Positions 1-64,000 of a stretch of 64,000 nucleotides of DNA are shown in pieces (position 1 is the stretch's first letter; each line of letters begins with the position of its first letter). This DNA is from Gammaproteobacteria bacterium TMED78 (GTDB lineage Bacteria; Pseudomonadota; Gammaproteobacteria; Steroidobacterales; Rariloculaceae). The notes beneath the pieces were generated by a model. That model was not told the origin of the DNA. It did no database searches and saw nothing but the letters and a program-made list of their open reading frames with translations. Where the stretch lies: NCBI GenBank assembly GCA_002171615.1, contig NHEF01000021.1, positions 38,574-102,573 of the forward strand. The letters are read 5' to 3'. Both the position numbers and the translations under genes were made by a program.

Positions 1-1129
1 GCATAAATCTATCTTTATACTCCCCTTCAATAGCATCAATTATCTGAGAATCTCTATCCGTTCCCAAAGTGGTAACTACCAGAGCCTGAGTCTCGCCTCG
101 AGTAAATAAAGCCGAACCATGCGTCCTTGGTAATAGTCCAACATCTACGCTAATTGGTCTTACAGTTGAATTATCTCTCCCATCTATTCGAGATTCTCCA
201 CTTAAAACCCTATTACGCACAATTTGCTTTTCTGCCTTGGAGAATACACTATTGATAGCTTCTTCTGACCAATCAGCTTCTTCAGTGCCATTACAAATAT
301 CATATATTTCTGTTTTTATCTCTGAAAGCCTATTAGATCTAGACTGCTTCTCTACTATTTTATAAGCTTCTTCTATATTCTTTTTTGCTGATTTATTAAT
401 AATTTCTTTTAATATCTCATCCTCTTCTGGCGCATCCCACTGGAAGCTATCTTTATTTACTTCTGCTTTAAGATCATTGATAGCGCTTATCGCAACCTGC
501 ATATTTTCATGTCCAAATACTACCGCGCCCAACATCACCTCTTCTGATAGACTCTTAGCTTCAGATTCAACCATCAAAACTGCGCTATCAGTACCCGCTA
601 CTACAAGGTCTAAATCTGAGTTTTCTAAATCCAATTTAGTTGGATTGAGTATGTATTCACCATTTTTATATCCTACCCTAGCTGCTCCAATTGGACCTAA
701 AAAGGGTAGTCCGGAAATAGATAAAGCAGCAGATGCCCCTATTAAAGCTGGAATATCAGGATCTATATTAGGATCCAAAGAAATAACAGTTGCTACAACT
801 TGTACTTCATTAGAATAGCCTTTTGGAAAAAGAGGTCTAATAGGCCTATCAATTAACCTTGACGTTAAGGTCTCTTTTTCACTAGGTCTTCCCTCTCTTT
901 TAAAAAATCCTCCAGGTATTTTTCCAGCAGCATAAGTTTTTTCTTGATAATTAACTGTAAGAGGGAAAAAAGGTCTAGGTCCTTGATTTCCTTTTTCACC
1001 AACAGCTGTAACTAATAAAGCCGTATCTCCCATCTTCACTAACACTGCGCCATCGCTTTGTCGCGCTATTTTTCCTGATTCTATGGTGATTTCATTTTCA
1101 CCAAATTTAAAAGTTTTTTTGAATTCCAC
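1..1129 (-). CDS. pnp: polynucleotide phosphorylase, N-terminal part (3' end runs off the window start)
   Basis: Minus-strand translation from GTG at 1129 reads (M)[30 protein letters not shown]...[52 protein letters not shown], which matches the PNPase N-terminus. An in-frame TAG lies just upstream of the GTG. The gene sits downstream of rpsO as in other gammaproteobacteria. It is not in the ORF track because it is truncated by the window edge. Confidence 0.9.
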
Positions 1130-1204
1130 TATAAATACCTATATTTTCTAAAAAAGAATTAATTTAAATGAATGATTTCTAAAAGATATAAAAACCCTGT
1201 ATGC

Positions 1205-1474
1205 CTATCTTCTCAGACCAAGCTCTTTTATTAATTTCTGATATTTTTCTTGATCGTTTTTCTTAATATAATCCAACAACTTACGTCTTTTATTTACCAT
1301 ACTCAATAAGCCTTTCCTAGAATGGTTATCATTCTTATGGTTGGTAAAATGGTCTGCCAGCTGGCTAATTTTTGCAGACAAAAGGGCTACTTGAACCTCT
1401 GTAGATCCTGTATCATTTGGATCACGTCCAAAATTAGAAACTATCTCTGATTTTTTATCTGAGTTCAAGGCCAT
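1205..1474 (-). CDS. rpsO: 30S ribosomal protein S15
   Basis: 89 aa with typical S15 sequence ([21 protein letters not shown]...[19 protein letters not shown]); rpsO-pnp synteny. Confidence 0.97.
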
Positions 1475-1523
1475 AATTTAAAATACCATTTGATTAAAAG
1501 ATCCATTGTACCTATAGAACTGC

Positions 1524-2465
1524 TTAGCTCCAAATACTAAATTCCTGTAAAACTTTTTTTGGCTTAAGTATACAGTCCTTTGTTAAAGCTCCTATACCAA
1601 GTAAACTATTATCTTTAGTATAAATTCTTGAATCTCCAGAAAAAAAATTAGATTTAATATAAACACTCTGGCCATGTAGAAATTTTTTTGCTTTATCATC
1701 AGATAAATATAAAGAAGGGATATTTTTTAAAGCTTGGTCTATATCTAAAATAAAATTATCTATTACATATTGATTACTTAAGAGGCTCTTTTCTAGAAAA
1801 TCAGGATCAAACATTTTATTTTTATTAAAAGGCTCTAATGATGACCTATGTAATGACCAAACATGACCATAGGTTCCGATATATTTAGCAATATCTTCTA
1901 CCAATGTCCTAATATATGTACCCTTAGAACAAGTAACAGTAAAACTAAGCTTTGGCCAATAAAAATAATTTAATTTTATAGATTTTATTTTTATCTTCCT
2001 AGGAGGTCGATCAACAATTTTTCCCCTTCTTGCCAAATTGTAAAGTCTCTCACCGTTATATTTTAGAGCAGAATACATAGGAGGAATCTGTTCTGACTCC
2101 CCAATAGTTTCTTTCAAAACAGAATTAATAAACTCTAAGGAAAAACTAGAACAATTAGATTTGTTAAGGATCTTTCCTTCTCTGTCTCCTGTATCTGTTG
2201 ACTCTCCTAATTTAGCAACCACCTCATATGTTTTATCTGAATCTAAAAGATAAGAACATATTTTAGTTGCCTTTCCAAAACAAACCGGGAGCATCCCTGT
2301 AGCCAATGGATCTAAACTACCAGTATGTCCAGCTTTTTTTGCTTTAAATATTTTCTTAATTTTTTGTAAAGTTTTATTTGAAGTATCATACAAAGGCTTG
2401 TTTACAAGCAAGATACCATTAATTTCATAAGACTTTTTAAAGCTATTTTTTATTGATTGCTTCAT
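1524..2465 (-). CDS. truB: tRNA pseudouridine(55) synthase
   Basis: 313 aa with the motif GHTGSLDPLATGMLPVCFGKATK, containing the catalytic Asp; rbfA-truB-rpsO synteny. Confidence 0.95.
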   Translation of the reverse strand: MKQSIKNSFKKSYEINGILLVNKPLYDTSNKTLQKIKKIFKAKKAGHTGSLDPLATGMLPVCFGKATKICSYLLDSDKTYEVVAKLGESTDTGDREGKILNKSNCSSFSLEFINSVLKETIGESEQIPPMYSALKYNGERLYNLARRGKIVDRPPRKIKIKSIKLNYFYWPKLSFTVTCSKGTYIRTLVEDIAKYIGTYGHVWSLHRSSLEPFNKNKMFDPDFLEKSLLSNQYVIDNFILDIDQALKNIPSLYLSDDKAKKFLHGQSVYIKSNFFSGDSRIYTKDNSLLGIGALTKDCILKPKKVLQEFSIWS

Positions 2466-2799
2466 CTATAAGTTTACTAATCCTTATGCTCGTGTCAGGA
2501 CCGCTATCTCTCTCAAAAATTAATTCTGGTACATTTCTAATTTTCATCTTTTGACCAAACTTTTGCCTTATAAATCCTTTGGCACTATTAAGTGCAGCTA
2601 ATGTTGATTCCTCTTCATTATTTTCAAGATCCAATGTACTAAACAGTACCAAAGCCTTTCCTGAAGAATCGTTCATTGTAACACTACTAATTGTTATCCC
2701 CCTTAATCTGGGATCTTTAATGCCTTGTTGTAGTAGGTTATTTATAAATCTTTGTAATTCAGAGGCAATTCTAATATTTCTTGAGAACTCCCTAGGCAT
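2443..2799 (-). CDS. rbfA: ribosome-binding factor A
   Basis: 118 aa; N-terminus RNIRIASELQRFINNLLQQGIKDPRL is typical of RbfA; lies between infB and truB and overlaps truB by 23 nt. Confidence 0.93.
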   Translation of the reverse strand: MPREFSRNIRIASELQRFINNLLQQGIKDPRLRGITISSVTMNDSSGKALVLFSTLDLENNEEESTLAALNSAKGFIRQKFGQKMKIRNVPELIFERDSGPDTSIRISKLIDEAINKK

Positions 2800-2801
2800 A
2801 A

Positions 2802-5390
2802 TTAGATTGATCTAGCAACTTCTGAGCGATCAAAACACTCAATCTGATCGCCAGGTTTTACATCATTATAATTTTTAACACCTATACCGCATTCAGTACC
2901 AGCCCTAACTTCCTTGACATCATCTTTAAACCTTCTAAGAGACTCAAGCTCGCCTTCATAAATAACAACATTATCTCTAAGGACTCTTATAGGCTTGGTA
3001 TGCTCCATATAACCATCAATTACCAAACATCCAGCAATATTACCAAATTTAGGAGCCTTAAAAACATCTCTTACTTCTGCCAAGCCAACAATTCTCTCTT
3101 TTATCTCTGGAGCTAATAATCCGCTAACAATTACAGAAACATCATCTAACGCTTCATAAATTACACTGTAATATCTGACATCTAATTTTGATTCTTTAAT
3201 AGTTTCTCGAGCACTAGAATCTGCTCGTACATTAAATCCAATTACTATAGCATTTGAAGCAATAGCTAGCTGAACATCTGATTCTGTTATTCCCCCAACA
3301 CCATCTAAGACTATATTTACAGTAACCTCCTCATTCGAAATTTTCTGAAGAGCATCTTTCAAGGCCTCGGTACTTCCTTGAACATCAGCTTTGACTAATA
3401 TAGATAATGATTTATTACCTCCGGTAGCGCTAGTGCTAAAAATATCCTCGACAGAAGATGATTGCTGACTTGCCAATTTCAGACTCCTTTCTTTATTTTG
3501 TCTAAATTCTGCCACTTCTCTAGCCTTCTTTTCGTTAGGAACAACTAAAACATTATCACCAGCTGAAGGTACTCCAGATAGGCCAAGGATAACTGCTGGT
3601 ATTGATGGGCCGGCCTCATTCAAGGCTGCACCTGACTCATCAAACATAGCCCTAACCCTGCCATATTCATGTCCAGCAAGAAGGACATCACCACTCTTTA
3701 AAATACCTTGAGTAATAAGAACTGTTGAAACAGGCCCCCTGCCTCTCTCTAGTGTGGCCTCCACAACAACGCCGGAAGCATTGCCAGAATGTGGCGCCTT
3801 AATATCAAGAATCTCAGACTGAAGGAGGATAGCTTCGAGCAAGCCATCAATTCCTTTACCAGTCTTAGCAGAAATTGGAACAAATAAAGTATCTCCACCC
3901 CACTCTTCAGAAATAACTTCATGTTGAGATAATTCATTACGAATCTTTTCAGGATCAGCTGTATCTAAATCTATTTTATTAATTGCAACTATTAATGGAA
4001 CAGATGCAGCTTTTGCATGCTCAATTGCTTCTATAGTCTGAGGCATAACTGAATCATCTGCAGCAACAACCAAGACCACAATATCAGTAATTTGTGCACC
4101 TCTAGCTCTCATCGCAGTAAAAGCAGCATGGCCGGGTGTATCTAAAAATGTAATATTGCCCTTATCAGTCTTAACATTGTACGCACCTATATGCTGAGTA
4201 ATACCTCCAGCCTCTCCACTTGCTACTCTAGTTGTTCTAATGAAATCAAGTAAAGATGTTTTGCCATGATCAACATGTCCCATAACTGTAACTATAGGAG
4301 CTCGAGCCTCCTCCCCTTCTGGACTAATGTTCTCTTCTAATGATTGCTTTAACTCGTCCTCAATACCGCCCTCACTTTGTATCTTAGGAACATGACCAAG
4401 CTCTTCCACAATTAATATTGCAGTATCTTGATCTATAGTCTGATTAATTGTAACCATAGTGCCCATATTCATCGCTACTCTTATAACTTCACTAGATTTC
4501 ACAGCCATTCTTTGGGCTAAATCAGAAATGATAATTGTCTCTGGTATAATAACTTCTTTAATCTGAGGAGCTGTAGGTTTCTCAAAGGCATGATGAGATT
4601 CCTGATTTACATGAAGGCTGCTTCTTCGTGCCTTAGTCCTCTTTCTTCTAAGTTGAGAACCTTCAGCTACGTGAAGAGTGTGATCCTTTTTTTTATTCTT
4701 AGGCCTAACTTTTTCTTTTTGCTTTTTTGTTTTTTCCTGAGCTTTATCCTCTCTGAGCCTCTCTTCTTTATCTTCTTTCAATTTTTTTGAGACTTCCTGA
4801 TTTTCATTAGGAACAATTTTCTTATCTTCACTGACATCATCTATAATCTGCGGTTCCGATAAAGGGCTAGTTGTTGATTTAACTTGTAATTTAGGTTCAG
4901 CCTCTAACTTCCTATCTTCTAATGCTTCATCACTAGGAGGTTTGCTATCCTGGGTATCTAATACAATTCCCTTATCATCTAGAGGGGTGCTCTCGTCTTG
5001 TTTTAACCTTAACTCTTCTTCTAATTTAATATTTTTTTCATTTAAAGCATCTTGTTCAAGCTTCGCCTGATTTTCTAGCTCATCTCTTTTAACATAAACT
5101 CTTTTTCTTCTAACTTCTATATTTATTGTTCTTGACCTACCCTGACCTGTTGCTAGTTTTAACTCACTTTGAGATTTCCTTTTTAGAATAATTTTTTTTG
5201 GGCTTGATAAAGTAACCTGGTCACGACCATGTGATTTTCTTAAATGAGCTAGAAGCTGAACCTTAACGTCTTCTGTTATCTTATCTTCTCCTCCATTTAC
5301 TTCTATGCCCGCCTCAGATAATTGAGAGATCAATTTATCAACTGGTATCTTTAGCACCTCAGCAAAATCTATTACTTTGATATCACTCAT
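2802..5390 (-). CDS. infB: translation initiation factor IF-2
   Basis: 862 aa; GTPase motifs [19 protein letters not shown] and NKID; charged Lys/Glu-rich N-terminal region; nusA-infB synteny. Confidence 0.97.
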
Positions 5391-6918
5391 TTACGTTGCC
5401 TTTTTCCTTGTCTGATGATTTTTCTTCTTTATCATCAAACCAGTGAGCTCTAGCTTTCATAATAATTTCTGCCGCCTTTTGAGCATCAAGACTCTTAATA
5501 ACCTCAAGATCAATAACTGATTGTTCTGCTAAATCTTCTCGTGTAATAACTCCTTTTGAGGCAAGTTCAAAAGCTAATTCTTTATCCATACCATCTAATT
5601 CTAATAAATCTTCAGATGGCCCAGACTGATCTATAATTTCTTCATTAACTAAAGCCTGAGTTACTAAGATATCTCTTGCTCTTGATCTTAACTCGTTAAC
5701 TATCTCTTCATTAAATTCTTCAATAGCTAAAAGCTCATTAGTCGGGACATAGGCTACTTCTTCAATTGAAACAAAGCCCTCTTGAACTAAAATAGAAGCA
5801 ACATTCTCATCAACATCAAGATCATCCATCAATTTATTAATTAATTCTTTAGATTCCTGATCATTCTTTTCTTCTGCATCCTTTTCAGTCATAACATTCA
5901 ATTCCCAGCCAGTTAATTCACTAGCTAATCTTATGTTTTGTCCTCCCCTTCCAATCGCCTGAGATAACTTTTCTTCATCTACGGCAATATCCATGCTGTG
6001 AGCTTCTTCATCCATGACAATAGATAAAACATCTGCCGGAGACATAGCATTTATAACAAATTGAGCAGCATTATCATCATGTAAGATAATATCTACCCTT
6101 TCTCCAGCAAGCTCATTAGAAACTGCCTGAACTCTTGATCCCCTCATGCCAACACAGGCTCCAACAGGATCAATCCTAGAATCATTACTCTTGACTACAA
6201 TTTTAGCTCTTAGCCCTGGATCTCTTGCAGCTGAAAGTATTTCGATCAAATCTTGACCCACCTCAGGAACTTCTAGCTTAAATAGCTGGATTAAAAATTC
6301 TGGCGAAGTTCTAGTTAAAAATAATTGTGGGCCTCTGATCTCTGACTTAATCTCATAAAGAATTGCTTTAACTCTATCCTGAGGCTTAATGGGCTCTCTT
6401 GGAATCAAATTCTCTCTGGGTATAAATCCTTCTGCATTGCCACCTAAATCAACAAATATGCCGCCTCTATCCACTCGCTTGACTATGCCGTTAACTAGAC
6501 TCCCTACTCTTTCTTGAAACTCATCTATCACCTGCTCTCTTTCAGCTTCACGAATTTTTTGGACAATAACCTGCCTAGCTGTTTGAGCGGCTATCCTTCC
6601 AAATACTACTGAATCTATTGGTACTTCAACAAATTCGCCAGGCTTTGCATCCTGGCTTATCTCTAGAGCATCCTCAAGCCTTAACTCTTTATCAGGATCC
6701 TCTAGCTCTGAAGAATCATCAGCAAAAACTGCCCACCTTTGAAAGGTTTCATACCCTCCATTCTCTCTGTTAATAGAAACCCTAACATCCATCTCTTCGC
6801 CATGCTTTCTTTTGGTGGCAGTAGCCAGGGCAATTTCCATAGCCTCAAAAATAATCTCTTTACTAACTCCTTTTTCATTGGAGACCGCATCAACAACCAT
6901 TAGTATTTCTTTATTCAT
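5383..6918 (-). CDS. nusA: transcription termination/antitermination factor NusA
   Basis: 511 aa; S1 and KH regions ([26 protein letters not shown]; [21 protein letters not shown]) plus a C-terminal acidic repeat region. Confidence 0.97.
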
Positions 6919-7367
6919 ATCAACTCTTCATTTATTAATTTAGCTGTATCAATATCCTTGATAGGAATTTGATAGAAATTATCATTGGCAAATAAAGAAA
7001 CTGTATCAGATAGAGTATCTTTTAATATACCAGTCATTTTAATTTTTCCTTCAAAGGGAGACTTAAACTTAATATATATCTTAGAACCAGAAAATTTTAA
7101 AAAATGATCTTTAGTTCTTAATCTCCTATCTAAACCAGGTGAAGATACTTCTAAAATATATTTTTTATTGGACGTATCTTCTACATCTAAAAGTGCTCCT
7201 ATTTGATTACTAACAAAAGCACAATCATCAATGCCTACACCACTATCTTTATCTATAAATATCCTTAAAGTTTGATTTGAACCTTGATATTTATCTAAAT
7301 CAACTAACTCATACCCAAGTTGAGCTATTGGCCCCTCTAATAATTCAATCAAATCCTGTTTATTCAC
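6915..7367 (-). CDS. rimP: ribosome maturation factor RimP
   Basis: 150 aa; motif LEVSSPGLDRRL; first gene of the rimP-nusA-infB operon. Confidence 0.9.
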   Translation of the reverse strand: MNKQDLIELLEGPIAQLGYELVDLDKYQGSNQTLRIFIDKDSGVGIDDCAFVSNQIGALLDVEDTSNKKYILEVSSPGLDRRLRTKDHFLKFSGSKIYIKFKSPFEGKIKMTGILKDTLSDTVSLFANDNFYQIPIKDIDTAKLINEELI

Positions 7368-7395
7368 AAACTATTTTTTCCATTACCAATAAATA

Positions 7396-7418
7396 CAAAA
7401 AATGGGCCTATAGCCCAC
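7396..7418 (-). terminator. GC-rich hairpin followed by a U6 tract (intrinsic terminator or attenuator)
   Basis: The minus strand reads UGGGC-UAUAG-GCCCA followed by UUUUUU. It lies about 97 nt downstream of the sulfatase stop and only about 29 nt upstream of the rimP start codon. Confidence 0.55.
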
Positions 7419-7514
7419 TAAAAATTAAACACCTTAAAATGGTATTGTACTCAAAAATATTAGATTAGTCGATAATGTTTATCTATTTACCTGCCATTAA
7501 CAACTCTAGATAAA

Positions 7515-8945
7515 TTACCTCAACTGATTATTTTGGTCTGGAATATCGCTAACTGGTAAAAGAGACTCTAGCCTAGCTTTTATATCACTATAGTTTTGAT
7601 CAGAAGCCAAGTTATACCACTCATTCGGGTCTTCATGATGATCGTAAAGCTCTTCAGATCCATCAGAATATTTTATATACCTATAACGATCATCTCTAAT
7701 AGCATGATTTTTATAACCATATGTGCTTAAAGCAAAATGATTCCAATCTATATCTGGATTTTCAATTAACGGCCTTAAGCTTCTTCCCTCTAAATGATTA
7801 GGTATATCAAAGTCTATTAAATCAAGAAGAGTAGGATACAAATCCATTAAAGACACTACCTTATCAGTCTTTGTTCCTGCTTCCGTAATCCCTGGAGCAA
7901 CGATTATTAGAGGTACCCTTGTTGCTTCCTCCCATATAGTCTGTTTCCTCCAACGTAGTTTTTCTCCTAAATGCCAACCGTGATCAGACCACAGAACAAT
8001 AATCGTATCATCAGATTTCCCACTTTGTTCAAGCGCATCAATAAGGCGACCAACCATTGCATCAGCAAAACTTATACTTGCTAAATAAGCTTGTACAGCC
8101 TCTTCCCAAGTACCACTTTGAAGAACCCATTGATGAAGAGCAATCGGATCAAAACTATTGCTAGAAGATATCTTTCCAGCAGTAGGAATATCGTCTAAGT
8201 CAGAATCATTAACCAAGGGGAGCTGAATCTGATCAAGCGGATATAAATCAAAATACTCTGGAGCGTTATACCAAGGAAGGTGAGGTCTATAAATACCAAC
8301 ACCTATAAAACTATTATTATCATCCATATTTAAAATATTATTAATAGAATGAGTAACAATTTGGCCATCTCCAGTAGCCTCGTCCTCTGTTGCCATTCTA
8401 TGCCAATCAAAAAATCTAGACATAGGTGTTTGATTAGCTGGTCTATTAATTGGAGCTACTTCATCAGGAAGTTGTCTATCAATGGAGGGGTAATAGCTAT
8501 CCCAAGCATTCAAATCATTAAACCCCTTAAATGCTCGCGGATTATAAGTAGATGCATGAAATAACTTACCTGCTCCTTGTGTAGTATAGCCATTATCTTT
8601 CAAATGCTTTGGTATTGTTGGTGCATCATCAAAAATTTCAAGAGTCCGCCAATCTGGATTATTTAAATACACACCTGTAGAAGAAGGGGCTAAGCCAGAA
8701 AAAATAGCAGTCCTGGCAGGATTGCAAAGACTTGCAGGCGTATGTGCATTAGTAAATGTAATACCCCTTGAGGCAAGCGCATCTATATTTGGAGTCTTAA
8801 CTTGATCGTTGCCTCCAAGCGGCCCAACCCAGTCATTTAAATCATCAATCGCTATGAAAAGAATATTAGGACTAGAAGCCTCCTGTGAATTACAAAATAC
8901 AGGAAAAGCTATAAATAAAAATAAAAAAAGTATTTTTTTTGTCAT
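7515..8945 (-). CDS. exported Cys-type (formylglycine-dependent) sulfatase
   Basis: 476 aa with an N-terminal signal peptide. Sulfatase signature SLCNPARTAIFSGL (C-x-P-x-R) after the metal-binding IAIDDLNDW. A later motif WSDHGWHLGE is typical of the alkaline-phosphatase/sulfatase superfamily. Confidence 0.85.
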   Translation of the reverse strand: MTKKILFLFLFIAFPVFCNSQEASSPNILFIAIDDLNDWVGPLGGNDQVKTPNIDALASRGITFTNAHTPASLCNPARTAIFSGLAPSSTGVYLNNPDWRTLEIFDDAPTIPKHLKDNGYTTQGAGKLFHASTYNPRAFKGFNDLNAWDSYYPSIDRQLPDEVAPINRPANQTPMSRFFDWHRMATEDEATGDGQIVTHSINNILNMDDNNSFIGVGIYRPHLPWYNAPEYFDLYPLDQIQLPLVNDSDLDDIPTAGKISSSNSFDPIALHQWVLQSGTWEEAVQAYLASISFADAMVGRLIDALEQSGKSDDTIIVLWSDHGWHLGEKLRWRKQTIWEEATRVPLIIVAPGITEAGTKTDKVVSLMDLYPTLLDLIDFDIPNHLEGRSLRPLIENPDIDWNHFALSTYGYKNHAIRDDRYRYIKYSDGSEELYDHHEDPNEWYNLASDQNYSDIKARLESLLPVSDIPDQNNQLR

Positions 8946-8949
8946 TTAG

Positions 8950-9693
8950 CTACCTAGCGACTTGATCTTCGGCTAGAGCATAACACTCATACTCCAATAC
9001 ACGAAGATTTTCTTCTAGCCTTCTATAAAGAATCATACTCATTTCCCATGGCTCAGTATAAACCTCTGGATCTTCTAGGGTCACTTCATACTGCATATGA
9101 TTTGGCCCAATAGGGGTATATCTTTCAATAATATGTAATGAGGGGCTATGAAAGTTTCCTGACCTGTCTAGCCATGTCTCATCAGTAAAATGAACCACAT
9201 CAACTACAAGTGAGTCGCCTTCCCAAGATCCTCTAGAGTCTCCCATATACCACTGAATAGGACCAGGAGGATGCTCACTATCCATAAAAATATTTCTAAT
9301 AGTATGAACCCACTCATAAGTCATAATGACTTGATCTTCAGTCTGGAGAATTTGAAATGGATATGGCATGTAAGTAATCCTAGGTACGCCAACTAGTTTA
9401 CAGTTAGCCTCAGGATCATCTAATAATCTATTTTCATAATTGATGTCCCTTTGTTCTAATGCCCATTCTTGATAAGGAATTTCGTTTCCCTTAACTACAC
9501 CTATACCCGCGGGAATACCAAAGTCAGAACTACGATCTTGAATATTCCAAACAGCATTTCCTAAAGCTTGCCATATGCCTTCTATAATTGGATGACCTAA
9601 TTCATTTCTTGGGACTTCATAATTTTGAGAAATAGCAATATCTGAAGAAAGAATAGATAAAATTAAAATAAGTTTAAAATAAACGCTATACAT
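8950..9693 (-). CDS. exported protein of unknown function, Cys-pair family (paralog A)
   Basis: 247 aa with a signal peptide. Paralogous to 20899-21627 and 10093-11019: shared GDSxGxWEGD.LVVD...F.D.TWLDRSGNFHS..L.IIER block and a conserved Cys pair (ANCKLVGVPR ... YECYAL). The gap to the sulfatase gene is 4 nt. Confidence 0.8.
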   Translation of the reverse strand: MYSVYFKLILILSILSSDIAISQNYEVPRNELGHPIIEGIWQALGNAVWNIQDRSSDFGIPAGIGVVKGNEIPYQEWALEQRDINYENRLLDDPEANCKLVGVPRITYMPYPFQILQTEDQVIMTYEWVHTIRNIFMDSEHPPGPIQWYMGDSRGSWEGDSLVVDVVHFTDETWLDRSGNFHSPSLHIIERYTPIGPNHMQYEVTLEDPEVYTEPWEMSMILYRRLEENLRVLEYECYALAEDQVAR

Positions 9694-9715
9694 AAAATTA
9701 CTCCACTATTAAATT

Positions 9716-10096
9716 TTAGTCTTCAGCATTACCTGAGAAGAGAGTCTTCCCATCCTCTAAGGTTACTTCTTCGCCATCAATAGTCCTAGAGCCATCTCTT
9801 GATGGAAGGCCATGAACAATAATGGTAGACCCTAAAGGCAAATCATCTGGTCTCCAGCCCCTCCTATATAAAGAATTAGCTGCTCCAAACTCAACTTTCC
9901 AGATTTGATCCTCTCCTTCGTCACTTGTAACATTTAAATGTAACCATGCATGAGGATTTCTCCATTCCATTTCTGCAATAGATCCTGTGATTGCTATTTC
10001 TTTAGTTAAATCAAATTGCAGTGCTTTTGAATGATGTGCAAAAGAAAAAATTGAATAAAAATAAAAAAATAAAAAAAATGTTTTTTTAATCATCAC
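9716..10096 (-). CDS. small exported protein with predicted His-His mature N-terminus (possibly DUF6152-type)
   Basis: 126 aa; the signal peptide ends ...SIFSFA, followed by HHSKALQFD...WRNPHAWLHLNV. Paralog of 21632-22051. Overlaps the upstream gene by 4 nt. Confidence 0.8.
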   Translation of the reverse strand: MMIKKTFFLFFYFYSIFSFAHHSKALQFDLTKEIAITGSIAEMEWRNPHAWLHLNVTSDEGEDQIWKVEFGAANSLYRRGWRPDDLPLGSTIIVHGLPSRDGSRTIDGEEVTLEDGKTLFSGNAED

Positions 10097-11019
10097 CTAG
10101 ACTCCTCATATAAATCCCATGCATCTCTTAATCTTCTAGCTTCATCACCACTTATACCTGGATAAACTTTATAACCAACATTAAAAAATCCTTCTCTTGA
10201 AATAGCATTATCTTCATAACAAGCCTCTTCCCAAATCTCAAAATCAGAAGCATTTCTTCTAAAAGCAATAGCTATAGTAAAAGGCTGGGTAAAGACATTT
10301 TCATCCGTAACAGTTGCTTGGTAATGTAAAGTATTTGCATCAACCAAAGTAAATCTTTCCTCAACATGTGCCTCATCGGTAAAAAACCTCCCTCTTTGAT
10401 CAAGCCATGCTCTCGCATTTTGATTAGTCGTATCAACAACAAAGGTATTTTGATCCCAAGACCCAATAGAATCTCCATTCCATAATTTAATTTCTTCGCC
10501 TAATGTATGCGAATCTGAAAAAGGAATCATTCGAAAAGCATGCGCCTCTTCACCTTGTATAAGTATATTCTGAAAGGTCTGACTAAGCTGATATAAACCT
10601 GTCATATACATGCTTAAAGGAACACCATCTAATCGACAAATCGCATTGTGATGAACGTAAGCTATTCTATTATATTTTCTCTGAGCTTCTGCCCAAGGCT
10701 GTATAGGAACAAAACCACTCTCAGGAAACACAACTGAGCTTGATGTTTCTTGATCATCAAGCGTTTTAGGGTGCGCTTCTATACTCTCATGAGCGGCTAC
10801 TGTTCTTCTCCATACCCCTCTTAAATCAGGATCACCATTATCTAGCCTTGGAGGATCAAAAACCTTTATTGCTTGCAACGCACACTCATGAAAAATTGCC
10901 TGCTCGTTATCAGGGCATGATGAGTCTACTATCCAGGGCTGTGAAAAAGTACTAGGAACTAAAAACAAAGGTAAAAAAATATAAATAGTTGATGCGAAAA
11001 AAATTGTTTTAACACTCAA
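10093..11019 (-). CDS. exported protein of unknown function, Cys-pair family (paralog C, N-terminally extended)
   Basis: 308 aa with a signal peptide. Shares NGDSIGSWDQNTFVVDTTNQNARAWLDQRGRFFTDEAHVEERF and a Cys pair (AICRLDGVP ... EEACYED) with the 247-aa and 242-aa paralogs. Confidence 0.8.
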   Translation of the reverse strand: MSVKTIFFASTIYIFLPLFLVPSTFSQPWIVDSSCPDNEQAIFHECALQAIKVFDPPRLDNGDPDLRGVWRRTVAAHESIEAHPKTLDDQETSSSVVFPESGFVPIQPWAEAQRKYNRIAYVHHNAICRLDGVPLSMYMTGLYQLSQTFQNILIQGEEAHAFRMIPFSDSHTLGEEIKLWNGDSIGSWDQNTFVVDTTNQNARAWLDQRGRFFTDEAHVEERFTLVDANTLHYQATVTDENVFTQPFTIAIAFRRNASDFEIWEEACYEDNAISREGFFNVGYKVYPGISGDEARRLRDAWDLYEESR

Positions 11020-11121
11020 TGTAAGATTTCCCCCTATTAATTTTATAAAATCATATACTTTATTATTGGTATTATAATAACATTAGATATTAATTTAAAA
11101 AATAATTAGGCAATCTTATTT

Positions 11122-11376
11122 ATGTCTCAACAGAGAAATCCAAGATACTGGGCATCTAAGTGGTATACAACAAGGTTCGATGAAGAGCCATGGCCTGCTG
11201 GGTGGTACTGGCATGATGAAGATTATACTTGGATAGGCCCCTTTGGCTCTGAAGAAGAATCTAGAGCTAGTCTAGAAGAACACTTAAAATTAAATCCAAG
11301 GCCCGGTTACATAGGACAACCAGCTGTCATAGAAAATAAGCCTGAAGAAATTAAAAAAATTCTACCAAAAAAATAG
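11122..11376 (+). CDS. hypothetical Trp-rich small protein
   Basis: 84-aa ORF, divergent from the 11019 operon; no recognisable family and no obvious SD sequence. Confidence 0.45.
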   Translation: MSQQRNPRYWASKWYTTRFDEEPWPAGWYWHDEDYTWIGPFGSEEESRASLEEHLKLNPRPGYIGQPAVIENKPEEIKKILPKK

Positions 11377-11398
11377 CTCTAATCTACTCTATAAAAAA

Positions 11399-12004
11399 CT
11401 ATTCTATTATTCTTTCCTCTATTCTTGCCTCTTCTCCAGTTTCTGCCTCTACTGTAATCAAAAGCTTAACTTGAGGAAAAAATTTGGGCAAGTCGTACAT
11501 AATATCAAATTCTGCTCGGTTTATAGTCGCGCTAGCGTCGGCTCCACAGACTTCTACCGTAGCTCTTCTAAAATGTGGCTGACATTGGAATTTATCAATG
11601 CTTAAGTTGACAGGCTTGCTAATTCCTTGAAGTGTAAGTATCCCTTCAGCTGATGTTGGCTCTCCATTAACAAAGTCAGTTAGAGTAGCTTTATAATAAG
11701 CAACTGGAAATTCTTTTGTTTTATATACATCGGAAATAAATCTATCATTCATCGGCCCCCAGCCAAAATCAATTTCCCTCATATCTATCTCTACTTCTAT
11801 ATCACCTGTTTGATTCTCTTTATCAAAAACTATAATTCCAGAAGTTCTATTAACCTTTCCCCTCCATATAGATAGCCCCCCTTGATGATCTGCTTCAAAA
11901 GCAGGGAAGGTATGAGCATTTTGAATATAATAAGTAGATGGCTCTGCAAATAAAGCATTAAGAAATACAAAAGTAGATAACAAACAAAATAAAAATCTGA
12001 ACAT
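11399..12004 (-). CDS. YceI-like periplasmic (polyisoprenoid-binding family) protein
   Basis: 201 aa with a signal peptide; YceI-like pattern NAHTFPAFEADHQGGLSIWRGKVNRTSGIIVFD ... LTLQGISKPVNL ... INRAEFDI. Confidence 0.75.
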   Translation of the reverse strand: MFRFLFCLLSTFVFLNALFAEPSTYYIQNAHTFPAFEADHQGGLSIWRGKVNRTSGIIVFDKENQTGDIEVEIDMREIDFGWGPMNDRFISDVYKTKEFPVAYYKATLTDFVNGEPTSAEGILTLQGISKPVNLSIDKFQCQPHFRRATVEVCGADASATINRAEFDIMYDLPKFFPQVKLLITVEAETGEEARIEERIIE

Positions 12005-12074
12005 AATCTTAATCTCCCTAATAAGGTATTGATTGATTTTAGATCTATAAAGATAAAAATGCTAGCAGCAAGCT

Positions 12075-13601
12075 CTAAAAAATTTTATCTAAATGTGATT
12101 TAGGTAATTTCTTTGTACACAAGGAAATAGCAATAGTCACAATAACTGCTAAAAAGCCAGATATCGTAGCAGCAGAATATGGGCTATCAGCATAAAATTC
12201 AAACCAATCCCCTAAATATAAAACCTTTGTAAATAATTTTGTATGTATAAGGATAAATATAATAGCACCAGTCCAGAAACCAAAAATTGCTCCAATCGAT
12301 GTAATGCCTCTCCAAATACAGCCTAAAACCAAAGGCCCCATCAAGGCTGCAGTGAACCCTCCAATGCCAATCCAGGTTAGTAAAACAACATTCATACCAA
12401 TCGTAAACCAAGCTAATATTGAGGCCCCAACTAATGTTAATGCTGTAACTACCCTGCTTACGATTAATACATTTCTATCAAGAAGATCTTGACTTTTATT
12501 AGGGTGAATTATTGGAGCAATGGTTCTCCTGTAGATGTCATTAGCAAAAACTTGTGAAGTAGATATAACTAGACCATCAGCTGTTGACATAACAGCTGAA
12601 AGAATTCCAACACCAAGTAATGCCGCTAACCAAGTAGGAAATATATCGATAAATAATCTAGGTAAAGCAGAGTTAGCTCCTAGAGAAGTATACAAAAGTT
12701 CATCTCCGAACATTCCTCTAGCTAAGGCCCCTCCTAGCGTAATAGCAGGAAGAATCATACCAAAGGAAAAAGCTAAAATCAGAAACTTATTTCTACTATT
12801 CTCGTCCTTTAATGCCCACAGTTTATTCCCAATATGTGGTAAAAGCCCTAAAGGAATATGGGCTATAACTAAACTTATATAAGACCAAACAGAAGATGTT
12901 ATAGGGGAATCTGAATAAAATGAACTTACTAATTGAGGATCATCATTTCTTAACCTAACAATTAAATTTGAAAACCCATCGCTACCAACACCAAGAAGAA
13001 AAAGTACTAAAATTATAATTGCAAGAAAAACCATTAATAAGCCCTGAGCACCATCTGTAAGGATGTCAGCATGAGCACCACCAAAAGTTATATAAGCTAA
13101 AAGAACTAATGTAGTAATAATTAGAGCCCATGATTTAGGAAGTCCAAGCATCATTTCAAACATTACTAACCCAGCTACTAGCTGACCAGCTAAATAAAAT
13201 AATAAAATTAAAGAAAAAAGCGCTACTGAAACTCTTAGGAAGTTAGATTTATATCTCTCTCCTAAATACTCTGGTATTGATCTAACTCCAGATGAATTAC
13301 CAAATTTAGCGATAGTTCTCTGAGATATTAATATACCTATGTATATCCCTAGGGGGTATAAAAATGCTATCCAAAGAGTAGATAAGCCATAAGTATAAGT
13401 TAATGCTGGCATTCCCAAAAAGGTTGCCCCGCTAGCGGCAGTAGAAGCAAAAGCCAAAGCTAATAATAATGGCCCGTAGGAGCTTCTAGCTGTTGCAAAA
13501 TCATCAGCATTTATAACCCTTTTATTACCTACGATACCAATAAAAATCATAATCAAAACATAGGCGCCAAGGAATAACCAAGACCAAGTAAAAAGACTCA
13601 T
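12075..13601 (-). CDS. sodium:solute symporter family (SSF) transporter
   Basis: 508 aa, polytopic membrane protein of about 13 TM segments; N-terminal pattern GNKRVINADDFATARSSYGPLLLALAFASTAASGATFLGMP is typical of SSF/PutP/PanF-type carriers. Confidence 0.8.
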   Translation of the reverse strand: MSLFTWSWLFLGAYVLIMIFIGIVGNKRVINADDFATARSSYGPLLLALAFASTAASGATFLGMPALTYTYGLSTLWIAFLYPLGIYIGILISQRTIAKFGNSSGVRSIPEYLGERYKSNFLRVSVALFSLILLFYLAGQLVAGLVMFEMMLGLPKSWALIITTLVLLAYITFGGAHADILTDGAQGLLMVFLAIIILVLFLLGVGSDGFSNLIVRLRNDDPQLVSSFYSDSPITSSVWSYISLVIAHIPLGLLPHIGNKLWALKDENSRNKFLILAFSFGMILPAITLGGALARGMFGDELLYTSLGANSALPRLFIDIFPTWLAALLGVGILSAVMSTADGLVISTSQVFANDIYRRTIAPIIHPNKSQDLLDRNVLIVSRVVTALTLVGASILAWFTIGMNVVLLTWIGIGGFTAALMGPLVLGCIWRGITSIGAIFGFWTGAIIFILIHTKLFTKVLYLGDWFEFYADSPYSAATISGFLAVIVTIAISLCTKKLPKSHLDKIF

Positions 13602-13694
13602 ACATATCCTTTTATTAATTTTTTTAGAAATAAATTATAAATTTAGTATAAAATAACATATCTTCTTCCCATATTTTAAGAATTTAAGGAAATC

Positions 13695-14726
13695 GTGATT
13701 ATGATTAATGCAGCAATTATTGGTTTAGGTTGGTGGGGCAAAACTCTTGTAGAATCAGTTTTTGAAAATAGTAATAAGATAAAATTTACCTCAGCAGTTC
13801 ATCGTACAGCCTCTGATGATGCTAAAAGCTTCTCATCAGAATATGGTATGGACTTCTCAACAGAGCTAAAAGATGTGCTTGAAAATCCTGCTATTGATGC
13901 AATTATTTTAGCAACGCCACATTCTATGCATGTCGACCAAGTTGTTGCTTGTGCCGAAGCAGGAAAGCATGTTTTTTGTGAAAAACCCTTTGCACTTCAT
14001 AAGTCAGAAGCAGAAAGAGCAGTCAAGGCAACTCAAGAAGCAGGTGTTGTACTAGGATTAGATTTCAATAGAAGGCTCCATCCAGAAATGAAAAAGATAA
14101 AAGAGATGATAGCAGCCGAAGAATTAGGTACGATCCTTCATATTGAAGCAAATATGACATTTCCTAATGCACTATTTCTTGATAAAAAAGCCTGGAGAGC
14201 AAGTAATGAAGAGACTCCTTGTGGTGGATTAACTCCAATGGGTGTTCATGCTATTGATGGCATGATTGATCTTTGTGGTGAAATAGATGAGCTGTATTGC
14301 CAAAGTTTCAGAAGAGTCGTTGAAGTAGAATCAGACGACACAACCTCAATTCTATTTAGAATGAAAGAAGGAATGTCTGGTTATCTAGGAACAATGACAG
14401 CTACAGGCGGTGGGTTTAGTTTTCAGGTCTTTGGATCTAAGGGGTTTGTTAGACTAGAAGGGATGACACATATTGCCGGCACACCCTCTGAAGAGAGACG
14501 AAAAAAATGTTTTGGTAACTGTATTTTTAAACCAACTAAAGGACCAGCAGAAAATTGGCAGGCAGAAGAAGTTGATATTGTTAAGGCTGTTCTAGAAGAG
14601 TTTGCTGATTCGGTTATCAAAAAAGTTCCTTATTTTATTCCAGAAAATGAGATGATTCATGGTGTCGCTGTAACAGAAACAGTGGTAAAATCAGCATTAT
14701 CGCATAAGGTAGAAAAAGTTTTATAG
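13695..14726 (+). CDS. Gfo/Idh/MocA family NAD(P)-dependent oxidoreductase
   Basis: 343 aa; N-terminal Rossmann motif AAIIGLGWWG and the family motif KHVFCEKPFAL. The start may be the ATG at 13701 rather than the GTG at 13695. Confidence 0.85.
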   Translation: MIMINAAIIGLGWWGKTLVESVFENSNKIKFTSAVHRTASDDAKSFSSEYGMDFSTELKDVLENPAIDAIILATPHSMHVDQVVACAEAGKHVFCEKPFALHKSEAERAVKATQEAGVVLGLDFNRRLHPEMKKIKEMIAAEELGTILHIEANMTFPNALFLDKKAWRASNEETPCGGLTPMGVHAIDGMIDLCGEIDELYCQSFRRVVEVESDDTTSILFRMKEGMSGYLGTMTATGGGFSFQVFGSKGFVRLEGMTHIAGTPSEERRKKCFGNCIFKPTKGPAENWQAEEVDIVKAVLEEFADSVIKKVPYFIPENEMIHGVAVTETVVKSALSHKVEKVL

Positions 14727-14780
14727 TAATCTTAGGTAGAAGAAATTTTTAAAGTAATTTAATTAACAGGAGAGTAAGAA

Positions 14781-16013
14781 GTGAGAGTTGGAACACACGG
14801 AATGATGCAGGTCGACTATGAGCAAAGAATAGATATGGACCGCATGAGAAAATATAGAGAAGGTCGTATACAAAAATATATGAATGAATTTGATGTTGAT
14901 TGTCTTTTACTGTTTGAGACAGGTAACAAAAGATACTCTACCTCAACTGCAGTAGCTTCACCTCAGGTTTGTAATATGGGTCGTTATGCCATTGTACCGC
15001 GAGAAGGAAGGCCACATATTTTTGGTTTTGGATCTGAAGTTGCGGCAGAAAAACTTTATTCTCCTTGGGTTAAAGATACAACCTTCCCAGCTCATGGAAC
15101 AATGCATGGTGCTCTTCCAATGGAATGGGAGTGCTATAGAGATTTTCTTAAAGACCTAGATATGGTTCTTGATAACCATAAGATGGATAAAAAGAAAGTG
15201 AAAATAGGTGTTGATATAGCTGAAGCACAAATCATGTTAGCCATGATCAAAGAAGGCTATCAAGTTGTTGATGGACAAAATGTTATGCAACATGCAAGAT
15301 CAATAAAAAATGAAGATGAAATCATGAACATGAAGCATGGTGCTGCAATTGTTGACGGTGCATTTCATAAGATTGCTCAAACTATAGCACCAGGAATGAA
15401 AGAAAATGATCTTCAGGCAGTTGCCTCGCACGAAATGCATAGACTAGGATGCCAATGGGTTCATAATGTCCAAGTCACAACTGGAAATAGGACACATCCT
15501 CATCCTCACCTAAGCTCTGACCGTCTAATACAACCTGGAGATATGATTTTTATGGATATAGTTTGTGTATTCAATGGATATCTTACTTGTGTATATAGAT
15601 GCTTCTGCTGTGGAGAGCCTAACCAAAAGCAAAAGGATATCCATGCACAATGTCTTGAATATCAATTAGGTGGTATTGAAGCAGTTAAGCCTGGCCTTAC
15701 AACAGCTGATGTTTGTCTTGCATGGCCAACAGCTAAAACCATGGGTGCTAAAAATGAAATGGAAGTTTTTGGACTCCAGTATGGCCATGGTTTGGGAGTT
15801 GGTTTATGGGAATTTCCTATAATGTCAAGAGCCTATAGTCTTGATCACCCAGTTAACATTGAACCAGGTATGGTATTTGCCTTAGAAACTTATGCAGGCA
15901 TTGGCTTCGATGGTGTAAGACTGGAAGATGAAGTTGTTGTAACTGAAACAGGGATCGAGGTTATTACAAAATTCCCTACCGATAAACTGATCGGGTGTGG
16001 GATGTCATATTAG
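14781..16013 (+). CDS. M24 family (creatinase/Xaa-Pro peptidase fold) hydrolase with an atypical metal site
   Basis: 410 aa with pita-bread fold motifs: GDMIFMDIV (first Asp), YGHGLG (His), FALETY (Glu), VRLEDEV (Glu). The second canonical Asp position reads GYLTC (Cys). GTG start preceded by AGGAGAG. Confidence 0.8.
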   Translation: MRVGTHGMMQVDYEQRIDMDRMRKYREGRIQKYMNEFDVDCLLLFETGNKRYSTSTAVASPQVCNMGRYAIVPREGRPHIFGFGSEVAAEKLYSPWVKDTTFPAHGTMHGALPMEWECYRDFLKDLDMVLDNHKMDKKKVKIGVDIAEAQIMLAMIKEGYQVVDGQNVMQHARSIKNEDEIMNMKHGAAIVDGAFHKIAQTIAPGMKENDLQAVASHEMHRLGCQWVHNVQVTTGNRTHPHPHLSSDRLIQPGDMIFMDIVCVFNGYLTCVYRCFCCGEPNQKQKDIHAQCLEYQLGGIEAVKPGLTTADVCLAWPTAKTMGAKNEMEVFGLQYGHGLGVGLWEFPIMSRAYSLDHPVNIEPGMVFALETYAGIGFDGVRLEDEVVVTETGIEVITKFPTDKLIGCGMSY

Positions 16014-16025
16014 AGGGTTAAATTA

Positions 16026-16601
16026 ATGGCACGTATAAGATACTTAGCACCAGATGAAATTGAAGATAAAGAAGTAAGGGAATGGCTTGAGGAATCAATG
16101 GAAACAGGTCATCCTGGTCCAGAAAATCAATCTATTCGAGCGCATCAGCCAGATGTAATGCGTGCATTTACTATAAGCCGTAAGTTACTTTTTAATAAGA
16201 AAACTAATGTGGGTGTTGTTGAGACAGAGCTAAAAGAATTAATAAGATATCATATAGCTCGAAGTCTCAACTGTGAGTACTGAAGTAATCAAGGTATCGC
16301 CCGTGAGGTGAATAAAGACAAATCACATAGACTCAATCAGCTTCAAAAATATAATGATTCTGATCTATTTACTCTTCGAGAAAAAATAGCTTTACGTTAT
16401 ACAGATACCATACTATGGAATCCAGACTTAGCTGATGATGAGCTTTGGAAAGATTTACATAATGAATTTACAGAACCAGAAATTGTTGAGATCGGTTATT
16501 GGGCAGGCTTTACCTCTGGTGGCCAAAGATGGCTTCATACTCTTCACTGTAAACAAGGTGAATTAGCTGCTCACATTGAAGAAAGAAAGAAAAATAAATA
16601 G
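16026..16601 (+). CDS. carboxymuconolactone decarboxylase/AhpD-like protein interrupted by one in-frame TGA (candidate selenoprotein, alternatively a pseudogene)
   Basis: ORFs 16026-16283 and 16308-16601 are in the same frame (offset 282 nt), separated only by the TGA at 16281-16283 and 8 sense codons. The context ELIRYHIARSLNCEY-TGA-SNQG puts the TGA at the second Cys of the family CxxC motif. The combined length of about 191 aa is normal for this family. Confidence 0.6.
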
Positions 16602-16606
16602 GTGCG

Positions 16607-16945
16607 CTAATCAAGCCTAATTGAAGGATTAATCTCCTCCACATCTTCTATTAAAACTTCTTCTTCCCCTACTATAACTTCATTAAATTGATCAAAATCA
16701 ACTGTTGGTGAAGTTGGAGCTACTGAAACTGGTAATGGTGCGTCTGGAAGCTGTCTTCCTCTATCTGGAGCAAGAATAAAATCAGTAATTGTAAAATACT
16801 TTATAGGATCCTTTAAGAGAAAACGAGTAACGCCATCATGCATAAAAAGGAAAAGGGTGACAGTAATAGCTATGCCGCCAAGTGACGCAACTAAATACCT
16901 TAAAATAGATTTTTTAAAAAAAAATATAGGCTTCATGATCATCAT
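16607..16945 (-). CDS. hypothetical single-pass membrane protein with Pro-rich and acidic tail
   Basis: 112 aa; one TM segment (YLVASLGGIAITVTLFLFM), then LPDAPLPVSVAPTSPTV and an acidic C-terminus. No family recognised. Confidence 0.5.
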   Translation of the reverse strand: MMIMKPIFFFKKSILRYLVASLGGIAITVTLFLFMHDGVTRFLLKDPIKYFTITDFILAPDRGRQLPDAPLPVSVAPTSPTVDFDQFNEVIVGEEEVLIEDVEEINPSIRLD

Positions 16946-17125
16946 TATGAATTAATTTATACATCTGGTATAGCTTTTACATAAATTGTTCTAGCACTTC
17001 ATTTATTAATTATACTCTCTGATAAAAATTATAATTTATAATTTTTTATGTCATTTGTATAAAATTATATATGTTTGACTAACTGGGATATATAATAAAT
17101 TTATCACAATCATATTAGCTAAATT

Positions 17126-18283
17126 ATGAAAAATAACAGCGACTTGCTCAATATAGAATTATATCTAAACGATGATGAAATTTTAATTAGGGATAAAGTT
17201 AGAGAGTTTGTAAATAATAACGTCCTCCCAATAATCAATCATTGCTTTTCAAACCATGAATTTCCAAAAGAAATAATTAATAAATTAGGAGCGTTAGGCT
17301 TATTTGGTAGCAACCTCAAAGGCTATGGCTGTGCAGGATTAAATAATATTAGCTACGGATTAATCTGCCAGGAGCTAGAAAAGGGTGATAGCTCAATACG
17401 AAGCTTTTTTTCAGTACAAAGCTCTTTATCTATGTATGCGATTCATACTTTTGGTTCAGAAGAACAAAAAAATAGCTACCTCCCCAAAATGTCTAAGGGT
17501 GAAATAGTAGGGAGCTTTGGATTATCAGAATCCCATGGAGGCTCTGATCCAGCAAATATGAAAACTATAGCCAAAAAAGATGGTAATGATTGGATATTAA
17601 ATGGCTCAAAAAAATGGATTACAAATGGAGTCATTGCTGACATAGCGATTGTTTGGGCTATGACAGATGATGGAATAAAAGGCTTTATCGTTGAAAAGGA
17701 TATGAGTGGTTTTAGTACAAATGAGATCCAAGATAAATTTTCCCTGCGAGCTTCAACAACAGCAGAACTTTTTTTTAAAAATGTTAGAATACCAAAAAAT
17801 AATATTTTACCGCAGGCTATGGGCCTTGGAGCACCTCTCAAGTGTTTATCTCAAGCAAGATATGGAATTATCTGGGGGGCTATTGGAGCAGCACAGGCAT
17901 GCTTCAAAGAAGTTCTAGAATACTCTAAAAATAGAGAACTATTTGGGCGATCACTTGATGCTAATCAAACCATTCAAATAAGACTGGCTGAAATGGCAAG
18001 GAGGATCTCTATTGGACAGCTGTTAGCTTTTCACATTGGAAAGCTTAAAGATGCAAACACAATAGATCCAGCTCAAATATCTATAGGCAAATGGAATAAT
18101 GCAAGGGTTGCACTAGAAGTAGCTAGAGACTGCCGTGATATTTTAGGTGGAAGTGGTATTAGCATTAAATATTGTGCTATCAGACATATGCTCAACCTTG
18201 AAAGTATAATTACATACGAAGGAACTGAAACTGTACATCAATTAATCGTCGGCAAGGAATTAACTGGTATAAGTGCTTTTTAA
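17126..18283 (+). CDS. acyl-CoA dehydrogenase, glutaryl-CoA dehydrogenase-like
   Basis: 385 aa; ACAD motifs GSFGLSESHGGSDPANMKT, WITNG and YEGTETVHQLIVGKELTG. The overall pattern resembles GcdH. Confidence 0.8.
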   Translation: MKNNSDLLNIELYLNDDEILIRDKVREFVNNNVLPIINHCFSNHEFPKEIINKLGALGLFGSNLKGYGCAGLNNISYGLICQELEKGDSSIRSFFSVQSSLSMYAIHTFGSEEQKNSYLPKMSKGEIVGSFGLSESHGGSDPANMKTIAKKDGNDWILNGSKKWITNGVIADIAIVWAMTDDGIKGFIVEKDMSGFSTNEIQDKFSLRASTTAELFFKNVRIPKNNILPQAMGLGAPLKCLSQARYGIIWGAIGAAQACFKEVLEYSKNRELFGRSLDANQTIQIRLAEMARRISIGQLLAFHIGKLKDANTIDPAQISIGKWNNARVALEVARDCRDILGGSGISIKYCAIRHMLNLESIITYEGTETVHQLIVGKELTGISAF

Positions 18284-18315
18284 CCAGAGTCGTTATCAAT
18301 CATATTATCTATCGC

Positions 18316-18372
18316 ATCTAGGATTCTAGTATTAGTCACAAGAAAATCTTGAGAAATGCTTGAATCCTAGAT
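18316..18372. repeat. perfect 11-bp inverted repeat with 35-nt spacer between convergent genes
   Basis: ATCTAGGATTC (18316-18326) and GAATCCTAGAT (18362-18372), in the 120-nt gap between the acyl-CoA dehydrogenase (+) and hydrolase (-) 3' ends. Confidence 0.6.
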
Positions 18373-18403
18373 ACATATAAAGAAATAATTTTTATGCTTA
18401 ATT

Positions 18404-19588
18404 TTAGAGGATATTCTCTTCTAACCAACTATGAATATACTCTGCTATTTCCTTGCTATTCAACTCAAGCATCATCATGTGACCATTACCTGGAAGACCA
18501 ACTTCCTCCATTCTTACATATTCGGTATCAACACCAGCTTGATTCAACCAATTAGCTAAGCAATGATCAAAAATCCTATGATAACTTCCCTCTCCATTCA
18601 TAAAAAGCACTGGAATATCTGTAAGATTCACAAGCTGTCTTGCAGGTTCAGTTTGTTGATAACAAGGAACTAAATCCTGACCTTCAGCTTGGCTTTGTAA
18701 CTCAACAGATAGCTCAGATGGCTCACTAATTGGAGGATCATAAGTAATAGGTGTATTTCCTACTCCCCATGAAAGACCGCCTGACTCTCTATAACTAACA
18801 TTTGTTGTATCAACACCTCTTATTGGAGGAGCTGCAGGCTCAATAGTCACAATAGTCTCAACTAAATCAGGTCTTTCATCGGCAATATTCCAACCGAACC
18901 ACCCGCCTTGCGAATGTGTTAGAAGAATAACTGGTGTATTAATCATATCCAATAAGGCAATATTAGCAGCAATAGCCAAGTCTGCCTGCTCTCCGTAACC
19001 AGTAACATACTGGACTTGTGTTTTAGTAAATTTATCCATGATTGGATCGCCCATCAATCCAGATCCGGGCCACTGAGTTTGTTTTGGTGCTTGAGGATAG
19101 TCAGCTTCAGTTGCAGTAGCTGTAAATATTCTCTCAAGTAATGGTCCTGTTCTTGCACCTAAATCACTATTCACGCCTGGTATATATTGAGAACGCCCGC
19201 GAGTTGGATAATCCTGAACATATACTACATAGCCCATTTCAAGAAAATCATAAGCCCAGCCAGGCCTTCCATCTGGTGTTTGTAAGTAATCAACACCAGT
19301 TTGTCCATTTCCATGAAGAAATACAACTGGATAAGGATGTAAAATCTCATTGGGAACCATTACTTCAACATACATTGAGTTGGCCATAGTTTCACTACCT
19401 TCTTCTCCAACATAATCTCCGCCTACATAGAAAAATCCTCTTTGGGCAATATTCTCAGATGAGACCATGGGTATTCCATCGTTAGGGGTAGCGACAGATT
19501 GATCTTGAACATCCATCTGAGCACAAGCAGATAGCAAAAAGACAGCTCCCACTAAAGAAATTATAGAATTAAATTTAAATGTTTTCAT
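18404..19588 (-). CDS. alpha/beta hydrolase lipoprotein
   Basis: 394 aa; lipobox FLLSAC; nucleophile-elbow-like LLTHSQGGWFG; a late His (GNGHMMMLE) is consistent with an alpha/beta hydrolase triad. Last gene of the 24005-18404 operon. Confidence 0.75.
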   Translation of the reverse strand: MKTFKFNSIISLVGAVFLLSACAQMDVQDQSVATPNDGIPMVSSENIAQRGFFYVGGDYVGEEGSETMANSMYVEVMVPNEILHPYPVVFLHGNGQTGVDYLQTPDGRPGWAYDFLEMGYVVYVQDYPTRGRSQYIPGVNSDLGARTGPLLERIFTATATEADYPQAPKQTQWPGSGLMGDPIMDKFTKTQVQYVTGYGEQADLAIAANIALLDMINTPVILLTHSQGGWFGWNIADERPDLVETIVTIEPAAPPIRGVDTTNVSYRESGGLSWGVGNTPITYDPPISEPSELSVELQSQAEGQDLVPCYQQTEPARQLVNLTDIPVLFMNGEGSYHRIFDHCLANWLNQAGVDTEYVRMEEVGLPGNGHMMMLELNSKEIAEYIHSWLEENIL

Positions 19589-19609
19589 ACTTTCACTCTC
19601 CTTAAAAAA

Positions 19610-20875
19610 TTATTGCCATGCGGCATAAACTGGCTTACCTACCATTGTTTCGATCCTTGCACCAGCTCTTGGCTTAAACTTTTGAATTCTTCCATTGCCA
19701 ACTTCGGCAACATAAAAATTACCTTCTTGATCAACACTTAAACCATGAACTCCCCACATTCCACCAGGAAAATCACCAAGAATTCCCCAAGAATATAAGA
19801 AGTTCCCGTCTAAGTCATAACCTAGAATCTTACTTGTTGCTCGATCCGCAGCCCAAAGTATATTATCAGCTCCTATATAAAACAAATGAATATCTGCAGG
19901 CTCCTCACCAAAGCTCCATTCATCTAAATATTCACCATTATCAGTAAATACTTGGACTCTATTATTAGCTCTATCATTAACAAATACTCTTCTTGACTGA
20001 ACATCAACGGCTACACCGTGAACATTATTCATAAAACCCGGTCTTGTTTCATTAGGTGGGTTGCCAGCTTCGCCCCAAGACATTAAGTAATTACCGTCAT
20101 TATCAAACTTAACTACACGGGTATTTGCATACCCATCTGCCACAAAAAAAGCATCTGGTAAAAATGCCATAAATGTTGGCCTTGAAAAATGTTCTTCGTC
20201 ATTTCCAGAAACATTAGGAATACCTATTGTTTGGACTAATTCAGAACCATCGTTGGTAAATTTAAAAATAGCATGACGAAAATCATCAACTACCCAAACA
20301 TGTTTCTCAGGATCATATGGATTTATTGTCACATAATGAGGCCTTCTAAAAAGAGAATCCCATTGTGTCCAGTCCTCGATAATATCCCCTTCACGATTAA
20401 CAACTACAAGACAATGATTCCACCTATGATCAACTCCATACTCTCCTCTATCTGTGTCGTCTCCTTCAAGTGCTCCTGGTAAGCTAGCTCTTGGCCCTAC
20501 TGAAGCGTTTCTCCAGGGTAATTGAGCAACTGGAAAAGATAAAGCTGGCCCTGCCTCAGGGTAAACAGTTCTTTCTGGAGCATCTATATTGGGTAATTCT
20601 CCCCTATGAAGCAAAAAAACTCGGTCTGGACTTTCAGCAAAAACACTTTGTCCCGCGCCATAAGTCCAAGCTTCGTTTCCAGGTAGCTCCGAGATATCCT
20701 GTGGCCAATTTTCTACAACCTCGTATGGACCAAACTGATCTTGTCCACCTCTTAATCCTGGAACTGCTGCAAATGATGCTTGAATAGAATTATCTTCTGA
20801 TGATTGATTATTACTAACATATATAACTGCTGAAGCAACAATTAAGGCTGCTATTAGCAAAAGATTTTTATTCAT
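19610..20875 (-). CDS. exported NHL-repeat six-bladed beta-propeller protein (PAL-like)
   Basis: 421 aa with a signal peptide; repeated NHL-type units such as HGVAVDVQSRRVFVNDRANNRVQVFTDNGEY and HGLSVDQEGNFYVAEVGNGRIQKF. Paralog of 22077-23381. Confidence 0.8.
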   Translation of the reverse strand: MNKNLLLIAALIVASAVIYVSNNQSSEDNSIQASFAAVPGLRGGQDQFGPYEVVENWPQDISELPGNEAWTYGAGQSVFAESPDRVFLLHRGELPNIDAPERTVYPEAGPALSFPVAQLPWRNASVGPRASLPGALEGDDTDRGEYGVDHRWNHCLVVVNREGDIIEDWTQWDSLFRRPHYVTINPYDPEKHVWVVDDFRHAIFKFTNDGSELVQTIGIPNVSGNDEEHFSRPTFMAFLPDAFFVADGYANTRVVKFDNDGNYLMSWGEAGNPPNETRPGFMNNVHGVAVDVQSRRVFVNDRANNRVQVFTDNGEYLDEWSFGEEPADIHLFYIGADNILWAADRATSKILGYDLDGNFLYSWGILGDFPGGMWGVHGLSVDQEGNFYVAEVGNGRIQKFKPRAGARIETMVGKPVYAAWQ

Positions 20876-20898
20876 AATAAGCTCTCCCTAAAGTTAAA

Positions 20899-21627
20899 TT
20901 ATTCATCATATCCAGCTAGCTCTTCTTCCCAGACTCTAAAAGTAAAATTATCCATACATGAAAACTCTTCTATAGCCCAATCTACTTTTCTATAGCGCCT
21001 ACTTCCTGACCATGCTTCTGTAAATGCTATAGGATCAGATATTTCAATATCAATAACTAAATTTTGTTCATCATCAAGATAAATCCTCTCAATCACTTTC
21101 AATTGATCACTATGTGGAACACCTTCTCTGTCTATCCATGTCCTATCATTAAAATTAACTGTTTCTACAACAAGAACACCATCCTCCCAATATCCAATAG
21201 AATCTCCCATCCACATTGGTCCTAAGTCAGTCCTATGGCCTCTTCCATCAGTATAGATTTGTCTAACTACGTGATCATACTCAAAAAGCATTAGAACTCT
21301 TCCTGGAGTTTGAATAATTTCCATTGGAAAAGGATGCATATAAATTCTTGGAGTGCCAGGTCTAAAACATTGATAGACAGGGTCATTTGTCTCTAAAACC
21401 GGAACGCCCATTGCACCAAAAGTTGGCTTAGCTTGATCATACAATGATCTAGCCCATGAGGTCATAGGAGGAAGCTCTCCTATTAGTTGAGAGTTTTGAA
21501 AAGACCTAGTATTTTCAAATGGAAAATTATTCCATACACCAGATAAATCTGCCGAACTATTGCCTTCCTGGGCATAAACACTACCAAAAAATAGTATTAG
21601 TAAAAAAAATTTATATAAACTTTTCAT
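20899..21627 (-). CDS. exported protein of unknown function, Cys-pair family (paralog B)
   Basis: 242 aa with a signal peptide; MGDSIGYWEDGVLVVETVNFNDRTWIDREGVPHSDQLKVIERI and a Cys pair (YQCFRPGTPR ... EFSCMD). Paralogous to 8950-9693 and 10093-11019. Confidence 0.8.
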   Translation of the reverse strand: MKSLYKFFLLILFFGSVYAQEGNSSADLSGVWNNFPFENTRSFQNSQLIGELPPMTSWARSLYDQAKPTFGAMGVPVLETNDPVYQCFRPGTPRIYMHPFPMEIIQTPGRVLMLFEYDHVVRQIYTDGRGHRTDLGPMWMGDSIGYWEDGVLVVETVNFNDRTWIDREGVPHSDQLKVIERIYLDDEQNLVIDIEISDPIAFTEAWSGSRRYRKVDWAIEEFSCMDNFTFRVWEEELAGYDE

Positions 21628-21631
21628 AAAT

Positions 21632-22051
21632 CTAAAGCACTGATGAATCTAAAGCTTCTAAATAGTTTTCATCACCATCTAAATAGTTACCCTCTGAATC
21701 AACTACTAACCGTAGTCTAAGGAATGGCGCGCCATTCCTTGCAGGATTTCCACCAAGAATAATCTCATCTCCCGGTTGAAGAACATCCTTGTTCCACCTC
21801 GCCGCTCCTACATCTCTCCTAGCTAAGCGATTAGGACTGGTTAATTCACCTGACCATTCCACAGTTTCGCCATTGTCATCGATTACTTCAATGTAGATGA
21901 GCACATGGGGATTAATAAAATTAAACTTAGTCACTTTTCCACGAACAGCAACATTTAAATCATTATTAAATGAGGCGCCTCCATGGTGAGAAAAAGCATT
22001 TGTCATAAAGATCGTAGTAATAGTAAAAAAACATAGTATTTTAAAAGCCAT
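21632..22051 (-). CDS. small exported protein with predicted His-His near the mature N-terminus (possibly DUF6152-type)
   Basis: 139 aa; the signal peptide ends ...MTNAFS, followed by HHGGASFNND...FNFINPHVLIYIEV. Paralog of 9716-10096. The gap to the next gene is 4 nt. Confidence 0.8.
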   Translation of the reverse strand: MAFKILCFFTITTIFMTNAFSHHGGASFNNDLNVAVRGKVTKFNFINPHVLIYIEVIDDNGETVEWSGELTSPNRLARRDVGAARWNKDVLQPGDEIILGGNPARNGAPFLRLRLVVDSEGNYLDGDENYLEALDSSVL

Positions 22052-22076
22052 TAACCTCTCCTCTTATTAAATTGAT

Positions 22077-23381
22077 CTACCAACTAGATCTAATAGGCTG
22101 TCCGACTAAGTAATCAGGATTTGCTCCATTTCTAGGTGAATATTTCTGGAAACCACCATTATCAACCTCTGAAATATAAAAATTACCATCTTCATCAACA
22201 CTCATACCGTGAACTCCCCACATTCCACCAGGAAAATCACCCCATGTACCCCAAGAATACAAAAAATTACCATCAAGATCGAATTTAAGAATCTTATTTG
22301 TTCCTCGATCTGCCGCCCAAAGATAACCATCATCAGTGATCATAAATAGATGAACATCTGAAGGCGCTGGGCCAAAGCTCCATTGATCAAGAAAGCTTCC
22401 ATTTTCATCAAAAACTTGAACTCGATGATTATATCTATCATTAACAAATACCCTATTTGTGTTTGGATCAACTGCTATACCATGGACGTTATGAAAATGA
22501 TTTGGTCTTGTGTCTTGACGAGAATCATCTGATGGCTCTCCCCACGAGGTTAAATAGTTTCCATCGCTATCAAATTTAACCACTCTTGTTCCATTATAGC
22601 CATCAGCCACTACAAAACTACCGTCAGGAAACCAATCTAAAAAACTTGGTCGATTAAAATGAGTTTCATCATCGCCCAGCTCACCATAAGTACCGATAGT
22701 CTGAACTAGCTCGCTACCATCATTAGTGAACTTATGAATAACATGTTTATGATCATCTACAATCCAAACATGCTTTTCAGGATCATAGGGGCTAATAGCA
22801 ATATAGTGCGGTCTCTGAAGGATAGAGTCCCATTGATCCCAAACATCAATTATATTGCCATCTCCATCAAAAATGACTATGCAATTTTTCCATAAAGCAT
22901 CTACACCTATCCTGCCTCCTCTTGACTCCCAAACAGAAATAGCTGTTTCTGCCAAGCTACCAGCACCGCCATTTGCAGGAAGACTTGAGACAGTTGCGTC
23001 TCTCCAAGGGAGTCTACCTACTGGAAAATAAATACTAGGAGCAACTTCTGAAAGAGATCTAGTGCTTGGTCTATCTATATTTGGTAACTGGCCTCTCTGA
23101 AGTGCAAATATCTTATCAGGACTTTCAGCAAAGATACTTTGACCTGCTCCATAAGTCCAGCCTTCATTACCTTCCAAAGTTGAAATATCTGTAGGCCAAT
23201 CCTCTACAATATTATAAGGTCCTAGGATATCTTGACCACTCCTCTCACCAGGAACTGCAGCAATACTTGAGCTAGTATCCATAGAGCTTTGCTCTTGACC
23301 ACAAGCACTAACAAAAATCGAAAAAAGAAAAATAAGGTAAAATCTAGGGCTAAATAATCCTGAAAAAATAAAATGCGTCAT
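22077..23381 (-). CDS. NHL-repeat six-bladed beta-propeller lipoprotein (PAL-like)
   Basis: 434 aa; lipobox FVSAC; NHL units HGIAVDPNTNRVFVNDRYNHRVQVFDENGSF and HGMSVDEDGNFYISEVDNGGFQKY. Clearly homologous along its whole length to 19610-20875. Confidence 0.8.
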   Translation of the reverse strand: MTHFIFSGLFSPRFYLIFLFSIFVSACGQEQSSMDTSSSIAAVPGERSGQDILGPYNIVEDWPTDISTLEGNEGWTYGAGQSIFAESPDKIFALQRGQLPNIDRPSTRSLSEVAPSIYFPVGRLPWRDATVSSLPANGGAGSLAETAISVWESRGGRIGVDALWKNCIVIFDGDGNIIDVWDQWDSILQRPHYIAISPYDPEKHVWIVDDHKHVIHKFTNDGSELVQTIGTYGELGDDETHFNRPSFLDWFPDGSFVVADGYNGTRVVKFDSDGNYLTSWGEPSDDSRQDTRPNHFHNVHGIAVDPNTNRVFVNDRYNHRVQVFDENGSFLDQWSFGPAPSDVHLFMITDDGYLWAADRGTNKILKFDLDGNFLYSWGTWGDFPGGMWGVHGMSVDEDGNFYISEVDNGGFQKYSPRNGANPDYLVGQPIRSSW

Positions 23382-23423
23382 AGTTCCCCTCTAAGATTAG
23401 TAGTTTCAATAACTGAATAAACT

Positions 23424-24005
23424 CTAGGATAGCAATTTTTTTCGACTCATCCAAATTCTATATACCTCTATCAAGCACAAGATCATAAGATAGATTGTTG
23501 CCGTAGTTCTATTAAATGCCGTTAGGATCCAATGAAAAAATATTAAAACTACTGCTAAATAAACAAATCTATGCAATTTTTTCCAATACCTTCCCATAAA
23601 TCTTTGAGAGTAATTATTACTTGTAATAGCCAGTAGTAAAAAGATAATAAGTCCTAGCCAGCCAGATAAATACTCTAAAGATATGAAATCATTAAGTATT
23701 CTATCTTTATCAGCAATTCTATCTAAATACACAATCGTATGTAATAAAGCATAAGCAAAGCTTGCTACCCCAAAATAACGTCTATTTGATAATAGCCATT
23801 TCGACAAATAATTATCTGGAAAAGTTAACATAAAAGGGGTTACAAATAAAGAAAGAAACAATAACTGTACAGATATTTTTCCAGATAAATGAATAGTTTC
23901 TCCATAGAAAATATTTTGAAAATAATAATTAAAACATATGCTTATAAAAGGAACTGATAGCACTATCCAAATTAAATACTTCGATTTTAATAACTTTACC
24001 AACAA
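23424..24005 (-). CDS. MsrQ/YedZ-like ferric-reductase-domain haem-b membrane protein
   Basis: 193 aa with about 6 TM segments. Aligns by eye with E. coli YedZ/MsrQ: RRYFGVASFAYALLHTIVYL versus RRLLGLWCFAWATLHLTSY, and YWKKLHRFVYLAVVLIFFHW versus [20 protein letters not shown], including the conserved His residues. TTG start. Confidence 0.8.
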   Translation of the reverse strand: MLVKLLKSKYLIWIVLSVPFISICFNYYFQNIFYGETIHLSGKISVQLLFLSLFVTPFMLTFPDNYLSKWLLSNRRYFGVASFAYALLHTIVYLDRIADKDRILNDFISLEYLSGWLGLIIFLLLAITSNNYSQRFMGRYWKKLHRFVYLAVVLIFFHWILTAFNRTTATIYLMILCLIEVYRIWMSRKKLLS

Positions 24006-24053
24006 ACATCATCTCCATTCGTAATAAATGCAAAATTATATCTTATTTTAATT

Positions 24054-24072
24054 GCAAATGATTATCATTTAG
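24054..24072. promoter_or_regulatory. Fur-box-like operator in a divergent promoter region
   Basis: GCAAATGATTATCATTTAG matches 13 of 19 positions of the consensus GATAATGATAATCATTATC, including the central AATGAT-ATCATT core. It lies 49-67 nt upstream of the msrQ-like start (minus) and 39-57 nt upstream of the HhH gene start (plus). Confidence 0.6.
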
Positions 24073-24110
24073 TTTAACTTGTTGTGCCATTCAAATAAAG
24101 GAGAATAACT

Positions 24111-24551
24111 ATGTTACTAAAAAATACAATATTCACTTCATTATTGCTAATACTTATGAGCATAACTAGCGTTAATGCACAAAGCTTATTAAATGCTAAT
24201 ACTGCGTCAGAATCTGAACTTTCTGGCATTCCTAATATTAATAATGAGGTAGTTCAATTAATTATAAATTCTCGTCCATTTGCTACATTTGGAGATCTTA
24301 ATAATCAATTAAGTAACTTAATGAGTGATAATGAATTAGAAGGCATCTATGCAAACCTTTTTGTACCTCTTAAATTAAATAGCGCTTCTGATGATGATAT
24401 TCAATTAATTCCAGGTGTAGGTAGCAGAATGGCTCACGAGTTCGAAGAATATAGACCTTACACAAGTATGGATCAATTTAGACGTGAAATTGGAAAATAT
24501 GTAGATGAAGATGAAGTTGCAAGATATGAAATGTATGTAATTTTAGAGTGA
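24111..24551 (+). CDS. exported ComEA-like protein with two helix-hairpin-helix units
   Basis: 146 aa; signal peptide (...SVNA/QS); two units LNANTASESELSGIPNINNEVVQLIINSRPFATFGDL and LKLNSASDDDIQLIPGVGSRMAHEFEEYRPYTSMDQF. Good SD (AAGGAG) upstream. Confidence 0.65.
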   Translation: MLLKNTIFTSLLLILMSITSVNAQSLLNANTASESELSGIPNINNEVVQLIINSRPFATFGDLNNQLSNLMSDNELEGIYANLFVPLKLNSASDDDIQLIPGVGSRMAHEFEEYRPYTSMDQFRREIGKYVDEDEVARYEMYVILE

Positions 24552-24592
24552 TTTATTTTAAATACACATAAAATTTATTTGCTTTATTTATT

Positions 24593-24611
24593 GTAAATGA
24601 TTATTATTATT
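24593..24611. promoter_or_regulatory. Fur-box-like operator upstream of the TonB-dependent receptor
   Basis: GTAAATGATTATTATTATT matches 13 of 19 Fur consensus positions and lies 52-70 nt upstream of the receptor ATG. The AT-rich background lowers specificity. Confidence 0.5.
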
Positions 24612-24662
24612 ATTTGCAAATAGGATTCATTAACAATATATGACAATTTTAAGGAAACCTGA

Positions 24663-26837
24663 ATGAAAATTAAACTACTTATTCTATCTTCGCTTTGCTC
24701 GTTAAGCTCTTTAAGCTTTTCGCAAGACTCCAATGATATTGAAAATATTACAATTATTGGAGAAAGAGTAATTCATGGCTCAGCTACAACTATCGAGCCA
24801 GATGAATTACAAATGTTTGAACATATTGATGTTCATAAGGCCCTTGCAAATGTTCCAGGTATTAATTTTAGACCTGAAGAAGGTTACGGTCTTAGACCAA
24901 ACATTTCTATCAGAGGTACATATGATGATAGATCTGGAAAGGTAACATTAATGGAAGATGGTGTATTAATTGCGCCTGCTCCATATGCAGCCTCTTCAGC
25001 ATATTATTTCCCTTCATTTGGAAGAATTCATTCCGTAGAAGTGCTAAAAGGTCCATCAGCTATCACAGAGGGTCCTTACACTATTGGTGGTGCAATTAAT
25101 TTAATCAGCACTCCTATTCCAGATTCTACAGGTGGGTTTTTTAACCAAGAAATGGGATCTGATAGCGCATCAAGAACACATGCAGCATATGGTGTGTCTA
25201 CAGAAAATATTGGTTTTCTCCTTGAGGGACATTTCGCTCAAACTGATGGCTTCGATACAATAGAGCATGTTGGTGGTGATACTGGCTTTGATAAAGATGA
25301 TATTCTGTTTAAATTCAGACTTAATTCTGACCAAGGATCAGATATCTACCATCAGTTAGACTTTAAATATCAGGATTCTTCAGAAAAATCTAATCAAAGT
25401 TATGTTGGTCTTTCAAAGGCAGACTTTAATAGCAATCCTAGACAGCGTTATGGATTTACTAGAAATGACTTAATGGATAATGCACACGATCAAGTCGTTA
25501 TCACATATAGTGTTGATTTTGGCGATCTTGATATTTCTGCAACCTCATATAAAAATAATTTTAAGCGTGATTGGTTTAAAGTAGATAAAATTGGTTATAA
25601 CGGAGCTGCAAAAGGTATCAATAATATGATCGACTATGCTAATGCAGGTACTGCTGACGCTATCGCGGTTTTAAGAGGCACCAATACAACGGCTGAAGAA
25701 ATAAAGTATAAGCATAACAATAGAGTTTATGTTTCAGAAGGAACAGTGATAAAAGGTTCATGGGCAACTGATAATCAAACCTTAACTTTCGGCTATCGTT
25801 CTACTGAAGACTCAGAAGATCGTATGCAATGGTATGAAACTGCGAATTGGCAAGCTGGAAAACTCAGTGCATTAACAGTTGGCTCTAAACCAGGTCTATC
25901 TTCAAACAATAGAATTACAGTTGCTAAAGCAAATGCTATCTTTTTAAATGAAGAGTTAAGACTTGATAACTTAACCATAACAGCTGGTGTTAGAAAGGAA
26001 AATTGGGATATAAATGAAACTCGCTGGAATGAAACAGCGAGAACTACTGTAGCAACAGGATATCCTAAATCAAAAACAAATAATAAAGAAAAAGATGAAA
26101 CTCTATTTGGTTTTGGTGCTGGCTATAGTCTTTCAGATAGTAGTGAAGTATTCCTTGGATATCATCAAGGCTTTTCTCCAACAACTGGAGAAGCGAAACC
26201 TGAAAGCGCTAATAGCATGGAGCTAGGCTGGAGAGGTCAAATAGGAAATGCTAATGTTCAAGCAGTTTACTTTAATACTGATTACAAAAATATTGTTGGA
26301 ACCTGTACTAACTCTGCTTCTGGTATTTATGAAGGATGTACTATTGGTGATACTTTCGATGGCGGTCAAGCAACAATCTCTGGGTTAGAACTTTCGGCAT
26401 CTACTTCATTTACTAATGCATCAGGATCAACTATCCCTCTTATGATAAACTTTACAAGCTCAGATGGTAAATTCGATACAAGCTTTGAAAGTTCTTACTG
26501 GGGGAGTGTAAACAAAGGGATGAAGCTTCCTAATATGCCAGATAGTCAGCTTTCACTTACCACAGGACTTGTTATGAATAATGGTTGGTCAACAATGATA
26601 AACTTGACTAATTTTGGAAGTACTTGCTCAGTCGCATCTTGTGCTACAGATACAACTATAGATTCATATTCTGTTATTGACCTTTCAATTAACAAGGAAA
26701 TTAATGACCGATCTAATGCTTACTTGGTAATAGGAAATGTTACTGATAGTAGTAATATTATTGCTAGAGCACCAAAAAATGGCATCAGGACTCAAAGACC
26801 TCAATACTTCAATGCAGGACTAAGATTTAATTTCTAG
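24663..26837 (+). CDS. TonB-dependent outer-membrane receptor
   Basis: 724 aa; signal peptide; plug-domain motifs (ENITIIGERV...; IRGT...GKVTLMEDGV; VEVLKGPSAITEGPYTIGGAINLIS); long beta-barrel region ending with the terminal aromatic GLRFNF. Confidence 0.9.
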   Translation: MKIKLLILSSLCSLSSLSFSQDSNDIENITIIGERVIHGSATTIEPDELQMFEHIDVHKALANVPGINFRPEEGYGLRPNISIRGTYDDRSGKVTLMEDGVLIAPAPYAASSAYYFPSFGRIHSVEVLKGPSAITEGPYTIGGAINLISTPIPDSTGGFFNQEMGSDSASRTHAAYGVSTENIGFLLEGHFAQTDGFDTIEHVGGDTGFDKDDILFKFRLNSDQGSDIYHQLDFKYQDSSEKSNQSYVGLSKADFNSNPRQRYGFTRNDLMDNAHDQVVITYSVDFGDLDISATSYKNNFKRDWFKVDKIGYNGAAKGINNMIDYANAGTADAIAVLRGTNTTAEEIKYKHNNRVYVSEGTVIKGSWATDNQTLTFGYRSTEDSEDRMQWYETANWQAGKLSALTVGSKPGLSSNNRITVAKANAIFLNEELRLDNLTITAGVRKENWDINETRWNETARTTVATGYPKSKTNNKEKDETLFGFGAGYSLSDSSEVFLGYHQGFSPTTGEAKPESANSMELGWRGQIGNANVQAVYFNTDYKNIVGTCTNSASGIYEGCTIGDTFDGGQATISGLELSASTSFTNASGSTIPLMINFTSSDGKFDTSFESSYWGSVNKGMKLPNMPDSQLSLTTGLVMNNGWSTMINLTNFGSTCSVASCATDTTIDSYSVIDLSINKEINDRSNAYLVIGNVTDSSNIIARAPKNGIRTQRPQYFNAGLRFNF

Positions 26838-26848
26838 TTCTTAAGAGC

Positions 26849-26901
26849 AACCTCCTCCATCTCCAAAAATTGGTTCCCTAGATCAAATAATGGAGGAGGT
26901 T
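26849..26901. repeat. perfect 12-bp inverted repeat with 29-nt spacer (possible terminator or RNA structure)
   Basis: AACCTCCTCCAT (26849-26860) and ATGGAGGAGGTT (26890-26901). Located just after the receptor stop and upstream of the peroxiredoxin gene. No U-tract follows. Confidence 0.6.
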
Positions 26902-26959
26902 CGTTCTCTCAATAAAACAACTATTCGTTATCTAAATAAACTAAACAGGGGTAAATATC

Positions 26960-27472
26960 ATGATTAGCGTTGGAGCTTCATTTCCAGATTTTAATTTAAC
27001 AGCTGTAAATTCTAATAATGAATTTATTCAAGTCAGTAATAATTTTTCTAAAGGCTCTTGGTCTGTAATATATTTTTATCCTAAAGATTTTACTTTTATA
27101 TGCCCTACCGAGATAGTTCAGATGGATACGCTATTAGAAGAAGCAGAGGTCCTAGGAATTTCTGGAGATAATGAATATTGTAAATTAGCCTGGAAAGAAA
27201 AAGACAAAGAATTAGGTAAAATTAAGCATAGTCTGGCAGCAGATCGTGGCCTTAAATTATCAACTGAATGTGGTATAGTTGATCATTCAGAATTTGTATC
27301 TCTTAGGGCTACATTTATAATCAATCCAGAAGGAATAATTGAATCTCTATCATGCAATCACCTTGATACCGGTAGAAGTGCTTCTGAAATCCTTAGAACA
27401 ATAAGAGGTCTTAAAGCAGGCGGTCTAACAGGATGCTCATGGCAACCAGGTGAGGCATTTGCAGATACTTAG
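26960..27472 (+). CDS. peroxiredoxin (AhpC/TSA family)
   Basis: 170 aa with the peroxidatic Cys motif FYPKDFTFICPTEI. Confidence 0.85.
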   Translation: MISVGASFPDFNLTAVNSNNEFIQVSNNFSKGSWSVIYFYPKDFTFICPTEIVQMDTLLEEAEVLGISGDNEYCKLAWKEKDKELGKIKHSLAADRGLKLSTECGIVDHSEFVSLRATFIINPEGIIESLSCNHLDTGRSASEILRTIRGLKAGGLTGCSWQPGEAFADT

Positions 27473-27483
27473 ATCAAAAAAAA

Positions 27484-28779
<1,296 letters not shown>

Positions 28780-28971
28780 CTAACTCCGAATAAAAAATAA
28801 AATAATTAGACCGAAAAATATTAGCAAGAAACCAAATCGCCTAAGCTTTTGATCATTTAATTTTCCTATAAAGATAAGACTACCTTTCCAGCCTTTAGGT
28901 GAAACAAAAGGAAACAAGCCTTCAATTATTAAATAAAAGGCAATACCTGAAATTAAATCATCCCAAAGCAA
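28780..28971 (-). CDS. small membrane protein, DUF2065/YjeT-like
   Basis: 63 aa with two hydrophobic segments. Its position between hflC and purA is that of yjeT in gammaproteobacteria. Confidence 0.65.
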   Translation of the reverse strand: MLWDDLISGIAFYLIIEGLFPFVSPKGWKGSLIFIGKLNDQKLRRFGFLLIFFGLIILFFIRS

Positions 28972-28981
28972 AATTCTTAAG

Positions 28982-29860
28982 CTATGGGCTCACAACACCA
29001 AATTGATTTTGTAAAAACTGAAAGAAATCACTATCAGGACTTAAAACTAAAACATCCTGCTGGCCGCCTATAGATTGACGATAAGCTTGCATGCTTCGAT
29101 AAAAAGAATAGAACTGTGGATTCTGAGTATATGCATTAGCATAAATTTCAGCCGCTCCAGCATCTCCCTCTCCTCTCATAATCTCAGCATCTCTATAAGC
29201 TTCAGCTAATATAACTGTTCTCTGTCTATCTGCGTCAGCCCTTATTCTTTCTGAATCTTCATTGCCTTCAGCTCTTAATTGAGCGGCGACTCTGGCTCGT
29301 TCCTGTTGCATTCTAGCATACACGGAATCACTAACTTCATCTGAAAGCTCTATCCTCATCACTCTAACATCAACAACTTCTATCCCTAGCTCTGGGGCTC
29401 TTTGTCTAGCTTGAATTAACATCCCAGACATTATTTCAGATCTTTCTGCAGAAACTACTTCTTGGACTGTTCTCCTTGAAAACTCTGCCTTTATTCCTTC
29501 CCTAATAATTGAGGATAAACGCTGTTGGGCTAATATCTCATCACCTCTGGCAGTTCTAAAATACTGTCCCGGATCAACTATTCTCCAAGTGATAAAATAA
29601 TCAACAATTAAATTTTTCTTCTCACCAGTAAGGAATCTTTCTTGTGACTCACCATAATTTAATATTCGATTTGGATACTTCCTAACTTCATTTACTATCG
29701 GAATTTTAAAGTGAAGTCCTGGTGAATAATCAGCTTTAACTATTTCACCAAAACGAAATTTAACAGCGTGCTCTCTCTCATCGACAGTGAAAACAGTTGA
29801 ATTAATAACAAAGCCCACTAATAAAAAAATAATAAAAAACATATTTATTTTAGAAAACAT
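28982..29860 (-). CDS. hflC: FtsH protease modulator HflC
   Basis: 292 aa; N-terminal TM plus SPFH/band-7 domain; hflK-hflC synteny. Confidence 0.93.
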   Translation of the reverse strand: MFSKINMFFIIFLLVGFVINSTVFTVDEREHAVKFRFGEIVKADYSPGLHFKIPIVNEVRKYPNRILNYGESQERFLTGEKKNLIVDYFITWRIVDPGQYFRTARGDEILAQQRLSSIIREGIKAEFSRRTVQEVVSAERSEIMSGMLIQARQRAPELGIEVVDVRVMRIELSDEVSDSVYARMQQERARVAAQLRAEGNEDSERIRADADRQRTVILAEAYRDAEIMRGEGDAGAAEIYANAYTQNPQFYSFYRSMQAYRQSIGGQQDVLVLSPDSDFFQFLQNQFGVVSP

Positions 29861-29873
29861 TTATTTCTCCTTA

Positions 29874-30986
29874 TTATCTAAGATCACGAGATCTTGATGG
29901 CAAGCTAGAGTCACTAGCTACTGGATTACTCATTAAAGGGGACATAGGCTGTTGTGAATCATCTCTGCGCTCCATTAACCTATCTAGTGGTAAATATATT
30001 AGATTTCCTCCTCCCTCAGCATCTAATAATACTTTAGTAGAGTTAGCTAAAACATTTTCAATCGTCTCTAAATACATTCTTTGTCGAGTCACCTCTTCTG
30101 CTTGTTCGTATTCTCTTAAAATTTGAGTGAAACGACTTGCTTCTCCCTCTGCATCAGCGATTACCCTTGCTTTATAGCCCTCAGCATCTAGTAATTCTCT
30201 TGCTGCAGAACCTCTTGCATTAGGTAAAATATCATTCGCATAAGCTTCTGCTTCAAAGCTCATCCTTTCCTTATCTTCTCTTGCCTTAATTGCATCTTGA
30301 ACACTAGCCTCAACATCAGAAGGGAAGTTTGCTTCTTGAAGGTTTAGTTCAAATATTGTTATACCTGCGCCATAAAGATCTAGCGTGCTCTGAACTAGTT
30401 CTAAAGCTTGTATAGATATTTCAGCTCTACCTTCAGTTAAAATAAAATCTAGTTCATTCTTCCCCACAACCTCTCTTATAGCACTTCCAGTAATATCTCT
30501 TAGTGTGGACTCAGGTGATCTTAGATTAAATAAAAAGTCTTGAGGATTTTCTCGTCTATATTGAACTTCTATATCTACATCAACTATATTTTCATCTTTA
30601 GTTAGCATGCTCCCCTGATATGCTAGCCTCTCAGTAGCATTAGTATTGATTGTTTCAACACTTTCTATTGGCCAGGGTAAATGCCATCTCAAGCCAGGTT
30701 GGCTAATATTGGTAAACTGTCCAAACCGAAATACTACTCCTCTTTCTGCATCACTTATCTGATAAAAACCAGAAAAGCCCCAGACAGCAAGAATAACCAT
30801 AATAATTCCAGACAAAAAACCATTTAACTTTCCAGGCCTTCTAGACCCATTATTAAACTTTTTACCACCAAAAAATTTAGAGAATTTTTTTTGTAAATCT
30901 CTTATAACAGCATCTAAATCTTCTGGCTCATTACCCCTATTATTTTTCCAAGGATCTTCTTTTCTTTCTTGATCATCCCAACTCAT
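29874..30986 (-). CDS. hflK: FtsH protease modulator HflK
   Basis: 370 aa; TM plus SPFH domain (ERGVVFRFGQF...); hflX-hflK-hflC synteny. Confidence 0.93.
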   Translation of the reverse strand: MSWDDQERKEDPWKNNRGNEPEDLDAVIRDLQKKFSKFFGGKKFNNGSRRPGKLNGFLSGIIMVILAVWGFSGFYQISDAERGVVFRFGQFTNISQPGLRWHLPWPIESVETINTNATERLAYQGSMLTKDENIVDVDIEVQYRRENPQDFLFNLRSPESTLRDITGSAIREVVGKNELDFILTEGRAEISIQALELVQSTLDLYGAGITIFELNLQEANFPSDVEASVQDAIKAREDKERMSFEAEAYANDILPNARGSAARELLDAEGYKARVIADAEGEASRFTQILREYEQAEEVTRQRMYLETIENVLANSTKVLLDAEGGGNLIYLPLDRLMERRDDSQQPMSPLMSNPVASDSSLPSRSRDLR

Positions 30987-32256
30987 TGTTTATATCCCTC
31001 TTTCTTATTATATTATCAAAAACTCCTACTTCTAATGATAGCTCTTCTAAGTAGTCATTTGGAAGTATTATATTCAGTGTCCATCCTCCAAATTTATTTG
31101 GTTTCTCAGATGTTACCGCCGACAATGAAAATAATTTTGCCCTTAGTTTGCTCTGATTAGGCCTAAGATCTATTTTACCTGAAATAGACTCACCAAAGCA
31201 TCTAATTTTGATCTCTTCCTTTAATTTATCTAGTCCATCACCAGTCTTAGCAGATACTAAAAATTTATTTATACCCAGGCCTCCTAAATTACCATCTATT
31301 CTAGTTTCAATAGATTTATCACTTTTATTATGAACATGAACACAAGGAATATCTCCAGCCCCAATATCATGCAAAACCTTCTCAACTTCTCTACGACGAT
31401 CTGCTCTATGAGGATCAGAGGCATCAATTATATGTAAAAGAAGAGACGCCTCTCTAGTTTCAGTTAGGGTTGATTTAAAGGCGGCTATTAACTGGTGAGG
31501 CAAATCTCTAACGAAACCGACAGTATCAACTAATAAAATATCATTCTTAGATACAACAGGAAAGCGTCTAATTGTAGGGTCTAAAGTTGCAAATAATTTA
31601 TCTTTTCCGTCCTTATTTGATCTGCTTAGTAAATTAAATAATGTTGTCTTACCTACATTTGTATACCCAACTAAAGCTATAGTCATAGCTTTTGCCCTTC
31701 TTCTTTCTCTCCGGCTCATTTCTCTTTGCTTTTCCAAGCGATCTAAACGATTCTTAAGTGATTTAATTCTATGCCCAATTAGGCGCCTATCAGTTTCTAG
31801 CTGTGTCTCACCTGGTCCTCTAAGGCCTATTCCGCCCTTTTGCCTTTCTAAGTGGGTCCAGCCCTTTATTAATCTAGCTGCTAGGTGCTCTAGCTGTGCA
31901 ATCTCCACTTGAAGCTTACCCTCAAAAGTTCTAGCTCTTTGGGCAAAAATATCTAAAATCAATCCATTTCTATCTAAAACTTTTAGCCCTAAAACTTTTT
32001 CAAGGTTCCTTTCTTGAGAGGCAGATAATGTCTGACTTACTAAAACTAATTCAATTGAGCAATTCAAGGCTCTGTCTTTAAGTTCTTCAGCTTTTCCCTT
32101 TCCAATATATAAATCTGGTGTAGGTTTTGATCTCTTTACAATCAGCTCTTCGGAAACAGATACTCCTGCTGATACAGCTAAAGCTTTAAATTCTTGTATT
32201 TCATCATCTTGTGGAGCTCGTCCTATTCCAATATGCAAAAGAAGGGCTTTTTCCAT
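30973..32256 (-). CDS. hflX: GTPase HflX
   Basis: 427 aa; G-domain motifs GYTNVGKTTLFN and DTVGF; downstream of hfq. Confidence 0.95.
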   Translation of the reverse strand: MEKALLLHIGIGRAPQDDEIQEFKALAVSAGVSVSEELIVKRSKPTPDLYIGKGKAEELKDRALNCSIELVLVSQTLSASQERNLEKVLGLKVLDRNGLILDIFAQRARTFEGKLQVEIAQLEHLAARLIKGWTHLERQKGGIGLRGPGETQLETDRRLIGHRIKSLKNRLDRLEKQREMSRRERRRAKAMTIALVGYTNVGKTTLFNLLSRSNKDGKDKLFATLDPTIRRFPVVSKNDILLVDTVGFVRDLPHQLIAAFKSTLTETREASLLLHIIDASDPHRADRRREVEKVLHDIGAGDIPCVHVHNKSDKSIETRIDGNLGGLGINKFLVSAKTGDGLDKLKEEIKIRCFGESISGKIDLRPNQSKLRAKLFSLSAVTSEKPNKFGGWTLNIILPNDYLEELSLEVGVFDNIIRKRDINNELG

Positions 32257-32297
32257 AAAATTATACTAAATACTGTCTACTAATATTTGAGATATAG

Positions 32298-32537
32298 TCA
32301 TAAATTCTCACTCTCAAATTCTTCAGTTAATTTAATGTCTTTTGTGGGAACAACAGTAGATATTGCATGCTTATATACAATCTGGTTAATATTATTTCTT
32401 AATAAAATAACAAATTGATCAAAAGATTCTATTTTACCTTCCAATTTAATCCCATTAACTAGATAAATTGAAACTTGAATACTATTCTTTCTTAGCTCGT
32501 TCAAGAAAGGATCTTGTAATGACTGGCTCTTAGTCAT
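32298..32537 (-). CDS. hfq: RNA chaperone Hfq
   Basis: 79 aa; Sm motifs [39 protein letters not shown] ... [10 protein letters not shown]. Confidence 0.97.
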
Positions 32538-32606
32538 AGTTCACCGTAATTTTTTATAAACTTAATTACTTAATTGTATCATATTATTATTTTTTCAAGA
32601 GTAGTT

Positions 32607-33545
32607 TCATAAAATTAACTTTCTGTTTATCTCCTTTGATAAGGAATCTATTAAGTTAAGCTTTTCTTGCAAATCTCTCAATACTATTTTTTTCATTTTA
32701 TTATCAGATCGTAATGAAGTCATCTGTCTCTTAGCTAGCTGCCTCGACGCAATAATAATTTTATTTTTAGCCTCATCAAACGATAAATTACCATCTAAAT
32801 ATGACCAAAACTGTCTATATCCAACTGATCGCATAGACGGAAAGTTTGAATGCATATCAGGGCGTGACCTAAAAGAATTAACTTCATCTACCAAGCCATC
32901 ATCAATCATAATATCTAGCCTCTTTGTTATTCGCTGGGTCAACCAATCCTTACTTTCTGGAAGTATGGCAATAGAATTTATTTTTGGCCTATCGATATTT
33001 CCCTTCTTCTTATGCAAAGAAGATATAGGCTCACCAGAAATGAAAAAGACTTCTAATGCTCTTTGTATTCTTTGACTATCATTTCTAGAAATATTTGATG
33101 CAGCGACTGGATCAATCTTACCTAGAAGCTTATGAAGCTGAGGCCAACCTATTTTTTTTGCCTCCTCATCTAGTTTCTTTCTTATATCTTGATCTGCTGG
33201 AGGTAAATCTGCCAAGCCATCTCTAATTGCTTTTAAATAAAGATGAGTGCCTCCGACTAAAATTGGCATATTTCCTCTAGATGATATCTCCTCAATAAGA
33301 ATATTGGCATCCTTAACAAAATTTCCAACAGAATAAGTTTCTGATGCATCAATTATACTAATAAGGTGATGGGGTATTTTTGAAAGAATTTTTCCTGATG
33401 GTTTAGCAGTTCCTATGTCCATCGACCTATAAACTAGAGCAGAGTCCATATTTATGACTTCTAGTGGGGCTTTTTCTGCAAGATTAATCGCAAAATCAGT
33501 TTTACCACAGGCTGTGGGGCCTATAATGCAATAGCACTCCCTCAC
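32607..33545 (-). CDS. miaA: tRNA dimethylallyltransferase
   Basis: 312 aa; P-loop GPTACGKT, MDIGTAKP and GGTHLYLKAI motifs; miaA-hfq synteny. Confidence 0.95.
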   Translation of the reverse strand: MRECYCIIGPTACGKTDFAINLAEKAPLEVINMDSALVYRSMDIGTAKPSGKILSKIPHHLISIIDASETYSVGNFVKDANILIEEISSRGNMPILVGGTHLYLKAIRDGLADLPPADQDIRKKLDEEAKKIGWPQLHKLLGKIDPVAASNISRNDSQRIQRALEVFFISGEPISSLHKKKGNIDRPKINSIAILPESKDWLTQRITKRLDIMIDDGLVDEVNSFRSRPDMHSNFPSMRSVGYRQFWSYLDGNLSFDEAKNKIIIASRQLAKRQMTSLRSDNKMKKIVLRDLQEKLNLIDSLSKEINRKLIL

Positions 33546-33554
33546 ATCTGAACC

Positions 33555-34901
33555 CTAAATCCCTGGAATAACTAATACTTGGCCAATATAAATTAGATCG
33601 CTACTTATATTATTTGCATTCCTTAACCTTGTTAGTCTTATTTTATAAAACTCAGCTATTTCAGATAGTGTCTCTCCTTCCGTAATAATATGAGTTTTAT
33701 CATATTTTCTTAGGTCTGGGGGATTTGATGCAATAATAGTTCCAGCAGTAGGATTTTCAATAAAATACTCCATAACACCGGTATAAATTGAATTTGCAAA
33801 AACTTCCTGGAAAAAAGGATCAGAAAGTCTCTTCTCCTCATCAGGGTTTGATATATATCCCATCTCTATTAAGATAGATGGTATACCTGATGTCTTTAAG
33901 ACACGAAATGGTGCTCTTTGTGCTTCTTGTTTTCTCAATCTAGTAATTTGATCTAATTGGCTAATAATATATTCACTAGCTTTTATGCTTCTTGGTATAG
34001 CACTTCCTTGGGCCATTTCCACAAGCAAGCCAAGCACATCATCATCTTGACAATTATCACATCCAAATAAACTTGATGAATTTTCCCTATTAGCAAGAGC
34101 TTGGACTCTCTCATCAGATGCGCCCTTTTCCGATAATACATAAACTGTTGCTCCATTCACTCTTCTATCAGAAAATGCATCTGCATGAAGAGATAAAAAA
34201 ATATCTGCCTTTGCTTCTAAAGCTATTTTTGTTCTATCTGTAAGTGATACAAAATTGTCACTATCTCTTATCAATAGAGGAGAAATTCCATTCTCTAAGG
34301 AAAATCTCTCGGCAAGCTTCTTAGCTATAGATAAGACTATATCTTTTTCATTTTGACCTTGAGGGCCAGTTGCCCCTGGGTCTCTTCCTCCGTGACCAGC
34401 ATCAATGGCAACTATAATATCCCTAAGGTTTGATGAAGTAACTTCGTAGCCATCAATATCTAAAATTAATATCTTATAATCACCTTGCTCAATAATACTG
34501 GATTCAAAATTAGAAGAAGATCTTAAATCAAGCACAATTCTTAAAGTATCATCAATATTTTTTCCCAATCTTGCTTCACTAATATTTCCTGATCCGTTAA
34601 AAAACTTAGCAGAAAAAATATTATCTCTATTAGAATAAAACCCTTGAATAGAATCACCAACTAGTATTCCTTTTGGCCTATTAATAAAATTTGTGGAAAT
34701 CTCTACAAGAATTCTAAATTTTTGCTCAAGACTATCAAGATAAGTAATCTTGTAACTGGCAGATTTAGGAAGCTCTATAAAAACTTGTGTCTTATCCCCA
34801 GAAGATAAAATCCTAAGCGGAGCAATCTCATCAGCAATTACTTTCAAAGAAAGAATCAAAGATAGAATAAGTATAAATAACAGGTCTCTAAAAACCATCA
34901 T
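33555..34901 (-). CDS. amiB: N-acetylmuramoyl-L-alanine amidase (AmiB/AmiC type) with C-terminal LysM
   Basis: 448 aa; signal peptide; Amidase_3 motifs (IDAGHGGRDPGA; LSLHADAF); C-terminal LysM (HIITEGETLSEIAEFYKIRLTRLRNANNISSDLIYIGQVLVIP). Confidence 0.88.
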   Translation of the reverse strand: MMVFRDLLFILILSLILSLKVIADEIAPLRILSSGDKTQVFIELPKSASYKITYLDSLEQKFRILVEISTNFINRPKGILVGDSIQGFYSNRDNIFSAKFFNGSGNISEARLGKNIDDTLRIVLDLRSSSNFESSIIEQGDYKILILDIDGYEVTSSNLRDIIVAIDAGHGGRDPGATGPQGQNEKDIVLSIAKKLAERFSLENGISPLLIRDSDNFVSLTDRTKIALEAKADIFLSLHADAFSDRRVNGATVYVLSEKGASDERVQALANRENSSSLFGCDNCQDDDVLGLLVEMAQGSAIPRSIKASEYIISQLDQITRLRKQEAQRAPFRVLKTSGIPSILIEMGYISNPDEEKRLSDPFFQEVFANSIYTGVMEYFIENPTAGTIIASNPPDLRKYDKTHIITEGETLSEIAEFYKIRLTRLRNANNISSDLIYIGQVLVIPGI

Positions 34902-35004
34902 ACATGTAGCACCAATAATAGAAAGCTATATAATTTTTTCAATTAATACAAAAAAATTCAACATATTTTAAGTTAAATTGTCCTTCATTGGTATTAAATT
35001 AGAA

Positions 35005-35523
35005 TCAAGGAAATTCTGATTTTCCTATACTACTCAGAATATTATAACCTTTACTGGTCTTTGCTATGAAATTTATATCTCTATTTTGATTTCCTGAAAA
35101 ACTAAGCATCAATATCAGATCTAATGAGTAATAAAGACTTTTCACTCTCTCTGCCCATTCAACAAAAATCCAAGTTGATGGGCAAGCAATCCTTTCTCTA
35201 AGGCCAAGCGACTCGAATTCTTGCTCACTATTAGGGTCAATTAATCTATACAGATCAACATGGATTAAATTGATATCATTAACATTATACTCTTCTAGTA
35301 GAGTATACGTTGGAGAAACTACTTTTCCGCTATATCCCAAATTTTCTAAAAAATATCTCATCCATGTAGTTTTTCCTGCGCCCAACTCTCCTGATAACCC
35401 GAACTGAAGTGTATCTAATTTAGAAGCAAGTAAAACATCACTTATAGTTGAGCATAATTGCTCTAATTTTTTTTCTGTAAGATTATAATAACTTAAATTT
35501 TTCATTATATTTTTAATCCACAA
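35005..35523 (-). CDS. tsaE: tRNA t6A biosynthesis ATPase TsaE (YjeE)
   Basis: 172 aa; Walker A GELGAGKTT and SPTYTLLEEY motif. The true start may be the ATG at 35505, which would avoid the overlap with nnr. Confidence 0.85.
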   Translation of the reverse strand: MWIKNIMKNLSYYNLTEKKLEQLCSTISDVLLASKLDTLQFGLSGELGAGKTTWMRYFLENLGYSGKVVSPTYTLLEEYNVNDINLIHVDLYRLIDPNSEQEFESLGLRERIACPSTWIFVEWAERVKSLYYSLDLILMLSFSGNQNRDINFIAKTSKGYNILSSIGKSEFP

Positions 35524-37003
35524 GCTTTCTTATATAAGGAATTAAATCAGATGGAATCATTCCCTTTTCCCCCTCTTTAGAAGCAGAATCGCCCGCCAAA
35601 GCATGAATCATTACACCTGCCAAACTAGCATCAGTTAAGCTAATTTTTTGTGCTAAAAAGCTTCCGATCATGCCTGCTAATAAGTCGCCCATTCCAGCAG
35701 TAGCCATTCCTGGATTACCATAGCGGCAAACTTTAGGAAATTTATCCTTATCTTTCATAACTAAGGTATTATGTCCCTTTAGAACAACTACTCCGCCATA
35801 ATTTTTAGAAATTCTAGAAATACTATTAACTCTATCAGATTGAATACTCTCACTATTAGTATCAAGAAGCATGCCTGCCTCACCAGGATGAGGAGTCAGA
35901 ATCCAATTGTTTCTTTTTTGCTTTGCTTTAGATAGAAAACTTAGAGCATCAGCATCTACTACAAGAGGTACATTTGAATTAATAGCTATATCATACAGCT
36001 CTTTTGACCATATAGATTTACCTAAACCTGGTCCTAAAACTATAGCATTTATTCCCCCTAGCAGAGGCTCTAACTGTTTCCGTTTAACTATACCATAACA
36101 AAGAACTTCAGGAATCTTCCTTAGGATAAAATCCCGATTTTTAGGATGAGTAGCAATCTTTACCATACCAATTCCTGATCTCAAGGCAGATTCAGCAGCC
36201 AAAGAAACTGCTCCACCCATGTTTTCATCACCACCTACTATCAATAAAGTACCGTGTGAGCCTTTATGAGAAGATGCTAATCTTTTAGGTAATATGGCTG
36301 GAAGTATAGACGCATCCATCATCTTTAAGCTTGGTTTAAAATTATCATAAACTTTTTTTGTTATATTTAGTGATTCAAAAAAAATTTTACCTACATAATC
36401 AGCTGCACTTCCTAGAAATAAACCTTGCTTTAAGGCAACTAAAACTAAAGTAATATCAGCCCTAACCGCTGTTTTCATAGGCATGCCAGTATCAGAATTT
36501 AAACCACTTGGAATATCAATTGAAAGAATAGGAGAGTCTAAGGAGTTAAGATAATTTATTGCTTCCAAATAAAGCCCAGTAACACTTCTTGACACTCCTA
36601 AGCCTAGTATAGCATCAATATAAAGATCAGCATTTAACTTGGCAAGAAAATCAACATCGCCTTCAAAAGTCAGGACATGCCCTCCTGATCTAAGATATAA
36701 GCTTAAAGCCTTTTCGGCTGCTTCTGGATAACCGTTAATAGGCTCAATCTTAACAACAATGACATTTAGCCCACTCTCCATTAATAATCTTGCTAGGACA
36801 AATCCATCGCCACCATTATTCCCTACTCCACAGAAAAGTACTATTTTTTTAATACTAGGAAAATATTCATGAATGAATCTATGGATAGTTTTACCAGCTT
36901 CAAGCATAAGATCATAAGTAGATATTTCCATATTATAAATAGCATAATTATCAATATCACGAACTACTGAAGAAGGATAAATTTCTGAAGGTATATTACA
37001 CAT
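35513..37003 (-). CDS. nnr: bifunctional NAD(P)H-hydrate epimerase/dehydratase (YjeF)
   Basis: 496 aa; N-terminal YjeF_N (CGVGNNGGDGFV) and C-terminal carbohydrate-kinase domain (GNPGMATAGMGDLLAG). Confidence 0.92.
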   Translation of the reverse strand: MCNIPSEIYPSSVVRDIDNYAIYNMEISTYDLMLEAGKTIHRFIHEYFPSIKKIVLFCGVGNNGGDGFVLARLLMESGLNVIVVKIEPINGYPEAAEKALSLYLRSGGHVLTFEGDVDFLAKLNADLYIDAILGLGVSRSVTGLYLEAINYLNSLDSPILSIDIPSGLNSDTGMPMKTAVRADITLVLVALKQGLFLGSAADYVGKIFFESLNITKKVYDNFKPSLKMMDASILPAILPKRLASSHKGSHGTLLIVGGDENMGGAVSLAAESALRSGIGMVKIATHPKNRDFILRKIPEVLCYGIVKRKQLEPLLGGINAIVLGPGLGKSIWSKELYDIAINSNVPLVVDADALSFLSKAKQKRNNWILTPHPGEAGMLLDTNSESIQSDRVNSISRISKNYGGVVVLKGHNTLVMKDKDKFPKVCRYGNPGMATAGMGDLLAGMIGSFLAQKISLTDASLAGVMIHALAGDSASKEGEKGMIPSDLIPYIRKLVD

Positions 37004-37023
37004 AATATGTTTATACTAACTCT

Positions 37024-38112
37024 ATGGATTTCTCAAATAAACAAATTATAAAAAATAAATTATTACCTTCTGAGTTAACTGAACTGTCTAAAAAAATTAA
37101 AAAAGAAGGGATAGCTTTAGGATTTCAACAAATTGGTATTACAGGAGTAGACTTATCAAAGGATGAAATTTATTTGGAAAAATGGCTATCCTTGGGTAGG
37201 AATGGAGAAATGAGATATATGTCTTCACATGGAAAAAAAAGATCCAGGCCTAGTATGATTGTTCCACAAACACTTAAAATAATTTCAGCAAGAATGGACT
37301 ATCTAACACCGGAGTCAGAAGAATCAATTAAAATTTTAAAAAACAAAAAGAAGGCTTTTATATCCCGCTATGCTCTAGGTAGAGACTATCATAAAGTTTT
37401 AAAAGGGAGATTAAAAAAATTAGTAGCCTTCATAGAAGAGCAAATTAGAGATTATAACTTTAGAATCTTTGTAGATAGCGCACCTGTACTAGAGAAAGCA
37501 ATTGCTAGGAATGCTGGCCTTGGATGGATAGGTAAGAATACAAACCTAATCAACCCTAAGGCCGGGTCCTTTTTCTTTTTAGGAGAAATATATACTGATC
37601 TAGATTTACCACATGACTCTCAAACTAGTAATCATTGTGGCTCTTGTGTTGCCTGTATAGATTGTTGCCCTACCAATGCAATAGTAGCTCCATACCAGCT
37701 TGATGCAAGAAAATGTATTTCATATCTAACGATAGAACATAAATCTTCGATACCTATTAAATATCGTAAAAAAATTGGGAACAGAATATATGGTTGTGAT
37801 GACTGCCAACTATTTTGTCCATGGAATAAATTTGCTGATCCCTCAAAAATTACTGATTTTAAAGTTAGGCATAATTTAGATAGAGCTAATTTGATCGATC
37901 TCTTTCTCTGGTCCAAGGATGAATGGGAAAAAAATCTTAGAGGTAGTGCTATGAGAAGGGTCGGTTATGAGGGATGGCTCAGAAATTTAGCAATTGCTCT
38001 AGGAAATTCAGAAAAGAGTAATGATCTAATGCTAGCGCTTATTAAAAGAAAAAACCATCCCTCATCAATGGTGAGAGAGCATGTTGAATGGGCGCTTGAA
38101 CAGCACAATTAA
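37024..38112 (+). CDS. queG: epoxyqueuosine reductase
   Basis: 362 aa; two 4Fe-4S motifs (CGSCVACIDCCP; CDDCQLFCPWN) and a C-terminal HEAT-like region; divergent from nnr as in other gammaproteobacteria. Confidence 0.92.
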   Translation: MDFSNKQIIKNKLLPSELTELSKKIKKEGIALGFQQIGITGVDLSKDEIYLEKWLSLGRNGEMRYMSSHGKKRSRPSMIVPQTLKIISARMDYLTPESEESIKILKNKKKAFISRYALGRDYHKVLKGRLKKLVAFIEEQIRDYNFRIFVDSAPVLEKAIARNAGLGWIGKNTNLINPKAGSFFFLGEIYTDLDLPHDSQTSNHCGSCVACIDCCPTNAIVAPYQLDARKCISYLTIEHKSSIPIKYRKKIGNRIYGCDDCQLFCPWNKFADPSKITDFKVRHNLDRANLIDLFLWSKDEWEKNLRGSAMRRVGYEGWLRNLAIALGNSEKSNDLMLALIKRKNHPSSMVREHVEWALEQHN

Positions 38113-38987
38113 GAATAACTAGCCTTTGCTCTAAAACATATATTATCAATCAATCTTGTCTTTCCTAAATATGCAGCACACATTATCACTAACTCTTCTT
38201 TTGAGTTATTAGGTAACTTTAAATCTATGTAATTTCTTATGGTCAAATAATCTATCTTGAAGCCATCCTCCTCCAGACCTATTTTGGCATTAGAAATTAG
38301 AACATCATAGTTCTCTTCACCATTAATTATATCTTGTGAAATTTCTGATAATTTTTTATAGAGATTAGGAGCTACCCTTCTTTCATCAATCGTCAAATAT
38401 GAGTTTCTAGAGCTCATCGCTAAACCGTCTTGCTCTCTAACTATAGGATGCGAAATAATTTTAAGATGATCATAATGCATGTCTTGTAACATCTGGCTCA
38501 CTAGAATTTTTTGCTGAAGATCTTTATCACCCAAAATCATAGTATCAGGAGTTATTATATTTATAAGCCTGATTAAAACTGAAGCTACTCCACTAAAGTG
38601 ATTTGGTCTAAACTTTCCACAAAGATCTTTACTTAAGCTAGGAAGCTTTATTTGTGTTGATTCATCTATTCTATTAGGGTAAATCATATCTTTAGTTGGA
38701 AAAAAAATTAGATCTGCTATATCCTGAAGCTCTATTTTTTTTTTATCTTCTTTTAAAGTTCTAGGATAAGAATTTAAATCTTCTTCTTTCTCAAACTGGG
38801 TTGGATTTACAAAAATAGTACAAACAACTTTATCGCCATACTTAGAAGCAGTTTCAATTAGCTTCATATGACCATGATGCAAATTTCCCATAGTTGGAAC
38901 CAGAGCAATAGATTGATTATTTTTTTTCCAGATATCTCTTTGTTGAAGTAAATCAGCTTTATTTTGAATTTTAAAAATTTTAGACAT
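38109..38987 (-). CDS. panC: pantoate--beta-alanine ligase
   Basis: 292 aa; PTMGNLHHGHMKL HIGH-type motif and LAMSSRN motif; panB-panC synteny. Confidence 0.95.
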   Translation of the reverse strand: MSKIFKIQNKADLLQQRDIWKKNNQSIALVPTMGNLHHGHMKLIETASKYGDKVVCTIFVNPTQFEKEEDLNSYPRTLKEDKKKIELQDIADLIFFPTKDMIYPNRIDESTQIKLPSLSKDLCGKFRPNHFSGVASVLIRLINIITPDTMILGDKDLQQKILVSQMLQDMHYDHLKIISHPIVREQDGLAMSSRNSYLTIDERRVAPNLYKKLSEISQDIINGEENYDVLISNAKIGLEEDGFKIDYLTIRNYIDLKLPNNSKEELVIMCAAYLGKTRLIDNICFRAKASYS

Positions 38988-39020
38988 CTTCTCAATAAAT
39001 CAAAAGGAAAGAAATTATTC

Positions 39021-39851
39021 TCATGAAAAGCAATGCTCCGAAGCAGGGTAGGCTTTATTCTTTACTTCTTTTATATATCTTCTTAATGCATCTATAATTG
39101 AGTCTGAATCTTGCATAAAATTTTTAACAAACTTAGGCGTAGGTCCTAAAGTTATACCTAATAAATCATAAATTACTAAAATCTGACCATCAACACTTGG
39201 TCCAGCTCCAATACCTATAACAGGAACTCTTAATGACTTAGTTATAATTCTACCTGCTTCATTTGGTATACACTCCAGTAGCACTAAATCAGCCCCTACG
39301 TCTTGAAGAGCAGTAGCTTCTTCTACCATCTTATTAACCTTATTCTTGTCCCTACCTTGGACCTTAAACCCTCCTATTTTATGCACAGATTGTGGTTTAA
39401 GACCTAAGTGAGCACATACTGGAATATCATGCTTAGCTAAATATTCTACAATAGATAATTGATTATGTCCTCCCTCTAGCTTAACCATCATTGCACCCCC
39501 TTCCTGCATCAGTCTTACAGCATTATCAAGTGCCTGCTCAGGAGATGAATAACTCATAAAAGGAAGATCAGATACAAGAAATGATCTTTTTAACTGGGTT
39601 GAAACTATTTTAGTATGATAAACAACATGATCCACCGTAACAGGAACCGTTGTATCGTGGCCCTGAATAACCATACCTAATGAATCTCCAACTAAAACTA
39701 GATCAATACCAGCTCTATCTACTAATTTTGCAAAGCTAGCATCATAAGCAGTTATGCAAGCAATAGGCTCTCGATCACTTTTCATTTTTTGTAAAGTTGA
39801 TACATTAACTGGGGGGGATGTCATTCCTCTTTCTTCTAGCTGCTTATACAT
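39021..39851 (-). CDS. panB: 3-methyl-2-oxobutanoate hydroxymethyltransferase
   Basis: 276 aa; motifs LVGDSLGMV, VKLEGG and CAHLGLKPQS. Confidence 0.95.
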   Translation of the reverse strand: MYKQLEERGMTSPPVNVSTLQKMKSDREPIACITAYDASFAKLVDRAGIDLVLVGDSLGMVIQGHDTTVPVTVDHVVYHTKIVSTQLKRSFLVSDLPFMSYSSPEQALDNAVRLMQEGGAMMVKLEGGHNQLSIVEYLAKHDIPVCAHLGLKPQSVHKIGGFKVQGRDKNKVNKMVEEATALQDVGADLVLLECIPNEAGRIITKSLRVPVIGIGAGPSVDGQILVIYDLLGITLGPTPKFVKNFMQDSDSIIDALRRYIKEVKNKAYPASEHCFS

Positions 39852-39873
39852 AACCTTCTTAATAACCTATTAT

Positions 39874-40545
39874 TTAAACAATATTTTTAATCGTAGGATT
39901 GAAAAAATGTCTACCACTTCCCATACCTTTTATAGCGCCTAAGAGCTCTTGATAATCTGATTCTTTATGTATTGGATCAATGACTGCAGAATTTATAATT
40001 AGTAATGGAGATTTATTATACCCATAGAAAAACTTAGCATAAGCATCCCCAATTTTCTCTAAATACTTCTTTTCTATTTTTTTTTCATAAGGTACATCTC
40101 TTTCAGAAACTCTCCTTAGTAATACATCTGCTGGCGCTTGTAAATAAATGACTAAATCAGGAATTGGAATATCATAATCTAGCTTATCTCTTATTTTCTT
40201 GTAGAGTTCAAACTCATGATTATCAAGATTGAGTTCAGCAAATAAACTATCTTTCTCAAAAATAAAATCTGCTACCCTTCCAGGAGAAAACATATCACCC
40301 TGTTGAATTTTCTCTAGCTGTTTAGATCTTTGAAATAAAAAAAATAATTGTGTTGGCAAAGCGGCATTGTTAGCATCTTCATAAAATCTATCTAAGAAAG
40401 GATTCTCATCAGCTCTCTCAAGAATCAACTCGCTCTTAAAAGTTTCGGCAAGTCTCTTTGCTAACGTAGTCTTGCCAACGCCTATAGGACCCTCTATAGC
40501 AATATAACTTGCTTCAATTGATTTGTTTTTTCTTTCTTCGCTCAT
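39874..40545 (-). CDS. deoxynucleoside kinase family protein
   Basis: 223 aa; P-loop IEGPIGVGKTTLAKRL, ERxxxENPFL motif and the LYLQAPADVLLRRV lid region. Confidence 0.8.
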   Translation of the reverse strand: MSEERKNKSIEASYIAIEGPIGVGKTTLAKRLAETFKSELILERADENPFLDRFYEDANNAALPTQLFFLFQRSKQLEKIQQGDMFSPGRVADFIFEKDSLFAELNLDNHEFELYKKIRDKLDYDIPIPDLVIYLQAPADVLLRRVSERDVPYEKKIEKKYLEKIGDAYAKFFYGYNKSPLLIINSAVIDPIHKESDYQELLGAIKGMGSGRHFFNPTIKNIV

Positions 40546-40571
40546 ATAATCAAATTATAGTTATCTCTATA

Positions 40572-41705
40572 TTAAAAAAGATAGTCTAATACTTTATCTA
40601 TCTTAATCATTCTTGTTTTATCACTAGATCTACCTTTATATTCAACCATATCTTTATCTAGCTCTTTATCAGAAACTACAACTCGATGGGTAACACCAAT
40701 TAAATCAGCATCTACAAATTGTGCTCCTGGCCTAACGTCTCTATCATCAAATAAAACATCGTACCCACTTTGTATGAGGGTCTCATAAAGCTTTTCAGAA
40801 ATCTCTTTAACTCTAAATGATTTTTTCATATTAATTGGAATAATAACAATGTTAAACGGGGCAATTTTTTTTGGCCAGATAATTCCTTTACTGTCATTAT
40901 TCTGCTGAATAGAAGCAGCTACTAACCGTGTAACACCCATCCCATAGCATCCCATATACATTGGACAATCCTTACCTGTTTCATCTGTTACTGATGCTTT
41001 CATTGACTTAGAATACTTTGTTCCGAGCTGAAAAATATGGCCTACTTCTATTTCTCCTGAATCATCTATTATGTGAAACTCTTCTGAAAGGCTCCCGCCT
41101 ATAGCACCTGGATCCGCCTTCTCTATAGAAAACTTTAGATCTAGTCTTTCTAAGATCCTTACATAGGCATTCCTCATAATGTCATATGTTTCGAGTAATG
41201 ATTCTTCATTAAGATGAAAAGAATAAGCATCTTTCATAAGAAATTCTCTAGATCTCATTACTCCAAATCGTGGTCTTATTTCATCTCTAAACTTTGTTTG
41301 AATCTGATAATAAATCAAAGGTAATTGTTTGTAGCTACTAATCTCATTTCTTGCTATGTCAGTAATAACCTCTTCATGGGTAGGGCCTAGACAAAACTCT
41401 CGATCATGCCTATCATTAAATCTAGCAAGTTCTGACCCATAATCTCCCCACCTCCCTGATTCATGCCATAGCTCAGCTGGCTGGACCATGGGCATAAGAA
41501 TTTCATATGCACCTGAATGATTCATCTCTTCCCTTATAATTTTCTGTATATTTCTTAAAACTCTCATGCCAAGGGGAAGCCAAGTATACAAACCTGAAGC
41601 TAGTCTCCTAATTAAACCAGCTCTGAGCATTAATTGATGACTGATTATCTCAGCATCTTTTGGAACTTCCTTAAGTGTATGTAAAGGAAAATTAGTTAGT
41701 TTCAT
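40572..41705 (-). CDS. proS: prolyl-tRNA synthetase lacking the INS editing domain
   Basis: 377 aa. Class II motifs are present ([26 protein letters not shown]; [13 protein letters not shown]), as is the anticodon-binding domain. The segment [36 protein letters not shown] joins the points that flank the roughly 180-aa INS domain in E. coli ProRS (572 aa). Confidence 0.9.
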
Positions 41706-41816
41706 AATAGTTTTAATATTGTTTTTTAAGAAAATATTACTTCATTTAATAATAAAGGAGGACTATAGTTATTATCAAACATGATTAGAGTAATTGTCCA
41801 ATAATGGAATAAACAT

Positions 41817-42470
41817 ATGAGTGATCTTAGAAGTCAATACCTCTCCATGATAGGTATAACCAAGTGGAAATTAAACACCAAGCCAAATCCTAAAGAATTG
41901 ATAAAAGAGGATAAATCTAATGATTGGGAAGGGCTCAATGAAATAGTAAGAAAATGCGCTAAATGTAGCTTACACAAATCACGAACTCAGGTTGTTTTTG
42001 GCTCTGGAAATAAAAATGCCGAACTATTAATCATTGGTGAAGCCCCAGGATCAGAAGAAGATAAACAAGGCAAACCATTTGTAGGACGATCAGGAAAGCT
42101 TTTAGATTCTATGCTTAAGTCTATCAATATCATTAGAGATGAAATCTTTATTACTAATATCTTAAAATGTAGGCCTCCGGATAATAGAGATCCAAAAGAG
42201 AAAGAGATTAATAGCTGTAGATCATTTTTAATAAATCAAATAGAAATGATAAACCCAAAAATAATTCTCTCCCTTGGAAGAGTTGCATCACAAATTTTAC
42301 TTGATTCTGAAGATGCTATAGGAAAAATAAGAGGAGGTGAAATTTTTTCCGATGTAATAAAAAAACCTATTGTAGCAAGTTATCATCCAGCATATTTACT
42401 TAGAAACCCTACAGCTAAAGAAAAGTCCTGGCAAGATTTAAAGATAATAAAAAAAATTTTAAACACCTAG
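41817..42470 (+). CDS. uracil-DNA glycosylase, family 4
   Basis: 217 aa; [16 protein letters not shown] and HPAYLLRNP motifs typical of family-4 UDG. Confidence 0.85.
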
Positions 42471-42474
42471 AATA

Positions 42475-42936
42475 ATGGCTGCTTCTATAAAACCAAAAAC
42501 ACAAATACGTCTAATGCAATATGATGACATCGAAGAAATTTCACTAATAGATAAAGATAGCTATATATATCCTTGGTCTAAAGGAATATTTAGAGACTGC
42601 TTATTAGCTGATTACTATAATCAGGTTATTGAAATAGAGAAAACTATAGTTGGTTATAGTGTTATGACAATAAATACTGAAGGTGCACATATACTAAATC
42701 TATGTATAGAAAAAAATCATAGAGGTAATGGATTAGCACGAAGATTAATCTACTCTATGATATTTCATACACAAATAAATAATAAAAATAAAATTATGTT
42801 GGAAGTTAGAGTATCTAATATCAAGGCAATTTCTCTTTATAAGTCTCTAGGTTTCTATTCCGTTGGCATCAGGCAAAAATACTATAGAGGAATAAGCGAA
42901 AGAGAGGATGCCCTCCTACTAAATAAAAAGATATAA
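42475..42936 (+). CDS. rimI: GNAT acetyltransferase, ribosomal-protein-alanine acetyltransferase-like
   Basis: 153 aa; GNAT motif A (HRGNGLARRLI). The size and N-terminal pattern (PWSKGIFRDCL) resemble RimI. Confidence 0.75.
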   Translation: MAASIKPKTQIRLMQYDDIEEISLIDKDSYIYPWSKGIFRDCLLADYYNQVIEIEKTIVGYSVMTINTEGAHILNLCIEKNHRGNGLARRLIYSMIFHTQINNKNKIMLEVRVSNIKAISLYKSLGFYSVGIRQKYYRGISEREDALLLNKKI

Positions 42937-42946
42937 TAGCTATATA

Positions 42947-45697
42947 TTAGCTGATCTTATTAAGCTGATAATTAAGCTTATCTAAATCACTTTTAAGATT
43001 TTTTGCTATATCTTTCTCTTTTTTGACAACTTCTACTGGTGCATTTTTAAGAAAACTTTCATTTCGTAATTTGATCTCTCTTTTAGAAATTTCTTCGCCT
43101 AATTTCTTTATCTTCCTTTCAATTCTCAGTTTTTCCTCTTTAATATCAATTAGACCATCCATGGGTATAGAAATTTTTATACTTCCAAAAATACCTGTAA
43201 ATGCATTATCTATTAACTCATGATCATTATTTAGAATTTCTATATTGGCTAACCTACCTAAGCTTTTGATAACTATTATATTATGTTCAATAATACTCTT
43301 ATCTTCATTAGTGCAACCTAATAGCTGAATTGACAATAGCTTTCTTGGAGCGATATTCATCTCGCCTCTTATATTTCTTATCACTATAACAAATGACTTA
43401 ATCCATTCAATTATAACTTCAGATTCTTTATCAATTTTTCTTTTGTCATATTCTGGAATACTCTCAAGCATGATTGAATCTGACTTAACTCCTCTTTTAT
43501 TCACTATCTCAATCCATATCTCTTCTGTAATGAAAGGCATAATGGGATGAACTAGCTTCAGAATACCCTCTAATACCTCATACAAAGTCTTTGAAGAACC
43601 CTCGTTATAATCTTTATTTAGCTTCTGGTCTGAAAATACTATTTTTGTAAATTCAATGTACCAATCGCAGAATTCATGCCAAACAAACTCATAAATTAAT
43701 TTTGCAGCAAGATCGATACGATATTTTCTTAAATTTTCATGATAAGAATTTACTACTCTATTGAATCTAGAAAGCATCCATTTATCAGCTATAGAGTATT
43801 CTGCATCCTGGCTATAATCTAATGGATCATGTCTTAAAACATAATGAGAGGCATTCCAAATTTTATTACAAAAATTTCTATAGCCCTCTACTCTCTTAAG
43901 ATCTAGACTTACATTTCTACCAGTTGTAGCTAAACTAGCGAGAGTCATCCTAAGGGCATCTGCACCATAAGCATTTATACCTTCTGGAAATTCTTTTATC
44001 GTCTGCTGCTTTATTTTTTCTTTCATTTTAGGCTGCATAAGACCCTCTGTTCTTTTCTTGATAAGCCCATTTAAATCTACACCTTCAATAATATCTATTG
44101 GATCAAGGACATTACCCTTGCTTTTAGACATTTTATTACCCTCATGATCTCTAATTAATCCATGAATATAAATGTCTTTAAAAGGAATAGAGTCCATAAA
44201 CTTTAAACCCATCATTATCATTCTTGCGACCCAGAAAAAAATAATATCAAAACCAGTAACTAAAAGAGTAGTAGGATAGAAAAGCTGTAAGTTTTTATTT
44301 TTATTTGGCCAGCCTAATGTTGAAAAAGGCCACAACGCAGATGAAAACCAAGTATCTAAAACATCTTCATCTTGCTTTAAAATAGTATCCTTACTTAAGC
44401 CATTTTTTAGCCTGGCTTCATCTTCATCTCTAGCAACATAGATATTACCATTATCATCATACCACGCTGGAATTCTATGGCCCCACCAGAGCTGTCTCGA
44501 TATACACCAGTCTTCAATATTTTTCATCCATTCAAAATATGTTTTTTCCCAATTATTAGGATGAAAACGGATATCTCCAGACTCTACCGCCTCTATGGCT
44601 GGAACTGCTAATGGTTTAATTTTTACAAACCATTGATTGGTCATAAAAGGCTCAACAATCTGCCCACTTCTATCACCTCTTGGAATTTTAGTTACGTACC
44701 TCTCTTCTTTATCAAGCAAGTCAATATTAGTTAGATCGCTTATAACAATATCTCTAGCTTTAGCTCTATCTAAATTACGATATTTTTTAGGTACATTTTG
44801 ATTTAGCTTTATATTTTTATCATAGATATTAATTATTGATAAATTATGCTTCTTTCCAATAGCGTAATCATTGAAATCATGGCCAGGAGTTATTTTTACA
44901 CATCCACTAGCAAAATCTTTATCAACGTATTCATCTGCAATAATTGGAATTAATCTTCCAACTAGAGGTAATTTAATTGAACAACCAATAAAATCTTTAT
45001 AGCGCTCATCATCAGGGTTAACTGCTACAGCAACATCTCCAAACATAGTTTCAGGTCTAGTAGTAGCAACAACTAAATACTTATTTTTACCGTGAATAGG
45101 GTATCTCAGGTACCAAAGAGAAGTCTCTTCATCATTAGAAATAACTTCCAAATCTGAAAGTGCAGTTTTTAAATCAGGATCCCAATTAACTAGCCTTTTC
45201 CCTCTATATATTAATTTTTCCTCAAATAATCTAACAAAAACCTCATTAACAGCCAAAGAAAGATCCTTATCCATAGTGAACTTTTCTTTGGACCAATCAA
45301 GCGAACATCCTAATCGTCTTAACTGCTTACCAATTATGTTTCCTGATCTATCCTTCCAATCCCAAACCCTTTCAATAAACTTATCTCTACCAAGCTCATG
45401 CTTAGTTATACCCTCCTCATTTAATAATCTTTCAACCACCATTTGTGTTGCTATACCAGCATGATCCATTCCTGGCTGCCAAAGAACGTTTTTACCAAGC
45501 ATTCTTTGATACCTAATTAAAGTATCCATTATAGTATCTTCAAAAGCATGTCCAATATGAAGTGTGCCAGTAACATTAGGAGGCGGTATCACAATAGAAA
45601 AAGAATCATCGCCATTACCAGAAGCAAAGAAACCAGACTCTTCCCAAAAATTATAATGGCTTAGCTCTATTTCGAGGGGATTATAAATTTTATTCAT
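42947..45697 (-). CDS. valS: valyl-tRNA synthetase
   Basis: 916 aa; HIGH motif (PPPNVTGTLHIGH), KMSKS motif, C-terminal coiled coil; valS-holC-pepA synteny. Confidence 0.97.
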   Translation of the reverse strand: MNKIYNPLEIELSHYNFWEESGFFASGNGDDSFSIVIPPPNVTGTLHIGHAFEDTIMDTLIRYQRMLGKNVLWQPGMDHAGIATQMVVERLLNEEGITKHELGRDKFIERVWDWKDRSGNIIGKQLRRLGCSLDWSKEKFTMDKDLSLAVNEVFVRLFEEKLIYRGKRLVNWDPDLKTALSDLEVISNDEETSLWYLRYPIHGKNKYLVVATTRPETMFGDVAVAVNPDDERYKDFIGCSIKLPLVGRLIPIIADEYVDKDFASGCVKITPGHDFNDYAIGKKHNLSIINIYDKNIKLNQNVPKKYRNLDRAKARDIVISDLTNIDLLDKEERYVTKIPRGDRSGQIVEPFMTNQWFVKIKPLAVPAIEAVESGDIRFHPNNWEKTYFEWMKNIEDWCISRQLWWGHRIPAWYDDNGNIYVARDEDEARLKNGLSKDTILKQDEDVLDTWFSSALWPFSTLGWPNKNKNLQLFYPTTLLVTGFDIIFFWVARMIMMGLKFMDSIPFKDIYIHGLIRDHEGNKMSKSKGNVLDPIDIIEGVDLNGLIKKRTEGLMQPKMKEKIKQQTIKEFPEGINAYGADALRMTLASLATTGRNVSLDLKRVEGYRNFCNKIWNASHYVLRHDPLDYSQDAEYSIADKWMLSRFNRVVNSYHENLRKYRIDLAAKLIYEFVWHEFCDWYIEFTKIVFSDQKLNKDYNEGSSKTLYEVLEGILKLVHPIMPFITEEIWIEIVNKRGVKSDSIMLESIPEYDKRKIDKESEVIIEWIKSFVIVIRNIRGEMNIAPRKLLSIQLLGCTNEDKSIIEHNIIVIKSLGRLANIEILNNDHELIDNAFTGIFGSIKISIPMDGLIDIKEEKLRIERKIKKLGEEISKREIKLRNESFLKNAPVEVVKKEKDIAKNLKSDLDKLNYQLNKIS

Positions 45698-45704
45698 CTT
45701 CTTT

Positions 45705-46166
45705 CTAACTTATCTTATGAGTATTAATCTCATATCCTTCTTTTTTATAAAAAGCAAATTTTTTCCTTCCTATATCCTTCATTCTATTTGAATTATCAAT
45801 AACTTCTATCAGTCTATCTACGCTATTAAAAAAACTTGGAGTTTCTAGTGCTAAATTGATAATCAGATCAAATTTGATTTTTTTTGACAGAATGAAATCT
45901 TCTAAACAGTCAACACTAGCATTACTAAGAAAAATCCTTTCTTCATGCTTATCTTGATTAGGTGAATCAATATATACATGAGGTAGAAAGCTATTCTGAG
46001 AAAAAGTCCAAAGCAGTTTATCTAATTGTTGAGAAATATATTCATCACTAGAATATATAAAAACTACCATATCTCTATTAAAAGCCTTATCTACAATTTT
46101 GCAAACAAACCTCAACCAGCTATCTTCTGATTCACTTTGTAAAATATAAAAATCGATTTGGGTCAA
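45705..46166 (-). CDS. holC: DNA polymerase III chi subunit
   Basis: 153 aa; N-terminus IDFYILQSE... and LDKLLWTF...FLPH are typical of HolC; located between pepA and valS. Confidence 0.8.
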   Translation of the reverse strand: MTQIDFYILQSESEDSWLRFVCKIVDKAFNRDMVVFIYSSDEYISQQLDKLLWTFSQNSFLPHVYIDSPNQDKHEERIFLSNASVDCLEDFILSKKIKFDLIINLALETPSFFNSVDRLIEVIDNSNRMKDIGRKKFAFYKKEGYEINTHKIS

Positions 46167-46174
46167 TTTTGTTC

Positions 46175-47662
46175 CTATGAATTTAATAAAAAATCAACTA
46201 AAAGTTGAACTGGCCTCCCGGTTGATCCTTTATTATCATTACTTAACCAAGCTGAACCCGCTATATCTAAATGTGCCCATGAAATATCTTCAGCAAACTG
46301 CTGAAGATAAGCTGCCGCTACACTTGCACCCGCTTCTCTTCCACCAATATTAGCAAAATCAGCAAAATTACTTTTTAGTGCTTTTTTATGAACATCATGA
46401 ACTGGTAATTGCCATGCAAAATCGTATGATCTTTCTCCAGCATCTAATAAATTTTTAGCTAAATTCTTATCATTACTAAATAGACCGCTATAGTATTTAC
46501 CAAGAGCCATAAGACAGGCACCTGTTAGGGTTGCAACATCAATCAATGATTTTGGCTTATATCTAAGCCCATATGTGATGGCATCACATAAAATTAGCCT
46601 TCCCTCTGCATCAGTATTTAAAATCTCAACAGTTTTTCCGGACATAGTTTTTATGATATCTCCAGGACGAGTAGCTGATGATCCAGGCATATTCTCACAT
46701 GCTGGAATTAAGGCAACAAGATTTATTGGAAGCTGTAATTCTCCAACTGCTGTCATGGCTCCCATAACACTAGCCGCTCCACACATATCAAACTTCATCT
46801 CATCCATAGATCCTGGAGGCTTCAACGAGATACCACCAGTATCGAAGGTAATTCCTTTGCCGCATAAAACAATAGGTCTTTCAGACTGTCTAGCGCCCGA
46901 ATACTCAATTATAATAAATTTTGGAGGCTCTGCCGCTCCTTGTGTAACTGAAAGGAAAGCGCCCATTCCTAGTTTCTTCATTTCTATTTTTGATAAAATT
47001 TTTACCTTAGTATTTTTATATTTTTTTTCTATTTTTTTAGCCTCTTTAGATAAATGACTAGGAGTACAAATATTTGGAGGGCGATTTCCAAGATCCTTAG
47101 CTAGATTCATTCCATTACTAATTGCTATACCATCTTTAATCCCTTTCTTTGCTTCTTTACTATTGCTAGATTTTGGTAGGCCGATATAAAGTTTAGTGAA
47201 TTTACATATTAAGCTCTTTTTACTTTTAAGCTCATCAAACTTATAAAGCTTAGAAAAAACTGCCTCAACACTGAACCTTGAGGCATAGTATGAAGATAAT
47301 GATTTTTCGAGATAGAAACTGAGGTAGCTAGAAGCATTTCTAATATTTGTATCTGTAATCACTTGGACAGCAGCAGATAAGGCTTTTTGTAAAACAGTAG
47401 GGCTAAAATTATCTTTTTTGCCGCAACCAACAAAAAGTAGGCTATCTGCATTTATCCCATCAATATCTGATAGCATAAAAGTTTTGCCCTCTTCAGATGA
47501 TAAATGACTCTTATTAAGATGATTACTTATAATGCCATTACTAGCCTTATCCAACTTAAGTAAAGGGCCGTTTAATTTGCTATCTGAGAAGATAGGCAAA
47601 ATTATACATGATACTTTTTGTTTAGAAATATCGTTGTCACCTAACTTTACACTGAAATTCAT
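46175..47662 (-). CDS. pepA: leucyl aminopeptidase (M17)
   Basis: 495 aa; M17 signature NTDAEGRLILCDA and metal-site region GKGITFDTGGISLKP. Confidence 0.95.
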   Translation of the reverse strand: MNFSVKLGDNDISKQKVSCIILPIFSDSKLNGPLLKLDKASNGIISNHLNKSHLSSEEGKTFMLSDIDGINADSLLFVGCGKKDNFSPTVLQKALSAAVQVITDTNIRNASSYLSFYLEKSLSSYYASRFSVEAVFSKLYKFDELKSKKSLICKFTKLYIGLPKSSNSKEAKKGIKDGIAISNGMNLAKDLGNRPPNICTPSHLSKEAKKIEKKYKNTKVKILSKIEMKKLGMGAFLSVTQGAAEPPKFIIIEYSGARQSERPIVLCGKGITFDTGGISLKPPGSMDEMKFDMCGAASVMGAMTAVGELQLPINLVALIPACENMPGSSATRPGDIIKTMSGKTVEILNTDAEGRLILCDAITYGLRYKPKSLIDVATLTGACLMALGKYYSGLFSNDKNLAKNLLDAGERSYDFAWQLPVHDVHKKALKSNFADFANIGGREAGASVAAAYLQQFAEDISWAHLDIAGSAWLSNDNKGSTGRPVQLLVDFLLNS

Positions 47663-47807
47663 CTATATCTCCTTGATATATTATAGTTTTTATTTTTTGG
47701 GTTTATAATAAGGTATAATTCTACCAGTTTATGCTATGTTTGTTTTCAAAACTTTCTGATTGCTTGTCTTGATCTACAAAGTCTTGATTATCTTATAAAT
47801 TAAAATT

Positions 47808-48902
47808 ATGAAAATAATTAGTAAATACATCTTTAAAGAAATATTACTCACTTGGTCAATAGTCATGATTACTCTCTTCGTCATACTTATGAGTAGCCAA
47901 TTCGCAGAAATTCTTAATCAAGCCGCAACTGGAAAGATACCCAGAGACTTTATATTAAATACTCTAATACTCACTTCTGTTCAGTATATGAATATTATTA
48001 TTCCATTTGGTCTTTTCATAGGAGTTATGCTTACTCTAGCTAAATTAAACCAAAATTCAGAAATAGTTGCCTTAAAGGCATGTGCTATAGGCCCTTCTCA
48101 ATTACTAATTCCAATAATGTTTTTATCTATAATGCTTTCTATCTTAGTATCTTGGTTATCACTTCATGTTAGTCCGAATGCATTAAATGAAATTGAAAAA
48201 ATAAAAATGGATGCAGGAAATGAAATAAGAACAGGAATGCCAGAAGCAGGAAAATTTATTCCCTTTAATAATAATCAAGCAATATTATTTGTTAAAGAAA
48301 TTGAAGGTACAGAATTTAAGGATATTTTTATTCAGCAAGATTATAACGATAGACAGACCATTATTTTAGCAGAAAAAGGAAAAAAAATATCAGCCTCTGA
48401 AACAGGGGAAATTATTTTTAGCCTTGAAAACGGGAGACGCTATGATGGCAAAGCTGGAGATAAAAAATTTCAGATTATTGATTTCAAACAACATAATATC
48501 CCTATTTTTTCAAATTCTACATCTAATATTAGCTTATCATCAAAAAATAAAACCACTATACAGCTTCTATTATCTAATAATATACAGGATCAAGCTGAGC
48601 TTCAGTGGAGATTATCTGCTCCTATCTCGATATTTCTACTATCATTGTTAGCATTATCATTGATTTCGACTAAACCTAGGCAAGGATATTATTCACAACT
48701 TGGGATAGGGATATTGATTTATATGATTTATATTAATTGCTTAACCCTAGGAAAAGCATGGATAGAAAGAGAAATTTTACTATCATGGGTTGGCTTATGG
48801 GTGATTCATCTAATTGTTGCTTCACTTGCTTTATTCCTTTTTGCTCAGCAATCAGGGTTCAATATATATAATTTTAAAAGAAAAGATGTCTATAATAGAT
48901 AA
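47808..48902 (+). CDS. lptF: LPS export ABC permease LptF
   Basis: 364 aa; YjgP/YjgQ permease topology; divergent from pepA and followed by lptG, the conserved arrangement. Confidence 0.88.
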   Translation: MKIISKYIFKEILLTWSIVMITLFVILMSSQFAEILNQAATGKIPRDFILNTLILTSVQYMNIIIPFGLFIGVMLTLAKLNQNSEIVALKACAIGPSQLLIPIMFLSIMLSILVSWLSLHVSPNALNEIEKIKMDAGNEIRTGMPEAGKFIPFNNNQAILFVKEIEGTEFKDIFIQQDYNDRQTIILAEKGKKISASETGEIIFSLENGRRYDGKAGDKKFQIIDFKQHNIPIFSNSTSNISLSSKNKTTIQLLLSNNIQDQAELQWRLSAPISIFLLSLLALSLISTKPRQGYYSQLGIGILIYMIYINCLTLGKAWIEREILLSWVGLWVIHLIVASLALFLFAQQSGFNIYNFKRKDVYNR

Positions 48903-49953
48903 ATATATTATAAGCAACATTCTAAAAGGTGTTTTTGCTGTTACGTTAGTTTTGATATCAATTTCAAGCCTAATGGATTTTCTTTATCAATTAAATCAAA
49001 TTGGAAATGGTAGTTATTTTATACTCGATGCTATTACATATATTTGTTTAGGCATACCCAGATTAATCGTTCAGACACTACCTGTTGCAGCTTTAATTGG
49101 GGCATTACTGAGCCTAGGAAGTCTATCTCAAAATCATGAACTTATTGTAATTAGATCCTCTGGGGTATCCACTATGAGATTAGTAAAATCAGTTTCATTG
49201 GCAGGATTGATTCTTTTCTTAATTATGATGATCCTAAGTCAATCTATAGCGCCTTCATTCGGTTCGTATGCTCAACAATATAGAACACAAAAACTAAATA
49301 ATACAATTGAGATACCCAACCTCAGTACTATCTGGTTAAAAGACGGGAACAATATAATCAATCTGAAAAAATCAGATAATAATTCTAATTTTAATGGCAT
49401 CTATATATTCGAAACTGATGGCTATAAAAATATAAATAAATTGAGCAAATCTGAAACTGGAAGGATAGATGAAAACAATAATTGGATATTAACAAATCAT
49501 GAAGAAACAATTTTTCAAGAGAATAAAACTACTTCTAACTCAGAAATTCAAATAATTAAAAAATATAGCTTAAGTCCTGAAATTTTAGGCCTATCTGAGG
49601 TTCAGCATGATTTTTTAAATAATCAAAATCTTAGTAGATATATTCAATACTTAGAAGAAAATGAATTAGATTCAAAAAGGTACCATATTGCATTTTGGTC
49701 AAGGATAGCAGATAGCACTTCAGTCTTATTAATGACAATACTTGCATTGCCATTCGTAGTTGGATCACTCAGGTCAGCAAGCATCGGAAGAAAACTAATT
49801 ACTGGGTTATTAATAGGTTTAGCTTATTATATTTCTGCGGAAGCTTTCATCAATAGTGGTGAAGTGTACAACATAAATGCCTTTATTGTTGCATGGACTC
49901 CAACTTCGTTACTTTTAATATTAAACTTTTTTCTTTTACTTCGTATCAAGTAA
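48886..49953 (+). CDS. lptG: LPS export ABC permease LptG
   Basis: N-terminus MSIIDKYIISNILKG... is typical of YjgP/YjgQ proteins. I prefer the ATG at 48886 (17-nt overlap with lptF) over the ORF-track start at 48814. Confidence 0.88.
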   Translation: MSIIDKYIISNILKGVFAVTLVLISISSLMDFLYQLNQIGNGSYFILDAITYICLGIPRLIVQTLPVAALIGALLSLGSLSQNHELIVIRSSGVSTMRLVKSVSLAGLILFLIMMILSQSIAPSFGSYAQQYRTQKLNNTIEIPNLSTIWLKDGNNIINLKKSDNNSNFNGIYIFETDGYKNINKLSKSETGRIDENNNWILTNHEETIFQENKTTSNSEIQIIKKYSLSPEILGLSEVQHDFLNNQNLSRYIQYLEENELDSKRYHIAFWSRIADSTSVLLMTILALPFVVGSLRSASIGRKLITGLLIGLAYYISAEAFINSGEVYNINAFIVAWTPTSLLLILNFFLLLRIK

Positions 49954-50382
49954 TTATTTATTAATATTTATTATCCTAGTCTCCGAAAATCTATCATTAA
50001 AAAATAGTCTTTCTTCGTCAAAAAAACTCCAAATAAAGCAAAAACCTGGCGGAAAAATAATAGAGAATGACAAAATATATCTTCTTATACAACAGATAAG
50101 ACCTATAGACTCTCTTTTACTACTTACAACTCTAATGCCCCATGCACGCATACCTAGAGTTTGTCCGCCATGTGTCCAAAACCAGATAAAGAAAGAGAAG
50201 TGTGAAGCAAAAATAAATAAGGTAAACCAAGTTGATGAATGCACTATCTCCTTACCATCTCTAAATATAATAATAGCTAAGGTCAATACCATTATTAAAG
50301 CCAATATAATGATAGAATCATAAATATTAGCAAGAATTCTCTTAAAAAATCCCGCCTGTAAAATATTTATACTCCCCTTCAT
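49954..50382 (-). CDS. RDD family membrane protein
   Basis: 142 aa; RILANIYDSII ... GGQTLGMRAWGIRVV pattern with three TM segments. Confidence 0.75.
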   Translation of the reverse strand: MKGSINILQAGFFKRILANIYDSIIILALIMVLTLAIIIFRDGKEIVHSSTWFTLFIFASHFSFFIWFWTHGGQTLGMRAWGIRVVSSKRESIGLICCIRRYILSFSIIFPPGFCFIWSFFDEERLFFNDRFSETRIININK

Positions 50383-50439
50383 TTAATAAATGCTATATTA
50401 AAAATACTAAGAAGTCAGATAATTAGAGGAAGAGATATC

Positions 50440-50625
50440 TTGAAATCACTTTTCAAACTAGCTTCGTTACCTTTAGCAATATTAATTGGCCTATTCTTTG
50501 GAATATTATCGGGAGCTTTTTTTGGTTATCCCAATATGGGTGCGGCAGTGGGACTAGCGCTTGGCATATCAGCCGCTATAGCAATAGGATCATTTTACCT
50601 TATCTCGTTTTTTGATGATCATTGA
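50440..50625 (+). CDS. hypothetical small membrane protein
   Basis: 61 aa with two Gly/Ala-rich hydrophobic segments; TTG start; no family recognised. Confidence 0.4.
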   Translation: MKSLFKLASLPLAILIGLFFGILSGAFFGYPNMGAAVGLALGISAAIAIGSFYLISFFDDH

Positions 50626-50878
50626 AATGCTTAATGAAGAAAAATGGTATGTTTATATAATTACTTGTAATGATCAATCTTTATATACCGGCATTACCAA
50701 GAGTATAAAAAAAAGATTAGAAAAGCACGCTTGCGGAAAAGGAGCAAAATATACGAAAGGAAGATTACCTGTGAAGCTAGTTTACAAAGAGATACATAGC
50801 TCTCACTCTAAAGCTGCTAGTAGAGAGTTTGAAATAAAATCGATGACTAGAGCTAAAAAAATAAAATTATTTTCATAG
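50612..50878 (+). CDS. GIY-YIG nuclease superfamily protein (UPF0213/YhbQ-like)
   Basis: 88 aa; WYVYIITCNDQSLYTGITKSIKKRLEKH...GAKYTK... matches the GIY-YIG pattern. Confidence 0.8.
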   Translation: MMIIEMLNEEKWYVYIITCNDQSLYTGITKSIKKRLEKHACGKGAKYTKGRLPVKLVYKEIHSSHSKAASREFEIKSMTRAKKIKLFS

Positions 50879-50882
50879 AAAC

Positions 50883-50957
50883 TGGCGCTCCCTAGGGGAA
50901 TTGAACCCCTGTTTCCGCCTTGAGAGGGCGGCGTCCTAACCGCTAGACGAAGGGAGC
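50883..50957 (-). tRNA. tRNA-Glu, anticodon CUC, CCA encoded
   Basis: The minus strand reads GCTCCCT-TC-GTCT-AGCGGTTA-GGAC-G-CCGCC-CTCTCAA-GGCGG-AAAC-AGGGG-TTCAATT-CCCCT-AGGGAGC-G-CCA. The cloverleaf folds cleanly and closely parallels E. coli tRNA-Glu except for C34. Confidence 0.9.
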
Positions 50958-50975
50958 AAAATTAGATATAGAGCT

Positions 50976-51257
50976 CTATTCAATAAAAAATCCTTCTTTT
51001 ACTTTATCATTCCATTTATTAATACTTATAGATAAAACTTTAGAGTCTTTTGACCCTTCCCATAAAAGAGCTAAAATTTTATCGACTGATTGATGTTCGC
51101 CAGCAACAACAATTTCTACACTTCCATTTTTCAAATTTTTTGCCCAACCATCAATTTGCAAACTTAAGGCATAGTCTCTAATTGTTGCTCTATAGTAAAC
51201 ACCTTGGACTTTCCCAAAAACATGACAAAGTAAACTAGCTTTATTATTTGAGCCCAA
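50976..51257 (-). CDS. acylphosphatase
   Basis: 93 aa; signature VFGKVQGVYYRATIRDYA...GWAKNLKNGSVEIVVAG. Confidence 0.85.
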   Translation of the reverse strand: MGSNNKASLLCHVFGKVQGVYYRATIRDYALSLQIDGWAKNLKNGSVEIVVAGEHQSVDKILALLWEGSKDSKVLSISINKWNDKVKEGFFIE

Positions 51258-51265
51258 TAACGATA

Positions 51266-51568
51266 CTATCTATTTAAATCTTCTTGATTGGATATAGAGA
51301 TTGCCATTTCTAAAATATCGGAGGCAGCTTCCTTAGCAGTAATAGCAAGAGACCTAGCTTCATCATATCTTCCGCTTCTCAAATGATTCTCTGCCTCTAT
51401 TAATAAATTTCTCGCCGCTGACAAGCTAATGCGACTATTGGTTGGCAGGTGGCTTAGCTTTTGGTCTGCTACTGATATAGCCTGACGAGCATCACTCATT
51501 TCCTGAATTGGAGGCGCTGTAATACAGCTAGAAATAAAGAAAATAATAAAAAAATAAAAAAATTTCAT
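51266..51568 (-). CDS. small helical lipoprotein (DUF4398-like)
   Basis: 100 aa; lipobox FISSC; helical region with ARQAISVADQKL...LIEAENHLRSGRYDEARSLA. Confidence 0.55.
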   Translation of the reverse strand: MKFFYFFIIFFISSCITAPPIQEMSDARQAISVADQKLSHLPTNSRISLSAARNLLIEAENHLRSGRYDEARSLAITAKEAASDILEMAISISNQEDLNR

Positions 51569-51690
51569 TTGATAAAATATAAAGCCTAATTAATTAAAAC
51601 ACCAAGCACTATGATAGATACTAACTTTTCCTTTTAAAAAAAAGGAATAAAGTCTAAAATTAAATTATAAAAACAAATACTTACTATACA

Positions 51691-52275
51691 TTGAAAAAGA
51701 TTTTAGTTCTATATTATAGCCGAAAAGGAAGCACCAATGCACTTGCTAATCATGCTGCTAGAGGTGTTGAGTCTGTTGGGCTAGAGGCAGTCATGAGATC
51801 CCTACCTTCTATCGCCTCAGATAATAATAGTAAATCAATAGAAGACAATCCATCTAAAGGTGCTCCATTTGCCTCTTTAAATGATCTTAAAAATTGCGAT
51901 GGCCTATTACTTGGAAGCCCCACAAGGTTTGGAAACATGGCAGCGCCAGTTAAGTTTTTTTTAGATCAAACATCATCTATTTGGCTAGAAGGATCTCTAA
52001 TTGATAAGCCATTCGGTCTATTCACTTCCTCTAACTCCATGCATGCAGGGCAGGAAACTACACTCTTAACAATGGCAATACCCTTAATTCATCATGGAAT
52101 GATATGGGTGGGGCTACCATACACAGAAAAGGCATTAAAAGAAACAAAAACAGGAGGCTCTCCTTATGGCGCCTCACATGTTGCCCTAGATTGGAATAAA
52201 TCATTATCAGAGGATGAAAAAAGCCTTGCTTTTATTTTAGGAAAAAGAGTTGCTGGATTGGCACTAAAGCTTTAA
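51691..52275 (+). CDS. wrbA: NAD(P)H:quinone oxidoreductase WrbA (flavodoxin-like)
   Basis: 194 aa; KILVLYYSRKGST, GSPTRFGNMAAPVKFFLDQT and GGSPYGASH align with E. coli WrbA; TTG start. Confidence 0.88.
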   Translation: MKKILVLYYSRKGSTNALANHAARGVESVGLEAVMRSLPSIASDNNSKSIEDNPSKGAPFASLNDLKNCDGLLLGSPTRFGNMAAPVKFFLDQTSSIWLEGSLIDKPFGLFTSSNSMHAGQETTLLTMAIPLIHHGMIWVGLPYTEKALKETKTGGSPYGASHVALDWNKSLSEDEKSLAFILGKRVAGLALKL

Positions 52276-52965
52276 TTAAATTTGCTTATCAAATAAAACA
52301 CTCTTAACAAAAGGTATAGTTAGTTTCTTTTTTTCCGTTAATGAAGCTAAATCAAGTTTATCTAAACAGCTAGAAATATCAGACATATCTCTTTTGATAT
52401 AATTAAGTAAATACTGAGCTGTTCTCTCCGTTAATTCCATCCCTCTATCTTGTGCTTGTCTGACTAACACTTCTTTTATCAAACTATCCTCTAAGGGCTT
52501 AACATGAAAAATAGATGCTCCTAATACTCTTGACCTTAAATCAGGCAAAGAATAACTAATGCTTATGGGCGGACATGATGATGAAGCTAATAGACTTGCC
52601 TCATTACTTTCAAGTTCATTATATAAATTAAAAAGCATATTATCCCAAGATGATTGATTAATAACTAAGTCAATATCATCAATAACAAGAAGATCAATTT
52701 TTGACAATCCTTCTAAGATTCTCGGCCCTTCTTCTTTATAAAGCTTTAGAGGTAAGTACATTGCTCTATAGTCCTTGTAGTAGGAACAAGTTGATTGTAG
52801 TAGATGTGATTTTCCAATCCTACTGCCTCCCCAAATCCAAATAAACTGAAATATGTCTTTCTCTAAATTCTTAAGATTATGAATAAGTAAGTTATTATTA
52901 GCTGAGATAAAATTATCAAAGTTATATTGTCGTGAAATCTTAAAAGGCAGGGTGATCTGTTTCAT
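52276..52965 (-). CDS. hda: DnaA regulatory inactivator Hda
   Basis: 229 aa; degenerate AAA+ motifs (IWGGSRIGKSHLL; LLVIDDID); located near purM as in other gammaproteobacteria. Confidence 0.82.
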   Translation of the reverse strand: MKQITLPFKISRQYNFDNFISANNNLLIHNLKNLEKDIFQFIWIWGGSRIGKSHLLQSTCSYYKDYRAMYLPLKLYKEEGPRILEGLSKIDLLVIDDIDLVINQSSWDNMLFNLYNELESNEASLLASSSCPPISISYSLPDLRSRVLGASIFHVKPLEDSLIKEVLVRQAQDRGMELTERTAQYLLNYIKRDMSDISSCLDKLDLASLTEKKKLTIPFVKSVLFDKQI

Positions 52966-53000
52966 CTATCTTACATTTATCTCTTTTACTTAAGAGTTCA

Positions 53001-54083
53001 TCATTTTTTTAACCTAAAAAACAAACCATCTATCCCAGAATTTTCAGTATTTTCATTACTTTTAACTAAGAAACTATCTAGACCTAATATATTATCTAAC
53101 AAATCTTGATCGCCTCTAGCCTTAACCTGCAAAATTAAACTTCCATTATTAACCTCAATAGGTTCTACTTCCTCCAGGAGGCTTAATGACTCAAAATGGC
53201 GAATTGTATTTGCATAATCATCTAAACTGTCTATCCCTAAGATAGTAACCTTTAAATCACTTACGTCACCCTCGATTTTAAACTCATTCGCATAATATAG
53301 AGATAGCTGATTCAAAGCGTATTCTAAAGTTCCATAGCCAAAATTTATCTTATTTCCTTGCCTGAGGATACTCCAATGAGCCTCTAATCTTCCATATTCT
53401 GATATATAGCCATTGGCATATAAAATATAATTGGCATAGTATCTATCAGAAGCATCTTCAATCTTAGAAACCCGTCCTTTTATAATATCATCAGGTATTA
53501 TAAATGAGATATCTTGAAGATCTAATAAAGGTAGAATAACAGGAAGCGCCATAATATTAGAAAAATATTTAATCTCGTCATATAGTTTTTGTTGAAAATT
53601 TTTAAAGTTATTCGTAATTGGTAAATCTGATGTTTTAGAAGATAAAATTCCTAATTCTCCCTCTCCAGTATCAATCGCAAGCCACAAAAGAGTTACCGGC
53701 CTCTCTTTTCCCCATCTTGGTATATTTAGAATAGCTAATTCTGACTCTAACAATCCATCATTAAATCCTATAGATAACTCATTCTCATTTAACCTAGGGC
53801 CACACAAGAAAACAAATCTTTCCGCTCCCTCAATTAACCTAACTAAGTCAGGATTAGCGAAGATATAATCACTATTAAATCCAGTAATCCTAGATAGCAA
53901 CTGAACCATGCCTTCTCCATAGGTACTCTGTTCCTCTTCAGAGCCTGTTCCGCATATGTCTAAACTCTGTTGAACGTTAATCGTATATAGATCTTCTATA
54001 ACAACGGCTGATATACTTGTAGAATGAAAATATAGAACAAAATATATGCAGAAGGAAAATTTATTCATTATAGATTTAAACAA
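53001..54083 (-). CDS. exported DUF2066-like protein
   Basis: 360 aa with a signal peptide. The position between hda and purM is where DUF2066 proteins sit in many gammaproteobacteria; the assignment rests on synteny and size. Confidence 0.6.
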   Translation of the reverse strand: MFKSIMNKFSFCIYFVLYFHSTSISAVVIEDLYTINVQQSLDICGTGSEEEQSTYGEGMVQLLSRITGFNSDYIFANPDLVRLIEGAERFVFLCGPRLNENELSIGFNDGLLESELAILNIPRWGKERPVTLLWLAIDTGEGELGILSSKTSDLPITNNFKNFQQKLYDEIKYFSNIMALPVILPLLDLQDISFIIPDDIIKGRVSKIEDASDRYYANYILYANGYISEYGRLEAHWSILRQGNKINFGYGTLEYALNQLSLYYANEFKIEGDVSDLKVTILGIDSLDDYANTIRHFESLSLLEEVEPIEVNNGSLILQVKARGDQDLLDNILGLDSFLVKSNENTENSGIDGLFFRLKK

Positions 54084-54162
54084 TTTATAAGTTCCGTTTC
54101 ATATATCAATTTAAACATTATACAGATATTGAGCAAATAAATTAATTAAGGAATATTGACTT

Positions 54163-55188
54163 ATGGCAGAAACAGATAATCTCACATACAAATCTTCAGG
54201 GGTAGACATAGAAGCAGGAAATAAGCTTGTTGAGCGCATTAAAGATATAGTTTCTAAGACTAAAAGAACAGGAGACTTAGGCTCTATAGGAGGCTTTGGG
54301 GGCTTATTCGAGCTAGATATCAATAAATATCCAAATCCAATACTTGTTTCTGGCACAGACGGTGTTGGCACGAAGGTAAAATTAGCTATTGAAAGCAATA
54401 CACATGATAAAATTGGTATAGATTTAGTAGCAATGTGTGTAAACGATGTTATAGCACAAGGTGCAGAGCCTCTATTTTTTCTTGACTATTTTTCAACAAA
54501 TAAGCTAAACATAGATGTTGCCTCGGAAGTTATTAAAGGAATATCTAAAGGCTGTAAACTGGCTGGAGCATCACTTATAGGAGGAGAAACAGCAGAACAT
54601 CCTGAAGATAAAATTAAAAATAAGATTGAATATGATCTTGCTGGATTCTGTGTTGGTGTATGCAATAAAGATAAGCTAATTAATGGATCAGATGTTCATA
54701 AGGATGATATTGTTATAGGTATTGCATCATCTGGAGTACATTCCAATGGATATTCACTTATCAGAAAATTAATTAAAAAAGAATGGGATGGGGTTTTAAA
54801 AGATAAAGAAATAGTAAGTAAACTACTTACACCAACAAGAATTTATGCTAAATCAATACTTAATCTAATATCAAAATATAAAATTAAAGGCATAGCTCAC
54901 ATCACAGGAGGTGGTCTAATAGAAAATATTCCTAGAATACTTCCAAATGGCTTAGGTATTTCGCTCATAAAAAATTCATGGGAAGAGCCTGATATTTTTG
55001 AATGGATAAGAAATTCTGGAGTCAGCCAAGCAGAAATGTATAAAACATTTAACTGCGGTATTGGAATGATAGTAATTATAGATAAAAATGATAAAGACGG
55101 GGTTCTCTCCTCTTTAAATGATAATGAGACTGCATGGGAAATAGGAAAAGTCACAAAAGACGATACTAAGCAGGTAATTATAATTTGA
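54163..55188 (+). CDS. purM: phosphoribosylformylglycinamidine cyclo-ligase
   Basis: 341 aa; YKSSGVDIEAGN, GTDGVGTKVKLA and DLVAMCVNDV motifs. Confidence 0.97.
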   Translation: MAETDNLTYKSSGVDIEAGNKLVERIKDIVSKTKRTGDLGSIGGFGGLFELDINKYPNPILVSGTDGVGTKVKLAIESNTHDKIGIDLVAMCVNDVIAQGAEPLFFLDYFSTNKLNIDVASEVIKGISKGCKLAGASLIGGETAEHPEDKIKNKIEYDLAGFCVGVCNKDKLINGSDVHKDDIVIGIASSGVHSNGYSLIRKLIKKEWDGVLKDKEIVSKLLTPTRIYAKSILNLISKYKIKGIAHITGGGLIENIPRILPNGLGISLIKNSWEEPDIFEWIRNSGVSQAEMYKTFNCGIGMIVIIDKNDKDGVLSSLNDNETAWEIGKVTKDDTKQVIII

Positions 55189-55844
55189 ACTACCTAAAAA
55201 AACTTAAACTTATTGTAATGATTTCTGGAGAGGGAACTAATCTTCAAGCACTGATCAATGCTCAAATAGAAAAAAAAATAAATACAGAAATACTAGCTGT
55301 TATAAGTGATAACGAACATGCTACCGGCCTCAACAGGGCCAAGAAAGCTAATATTCCTTGTATTTACTTAAATAGAGACTTATTCAGTAGTAAAGAAGAA
55401 TTTGAAACAGAGATATCAAAGAATATCATTGAGCTTGATCCTGATTTAATTATTTTAGCTGGATTTATGAGAGTTCTAGGTAAAAACTTTATAAATAAAT
55501 TAAAAGGAAAAATTATAAATATACATCCATCTTTATTACCCGCATTGAAGGGATTGAATACTCATGAAAGAGCTATTGATTCAGGAAATTTTTTTCATGG
55601 GGCTTCTGTACACTTTGTTATAGCAGAGTTAGATAGTGGACCAAGCATCATGCAATATAAAATTGCTATTAAAAAAGATGATAATAAGAGAACTCTTAAG
55701 AATAGAGTACATAAGGGTGAGTACTTAATTCTTGTTGAAACAGTTAAATTATTTACAATGAAAAACTTAAAATTAGATAATAACTCTATTATAATTAACG
55801 GTGAAATAATGAAAAATCCTATTTTATATGAAGAAGATTTCTAA
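55185..55844 (+). CDS. purN: phosphoribosylglycinamide formyltransferase
   Basis: 219 aa; ISGEGTNLQALI and NIHPSLLP motifs; TTG start overlapping the purM stop. Confidence 0.93.
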   Translation: MNYLKKLKLIVMISGEGTNLQALINAQIEKKINTEILAVISDNEHATGLNRAKKANIPCIYLNRDLFSSKEEFETEISKNIIELDPDLIILAGFMRVLGKNFINKLKGKIINIHPSLLPALKGLNTHERAIDSGNFFHGASVHFVIAELDSGPSIMQYKIAIKKDDNKRTLKNRVHKGEYLILVETVKLFTMKNLKLDNNSIIINGEIMKNPILYEEDF

Positions 55845-56571
55845 CAAAGCTCTCAAAATACTCATAACTGCTATATCAATATTTAATTTTCAATATTTGT
55901 ATTCTCAGCAAGATGCTACTCTAAGTATTCCAACATATGATGCCATATATAGCTTCAATTTTAGAGGACAGAAAGTTGGAAGAGCGGAGATATCATTAAC
56001 CTATGATGCTTCAGAAGAAGTTTATGTTTTATCACAACTCTCTCAGGCAGAGGGTCTAGCAAAATTATTTTATCCAAATATTATTTCTGAAAAAAGTACT
56101 TTTATTTTTATAAATGGTGAACTTTATCCTCAAATTTTCTCTTATGAGGATAGTAAAAATTCTGATGATGATTTTAGTATTCAATATAATTTGCCAAATA
56201 GAACAGCAGTATTATCAAATAGCTTAGGAGTCAAGGAATTTAAATTAGAAAATAATACTTTTGATAGGGTTAGCGTTAGAGCAAAATTAATGATGGATAT
56301 GATAGAAGGTATAGAAATAAATAGCTACGAACTGCTAGCAAGAGATGGTTTAGCAATTAATACTTTTGAAAAGCTAGATCAAAGAAATATCAATACGGAT
56401 CTTGGTAACTTTGAATCAACACTTTATGTACAAAATACAGGGAGCCTTTCAAGGGCATTAAATATATGGGTATCTCCTAATGATAGCTACTTACCTATAA
56501 AAATAGAGCAGGTTGTTGATGGTGAAATACAAACCTCTTTACTGCTAGAATCATTAGATTGGTTGAATTAA
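55828..56571 (+). CDS. exported DUF3108-like protein
   Basis: 247 aa with a signal peptide. The position directly after purN is that of DUF3108 proteins in gammaproteobacteria; assigned by synteny and size. Confidence 0.6.
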
Positions 56572-57134
56572 GCCTTAGGTAGTGTTACTCCAATTTGTCC
56601 TTGGTATTTGCCGCCTCTATCTAAATAACTAACCTCACAGACTTCGTCTGACTCAAAAAAAAGCATCTGAGCTACTCCTTCCTTAGCATAAATTTTTGCA
56701 GGGAGAGGAGTTGTGTTAGAAAATTCTAGAGTAACATGGCCCTCCCATTCAGGCTCAAGAGGGGTAACGTTCACTATAATTCCACATCTAGCGTAAGTAG
56801 ATTTTCCAAGACAAATAGTTAGGACATTTCTAGGTATTCGAAAATACTCAACTGTCCTTGCTAAGGCAAATGAATTAGGTGGAATAACACATATATCAGA
56901 ATGCTTATCAACAAAACTTGACTCGTCAAATTCTTTTGGATCAACAATAGCTCCATTAATATTTGTAAATACCTTAAAATCAGCGGAACATCGAACATCA
57001 TATCCATAACTAGACGTTCCATATGATATAACTTTCTTACCTTTAATTTCTTTTATCTGATTTGGCTCAAAAGGCTCTATCATTTTATACTTCTCTGACA
57101 TAGACCTAATCCACTTATCTGACTTAATACTCAT
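56568..57134 (-). CDS. dcd: dCTP deaminase
   Basis: 188 aa; [10 protein letters not shown]-terminus, SSYGYDVR and [13 protein letters not shown] motifs. Confidence 0.95.
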
Positions 57135-57136
57135 AA

Positions 57137-58243
57137 TTAATTTTCCACTACTATTTCAGGAAATACTTGAGCATAGCTCCTTCCTTCTGAGGCTAAGGTG
57201 CACGAGGCAGCTAAAGCTGCTTGGCGATAAAGACATGATAAATCATCTTCTGAATCCGATATTACACTCGGCTTTCCAGTATCAGCTTTTATGGCTATAG
57301 ATTTATTTAAAGGAAAGGATGCTAATAATGGCACATCATATTCTTTTGACAAAGTTTCACCACCATCAGAGCCAAAAATTTGTTCCTCATGACCACAAGA
57401 ACTACAGGAATATTTACTCATATTTTCAATAACTCCAAGTATGGGTACATTAACCTTCCTAAACATCTCAAGTCCTTTTCTCGCATCAGATACTGAAACT
57501 TTTTGCGGTGTAGTAACTATAATTGCCCCACTTACTGGCACCCTCTGTGAAAGTGTAAGCTGAATATCGCCTGTTCCTGGAGGCATGTCTACTAAAAGAT
57601 AATCTAATTCTCCCCATTCTGTTGAGGTTAATAACTGATTAAGAGCAGAAGTAACCATAGGCCCCCTCCAAACCATTGGCTGTGAATCCTTAATCAAGAA
57701 TCCTATTGACATTACTTTAATGCCATAAGCTTCTAGCGGCTTGAAAGTCTTACCATCTTTACTAACTGGCCTACTCCCTGTAAGACCAAACATAATCGGT
57801 TGGCTTGGTCCATAGATATCAGCATCCAAAATACCTACTTTAGCCCCTTCTTGGCTCAATGCTAAACAAAGATTTGTTGCTATTGTTGACTTTCCAACAC
57901 CACCCTTTCCAGAGGCAATAGCGATAATATTGCTTATCCCAGAAAGTGGTTTGAGCCCACTTTGAACAGAATGAGGCCTAATTACCTGCTCAAAAATAAA
58001 CTTAATATTTGAAAAAAAGTTTAGCGATTCGCAGTAACTTGATAAAGCAGCCTTGATCTCATCAGAATGTCTATTTATCGGAAATCCCCATTCAATCTTA
58101 ACTTCTATACTTTTATTAACATCTGATATGGTAAAGGGTGCCGCTTCATCTCCTAACTTGGCACTCCCATAGGGTATAGTAAAATTTCTGATATGTTTAT
58201 CTAGTATTTCAATATCATTTGTTTTCATAAAATATACTCTCAT
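57137..58243 (-). CDS. apbC: Fe-S cluster carrier ATPase ApbC/Mrp
   Basis: 368 aa; deviant Walker [12 protein letters not shown] and the CSSCGHE CxxC motif; divergent from metG as in E. coli. Confidence 0.9.
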
Positions 58244-58338
58244 TTATTAATAAGCAAAAAATCTAAACTAATGGCATAATTCTAATAATTATTTGTGACT
58301 CTTGATAGTAGAATATTAATTATCTATAGGTAAATAAC

Positions 58339-59982
58339 TTGAAATCAAATAGAAATATACTCGTAACCAGCGCTCTGCCATATGCTAATGCACCACTACA
58401 TATTGGTCATTTTGTTGAATATACGCAAACTGATATATGGGTGAGGTATCATCGTATTAATGGACACAGCTGTACATATATTTGTGCAAGTGATGCTCAT
58501 GGAACTCCGACTATGCTTAAGGCCGAGGAAGAAGGCATTACACCAGAGAAGTTAGTTGAAAAAAATAGCTCTAGCCACCTGAATGATTTCAAAACTTATA
58601 GAATAAGTGTAGATAATTATGTAACCACTCATGTACCAGAGAATAAGGAAATTACTGAAGAAATATATAATAAACTTAAAAAAAATAATCATATTTATAA
58701 AAAAAATATTAAACAGTCATTTGATGATAAGAAAAAAATGTTTCTTCCAGATAGATATGTAAAAGGCACTTGTCCATCATGTGGGGCAAAAGATCAATAT
58801 GGCGATTCATGTGAAGTTTGTGGTTCTACTTACTCACCAATGCAACTAATTGATCCTATATCTGTTATTTCAGGTACTAAGCCTACTGTTAAAGGATCAG
58901 AGCATATCTTTTTCAAATTAAGTGAATTCGAAGATGAGTTAAAATTATGGATATCTAAAAATATGGATATCACTTTAGTTAATAAACTAGAAGAATGGTT
59001 TAAACAAGGTCTTAAGGATTGGGATATCTCAAGAGACTCTCCATACTTTGGGTTCCCAATTCCTGAAGAAAAAAATAAATATTTTTATGTTTGGTTTGAT
59101 GCGCCTATTGGCTATATAGGTAGCTATTTAAATTTTACTAATAACCAAAAGGATGAGGAATTTTATAACTTCTGGCAATCTGGAGACAATACAGAGCTAT
59201 ATCATTTTATAGGCAAAGATATTGTCTATTTCCATACTTTATTTTGGCCTGCTGTACTTTCAGGTGCAGGATATAGAAAGCCGACTGCTGTATTTGTTCA
59301 TGGATTCCTAACTATAAATGGAAAAAAAATGTCTAAGTCTAAAGGTACATTTATAAATGCTTCAATTTTTGCAAAGTATTTTGACCCAGATTTTTTACGA
59401 TATTATTTTGCTGCAAAATTAGGACCAACCCCTGATGATTTAGATTTAAATATTGATGACTTCATTGCTAGAATAAATTCTGACTTAGTTGGTAAGTTAA
59501 TTAATATAGCAAGTAGATCTTCGGGCTTCATTCATAAGTTTAATGATGGATTATTAGCAGATAAATTAATTAATAGAAAAATAGTTGATGTTTTTTTGAA
59601 AAAGGCAAATCAAATTGAAAAAAATTATGTTGAGAGAAATTATGCTCAAGCTATAAGAGAAATAATTGATTTAGCTGATCAGGCCAATCAATATATTGAT
59701 GAGGAGAAACCATGGTTTTTAGCAAAAGATCCAGAATTCCAGAAAAAAGCAGTAGAAGTATCAACAGTAGCTATAAACCTATTTAGGATATTAATACTAT
59801 ATCTAAAGCCAGTAATACCTGGAATTGCCGAACGTTGTGAATCTTTTTTAAATGTTGAAAGCATGGCCTGGTCTGATAAAGACAAACTTTTAATCGGCTC
59901 CAAATTAAATAATTATAAAAATATTATAGACAGAGTTGAGAAAGCTCATGCTATAAAAATGATAGAAGAATCTAAAATATAG
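58339..59982 (+). CDS. metG: methionyl-tRNA synthetase (core form without the C-terminal tRNA-binding domain)
   Basis: 547 aa; HIGH (PYANAPLHIGH), Zn knuckle CPSCGAKDQYGDSCEVCG, KMSKS; TTG start. Confidence 0.95.
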   Translation: MKSNRNILVTSALPYANAPLHIGHFVEYTQTDIWVRYHRINGHSCTYICASDAHGTPTMLKAEEEGITPEKLVEKNSSSHLNDFKTYRISVDNYVTTHVPENKEITEEIYNKLKKNNHIYKKNIKQSFDDKKKMFLPDRYVKGTCPSCGAKDQYGDSCEVCGSTYSPMQLIDPISVISGTKPTVKGSEHIFFKLSEFEDELKLWISKNMDITLVNKLEEWFKQGLKDWDISRDSPYFGFPIPEEKNKYFYVWFDAPIGYIGSYLNFTNNQKDEEFYNFWQSGDNTELYHFIGKDIVYFHTLFWPAVLSGAGYRKPTAVFVHGFLTINGKKMSKSKGTFINASIFAKYFDPDFLRYYFAAKLGPTPDDLDLNIDDFIARINSDLVGKLINIASRSSGFIHKFNDGLLADKLINRKIVDVFLKKANQIEKNYVERNYAQAIREIIDLADQANQYIDEEKPWFLAKDPEFQKKAVEVSTVAINLFRILILYLKPVIPGIAERCESFLNVESMAWSDKDKLLIGSKLNNYKNIIDRVEKAHAIKMIEESKI

Positions 59983-60629
59983 TGAAAAGAATAGAAAGAG
60001 CTAAAATAGTTATTAATATATTAAATAGGTTTTATCCTACTACCCCGATACCACTTAAACATAAAGATACTTATACCCTCCTTATATCCGTCCTCCTATC
60101 AGCACAATGTACAGATAAGAGAGTTAATGAAATTACACCAAGATTATTTGAACTTGCACCTGATCCAATCTCAATGATTAAGCTATCACAAAAGAAAATA
60201 TACAAAATAATTCATCCATGCGGACTTGGTGAAAAAAAATCAAAAGCAATCTATGACTTATCCGCAATACTTAAAAAAAAATATAAATCAAAAGTTCCGA
60301 ATAACTTTAAGGATCTTGAAAATTTACCAGGGGTAGGGCATAAAACAGCCTCTGTTGTAATGAGCCAAGGATTTGGAATACCTGCCTTTCCTGTTGATAC
60401 ACATATTCATAGACTCTCGCAAAGATGGGGGCTAACTACAGGTACAAATGTAAAGAAAACTGAATATGATCTAAAAAAAATTTTTCCTAAAGCGTTCTGG
60501 AGCAAGCTTCACTTACAAATAATTTTTTGGGGTAGAGAATATTGCCAAGCAAGATCTTGCCATGGCCTTATTTGTGAAATATGTAAAAAATGCTACCCTA
60601 ATAGAAAAAAAAGCTTCGTTCATAGCTAG
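59982..60629 (+). CDS. nth: endonuclease III
   Basis: 215 aa; HhH-GPD motif LPGVGHKTASVVM, catalytic region VDTHIHR and a C-terminal Cys cluster; GTG start overlapping the metG stop by 1 nt. Confidence 0.92.
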   Translation: MKRIERAKIVINILNRFYPTTPIPLKHKDTYTLLISVLLSAQCTDKRVNEITPRLFELAPDPISMIKLSQKKIYKIIHPCGLGEKKSKAIYDLSAILKKKYKSKVPNNFKDLENLPGVGHKTASVVMSQGFGIPAFPVDTHIHRLSQRWGLTTGTNVKKTEYDLKKIFPKAFWSKLHLQIIFWGREYCQARSCHGLICEICKKCYPNRKKSFVHS

Positions 60630-61630
60630 TCTATTTTTAAGCTAATATCTCTTACCATATCAACAATGGTTTCCTGAATAGGTGTAGGAGACCAATCTAA
60701 AACATCCTTAGTTTGCGAGCTATCAATAAAAGATTTTTTATTTAAATAATGGCTAATAGCTCTCATCTCACTATTAAATATACCTAGAAATTTTATAAGC
60801 CAATCAGGTGCCCTTACAGTTGGTGCACTTACACCATTTGAAATAATTATTTCTGTAATCTCCTTAAGGCTCATAGGAGAGGCAGTCATACAAGGAAATC
60901 TTAGCTTATTAGCTTGAGGGCTTAACATAGCTGCCACATGTAATTTAGCTACATCTCTTACATCAACGCAATTCATAAAGATATTTGGTATTAAAGGTAT
61001 TTCTCGTTTAATTATCTTTTTCATAAAATTTGCTGAAGTTGCTTCAAGATTATTATCCAATAATGGTCCTAGCACAAAGCCTGGGTTAATTACCGACATC
61101 TCAATCTCATTTTCCCTTACAAAACTCCATGCTGCTCTTTCAGCAATCGTTTTGCTCTTAACGTATGCAGTAATATTTTTACTTTCAATATTTGTCCAAT
61201 CATCATGATTTAAGGTACTAACTTTATTATCTTCATGGCCATAACTGATAGCAGCCATAGAAGAAGTGATCACAACTCTTTCCACTCCAGCTATTAGTGA
61301 AGCTTTCAAGGCTCTTAGAGTCCCATCTTTAGCTGGAATAATTAGTTTGTTTTCATCGTTAGGCTCTTTTAGAGGAAAAGGGGATGCGACATGCAAAACA
61401 TATCTACAATCTCTAGCAGCCTCTTCCCAGCCATCATCTTTAAGTAGGTCAAGCTCAACAAAATTTAAATGACTATTATTTTTTAAAAATGGTTCAAGAG
61501 CAGAAAAAATATTTGCTCGTTTTGAATTATCTCTGAGTGATCCAATAACCTTGAATCCCTTACTCAATAATTCTGAAATACAATGAAGTCCTATATAGCT
61601 AGAGGCGCCTGTAACTAAAACCTTATCCAT
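60626..61630 (-). CDS. NAD-dependent epimerase/dehydratase family SDR (aldehyde/dihydroflavonol reductase-like)
   Basis: 334 aa; N-terminal VLVTGASSYIGLH Rossmann motif and YVKSK (YxxxK) catalytic motif. Confidence 0.8.
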   Translation of the reverse strand: MDKVLVTGASSYIGLHCISELLSKGFKVIGSLRDNSKRANIFSALEPFLKNNSHLNFVELDLLKDDGWEEAARDCRYVLHVASPFPLKEPNDENKLIIPAKDGTLRALKASLIAGVERVVITSSMAAISYGHEDNKVSTLNHDDWTNIESKNITAYVKSKTIAERAAWSFVRENEIEMSVINPGFVLGPLLDNNLEATSANFMKKIIKREIPLIPNIFMNCVDVRDVAKLHVAAMLSPQANKLRFPCMTASPMSLKEITEIIISNGVSAPTVRAPDWLIKFLGIFNSEMRAISHYLNKKSFIDSSQTKDVLDWSPTPIQETIVDMVRDISLKID

Positions 61631-61684
61631 AAAAATTATAAAATTCCTATATAAATTTAAAACATTTTAAATAAATTATAATAT

Positions 61685-63106
61685 TCATTTTTTTGGTATA
61701 TACAGGTCTGTAATTGTTCCTTCAGCAACCTCAGCAGCAAATCCAATAGTCTCTGACAACGTAGGATGTGGATGTATAGTTAATCCTATATCATCTACAG
61801 TAGCATCCATTTCAATAGCAAATCCAACCTCTACAATAAGATCCCCTGCATTAGAACCAACAATACCAGCTCCAAGAATCTTTTTTGTACCCTTTTCTAT
61901 AATTAGTTTAGTCAAGCCCTCAGATCGACCTAAAGCCAAAGATCTCCCGCTAGCCGCCCAAGGAAAAACCCCTTTTTCATATTCGATATTTTTTTCCTTA
62001 GCTTGGTCTTCTGAAAGACCAACAGAGGCAACTTCTGGATCAGTATAGGCAACTGAAGGGATTACTCTAGCATCAAAAAAACTTTTCAGACCAGAAACAA
62101 CCTCTGCAGCTACTTTTCCTTCATGTGTAGCCTTATGAGCAAGCATTGGCTCACCCACAATATCACCAATGGCAAAAATATGAGATTGATTTGTTCTTTG
62201 CTGATTATCAACTGAAATTAATCCCTTACTATCAACTAGAATGTCAGCTTTTTCAGCATCTATTGCTAAACCATTAGCTGTTCTCCCAACAGCAATCAAA
62301 ACCTTATCAAACTTCTCTTTTTTAGCTGATGATGATTGACCTCCTTTAAAACTCGCATAAATTCCATCTTTTTTAGCTTCTAATGAAGAAACTTTTGTTC
62401 CTAATAATATTTCCTCATACTTTTGCTTCATTATCTTATGTAGAGGCTTAACTAAATCTCTATCGAATGTTGGCATTAAATTATCTGTAAGTTCAACAAT
62501 AGTCACTTTAGAGCCCAATGACTCATAAACTGTTGCCATCTCTAAACCTATAATGCCGCCGCCAACAACCAACAAACGAGCTGGTATATCTTCTAAATCG
62601 AGTGCTCCAGTTGAATCTATAATCCTTGGATCATCAGGAAAATTAGGTATCCTTGAGGGCTCTGATCCAGCGGCTATAATACATTGATCAAAACTTACGA
62701 TTGTTGAAACATCTCCATTAGTCACTTTTATTTCGTTTGATGATATAAATGCTCCTTCTCCATTTAAAACTATAACATTCCTTTTCTTCGCTAAGTTAGA
62801 AAGACCTGAGGTTAGTTGCCCTACAACACTCTCTTTCCAGCTCTTTAATTTTGAAAGATCGATTTTAGGTTCACCAAAATCTATGCCTTTATTTTTCATA
62901 TCTTTTGATTCTTCAATGACCTTAGCCGCATGAAGGAGTGCTTTAGATGGTATGCAACCGACATTTAAACAAACTCCACCTAAGGTAGGTGATTTTTCTA
63001 TTAATATAACATCCAAACCTAAATCTGACGCCCTAAAAGCAGCTGTATAGCCTCCAGGTCCAGATCCTAGTACAACTAGGCTAGTATTTAATTTTTTATT
63101 TGACAT
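61685..63106 (-). CDS. lpdA: dihydrolipoyl dehydrogenase (E3)
   Basis: GSGPGGY FAD motif, redox-active GGVCLNVGCIPSK and C-terminal HPHPTLSE. I prefer the ATG at 63106 (MSNKK...) over the TTG at 63118. Confidence 0.95.
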   Translation of the reverse strand: MSNKKLNTSLVVLGSGPGGYTAAFRASDLGLDVILIEKSPTLGGVCLNVGCIPSKALLHAAKVIEESKDMKNKGIDFGEPKIDLSKLKSWKESVVGQLTSGLSNLAKKRNVIVLNGEGAFISSNEIKVTNGDVSTIVSFDQCIIAAGSEPSRIPNFPDDPRIIDSTGALDLEDIPARLLVVGGGIIGLEMATVYESLGSKVTIVELTDNLMPTFDRDLVKPLHKIMKQKYEEILLGTKVSSLEAKKDGIYASFKGGQSSSAKKEKFDKVLIAVGRTANGLAIDAEKADILVDSKGLISVDNQQRTNQSHIFAIGDIVGEPMLAHKATHEGKVAAEVVSGLKSFFDARVIPSVAYTDPEVASVGLSEDQAKEKNIEYEKGVFPWAASGRSLALGRSEGLTKLIIEKGTKKILGAGIVGSNAGDLIVEVGFAIEMDATVDDIGLTIHPHPTLSETIGFAAEVAEGTITDLYIPKK

Positions 63107-64000
63107 AATTACCACCAACTTCCTTAATAAATTCTGATTTATTCATAACTGATGACAGAAAAGTAGTAAAACGGACTCCATCAGCACCATCTATAACTCT
63201 ATGATCATATGATAATGAAATAGGTAAAATTAGACGAGGAATGAAGACTCCATCTCTATATACTGGTTTATGAAAATTCTTTGATATCCCTAAAATAGCT
63301 ACCTCAGGAGCGTTAATAATTGGAGTAAAGGAAGTTCCCCCAATACCACCTAAGCTCGATACAGTAAAAACCCCACCCTTCATATCATCTAATCCTAATT
63401 TTCCAGATCTAGCTAGTTTACTAAGATTTAAAAGCTCTATAGCTATCTGAAATATATCTTTCTTATCAACCTCTTTAATGACTGGCACAACTAAACCATT
63501 TGTAGTATCTACAGCGAACCCAATATTACAATAATCCTTAAAAATCAAACTATTTCCATCCGGACTAAGCGATGAAGAAAACTTAGGGTATTCTTTGATA
63601 GCAAATGAGCAAGCTTTAATAGCGAATGGCAATATACTCAAAGAAATGTCTTTATCTAGCTTGTTCTTGTTTAGATATTGTCTTTTTTCTTCAATATCCG
63701 TTATATCTATCTCATCGTTCTGAGTAACATGTGGAACATTAACCCAGCTAGCATGGAGCCTAGGCCCAGAAACCTTTTGTATTTTAGTCAATCTCCTTGA
63801 TTGAATTTTTCCATAAATTGAGAAATCTTGCGTCTTAACTAACGGCAGTAAACTACTACCACCTTTCAAAATACTTTTTACATAAACCTTAATATCATCA
63901 ATAGTAATTCTACCCTTGAGAGCTGTACCAGTGATTTTTGAAAGATCTGCACCTAGCTCTCTGGCAAATTTTCTTACGGATGGGCTTGCATGAGCCAGTT
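63096..64000 (-). CDS. aceF: pyruvate dehydrogenase E2 dihydrolipoamide acetyltransferase, C-terminal part (5' end beyond the window)
   Basis: The reading frame stays open to position 64000. It encodes a subunit-binding domain (ASPSVRKFARELGADLSKITGT) and a catalytic domain (VPHVTQNDEIDIT...; SLSYDHRVIDGADG), more AceF-like than SucB-like. lpdA lies immediately downstream. Confidence 0.88.
   Translation of the reverse strand, partial: LAHASPSVRKFARELGADLSKITGTALKGRITIDDIKVYVKSILKGGSSLLPLVKTQDFSIYGKIQSRRLTKIQKVSGPRLHASWVNVPHVTQNDEIDITDIEEKRQYLNKNKLDKDISLSILPFAIKACSFAIKEYPKFSSSLSPDGNSLIFKDYCNIGFAVDTTNGLVVPVIKEVDKKDIFQIAIELLNLSKLARSGKLGLDDMKGGVFTVSSLGGIGGTSFTPIINAPEVAILGISKNFHKPVYRDGVFIPRLILPISLSYDHRVIDGADGVRFTTFLSSVMNKSEFIKEVGGNYVK

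Follow-up and report, generated by a model that had tools for sequence, protein, structure and literature searches.

The closest described counterparts of the genes analysed here are the calycins (lipocalins such as bacterial Blc, FABP/CRABP and YceI-like proteins), the histidine-brace copper proteins, the small OB-fold proteins CusF (a Cu/Ag chaperone), CcmE (a heme chaperone) and YgiW/BOF, and the PHM-PAL-cytochrome b561 system of peptide amidation. To our knowledge, the histidine-brace families known so far all have a beta-sandwich fold, and none is an OB-fold. The electron-transfer copper site of PHM (CuH) is made of two consecutive histidines plus one distant histidine. The histidine brace is understood here as defined in the available text of the review PMC10952591, according to which an N-terminal His chelates transition metals with a preference for Cu(II); DUF6152, the small protein family of the present locus, is absent from the families named in that text.

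The window is a stretch of 64,000 nucleotides from Gammaproteobacteria bacterium TMED78. ORF calling confirmed four minus-strand genes at 7515-11019, encoding the big protein C308, the small protein S126, the big protein C247 and a sulfatase (Table 1). The C308 gene starts with TTG, with GGGGGA ahead of it. The C308/S126 junction reads GAGGAG..AGGTGATG and contains a 4-nt GTGA overlap; in public gene calls the S126 ATG lies one codon downstream, giving 125 aa and an overlap with C308 of 1 nt. Between S126 and C247 lie 22 nt, GGAG being placed 8 nt ahead of the ATG, and between C247 and the sulfatase 4 nt (TAG CTAA ATG). The ORFs and the direct reading of the sequence thus bear out the four-gene operon and the junctions described in the initial annotation: three genes for exported proteins and one for an exported Cys-type sulfatase form one operon. 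The promoter-like and terminator-like elements around it are consensus matches only, and the region contains just as many promoter-like sites as expected from shuffling. The GC and GC3 values of the four genes are those of the neighbouring genes and give no hint of recent import.

Table 1. Coordinates of the features of both loci in the window
Feature	Position	Strand	Description
Promoter-like TTTAAA-17-TATAAT	11071-11099	-	Upstream of C308; 10/12 consensus matches, consensus match only
C308	10093-11019	-	Exported big-family protein, predicted calycin-like; upstream-position class of the triple
S126	9716-10096	-	DUF6152 small exported protein, predicted OB-fold
C247	8950-9693	-	Exported big-family protein, downstream-position class
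Sulfatase	7515-8945	-	Cys-type (formylglycine) S1, signal peptide, last gene of the operon
Terminator-like hairpin and T run	7401-7419	-	Between sulfatase stop and rimP start; consensus match only
MsrQ-like heme membrane protein	23424-24005	-	Context of the second module
NHL propeller	22077-23381	-	Context of the second module, upstream of S139
S139	21632-22051	-	Second DUF6152 paralog
C242	20899-21627	-	Big-family paralog immediately downstream of S139
NHL propeller	19610-20875	-	Context of the second module, downstream of C242
Alpha/beta hydrolase lipoprotein	18404-19588	-	Context of the second module (whole context 18404-24005)
TonB-dependent receptor	24663-26837		Adjoins the second operon

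The small proteins of both loci, S126 and S139, belong to DUF6152 (PF19649), with profile scores of 102.2 bits (E 1.7e-29) and 72.8 bits at a Pfam gathering cut-off of 27 bits. The signal peptide of S126 ends with ...FSFA, so that the mature N-terminus is predicted to be His21-His22, and that of S139 is predicted to be His-His-Gly. Among 126 unique domains, H21 is conserved in 124, H22 in 125, E69 in 120, and both P48 and H49 of the NPH turn in all; S126 and S139 share the combination of signal peptide, HH and NPH. In 116/118 sequences HH is preceded by A, G, T or S at position -1, which fits cleavage by signal peptidase exactly before HH as the predicted site. No Met or Cys is conserved in the family alignment, and the near-universal features are only the N-terminal His-His, predicted to be free, one further His and one Glu. 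The predicted structure of S126 (pLDDT 85) is an OB-fold, with OB-fold matches in Foldseek. PDB sequence and profile searches with DUF6152 returned chance-level matches only, and literature searches on DUF6152/PF19649 and on a histidine brace with an OB-fold found no papers.

For the big proteins C308, C247 and C242, scans of Pfam and NCBIfam gave nothing at E<=0.1, and PDB sequence and profile searches gave chance-level matches only and no solved relative; among the chance-level PDB matches of the two families, one to LPMO AA9 (E 0.28) was not counted as evidence. A weak tblastn match of C247 (38 aa, E 0.009) at 55560-55673 falls within an ordinary ORF and was set aside as chance. The family nevertheless comprises 18,129 clusters at 50% identity, with more than 3,500 homologs in a word-indexed search, and is among the larger protein families without a model or study. 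Its Cys pair (Cys98/Cys237 in C247) is conserved as C98 in 189/197 domains and as C237 in 176/197. C308 carries two conserved pairs, C35/C46 and C128/C267, and C35/C46 is the second invariant pair of C308-type proteins. The AF2 model of C247 (pLDDT 82) has 8-9 strands, predicted to form a barrel, and an N-terminal extension, and all nine best Foldseek matches are FABP, CRABP or bile-acid-binding proteins, although these matches are weak (E 6e-3, TM 0.35 by query and 0.6 by target). G39-x-W41 is invariant in the first strand, the basic residues R224 and R225 at the last strand (216-224), its candidate packing partners as in calycins, show at least 90% conservation, and about nine polar residues are conserved across the whole family; no His is conserved throughout its 197 domains. 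These proteins are therefore predicted to be disulfide-stapled calycin/FABP-like barrels.

A second small protein followed by a Cys-pair protein had been noted in the same order at 22051-20899, and these are S139 and C242. Pairwise BLASTP aligned S126 with S139 (32% identity, E 6e-17), C247 with C242 (35%, E 2e-28), C308 with C242 (30%, E 1e-15) and C308 with C247 (30%, E 3e-31), in agreement with the proposed paralogy. On the other hand, S139 has orthologs 59-60% identical and C242 orthologs 69-70% identical in L089 and L090, and the gene order NHL-S-B-(ABH)-NHL-ABH is kept in L090 with orthologs of 72-82%. Because the window copies are only 32-35% identical, while each has orthologs of 59-83% with a kept context elsewhere, the two copies are evidently ancient paralogs within a multi-copy family. 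The cassette proposed in the initial annotation is thus real and its paralogs align, but a recent local duplication was rejected, given 30-35% identity within the window and 59-83% in other genomes. It follows that the closeness of the copies within 15 kb, offered as an argument for a selected unit, carries little weight, and the cross-genome data carry the case. Elsewhere, too, the family is strongly multi-copy: L001 has three S-containing genes, and a 16-kb stretch of L089 carries five DUF6152 genes.

A big-family gene lies on the same strand and at most 300 nt from the DUF6152 gene in 76/80 loci of other species, which span Gamma- and Alphaproteobacteria, Acidobacteriota, Gemmatimonadota and Acidimicrobiia; the remaining four are short contigs or have big-family genes nearby on the opposite strand. 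The expected co-occurrence of the two families was therefore found, and DUF6152 turns out to be the obligate partner of the big family. Moreover, there are 18 natural DUF6152-barrel fusions with the order signal peptide, HH-DUF6152 and full barrel including the GxW strand, and none has the barrel first. Such fusion into one chain argues independently that the small and big proteins act together, and the constant order fits the need for a free N-terminal His. Upstream partners of DUF6152 match C308 best in 61/77 cases, and downstream partners match C247 best in 53/62. The orthologs of C308 (45-83% identical) are positioned upstream of DUF6152 in other genomes, and the triple as a whole has position-specific orthologs at 45-83% identity, Acidobacteriota included. 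As judged from sequence, C308 is a position-specific ortholog class and more than a third relative, and the triple is a unit conserved across phyla. Neither outcome that would have refuted the conserved pair, paralogs that fail to align or a pair that is not adjacent elsewhere, was observed, but the unit at the first locus is the triple of a C308-type protein, DUF6152 and a C247-type protein. Unrelated hypothetical ORFs, or a recent local duplication without a selected joint function, are favoured only by the big proteins having no annotation in Pfam, NCBIfam or the PDB; against the size of the family, the adjacency, the fusions, the position-specific orthologs and the divergence of the window paralogs, the probability of this explanation is next to nil. 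The C308-, S126- and C247-type proteins almost certainly form a real heteromeric module.

The fourth gene of the operon encodes a sulfatase with PF00884 at 167 bits and an additional SGSH_C match in Pfam. In the PDB, 40 sulfatases were matched at E<=1e-20, the best being the arylsulfatase 6hhm_A (E 7.6e-53). The enzyme is assigned to the Cys-type because C74-N-P-A-R78 corresponds to the C-x-P-x-R maturation motif; no formylglycine-generating enzyme was found among ten mid-sized ORFs of the window. The triple is followed by sulfatase orthologs in L009 (79% identical), L028 (60%) and L030 (59%). In other genomes the gene after the triple is a sulfatase, an Amidohydro_2 protein with a Tat signal, a soluble PQQ dehydrogenase or none, and the triple stands alone in L101 and L104. 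NHL propellers are a further context across genomes, and this variation supports the view that the module was recruited to different enzyme contexts; the exchangeability of the fourth gene argues that the triple does something in its own right. The enzymes directly adjacent to the module carry Sec, Tat or lipoprotein export signals. Other recurring neighbours are FadL/TodX channels, TonB receptors, alpha/beta hydrolases and RPE65 oxygenases. A TonB receptor, which also adjoins the second operon and is missing at the first locus, occurs within 8 kb of the module in only 18/93 sources, mostly from one clade, and its coupling to the module was rejected as a core feature. Inherited synteny, more than functional coupling, appears to account for a large part of the recurring neighbourhood (RraA-like, CoA-transferase, rimP). 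The L103 triple sits in the same rimP-nusA-infB slot as that of the window. Rariloculaceae loci have a divergent 110-aa membrane ORF upstream of the triple, and this ORF is different from orf84 of the window; a literature search on Rariloculaceae found nothing relevant.

The PQQ dehydrogenase is the commonest immediate downstream neighbour (8/55, in Proteobacteria and Acidobacteriota). For the gammaproteobacterial enzymes, the alignment to the membrane-bound family is confined to its periplasmic part; the PQQ dehydrogenases are of the membrane-bound glucose dehydrogenase family but lack the membrane anchor, and no cytochrome c gene is adjacent to the module in L103. These observations would suit a periplasmic electron-transfer or quinone-binding partner, e.g., an electron acceptor for the adjoining anchor-less dehydrogenases. 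However, such a role would leave unexplained the triples that stand alone or beside sulfatases and amidohydrolases, the module has neither a heme-binding CxxCH motif nor a cupredoxin signature, and no dehydrogenase is nearby in the window. We consider it highly improbable.

We hypothesize, with a probability of roughly 0.45, that the module handles a small molecule in the periplasm, as a complex built round a metal site on the N-terminal histidines. That these histidines of DUF6152 form a metal site is probable in itself. Cleavage of the signal peptide would free the His-His of the small subunit, which together with the invariant His49 and with Glu69 of the neighbouring strand would bind a metal ion, most likely copper by precedent for N-terminal histidines. 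The barrels would hold a small molecule, probably hydrophobic or amphipathic. The complex would capture it in the periplasm at the metal site and either pass it to the co-encoded exported enzymes, here the sulfatase, or modify it. We infer this mechanism, including the putative grouping of His21/22, His49 and Glu69 and its nearness to the barrel, from sequence and predicted folds. Binding and hand-over would be somewhat more likely than catalysis, although neither reaches an even chance. The occurrence of the same ortholog class beside chemically unrelated enzymes argues against substrate-specific hand-over. Orthologs of the triple are unusually conserved across phyla (56-78% identical), and this, with the conserved polar residues, suits an enzyme better than a carrier. 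A role in lanthanide or calcium handling, to which the neighbouring PQQ dehydrogenase, sulfatase and PepSY genes might have pointed, was rejected on the ground that histidines are the conserved ligands.

The same putative His-His/His/Glu site could also belong to a periplasmic metallochaperone or metal buffer for copper, zinc or nickel, which would load or protect exported metalloenzymes, with the barrels only as scaffold. Periplasmic OB-fold metal chaperones such as CusF are generally known, and the neighbouring sulfatases, amidohydrolases and PQQ dehydrogenases are of metal-dependent classes. The available text of the review connects the non-LPMO brace proteins CopC, YcnI and PmoF1 with copper trafficking (PMC10952591). 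However, the many strongly diverged paralogs (L089, L001) are unusual for metal homeostasis, and no CopA/B/D, Cus or Znu genes occur among the neighbours listed (the 25 commonest families per listing). Furthermore, sulfatases and PQQ dehydrogenases use Ca2+, which His ligands disfavour, and Tat-exported amidohydrolases are loaded before export. This function is very unlikely.

A periplasmic metal-dependent enzyme, probably a Cu- and O2-dependent oxidase or oxygenase, would have a histidine-brace-like site on the OB subunit and substrate in the barrel. Neighbouring hydrolases, lyases and dehydrogenases would process the products, and membrane heme proteins would give electrons. The N-terminal His and the second invariant His follow the histidine-brace logic, every fusion leaves the N-terminus free, and the ortholog conservation and family-wide polar residues point the same way. 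Redox neighbours include the MsrQ-like protein of the second operon, PepSY_TM, cytochrome c, DAO, FAD_binding_3 and the anchor-less PQQ dehydrogenases. In the second operon, the NHL proteins have a match (3fvz, E 1.6e-17) in the PAL lyase domain of peptidylglycine amidating monooxygenase, and the carriers found belong to lineages generally known as predominantly aerobic. Against this, the known brace proteins all have another fold, the big family has no common His for a second site, the first locus of the window encodes no redox partner, and sulfatase and amidohydrolase partners require no oxidised substrate. Most non-LPMO histidine-brace-like sites seem to serve copper transport, without convincing redox activity, in the available text of PMC10952591. 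The enzyme reading is rather unlikely. Its most specific form, in which DUF6152 and its calycin-like partner are a new class of periplasmic copper enzyme, is distinctly unlikely: the OB-fold site would oxidise barrel-held small molecules with electrons from MsrQ-like or PepSY_TM proteins and pass the products to PAL-like NHL propellers, alpha/beta hydrolases, the sulfatase and lactonase-type amidohydrolases. If true, the second operon would function as a bacterial counterpart of the PHM-PAL-cytochrome b561 system.

The big family occurs in marine Gammaproteobacteria, sphingomonads, Acidobacteriota and others. Even if the periplasmic complex merely binds a ligand, its recognition would give the first structural and partner annotation for tens of thousands of "hypothetical protein" entries, and it would show that the adjoining slot for a sulfatase, PQQ dehydrogenase or amidohydrolase is exchangeable. 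If mature DUF6152 does bind copper, this would place a fold outside the beta-sandwich families listed so far for the histidine brace, and it would mean a new periplasmic activity in abundant heterotrophs of ocean and soil.

Compared with the PHM-PAL-cytochrome b561 system, only the second operon is similar, in its PAL-matching NHL propellers and transmembrane heme protein (MsrQ-like), but it has no Cu2_monooxygenase (PHM) domain, and DUF6152 and the barrel are not homologous to PHM. The His-His and distant His of DUF6152 recall the arrangement in CuH. The orthologous operon of L090 does not keep the MsrQ-like gene. In the window, the MsrQ-like protein scores 71 bits against an equivalog cut-off of 130, and no ORF for an MsrP-like molybdoprotein lies next to its gene. 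With CusF, CcmE and YgiW/BOF, DUF6152 shares a small exported single OB-fold domain, and CcmE is found at rank 47 among the Foldseek matches of the S126 model. CcmE also has its functional histidine on a terminal segment, although at the C-terminal and not the N-terminal end. DUF6152 differs from all three in having no sequence similarity to them and a dedicated barrel partner. The conserved Met and Trp of the CusF site are missing, and a CusF-like His/Met/Met/Trp site for Cu(I)/Ag(I) was rejected because no Met is conserved. Like the histidine-brace copper proteins (LPMOs, pMMO PmoB, CopC, PmoF1, YcnI/DUF1775, X325), DUF6152 is secreted, has an invariant His as predicted mature N-terminus and carries a further invariant His and a carboxylate. 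It falls outside the known brace families LPMO, CopC, YcnI, PmoB and X325, with no PDB sequence matches, a predicted OB-fold, two consecutive N-terminal histidines and a copper site that is putative. The big proteins resemble calycins in the predicted antiparallel barrel, similar size and export, and also in the G-x-W of the first strand, the basic residue in the last strand and the stapling disulfide. Unlike calycins, they have no sequence-level match to calycin Pfam families, and they are distinguished by an insertion of about 70 residues that separates the first strand from the remaining barrel, by many conserved charged residues, and by obligate pairing or fusion with an OB-fold protein.

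An ORF scan recovered the four minus-strand genes that the initial annotation had listed at the first locus, namely C308, S126, C247 and a sulfatase, and their junctions were read directly. C308 ends in ...GAGGAGTCTAGGTGA; the proposed 4-nt overlap with S126 holds if S126 starts at the overlapping GTG and shrinks to 1 nt if the ATG one codon on is used, as in the public gene calls, which give a protein of 125 aa. The 22-nt spacing between S126 and C247 and the 4 nt from the C247 stop to the sulfatase ATG are as described, and a GGAG lies 8 nt before the C247 ATG. The GC and GC3 of the genes at this locus and of the second pair (S139 and C242) agree with those of neighbouring genes. Just upstream on the same strand are a YceI-like protein and a sodium:solute symporter, an arrangement found unchanged in six metagenome contigs (L093-L098) from this organism and not kept in other genomes. 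A Trp-rich 84-aa ORF, for which the family search gave no match, is divergent from the operon; its counterpart adjoining the triple (C308-type, DUF6152 and C247-type genes) in L009 is 85% identical, and those some kb off in L010, L011 and L013 are 62-64% identical. A separate 110-aa ORF, transcribed divergently from the triple in Rariloculaceae-type loci (L001, L005, L012, L014 and L022), had no match in Pfam and was judged by eye to be absent from the window; from its hydrophobic stretches and Arg-rich tail, it is probably a membrane protein. The tRNA-Glu (CTC) was the sole RNA gene detected in the window, and no other Rfam family reached gathering score there.

Table. Coordinates of the features discussed; L-numbers denote loci or contigs other than the window.
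Feature	Sequence	Positions	Strand	Basis
C308 gene	window	10093-11019	minus	ORF scan
S126 gene	window	9716-10096	minus	ORF scan
C247 gene	window	8950-9693	minus	ORF scan
Sulfatase gene	window	7515-8945	minus	ORF scan
Triple with sulfatase	window	7515-11019		
Promoter-like TTTAAA-17-TATAAT	window	11099-11071	minus	consensus match only
Terminator-like hairpin between sulfatase stop and rimP	window	7419-7401	minus	consensus match only
Trp-rich 84-aa ORF	window	11122-11376	plus	
YceI-like protein and symporter	window	11399-13601	minus	
Second operon	window	18404-24005	minus	
C242 gene	window	20899-21627		
S139 gene	window	21632-22051		
tRNA-Glu (CTC)	window	50883-50957	minus	
PQQ dehydrogenase	L016	2981-4873		
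PQQ dehydrogenase	L010	10177-12144		
PQQ dehydrogenase	L103	10151-12067		
Triple with PQQ dehydrogenase	L103	8015-12067		
110-aa ORF	L001	6541-6873	minus	conserved
110-aa ORF	L005	6152-6484	minus	conserved
Fusion ORF truncated at N-terminus	L030	6366-7295		

DUF6152 and the big family (C308, C247, C242 and homologs) are obligate partners. A DUF6152 alignment scan, with one genome per species, confirmed 416 relatives, and among the best 80 loci kept, 76 have a same-strand big-family gene within 300 nt, so that the adjacency expected from the window recurs elsewhere; the other four are on contigs of 3-7.6 kb or have big-family genes near on the opposite strand. There are also 18 natural fusion ORFs (309-409 aa), one of them at 14145-15152 in L001, all in the order DUF6152 then barrel and never the reverse. 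The signal peptide and the His-His are visible in every fusion except the truncated one in L030, and the GxW strand of the barrel is kept in all seven examined in full. Among cultured sphingomonads, Novosphingobium humi KACC 19094 has the big-family gene B302, DUF6152 and TetR in order, and Croceibacterium atlanticum 26DY36 two DUF6152 genes, the big-family gene B268 and a TonB-dependent receptor; Novosphingobium sp. PP1Y is a further cultured carrier. Of 77 big-family genes lying upstream of DUF6152, 61 have C308 as their best match, and of 62 lying downstream, 53 have C247. Ortholog identity is 45-83% in the C308 class and 46-78% in the C247 class, Acidobacteriota included, with about 60-75 residues at least 95% conserved in each. 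From this position-matched orthology and conservation, C308 is an integral, position-specific partner and the unit is the triple, which is conserved. The module was also seen in two metagenome-assembled genomes labelled Bifidobacteriaceae (L056) and Enterobacteriaceae (L066); mis-binning may explain these labels, since all other carriers come from predominantly aerobic environmental lineages.

The fourth gene, which follows the triple, is exchangeable. In the window it is a sulfatase (PF00884, 167 bits) with a signal peptide and the Cys-type motif C74-N-P-A-R78 that had been expected; its nearest solved structure is 6hhm_A (E 7.6e-53), and orthologs follow the triple in L009, L028 and L030 (79, 60 and 59% identity, respectively). 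In Rariloculaceae loci the fourth gene encodes a Tat-signal Amidohydro_2 protein, elsewhere a signal-peptide PQQ dehydrogenase, and in L101 and L104 there is none, which bears out the proposed recruitment to varied enzyme contexts. The alignment of this PQQ dehydrogenase with the membrane-bound glucose/quinate dehydrogenase family covers only the periplasmic part of the latter. Those co-transcribed with the triple in L016, L010 and L103 belong to the membrane-bound glucose/quinate/shikimate family, carry a signal peptide and have no N-terminal membrane (quinone-binding) domain. The triple with PQQ dehydrogenase in L103 is directly upstream of rimP-nusA-infB, the same slot that the triple with sulfatase fills in the window, so a soluble PQQ dehydrogenase stands in the place of the sulfatase and the fourth gene was swapped in situ. 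Immediately downstream on the same strand, the 55 loci have PQQ dehydrogenase (8), Amidohydro_2 (6), sulfatase (3), RPE65 (2) and PepSY_TM (2), and LeuA-like (4), which probably belongs to the next operon. Around triple-type loci, out to 2.5 kb, the recurring families are CoA-transferase III (7), RraA-like (7), DUF4159 (7) and rimP (5), and this looks like inherited synteny, not functional coupling. Near the more distant loci, PQQ, cytochrome c, FAD_binding_3, SnoaL_4, PepSY_TM, DUF6644 and FadL/TodX are each represented by 2-4 proteins only within the same distance. Membrane proteins of the DUF6644 family turn up repeatedly near the module, with two in N. humi (L099, plasmid) and two among the distant loci (including L047). 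Of 93 sources, 18 have a TonB-dependent receptor within 8 kb, and the enzymes directly adjoining the module have export signals.

The second pair has the same gene order as S126-C247, and its paralogy with the first was borne out by pairwise alignment: S126/S139 share 32% identity (E 6e-17), C247/C242 35% (E 2e-28), C308/C242 30% (E 1e-15) and C308/C247 30% (E 3e-31). By tblastn with all these proteins, no further copies were found in the window. The duplication, however, is not a local one, because S139 and C242 have their own orthologs in L089 and L090 (59-60% and 69-70% identity, respectively). The L090 operon (NHL-S-B-ABH-NHL-ABH) stands beside purA and Band_7 genes and mirrors that of the window, with orthologs, at 72-82%, of the two window propellers and of the hydrolase, and L089 has five DUF6152 genes within 16 kb. 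The orthologs in matching context make the window modules old paralogs of a multi-copy family. As to the context of the second operon, the NHL propellers and the hydrolase stand, but the heme membrane protein is only MsrQ-like, falling below the MsrQ cut-off; the operon has no MsrP partner for it, and L090 keeps the gene order without it. For the two propellers, which are 57% identical to each other, peptidylglycine amidating monooxygenase gives a match in its PAL lyase domain (3fvz, E 1.6e-17).

The small proteins belong to DUF6152 in Pfam (S126 102 bits, S139 73 bits, cut-off 27), and in the literature library searched no paper mentions DUF6152 or PF19649. Of 126 unique domains taken from different genomes, 124 have His21, 125 His22, all Pro48 and His49, and 120 Glu69; Met or Cys is conserved nowhere in the alignment. 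In 116 of 118 sequences A, G, T or S directly precedes the His-His; the residue there comes after a hydrophobic stretch, so signal-peptidase cleavage is predicted to leave His as residue 1. An N-terminal free histidine chelates transition metals, with copper preferred, according to the review PMC10952591. The S126 model (pLDDT 85) is a five-stranded OB-fold, matched in Foldseek by the anticodon-binding OB domains of lysyl-tRNA synthetases, PriB and SSB, with CcmE lower down. Strand 2 of the model opens with His49 and strand 3 closes with Glu69 in one hairpin, and by topology the two should be neighbours.

The big proteins had no match in Pfam or NCBIfam, nor in the PDB by sequence or profile. 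The C247 model (pLDDT 82) is a barrel of 8-9 strands plus an N-terminal extension, and a FABP, CRABP or bile-acid-binding protein takes each of the top nine places among its PDB matches, although these are weak (E 6e-3; TM 0.35 by query, 0.6 by target). The family carries a calycin signature, in which an invariant G39-x-W41 belongs to the first strand and R224/R225 to the last one, and a conserved Cys98-Cys237 pair; in C308-type proteins there is a further invariant pair, C35/C46. Its profile, searched against 1.84 billion representatives, returned 18,129 representative clusters at E<=1e-3, and 10,281 with the stricter cut-off E<=1e-10. The homologs listed for the family carry no Pfam domain.

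Owing to their predicted signal peptides, the module proteins are taken as exported. The fusions, by always keeping one order, suggest that the free N-terminus matters, and a calycin barrel suggests a ligand that is small and often hydrophobic. With the predicted N-terminal His, these features lead us to favour a periplasmic complex in which a small molecule would be handled at a metal centre. The complex may oxidise this molecule, or may only bind it and hand it over. Strong conservation, polar residues that are conserved and redox neighbours scattered among the loci speak for catalysis; the fold, paralogs that have expanded next to varied hydrolases and the absence of a redox partner from the first locus speak for binding. 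That the complex is a metallochaperone is less likely, because the family is multi-copy and there are no metal-transport genes among the neighbours listed. From sequence and models, we rate the module as a putative exported accessory protein that would bind metal and ligand; a categorically new copper enzyme is improbable.

The module could be placed in none of the characterised families tested. The big family has the calycin signature in common with calycins, but not a sequence link to any calycin family. With CusF, DUF6152 shares the predicted OB-fold and lacks the Met/Trp site. Known histidine-brace proteins are beta-sandwiches, whereas the small subunit of the module is a predicted OB-fold, and the N-terminal His, predicted for the module, is common to both.

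Follow-up and report, generated by a model that had tools for sequence, protein, structure and literature searches.

A TGA-interrupted AhpD-like gene from a marine gammaproteobacterium very probably encodes a selenoprotein with a CxxU motif

Two open reading frames on the forward strand of the 64-kb stretch of DNA analysed here (the window) lie in the same frame and are parted by a single TGA, and the question raised by this locus is whether that TGA ends a protein, marks a damaged gene or is read as an amino acid. A sequence-only reading of the window had proposed the last of these, namely that the TGA stands at the second Cys of the CxxC redox motif of an AhpD/CMD-like protein, making it a candidate selenoprotein. 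The proposal is supported by our data: the TGA falls in a Cys column that is TGA in 77 of 80 related loci, the coding sequence beyond it is conserved, a conserved and covarying hairpin follows it, and a relative is listed among the GOS selenoproteins. On these grounds, we consider it very probable that 16026-16601 is one gene in which the UGA at codon 86 is decoded as selenocysteine (Sec).

Translation gives one frame of 191 codons at 16026-16601 (+), with its start at ATG 16026, its terminal stop at TAA 16599-16601 and a sole internal stop at TGA 16281-16283. The ORF list cuts this frame into 16026-16283 (85 aa) and 16308-16601 (97 aa, with a GTG start). The residues around the break read ...ELIRYHIARSLNCEY-TGA-SNQG, and direct translation gives the spacing E71-x11-C83-x-x-TGA86 (E71-LIRYHIARSLN-C83-E-Y-TGA-S-N-Q-G). 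Glu71 is encoded by GAA at 16236..16238 (+); it is an invariant column in our family alignment (A2), lies 12 residues before Cys83 and corresponds to the catalytic Glu of the AhpD motif E-x11-C-x-x-C. The predicted redox motif C-E-Y-U occupies 16272..16283 (+), as TGT (Cys83), GAG, TAC and TGA (Sec86), and the C83, Y85 and C86 columns are invariant. The two same-frame ORFs, the E-x11-C-x-x-(TGA) spacing and a read-through product of about 191 aa, the normal length for the CMD family, had all been described from the sequence and are borne out by translation, the last also by Cys homologs of 187–196 aa. The description had added that the classical downstream His is not conserved, and indeed the residue four positions past the TGA is Gly90.

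Elsewhere in the window, TGA serves as an ordinary stop, as had been claimed. It closes 7 of the 41 window ORFs of at least 200 aa, and the example originally given, the ORF at 24111-24551, does terminate with TGA at 24549-24551. A scan of the window for TGA-split frames produced 15 candidates, among which a redox motif or a plausible coding context was found only at 16281; the same scan gave no other selenoprotein candidate in the window.

A Shine-Dalgarno-like GAGGG, read from the sequence at 16013..16017 (+), lies 8 nt 5′ of the ATG and shares the last base of the preceding gene's TAG stop. That preceding gene (14781..16013, +), taken from the ORF list, is an M24 (Xaa-Pro peptidase/creatinase-like) gene whose cluster mates carry the name Xaa-Pro peptidase family protein; it is co-oriented with the selenoprotein frame and ends 12 nt 5′ of its start. 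The adjacency is kept only in loci L001, L002, L008-L010, L012 and L013, and the M24 gene may be an operon partner in the gammaproteobacterial clade nearest to the window. Neighbourhood clustering across loci, in which many spurious high-GC ORFs appeared, found no partner gene conserved across lineages, and the other neighbours are lineage-specific.

To see which residue relatives carry at the TGA column, the stop was replaced by Cys in the query and 5.8 billion proteins were searched. The search returned about 50 full-length homologs of 187–196 aa that are 50–58% identical to the query, many of them from Acidimicrobiia, together with a set of half-length fragments that are pieces of genes split in the same way. 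An alignment to Cys-containing homologs had been put forward as a check, and its outcome is clear: the roughly 50 full-length proteins have an invariant C-x-Y-C (C-[TVS]-Y-C), and its second Cys lines up with the TGA. An in-frame TGA at the same column was also seen in metagenome loci L001 (Tara, NCEY*SNQG), L004 (a 248-kb JGI contig, SCHY*GTMNTAQ) and L007 (NCNY*SKQE). When one GTDB genome was then scanned for each species, 80 loci were obtained, and the codon is TGA in 77 and Cys in 3, all three from Acidimicrobiia. The 77 TGA loci come from marine and other Gammaproteobacteria, Burkholderiales/Betaproteobacteria, Terriglobia/Acidobacteriota, Binatia and 'Deltaproteobacteria'; among the gammaproteobacterial ones are several complete 'Ca. 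Rariloculaceae' chromosomes, and OZ250159.1, OZ241971.1 and OZ253541.1 of this group bear the ortholog. Nearest to the window is L008 (Pseudomonadota MAG XB_MAG157, JAYZFC01, GC 0.36), with 88% identity and shared synteny.

These counts bear directly on the alternative that the locus is an ordinary Cys-type AhpD-like gene that has become a pseudogene, has suffered a strain-specific nonsense mutation or has been misread in sequencing or assembly. Such an explanation can draw on the fact that related MAG records show the gene as a pair of hypothetical ORFs, and on the lack of Sec machinery in the window. It does not sit well with a TGA at the same codon in 77 of 80 species-level genomes from several phyla, or with a conserved hairpin that is specific to TGA-bearing genes (described below). 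The exact 85-aa half was found on 30 contigs and the exact 97-aa half on 33, from several public sources, which makes a one-off assembly error unlikely; as regards the check for an error that had been recommended, the recurrence of the TGA on about 30 public contigs likewise favours a real TGA. Taken with the excess of synonymous changes downstream of the TGA, the 77 of 80 TGA loci and the recurring contigs effectively refute this alternative, and we give it a negligible probability.

That synonymous excess is seen when the window is compared with its nearest relatives. Downstream of the TGA, the window and L008 differ by 33 synonymous and 11 non-synonymous codons, compared to 18 and 10 upstream, and the corresponding downstream figures against L009 are 48 and 28. 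Columns that are invariant beyond the TGA in alignment A2 include G165-G166-Q167-R168-W169, W141 and F148. From the pattern of substitutions, we take the part 3′ of the TGA to be under purifying selection in this frame.

A second alternative is that the TGA is a true stop and that the locus makes two polypeptides, an 85-aa N-terminal one and a 97-aa C-terminal one re-initiated at GTG 16308, together forming a split AhpD-like protein. There is indeed an in-frame GTG start at 16308, and the hairpin discussed below could in principle modulate termination and re-initiation. However, the stretch from the TGA to the GTG comprises eight codons for S-N-Q-G-I-A-R-E, which is conserved in both Sec-type and Cys-type homologs, and this speaks against two separate polypeptides. 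Most other lineages lack an in-frame start codon near the position of the GTG, the Cys-type homologs are single chains, and a split would cost the CxxC centre its second redox residue. We consider the two-polypeptide arrangement very improbable, and return to the reading of one continuous selenoprotein.

If the UGA is decoded as Sec, a SECIS element might be expected just 3′ of it, and here the window taken by itself is uninformative. The minimum-free-energy fold of 16275-16350 shows no significant structure (z -0.55), and it passes over the conserved hairpin described below in favour of a GUGA/UCAC pairing; this fold was consequently dropped as a SECIS test, and comparative analysis was used instead. 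The weak GUGA...UCAC pairing is the one that had been noticed by eye in the sequence-only reading: it is indeed the minimum-free-energy choice, but it is not the conserved element, which lies at 16297-16311. The folding of the region after the TGA had been suggested as a check; the single-sequence fold is insignificant, and comparison across loci shows a conserved SECIS-like hairpin, in favour of the proposal. Rfam returned nothing relevant, either on the whole window at the gathering threshold or on 16240-16380 at E values up to 10.

The conserved element of the window (16297..16311, +) is the hairpin UCGCC-CGUGA-GGUGA, in which 16297-16301 pair with 16307-16311 to give a stem of 5 bp, including one G.U pair, around the loop CGUGA at 16302-16306. 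Its predicted energy is -5.2 kcal/mol, and judged alone it is no better than shuffles of itself (z -1.07, with 25 of 200 as good). We annotate it as a SECIS-like hairpin on the combined basis of fold energy, conservation, rare codons, distance as in E. coli fdhF, and compensatory changes in other lineages.

The comparative data are more telling. Hairpin onset lies 16-17 nt after the U of the UGA in 85 of 85 TGA-bearing loci, and the 48 nt from the UGA onwards give a gap-free alignment of 74 distinct sequences. A single hairpin register for all 74 fails, as pairs satisfy i+j=48 in the gammaproteobacterial clade and i+j=50 in the others; two classes were therefore tested apart, one from beta/acido/binatia lineages (50 sequences) and one gammaproteobacterial (24, including the window). 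In the beta/acido/binatia class, the stem has 8 pairs, columns 16-23 with 27-34, and 89.5% of cells are paired, compared to 19–61% for slid registers. Five of the 8 pairs change on both sides, in 48 such cells, with compensatory examples such as G-C to A-U at 21-29 and C-G to U-A at 17-33 and 18-32. None of 500 shuffles (0/500) matched the observed pairing or covariation in this class.

The gammaproteobacterial stem is shorter, with columns 17-22 pairing with 26-31, and its register is offset by 2 nt from that of the other clades. Here the stem is nearly constant and shows little covariation: four core base pairs are invariant in 24 relatives whose GC content ranges from 0.36 to 0.64, and the window and L008 have G.U at pair 19-29. 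The stem of the window, at 5 bp, compares with 6–9 bp in relatives.

Seven Cys-type homologs, with GC contents of 0.54–0.67, were found to lack the hairpin, the corresponding region giving -1.9 to -6.9 kcal/mol. The mean for the 74 distinct Sec-type sequences is -12.1 kcal/mol, and the difference from the Cys-type set has a Mann-Whitney p of 8.6e-6, a value to be read with caution, as the lineages are not independent. Codon choice in the window points the same way. The five hairpin codons are used in the window with fractions of 0.10 (ATC), 0.12 (GCC), 0.055 (CGT), 0.35 (GAG) and 0.07 (GTG), and the joint probability of these five rare codons, given the amino acids and a window GC of 34%, is 1.7e-5. 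The idea that the hairpin is a mere by-product of amino-acid conservation was rejected, as the Cys homologs encode similar residues without a hairpin and the window spends rare codons on it.

The loop was compared with the E. coli fdhF SECIS element, for which the genome sequence gives an apical loop GGUC at positions 22-25 when the U of the UGA is position 1. G23 and U24 are the bases that SelB contacts, and they are important for its binding. On the same count, the window loop has G at position 23 and U at position 24. The two elements are alike: each is a hairpin inside the coding sequence that follows closely on the UGA and bears an apical-loop G-U at positions 23-24. They differ in that the window stem is much shorter, at 5 bp, lacks a long lower helix and has no identified bulged U. 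It is the absence of the hairpin from Cys homologs, the use of rare codons and the fdhF-like loop distance that together make the short window hairpin credible. The sequence-only reading had held that its proposal would fall if no SECIS-like structure could be found; what we see instead is a conserved hairpin at the right distance, with compensatory changes, that is absent from the Cys homologs. The data suggest that a streamlined marine gammaproteobacterium of 34% GC accepts the cost of rare, GC-rich codons so that a minimal SECIS of 5 bp is retained, and in this respect the window hairpin neatly illustrates, on a small scale, selection at the RNA level within a coding region.

Sec insertion also requires dedicated genes, and the earlier statement that the window holds no selA, selB, selC or selD holds up. 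ARAGORN and tblastn with E. coli SelA, SelB and SelD detected no selA, selB, selD or tRNA-Sec in the 64-kb window or in 1.25 Mb of related loci plus window sequence. The sole SelB-like match is infB/IF2. The window spans about 56.5–120.5 kb of the 259,613-bp parent contig (ERZ27286368:k119_1194500); extension by 10 kb along this contig gave housekeeping genes only, and the approximately 8.5 kb beyond the window start have no Sec genes. Absence of Sec genes from the stretches searched is expected by chance.

The machinery result and the modest hairpin are the main points in favour of a further alternative, that the UGA is read through without Sec, either by a near-cognate Cys-tRNA or Trp-tRNA or with Cys supplied via the Sec machinery at scarce selenium, so that residue 86 would often be Cys or another amino acid. 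The window hairpin is short and weak (-5.2 kcal/mol), Sec machinery was not found in the window, and selenium is scarce in the surface ocean. On the other hand, TGA is an ordinary stop in the window, so that the code is not globally reassigned. The geometry is that of a SECIS element, with the loop G-U at the fdhF distance. Moreover, a hairpin that is kept by rare codons and is absent from Cys homologs is the pattern predicted by SelB-dependent decoding. We regard non-Sec read-through as unlikely, with a slim probability, and favour decoding of codon 86 as Sec.

What kind of protein would this be? The Pfam CMD family (PF02627) matches residues 42-89 with 20.2 bits (E 6e-4), short of its gathering threshold of 23, and several Cys homologs carry a precomputed PF02627 match. 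The best NCBIfam matches are NF053654 'GroundWater_YciW, YciW-related (seleno)protein' (E 7e-13; 48.6 bits, with the cut-off at 310) and NF041047 'GSU3128 family (seleno)protein' (E 0.068; 13.3 bits, with the cut-off at 110); both families are AhpD/YciW-related and can include selenoproteins. Judging by these scores, we take the window protein to belong to neither, and its subfamily to be one without an NCBIfam model.

Structural comparisons gave a consistent picture. The family profile from alignment A2 matched the PDB entries 2gmy (Atu0492; 2.3e-9), 6ohi (Bmp8; 6e-9) and 2ijc (1.1e-8), with further matches to PA0269/AhpD of P. aeruginosa and to several 'AhpD core' proteins. In the profile alignment, the CxxC of AhpD/CMD structures is in register with C83/U86, and Gly90 stands at the place of the classical His. 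The Cys homolog P0001, which is 58% identical to the window protein, was modelled with AlphaFold; the model is all-helical (pLDDT 72, pTM 0.69), and its top 35 Foldseek matches in the PDB are all AhpD/CMD-type, with TM scores of 0.50–0.55 on the query and 0.70–0.75 on the shorter targets. An all-helical fold and a common CxxC register are shared by the window family and the AhpD/CMD superfamily (PF02627; 1knc, 2gmy, 2prr, 3c1l, 7xw1). From profile and fold matches, we place the window protein in the AhpD/CMD superfamily.

Within that superfamily, a point of reference for the active site is M. tuberculosis AhpD, in which Glu118, Cys130 and Cys133 have the spacing of Glu71-x11-Cys83-x-x-Sec86. 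E71, C83 and U86 are present and invariant; the full E-x11-C-x-x-C-x3-H motif is not, its His position being G90, and this Gly (S-N-Q-G) occupies the His position throughout the subfamily, Cys forms included. The window protein thus differs from M. tuberculosis AhpD in having the predicted Sec for the second Cys, Gly90 for His and a Pfam score below the cut-off. It also differs from AhpD in genomic setting, as no AhpC-type partner gene is conserved beside the window gene or at the loci of its relatives.

A mechanism can be proposed on this basis. As the ribosome reaches the UGA at 16281, the hairpin at 16297-16311, 16 nt past the UGA and with G23-U24 in its loop, would recruit SelB with Sec-tRNA(Sec), and Sec86 would be inserted in place of termination. 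The product would be a thiol/selenol oxidoreductase of about 190 residues with an all-helical fold. Sec86, in place of the second Cys of AhpD, would act as the attacking nucleophile, with Cys83 as the resolving residue that forms a selenenylsulfide. The substrate reduced may be of the peroxide, disulfide or sulfenate type, after which the enzyme would be re-reduced by a cellular thiol system.

A lead to an alternative substrate class, as distinct from a functional assignment, is offered by the tetrabromopyrrole debrominase Bmp8 (6ohi/6ohj). This CMD-family protein has a similar length (195 aa), is the second-best PDB profile match with the Cys motifs aligned, and also appears in the fold search. 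However, identity is only about 16%, and no bmp-type cluster or halogenase was recognised around the window gene. We tentatively suggest, while thinking it rather doubtful, that the C-x-Y-U-S-N-Q-G subfamily is a distinct selenoenzyme with a substrate other than that of the peroxiredoxin-recycling AhpD, for example in a Bmp8-like reductive dehalogenation or in small-molecule reduction.

AhpD-like selenoproteins with a CxxU motif are not new. They were first reported from the Sargasso Sea in 2005, with 27 sequences (PMC1088965), and the GOS selenoproteome of Zhang & Gladyshev in 2008 listed 299 sequences of 'AhpD-like 1' (COG2128, CxxU), among the most abundant families (PMC2398784). AhpD-like, CMD-like and AhpD-related families of selenoproteins still appear in reviews from 2026 and in databases. 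The statement in the sequence-only reading that marine metagenomes have yielded AhpD-like selenoproteins is correct, and it extends to the present subfamily, one member of which, JCVI_READ_1093041160175, is found under 'AhpD-like 1' in the GOS supplement (...ECGYUSNQGTARS...GGQRWLKTL; PMC2398784). In a full-length comparison, this read and the window protein are 56% identical (E 3e-82), and the read has U at the aligned position; locus L059 matches its N-terminal 100 residues.

The window protein resembles 'AhpD-like 1' in having a CxxU motif with Sec second, in being of the COG2128/'alkylhydroperoxidase family enzyme' type and in its occurrence in marine metagenomes. Most of the listed entries examined are of a shorter NECEYU-IRAH type of about 130 aa in which the His is retained; against this type, the window protein gives only a marginal match (E 0.058) that covers the motif only. 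None of the subfamily motifs SNQG, PGPEN and GGQRW occurs in the Sargasso supplement of 2005 (PMC1088965). The subfamily had been recorded as a predicted selenoprotein by 2008, yet was never set apart or modelled, and what we describe here is a missed annotation, not a discovery. No new question is opened by it, given that AhpD-like CxxU selenoproteins have been catalogued since 2005-2008. Considering the frame, the Cys homologs, the GOS read and the profile match together, we annotate 16026..16601 (+) as a predicted complete selenoprotein gene of the AhpD/CMD superfamily, of the 'AhpD-like 1' (COG2128) kind, with Sec at codon 86; the Cys/TGA column, the hairpin and the downstream conservation identify 16281..16283 (+) as the putative Sec codon.

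As a group, members of the C-x-Y-U-S-N-Q-G subfamily have about 190 aa, are without the catalytic His, and carry invariant PGPENQ-IRAH N-terminal and GGQRW C-terminal segments. The Sec form occurs in marine Gammaproteobacteria, Burkholderiales, Terriglobia and Binatia, and is systematically mis-annotated in MAGs as two hypothetical proteins. The practical value of the present analysis is one of annotation, as orthologs in dozens of MAGs and in complete chromosomes have been deposited as two 'hypothetical protein' fragments; merging the halves would restore one redox enzyme and would flag these lineages as Sec users.

In the SECIS-like hairpin of the selenoprotein gene, we see a 2-nt register shift in the gammaproteobacterial clade relative to the beta/acido/binatia clade. 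When columns are counted with the U of the UGA as position 1, paired columns sum to 48 in the gammaproteobacterial clade (window 16297-16311) and to 50 in the beta/acido/binatia clade, as compared in alignments A4 and A5 of the hairpin region. The loop G is kept at position 23 or 24 despite this shift. The stem seems to have been rebuilt between the clades, rather than inherited base by base. One ortholog, at locus L022 of a MAG (VYEH01000099.1), carries a second in-frame stop, a TAA found 11 codons past the Sec TGA (L022:548-595; ..ARGAK*DPN), where relatives have GAA or GGA. This extra stop marks either a pseudogene of that lineage or an assembly error.

Upstream in the window lies a gene for an M24 Xaa-Pro peptidase/creatinase-like protein (14781-16013, + strand), which ends 12 nt 5' of the selenoprotein start. 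This adjacency is retained only in the nearest gammaproteobacterial relatives (loci L001, L002, L008-L010, L012 and L013), and the Cys homolog at locus L091 is likewise flanked by a distant creatinase/M24 gene, together with a creatininase gene. In 12 loci, among them those of the window's own clade and of five Burkholderiales, a 345-aa ORF also recurs close to the gene for the selenoprotein; in locus L011 it lies at 5502-6539, and in the window within ~4 kb of 16026-16601. Judged by its sequence, it looks like a putative Gfo/Idh/MocA-type oxidoreductase, and a functional link to the selenoprotein gene is possible.

Elsewhere in the window, the conserved rimP-nusA-infB-rbfA-truB operon occupies 1524-7367 (- strand), with rpsO and pnp next on the parent contig, just past the window start. 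The sole SelB-like match was spurious, and originated from infB of this operon. On the same strand are a sulfatase gene, whose product has a signal-peptide-like N-terminus, and adjoining secreted-looking uncharacterised ORFs (7515-8945 and 8950-9693), and a DUF6152 gene is close to this region on the parent contig. The sulfatase region may be a small cluster for polysaccharide or sulfate-ester utilisation.

The sole tRNA in the 64 kb is a tRNA-Glu with anticodon CUC (50883-50957, - strand). Across window 1-64000, the GC fraction drifts down from 0.36 to 0.32, GC skew is below 0 in nearly all 4-kb bins, and cumulative GC skew falls monotonically.

Follow-up and report, generated by a model that had tools for sequence, protein, structure and literature searches.

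A prolyl-tRNA synthetase lacking any insert between motifs 2 and 3 in a marine gammaproteobacterial genus and in Candidatus Ratteibacteria

The window analyzed here is a 64,000-nucleotide stretch of contig NHEF01000021.1 (assembly GCA_002171615.1) from Gammaproteobacteria bacterium TMED78. On its reverse strand, an open reading frame (ORF) at 40572..41705 begins with ATG, contains zero internal stops and encodes 377 amino acids. From the frame itself, its match to PRK09194 and its status as the sole ProRS gene of the genome, it was assigned as proS, encoding a P-type prolyl-tRNA synthetase (ProRS) in which nothing is inserted between motifs 2 and 3, a form referred to below as INS-null. All features of proS given below lie on the same strand. 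Scored over the whole protein, the matches to PRK09194 (600.9 bits versus a cut-off of 558) and TIGR00409 (568.6 bits versus 306.7) both pass. The class II catalytic core at residues 96-269 (40899..41420) is uninterrupted, with tRNA-synt_2b (PF00587, E = 5.8e-32) matching in one stretch from position 3 to 179 of its 179 profile positions. Motif 2 (residues 139-155; 41241..41291) is intact and invariant across 32 aligned ProRS, and motif 3 (GCYGMGVTR, residues 252-260; 40926..40952) carries one replacement in the alignment, I256M. The proline-site segments GPTHEE, EFH and GCYG, together with motifs 2 and 3, supply invariant columns in this 32-sequence alignment, which includes the query. An anticodon-binding domain (HGTP_anticodon, PF03129, E = 6.8e-17; residues 286-376; 40578..40850) forms the C-terminus, with no extension beyond it. 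Pfam found no tRNA_edit domain in the 377-amino-acid protein.

Matches to PRK09194 and TIGR00409 are split in two, covering profile positions of about 1-218 and 409-564, and positions 219-408 of these bacterial ProRS models have no counterpart in the protein. In the P. aeruginosa enzyme (5ucm/8w8j), chain residues 10 to ~226 correspond to query residues 2 to ~218, and chain residues 414-572 to query residues 218-375. MAFFT alignment with ten relatives places the junction at E218/I219 (41049-41054), where DDSGE is joined directly to IEVGHIF with zero linker residues. Full-length relatives are 568-571 amino acids long; their ~187-194 extra residues all fall at the junction and comprise the INS domain plus both connector segments. 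A sequence-only reading of this DNA had described a P-type ProRS of 377 amino acids that lost INS and kept its class II motifs and anticodon-binding domain, and Pfam, NCBIfam and the alignments agree with it. The junction sequences that it quoted and its gap of ~180 residues were also correct. It had named a residual mini-INS as the finding that would speak against it. None exists: by MAFFT, by the motif 2 to motif 3 distance (110 residues) and by comparison of the connectors, zero residues are left.

The AF2 model of the query ProRS is of moderate confidence (pLDDT 80.4, pTM 0.80), with low-confidence parts in the motif 2 loop (residues 139-154) and at residues 32-40, and it gives TMq values of 0.83-0.85 to the P. 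aeruginosa, R. palustris and E. faecalis enzymes. In the model, strands 207-214 and 217-228 are joined by a two-residue turn over the junction (block pLDDT 77-87). The resulting beta-hairpin, predicted to close the deletion site (residues 207-228; 41022..41087), is drawn from the alignment, the model and a contig (X8) described below. Because alignments of the query with E-type ProRS chains run unbroken across this site, the deletion is predicted to recreate the direct strand-to-strand connection that E-type enzymes have here.

The same junction was found in five independent assemblies, namely the query genome (G000), its congener (G001) and three metagenome contigs. The congener (JAYZFC01, “XB_MAG157”) is the only other genome of the genus, and its ProRS aligns with the query over 376 residues, gap-free, at 82% amino acid identity. 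Among the metagenome contigs, one from JGI (L188) is 100% identical to the query and two from the ocean (L192 and L194) are 82-83% identical. X8, which derives from an independent DNA run, spans 40300-41201 with zero differences and bridges the junction at 41051/41052. At least 17 runs of marine metagenomes, spread over a dozen or more studies, contain the stretch. Because the junction is identical in the congener and in three metagenome contigs and is bridged by X8, the short proS is real DNA and not an assembly artefact. Note that the contig depth of marine runs spikes several-hundred-fold at 41212-41325, around motif 2 of proS. Short contigs of other organisms map onto this highly conserved segment, and the spike therefore reflects mapping and not the locus itself.

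Between G000 and G001, proS has a dN of 0.104 and a dS of ~1.77 (saturated), for a dN/dS of ~0.06, and the gene order around it is unchanged. The gene is under strong purifying selection. In metatranscriptomes, short contigs match the two gene ends in two runs, and three short RNA-library contigs in all overlap proS or its flanks, although such libraries can hold DNA. RNA runs X18-X20 contained 0.08-0.13 of the sampled words. A claim that proS is transcribed was dropped, the short contigs being too few.

G000 measures 1.57 Mb in 28 contigs and is 98.77% complete, such that about 1% could be missing; completeness of G001 is about 90%. The 377-amino-acid protein is the only ProRS in G000. Genome searches with TIGR00409 and TIGR00408 found no second proS there, P-type or E-type, and so the second full-length gene that had been named as counter-evidence does not exist in this genome. 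These searches otherwise matched ThrRS, a 436-amino-acid class II enzyme and a 513-amino-acid frame on contig C12, which was ruled out as a second ProRS and reads as a dimeric-type GlyRS. This frame (L006 253-1794, outside the window) encodes a GlyRS of the alpha2 type; GlyRS in Gammaproteobacteria is usually alpha2beta2.

To survey editing domains, we used PF04073, which covers the INS, YbaK and ProXp families. It has zero matches in G000 at E≤1 and zero in G001 at E≤0.01, and is present in 39 of 41 genomes of a neighbourhood sample. Custom HMMs were made from 12 free-standing INS-like proteins of relatives and from 30 INS domains, and were run with filters off; hmmsearch of 6,121 six-frame ORFs of G000 returned no INS-like ORF (best E = 0.63). 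By these searches, INS-superfamily domains in cis or in trans (the triple-sieve INS/ProXp-ala/YbaK system) are absent from G000 and G001. The sequence-only reading had noted that no trans-editing factor lies in the window, and tRNA_edit genes are in fact absent both there and genome-wide. Its suggestion that trans-editing is encoded elsewhere is unsupported, given the PF04073 result for both genomes and the best six-frame E-value, and its remaining alternative is tolerated or otherwise-limited alanine mischarging.

Other proofreading is kept in G000. ThrRS (641 amino acids) and AlaRS (875 amino acids) both carry tRNA_SAD, of which there is no free-standing copy besides these two, and Dtd is present. 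ValRS, located in the window, is full-length at 916 amino acids. Both tRNA-Pro genes, (TGG) and (GGG), have C1:G72 and A73, which form the bacterial tRNAPro identity set (PMC11229370). Proline accounts for only 3.9% of residues in long ORFs of this genome (33% GC), so that the number of exposed codons is modest.

The distribution of the INS-null form was assessed in the GTDB family of the query, which includes genomes labelled Candidatus Rariloculus or Ca. Rariloculaceae at NCBI. In a sample of 24 other family genomes from 14 genera, the split profile match is confined to the query's genus, and proS is full-length wherever the contig permits reading, including in genomes of 1.2 Mb. The deletion, which the sequence-only reading proposed to check for clade-wide occurrence, is therefore general at the level of the genus (both genomes) and not at that of the family, whose other genera are full-length.

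A tree was calculated from 329 shared columns, with 48 junction-adjacent positions excluded. In it, three null sequences of the genus form a clade (100/100) with a stem of 0.29 substitutions per site (0.29-0.34 over two trees), and this clade is sister (90/83) to the family's full-length enzymes. A divergently transcribed UDG-family gene upstream of proS is also present in full-length relatives. Because the null clade adjoins the full-length clade of its family and this neighbour is conserved, the INS deletion is judged to have occurred in place, before the split of the two species. Transfer from a mini-INS lineage was ruled out by the tree and by identity (50-57% to mini-INS versus 70-75% to full-length enzymes).

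A first pattern scan of 185,579 species genomes matched the congener only, and a metagenome scan matched same-genus contigs only. The view that the form is unique to one genus was dropped after a loosened DNA pattern found an INS-null P-type ProRS in Candidatus Ratteibacteria MAG086 (L376; JAYEMH010000021.1, 2473-3561, reverse strand). Its junction joins SEEFVSFSKTGEE directly to IEIGHIF, with the same breakpoints as the query, and the protein shares 53% identity with the query in a 365-residue alignment that has three gaps (clade range 52-54%). Two related genomes (L420 and L421) share the null form, with frames of 392-396 amino acids that match profile positions 1-218 and 406/409-566, and 24 of the other sampled relatives have a full-length match. 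The three Ratteibacteria null genomes (G439-G441), for which completeness figures are not given, have no PF04073 match at E≤1.

The Ratteibacteria null clade (100/100) groups beside a full-length enzyme from the same lineage (96/97). The tree can be explained only if the null state arose twice, and 0 of 200 bootstrap trees are compatible with one origin. As judged from this protein phylogeny, INS and the connectors are shown to have been lost independently at least twice. The loosened scan had at least 120 matches, and among those listed were 29 loci without a ProRS-like ORF by a motif test; additional null lineages may exist.

By the motif 2 to motif 3 distance, ~80 relatives drawn from the 185,579 species genomes sort as full (+185-205 residues), as mini (+34-44) or, in a third class, as null (0). 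Alphaproteobacterial mini-INS forms from later scans have about 59-69 extra residues. All mini-INS enzymes (25/25) retain two conserved connector segments, SGED..AANVE and GD.SP.G..RG. Both are gone from the query, in which zero residues separate SGE from IEVGH. The truly unusual feature of this enzyme, which goes beyond the sequence-only reading, is the loss of connector stubs that every mini-INS enzyme keeps. Bacterial ProRS architectures that have been described are those with INS, with mini-INS, and E-type with a C-terminal extension (PMC3973320). The literature searched describes no zero-insert P-type ProRS, with three bacterial architectures named in that source, and the zero-insert P-type architecture thus appears to be undescribed.

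Mini-INS ProRS (L034, L029, L039, L113, L117-L119, L045 and L046) are scattered among full-length enzymes in the trees. One pair, L034 and the enzyme of an unpublished genome (G039), nests among order-level full-length enzymes. G039 encodes a mini-INS ProRS of 425 amino acids together with a free-standing tRNA_edit frame of 172 amino acids. The scattered positions suggest several independent reductions, all of which would have halted at the same stub of two connector segments. In Nitrospirae/Nitrospiria MAGs (L038, L040 and L042) and an Omnitrophota MAG (L052), the mini-INS stub of ~35 residues has two Cys pairs in a CxxC ... CxxC-like arrangement, the second pair being looser in one Nitrospirae sequence. 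This pattern suggests a putative zinc knuckle that replaces the editing domain.

To place the loss of editing domains in context, 400 gammaproteobacterial genomes of at least 90% completeness were sampled, including four that are unpublished (G077, G155, G299 and G309). PF04073 is absent from 47 of the 395 that are high-quality (~12%), which overturned an initial view that a genome with no INS-superfamily domain is exceptional. Nineteen of the 47 were listed: 4 have mini-INS ProRS, 5 have E-type ProRS, 3 have frames of 520-570 amino acids and 7 are unmatched, meaning no match to the query at E≤1e-15. Since at least four of the genomes that lack PF04073 have a mini-INS enzyme, the sequence-only reading was too firm in holding that a reduced INS is usually backed by free-standing factors.

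Three genomes, G129 (L114/L128), G084 (L115/L126) and G055 (L116/L129), have a P-type ProRS of 520-570 amino acids with an insert of INS length to which the Pfam tRNA_edit model is blind. This insert may be a degenerate editing domain. Three genomes of 0.3-0.4 Mb in the class sample (G062, G247 and G379) still match tRNA_edit (E = 1e-13 to 1e-15, anywhere in the genome), and extreme genome reduction alone is therefore not sufficient to remove the domain.

Twelve positions with conservation of 90% or more among 30 full-length relatives are altered in both species of the gammaproteobacterial genus. Six of these lineage-specific changes fall within residues 185-214, which make up 30 of 377 residues (binomial p = 1.5e-4). 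They form a patch immediately before the junction (F185L, R193S, V195E, V212I, L213I and A214D; 41064..41153) whose positions are conserved among full-length enzymes and, for the most part, among mini-INS enzymes as well. The residues replaced by F185L, V195E, A214D, I256M, E267Q and P339T/S are invariant in 55/55 full-length and in 24-25/25 mini-INS enzymes; Ile at position 256, for example, occurs in 55/55 and 24/25 of these, and in 3/3 Ratteibacteria null enzymes. I256M, E267Q, F185L and P339T/S are private to the gammaproteobacterial genus, the Ratteibacteria null enzymes retaining I256, E267, F185 and P339. Positions 195, 212 and 214 are altered in both null clades. In Ratteibacteria the changes are V195 to R or K, V212 to S and A214 to S, and its full-length relatives mostly have V195, V212 and A214 (one of six has I195 and S214). 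Because hydrophobic-to-polar changes recur in two null lineages, this convergence fits a picture in which residues 195, 212 and 214 once packed against the connector and would now be exposed.

Full-length P-type ProRS (E. coli; P. aeruginosa 5ucm/8w8j; E. faecalis 2j3l) are nearest to the query by sequence, at 508 bits to the P. aeruginosa enzyme and ~70-75% identity to gammaproteobacterial full-length enzymes in the N-terminal part. They share with it an orthologous locus and a tRNAPro with C1:G72 and A73. The query lacks their ~190 residues of INS and connectors, and hence the Ala-tRNAPro deacylase site. Mini-INS ProRS (Rhodopseudomonas palustris 2i4l, Caulobacter crescentus, PRK12325) resemble it in having a bacterial-type core, a C-terminal anticodon-binding domain and no functional editing domain, and deacylase activity is absent in mini-INS enzymes (PMC3973320, Figure 1A legend). 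The R. palustris enzyme matches the query at 376 bits and a model TMq of 0.84-0.85, but the PRK12325 score of 525.3 is below the cut-off of 550. Whereas mini-INS enzymes keep a stub of the connectors, the query has none, and its descent is from a full-length gammaproteobacterial enzyme and not from the alphaproteobacterial mini-INS lineage. In C. crescentus, mini-INS ProRS is paired with ProXp-ala (PMC3973320, PMC10164551), a gene that the query genome lacks.

E-type ProRS (M. jannaschii 1nj8, T. thermophilus 1h4q) also have no insertion at this point of the core: 1nj8_A residues 36-356 align to query residues 27-355 in one stretch, and model TMq values are 0.72-0.74. Identity is 20-26%, however, and the TIGR00408 score of 148.9 bits is well short of its 437-bit cut-off. 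The zinc-binding C-terminal extension of E-type ProRS, which ends in a conserved Tyr (PMC11229370), is absent from the query. The Ratteibacteria null enzymes share its breakpoints, TGE(E/D) followed directly by IEIGH, and have polar replacements at 195, 212 and 214, but they differ in their separate origin and in the four private positions.

An engineered E. coli deltaINS ProRS (Hati, Musier-Forsyth and co-workers), like the query a P-type enzyme without INS, shows a ~1200-fold loss in amino-acid activation (PMC12547528, section 3.1.2.2). INS supplied in trans fails to rescue it (PMC12547528). Unlike this crippled construct, the query evolves under purifying selection, has replacements next to the junction and serves a widespread organism as its sole ProRS. 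Because the E. coli construct loses so much activation, an active null enzyme would need compensation.

Both Ala and Cys are activated by ProRS in error. The resulting Ala-tRNAPro is cleared by INS in cis or by ProXp-ala in trans, and Cys-tRNAPro by YbaK (PMC6344894, PMC3973320, PMC10164551). Our overall interpretation, to which we assign a probability of roughly 0.7, is that the 377-amino-acid protein is a working housekeeping ProRS that lost INS and the connectors in place and most likely provides no post-transfer editing of Ala-tRNAPro. The host is an uncultured marine planktonic gammaproteobacterium, which would have this enzyme as its working ProRS. One in-frame deletion in the ancestor of the genus would have removed the whole of INS and the two connector segments, leaving two adjacent strands of the class II core connected as a simple beta-hairpin. 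A burst of substitutions would have followed, in which some conserved hydrophobic residues beside the junction became acidic, and proS would then have settled under strong purifying selection. Aminoacylation of tRNAPro by the enzyme is inferred from its sole-ProRS status and the dN/dS of ~0.06; sequence comparisons are likewise the basis for presuming that editing is lost and that the substitutions compensate. With no INS-superfamily domain in the genome, the cell most likely lacks both post-transfer editing of Ala-tRNAPro and YbaK-type clearing of Cys-tRNAPro. Fidelity would then rest on discrimination in the synthetic site, possibly pre-transfer hydrolysis, and tolerance of low-rate Pro-to-Ala errors. 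Pre-transfer editing in the synthetic site of ProRS has been reported by Hati et al. 2006, as cited in PMC11229370.

Other accounts of the locus were weighed against this interpretation. An editing factor or a second proS might have escaped assembly, or the short proS might itself be a binning or assembly artefact. The division of G000 into 28 contigs and the incompleteness of both assemblies (98.77% and about 90%) leave some room for missing sequence, yet both genomes of the genus lack PF04073, and the three Ratteibacteria genomes likewise pair a null ProRS with no PF04073. An artefact is at odds with the recurrence of the junction across five independent assemblies and with contigs from independent runs that span it, and a dN/dS of 0.06 is not pseudogene-like. 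We consider either version very improbable. Editing might instead be kept by a factor outside the INS superfamily, either the retained Dtd or an unrecognized deacylase acting in trans. The search covered known families only, Dtd is present, and the retention of ThrRS and AlaRS editing along with Dtd suggests that fidelity in general matters to the organism. However, no Ala-tRNAPro activity of Dtd is described in PMC11295145, tRNA_SAD is confined to ThrRS and AlaRS, and no deacylase is linked to proS, whose neighbours are the UDG-family gene, ORFs of 153, 223 and 276 amino acids (characterized by length alone) and ValRS. Such a factor seems to us quite unlikely.

It could also be that the synthetic site is selective enough against alanine by itself, with I256M in motif 3, E267Q and F185L tightening the proline pocket. 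Positions 256, 267 and 185 are all but invariant in full-length and mini-INS enzymes (55/55 and 24-25/25) and altered in both species of the genus, and the stem branch of the null clade is long. On the other hand, the Ratteibacteria null enzymes keep I256, E267 and F185, and these changes are therefore not required for the null form. Any tie of these replacements to alanine rejection would be hypothetical, and many mini-INS and E-type lineages manage without any INS-superfamily domain. A selective pocket of this kind is accordingly judged unlikely. We return to the interpretation of a working ProRS that most likely lacks post-transfer editing.

An extension of that interpretation can be put forward tentatively, at clearly less than even odds. 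In it, the zero-insert P-type ProRS would be a natural, fully active minimal enzyme, the replacements at 195, 212 and 214 would free the core from INS-coupled dynamics, and free-living marine carriers would decode proline without post-transfer proofreading. If true, this would be a natural answer to why engineered deltaINS enzymes fail.

Loss of editing is in itself nothing unusual, being common in small genomes, and this limits the novelty of these results. As far as the literature searched extends, what is new is the zero-insert architecture and its convergence. If borne out, this is a fourth bacterial ProRS architecture, a P-type core with nothing inserted, and at 377 residues it could serve structural and engineering studies as a compact natural scaffold. 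The natural removal of INS and connectors at least two times, with the resulting enzyme as the only ProRS, bears directly on the deltaINS literature, in which the loss of activation in E. coli deltaINS has been taken to prove that domain dynamics are coupled (PMC12547528). The convergent replacements provide a short list of residues for testing. For the organism, the result is a planktonic marine bacterium from which all INS-superfamily editing appears to be gone, yet in which ThrRS and AlaRS editing and Dtd are kept. Should its ProRS prove to be a fully active minimal enzyme, it would be a counter-example to the idea that editing loss belongs to host-restricted organisms.
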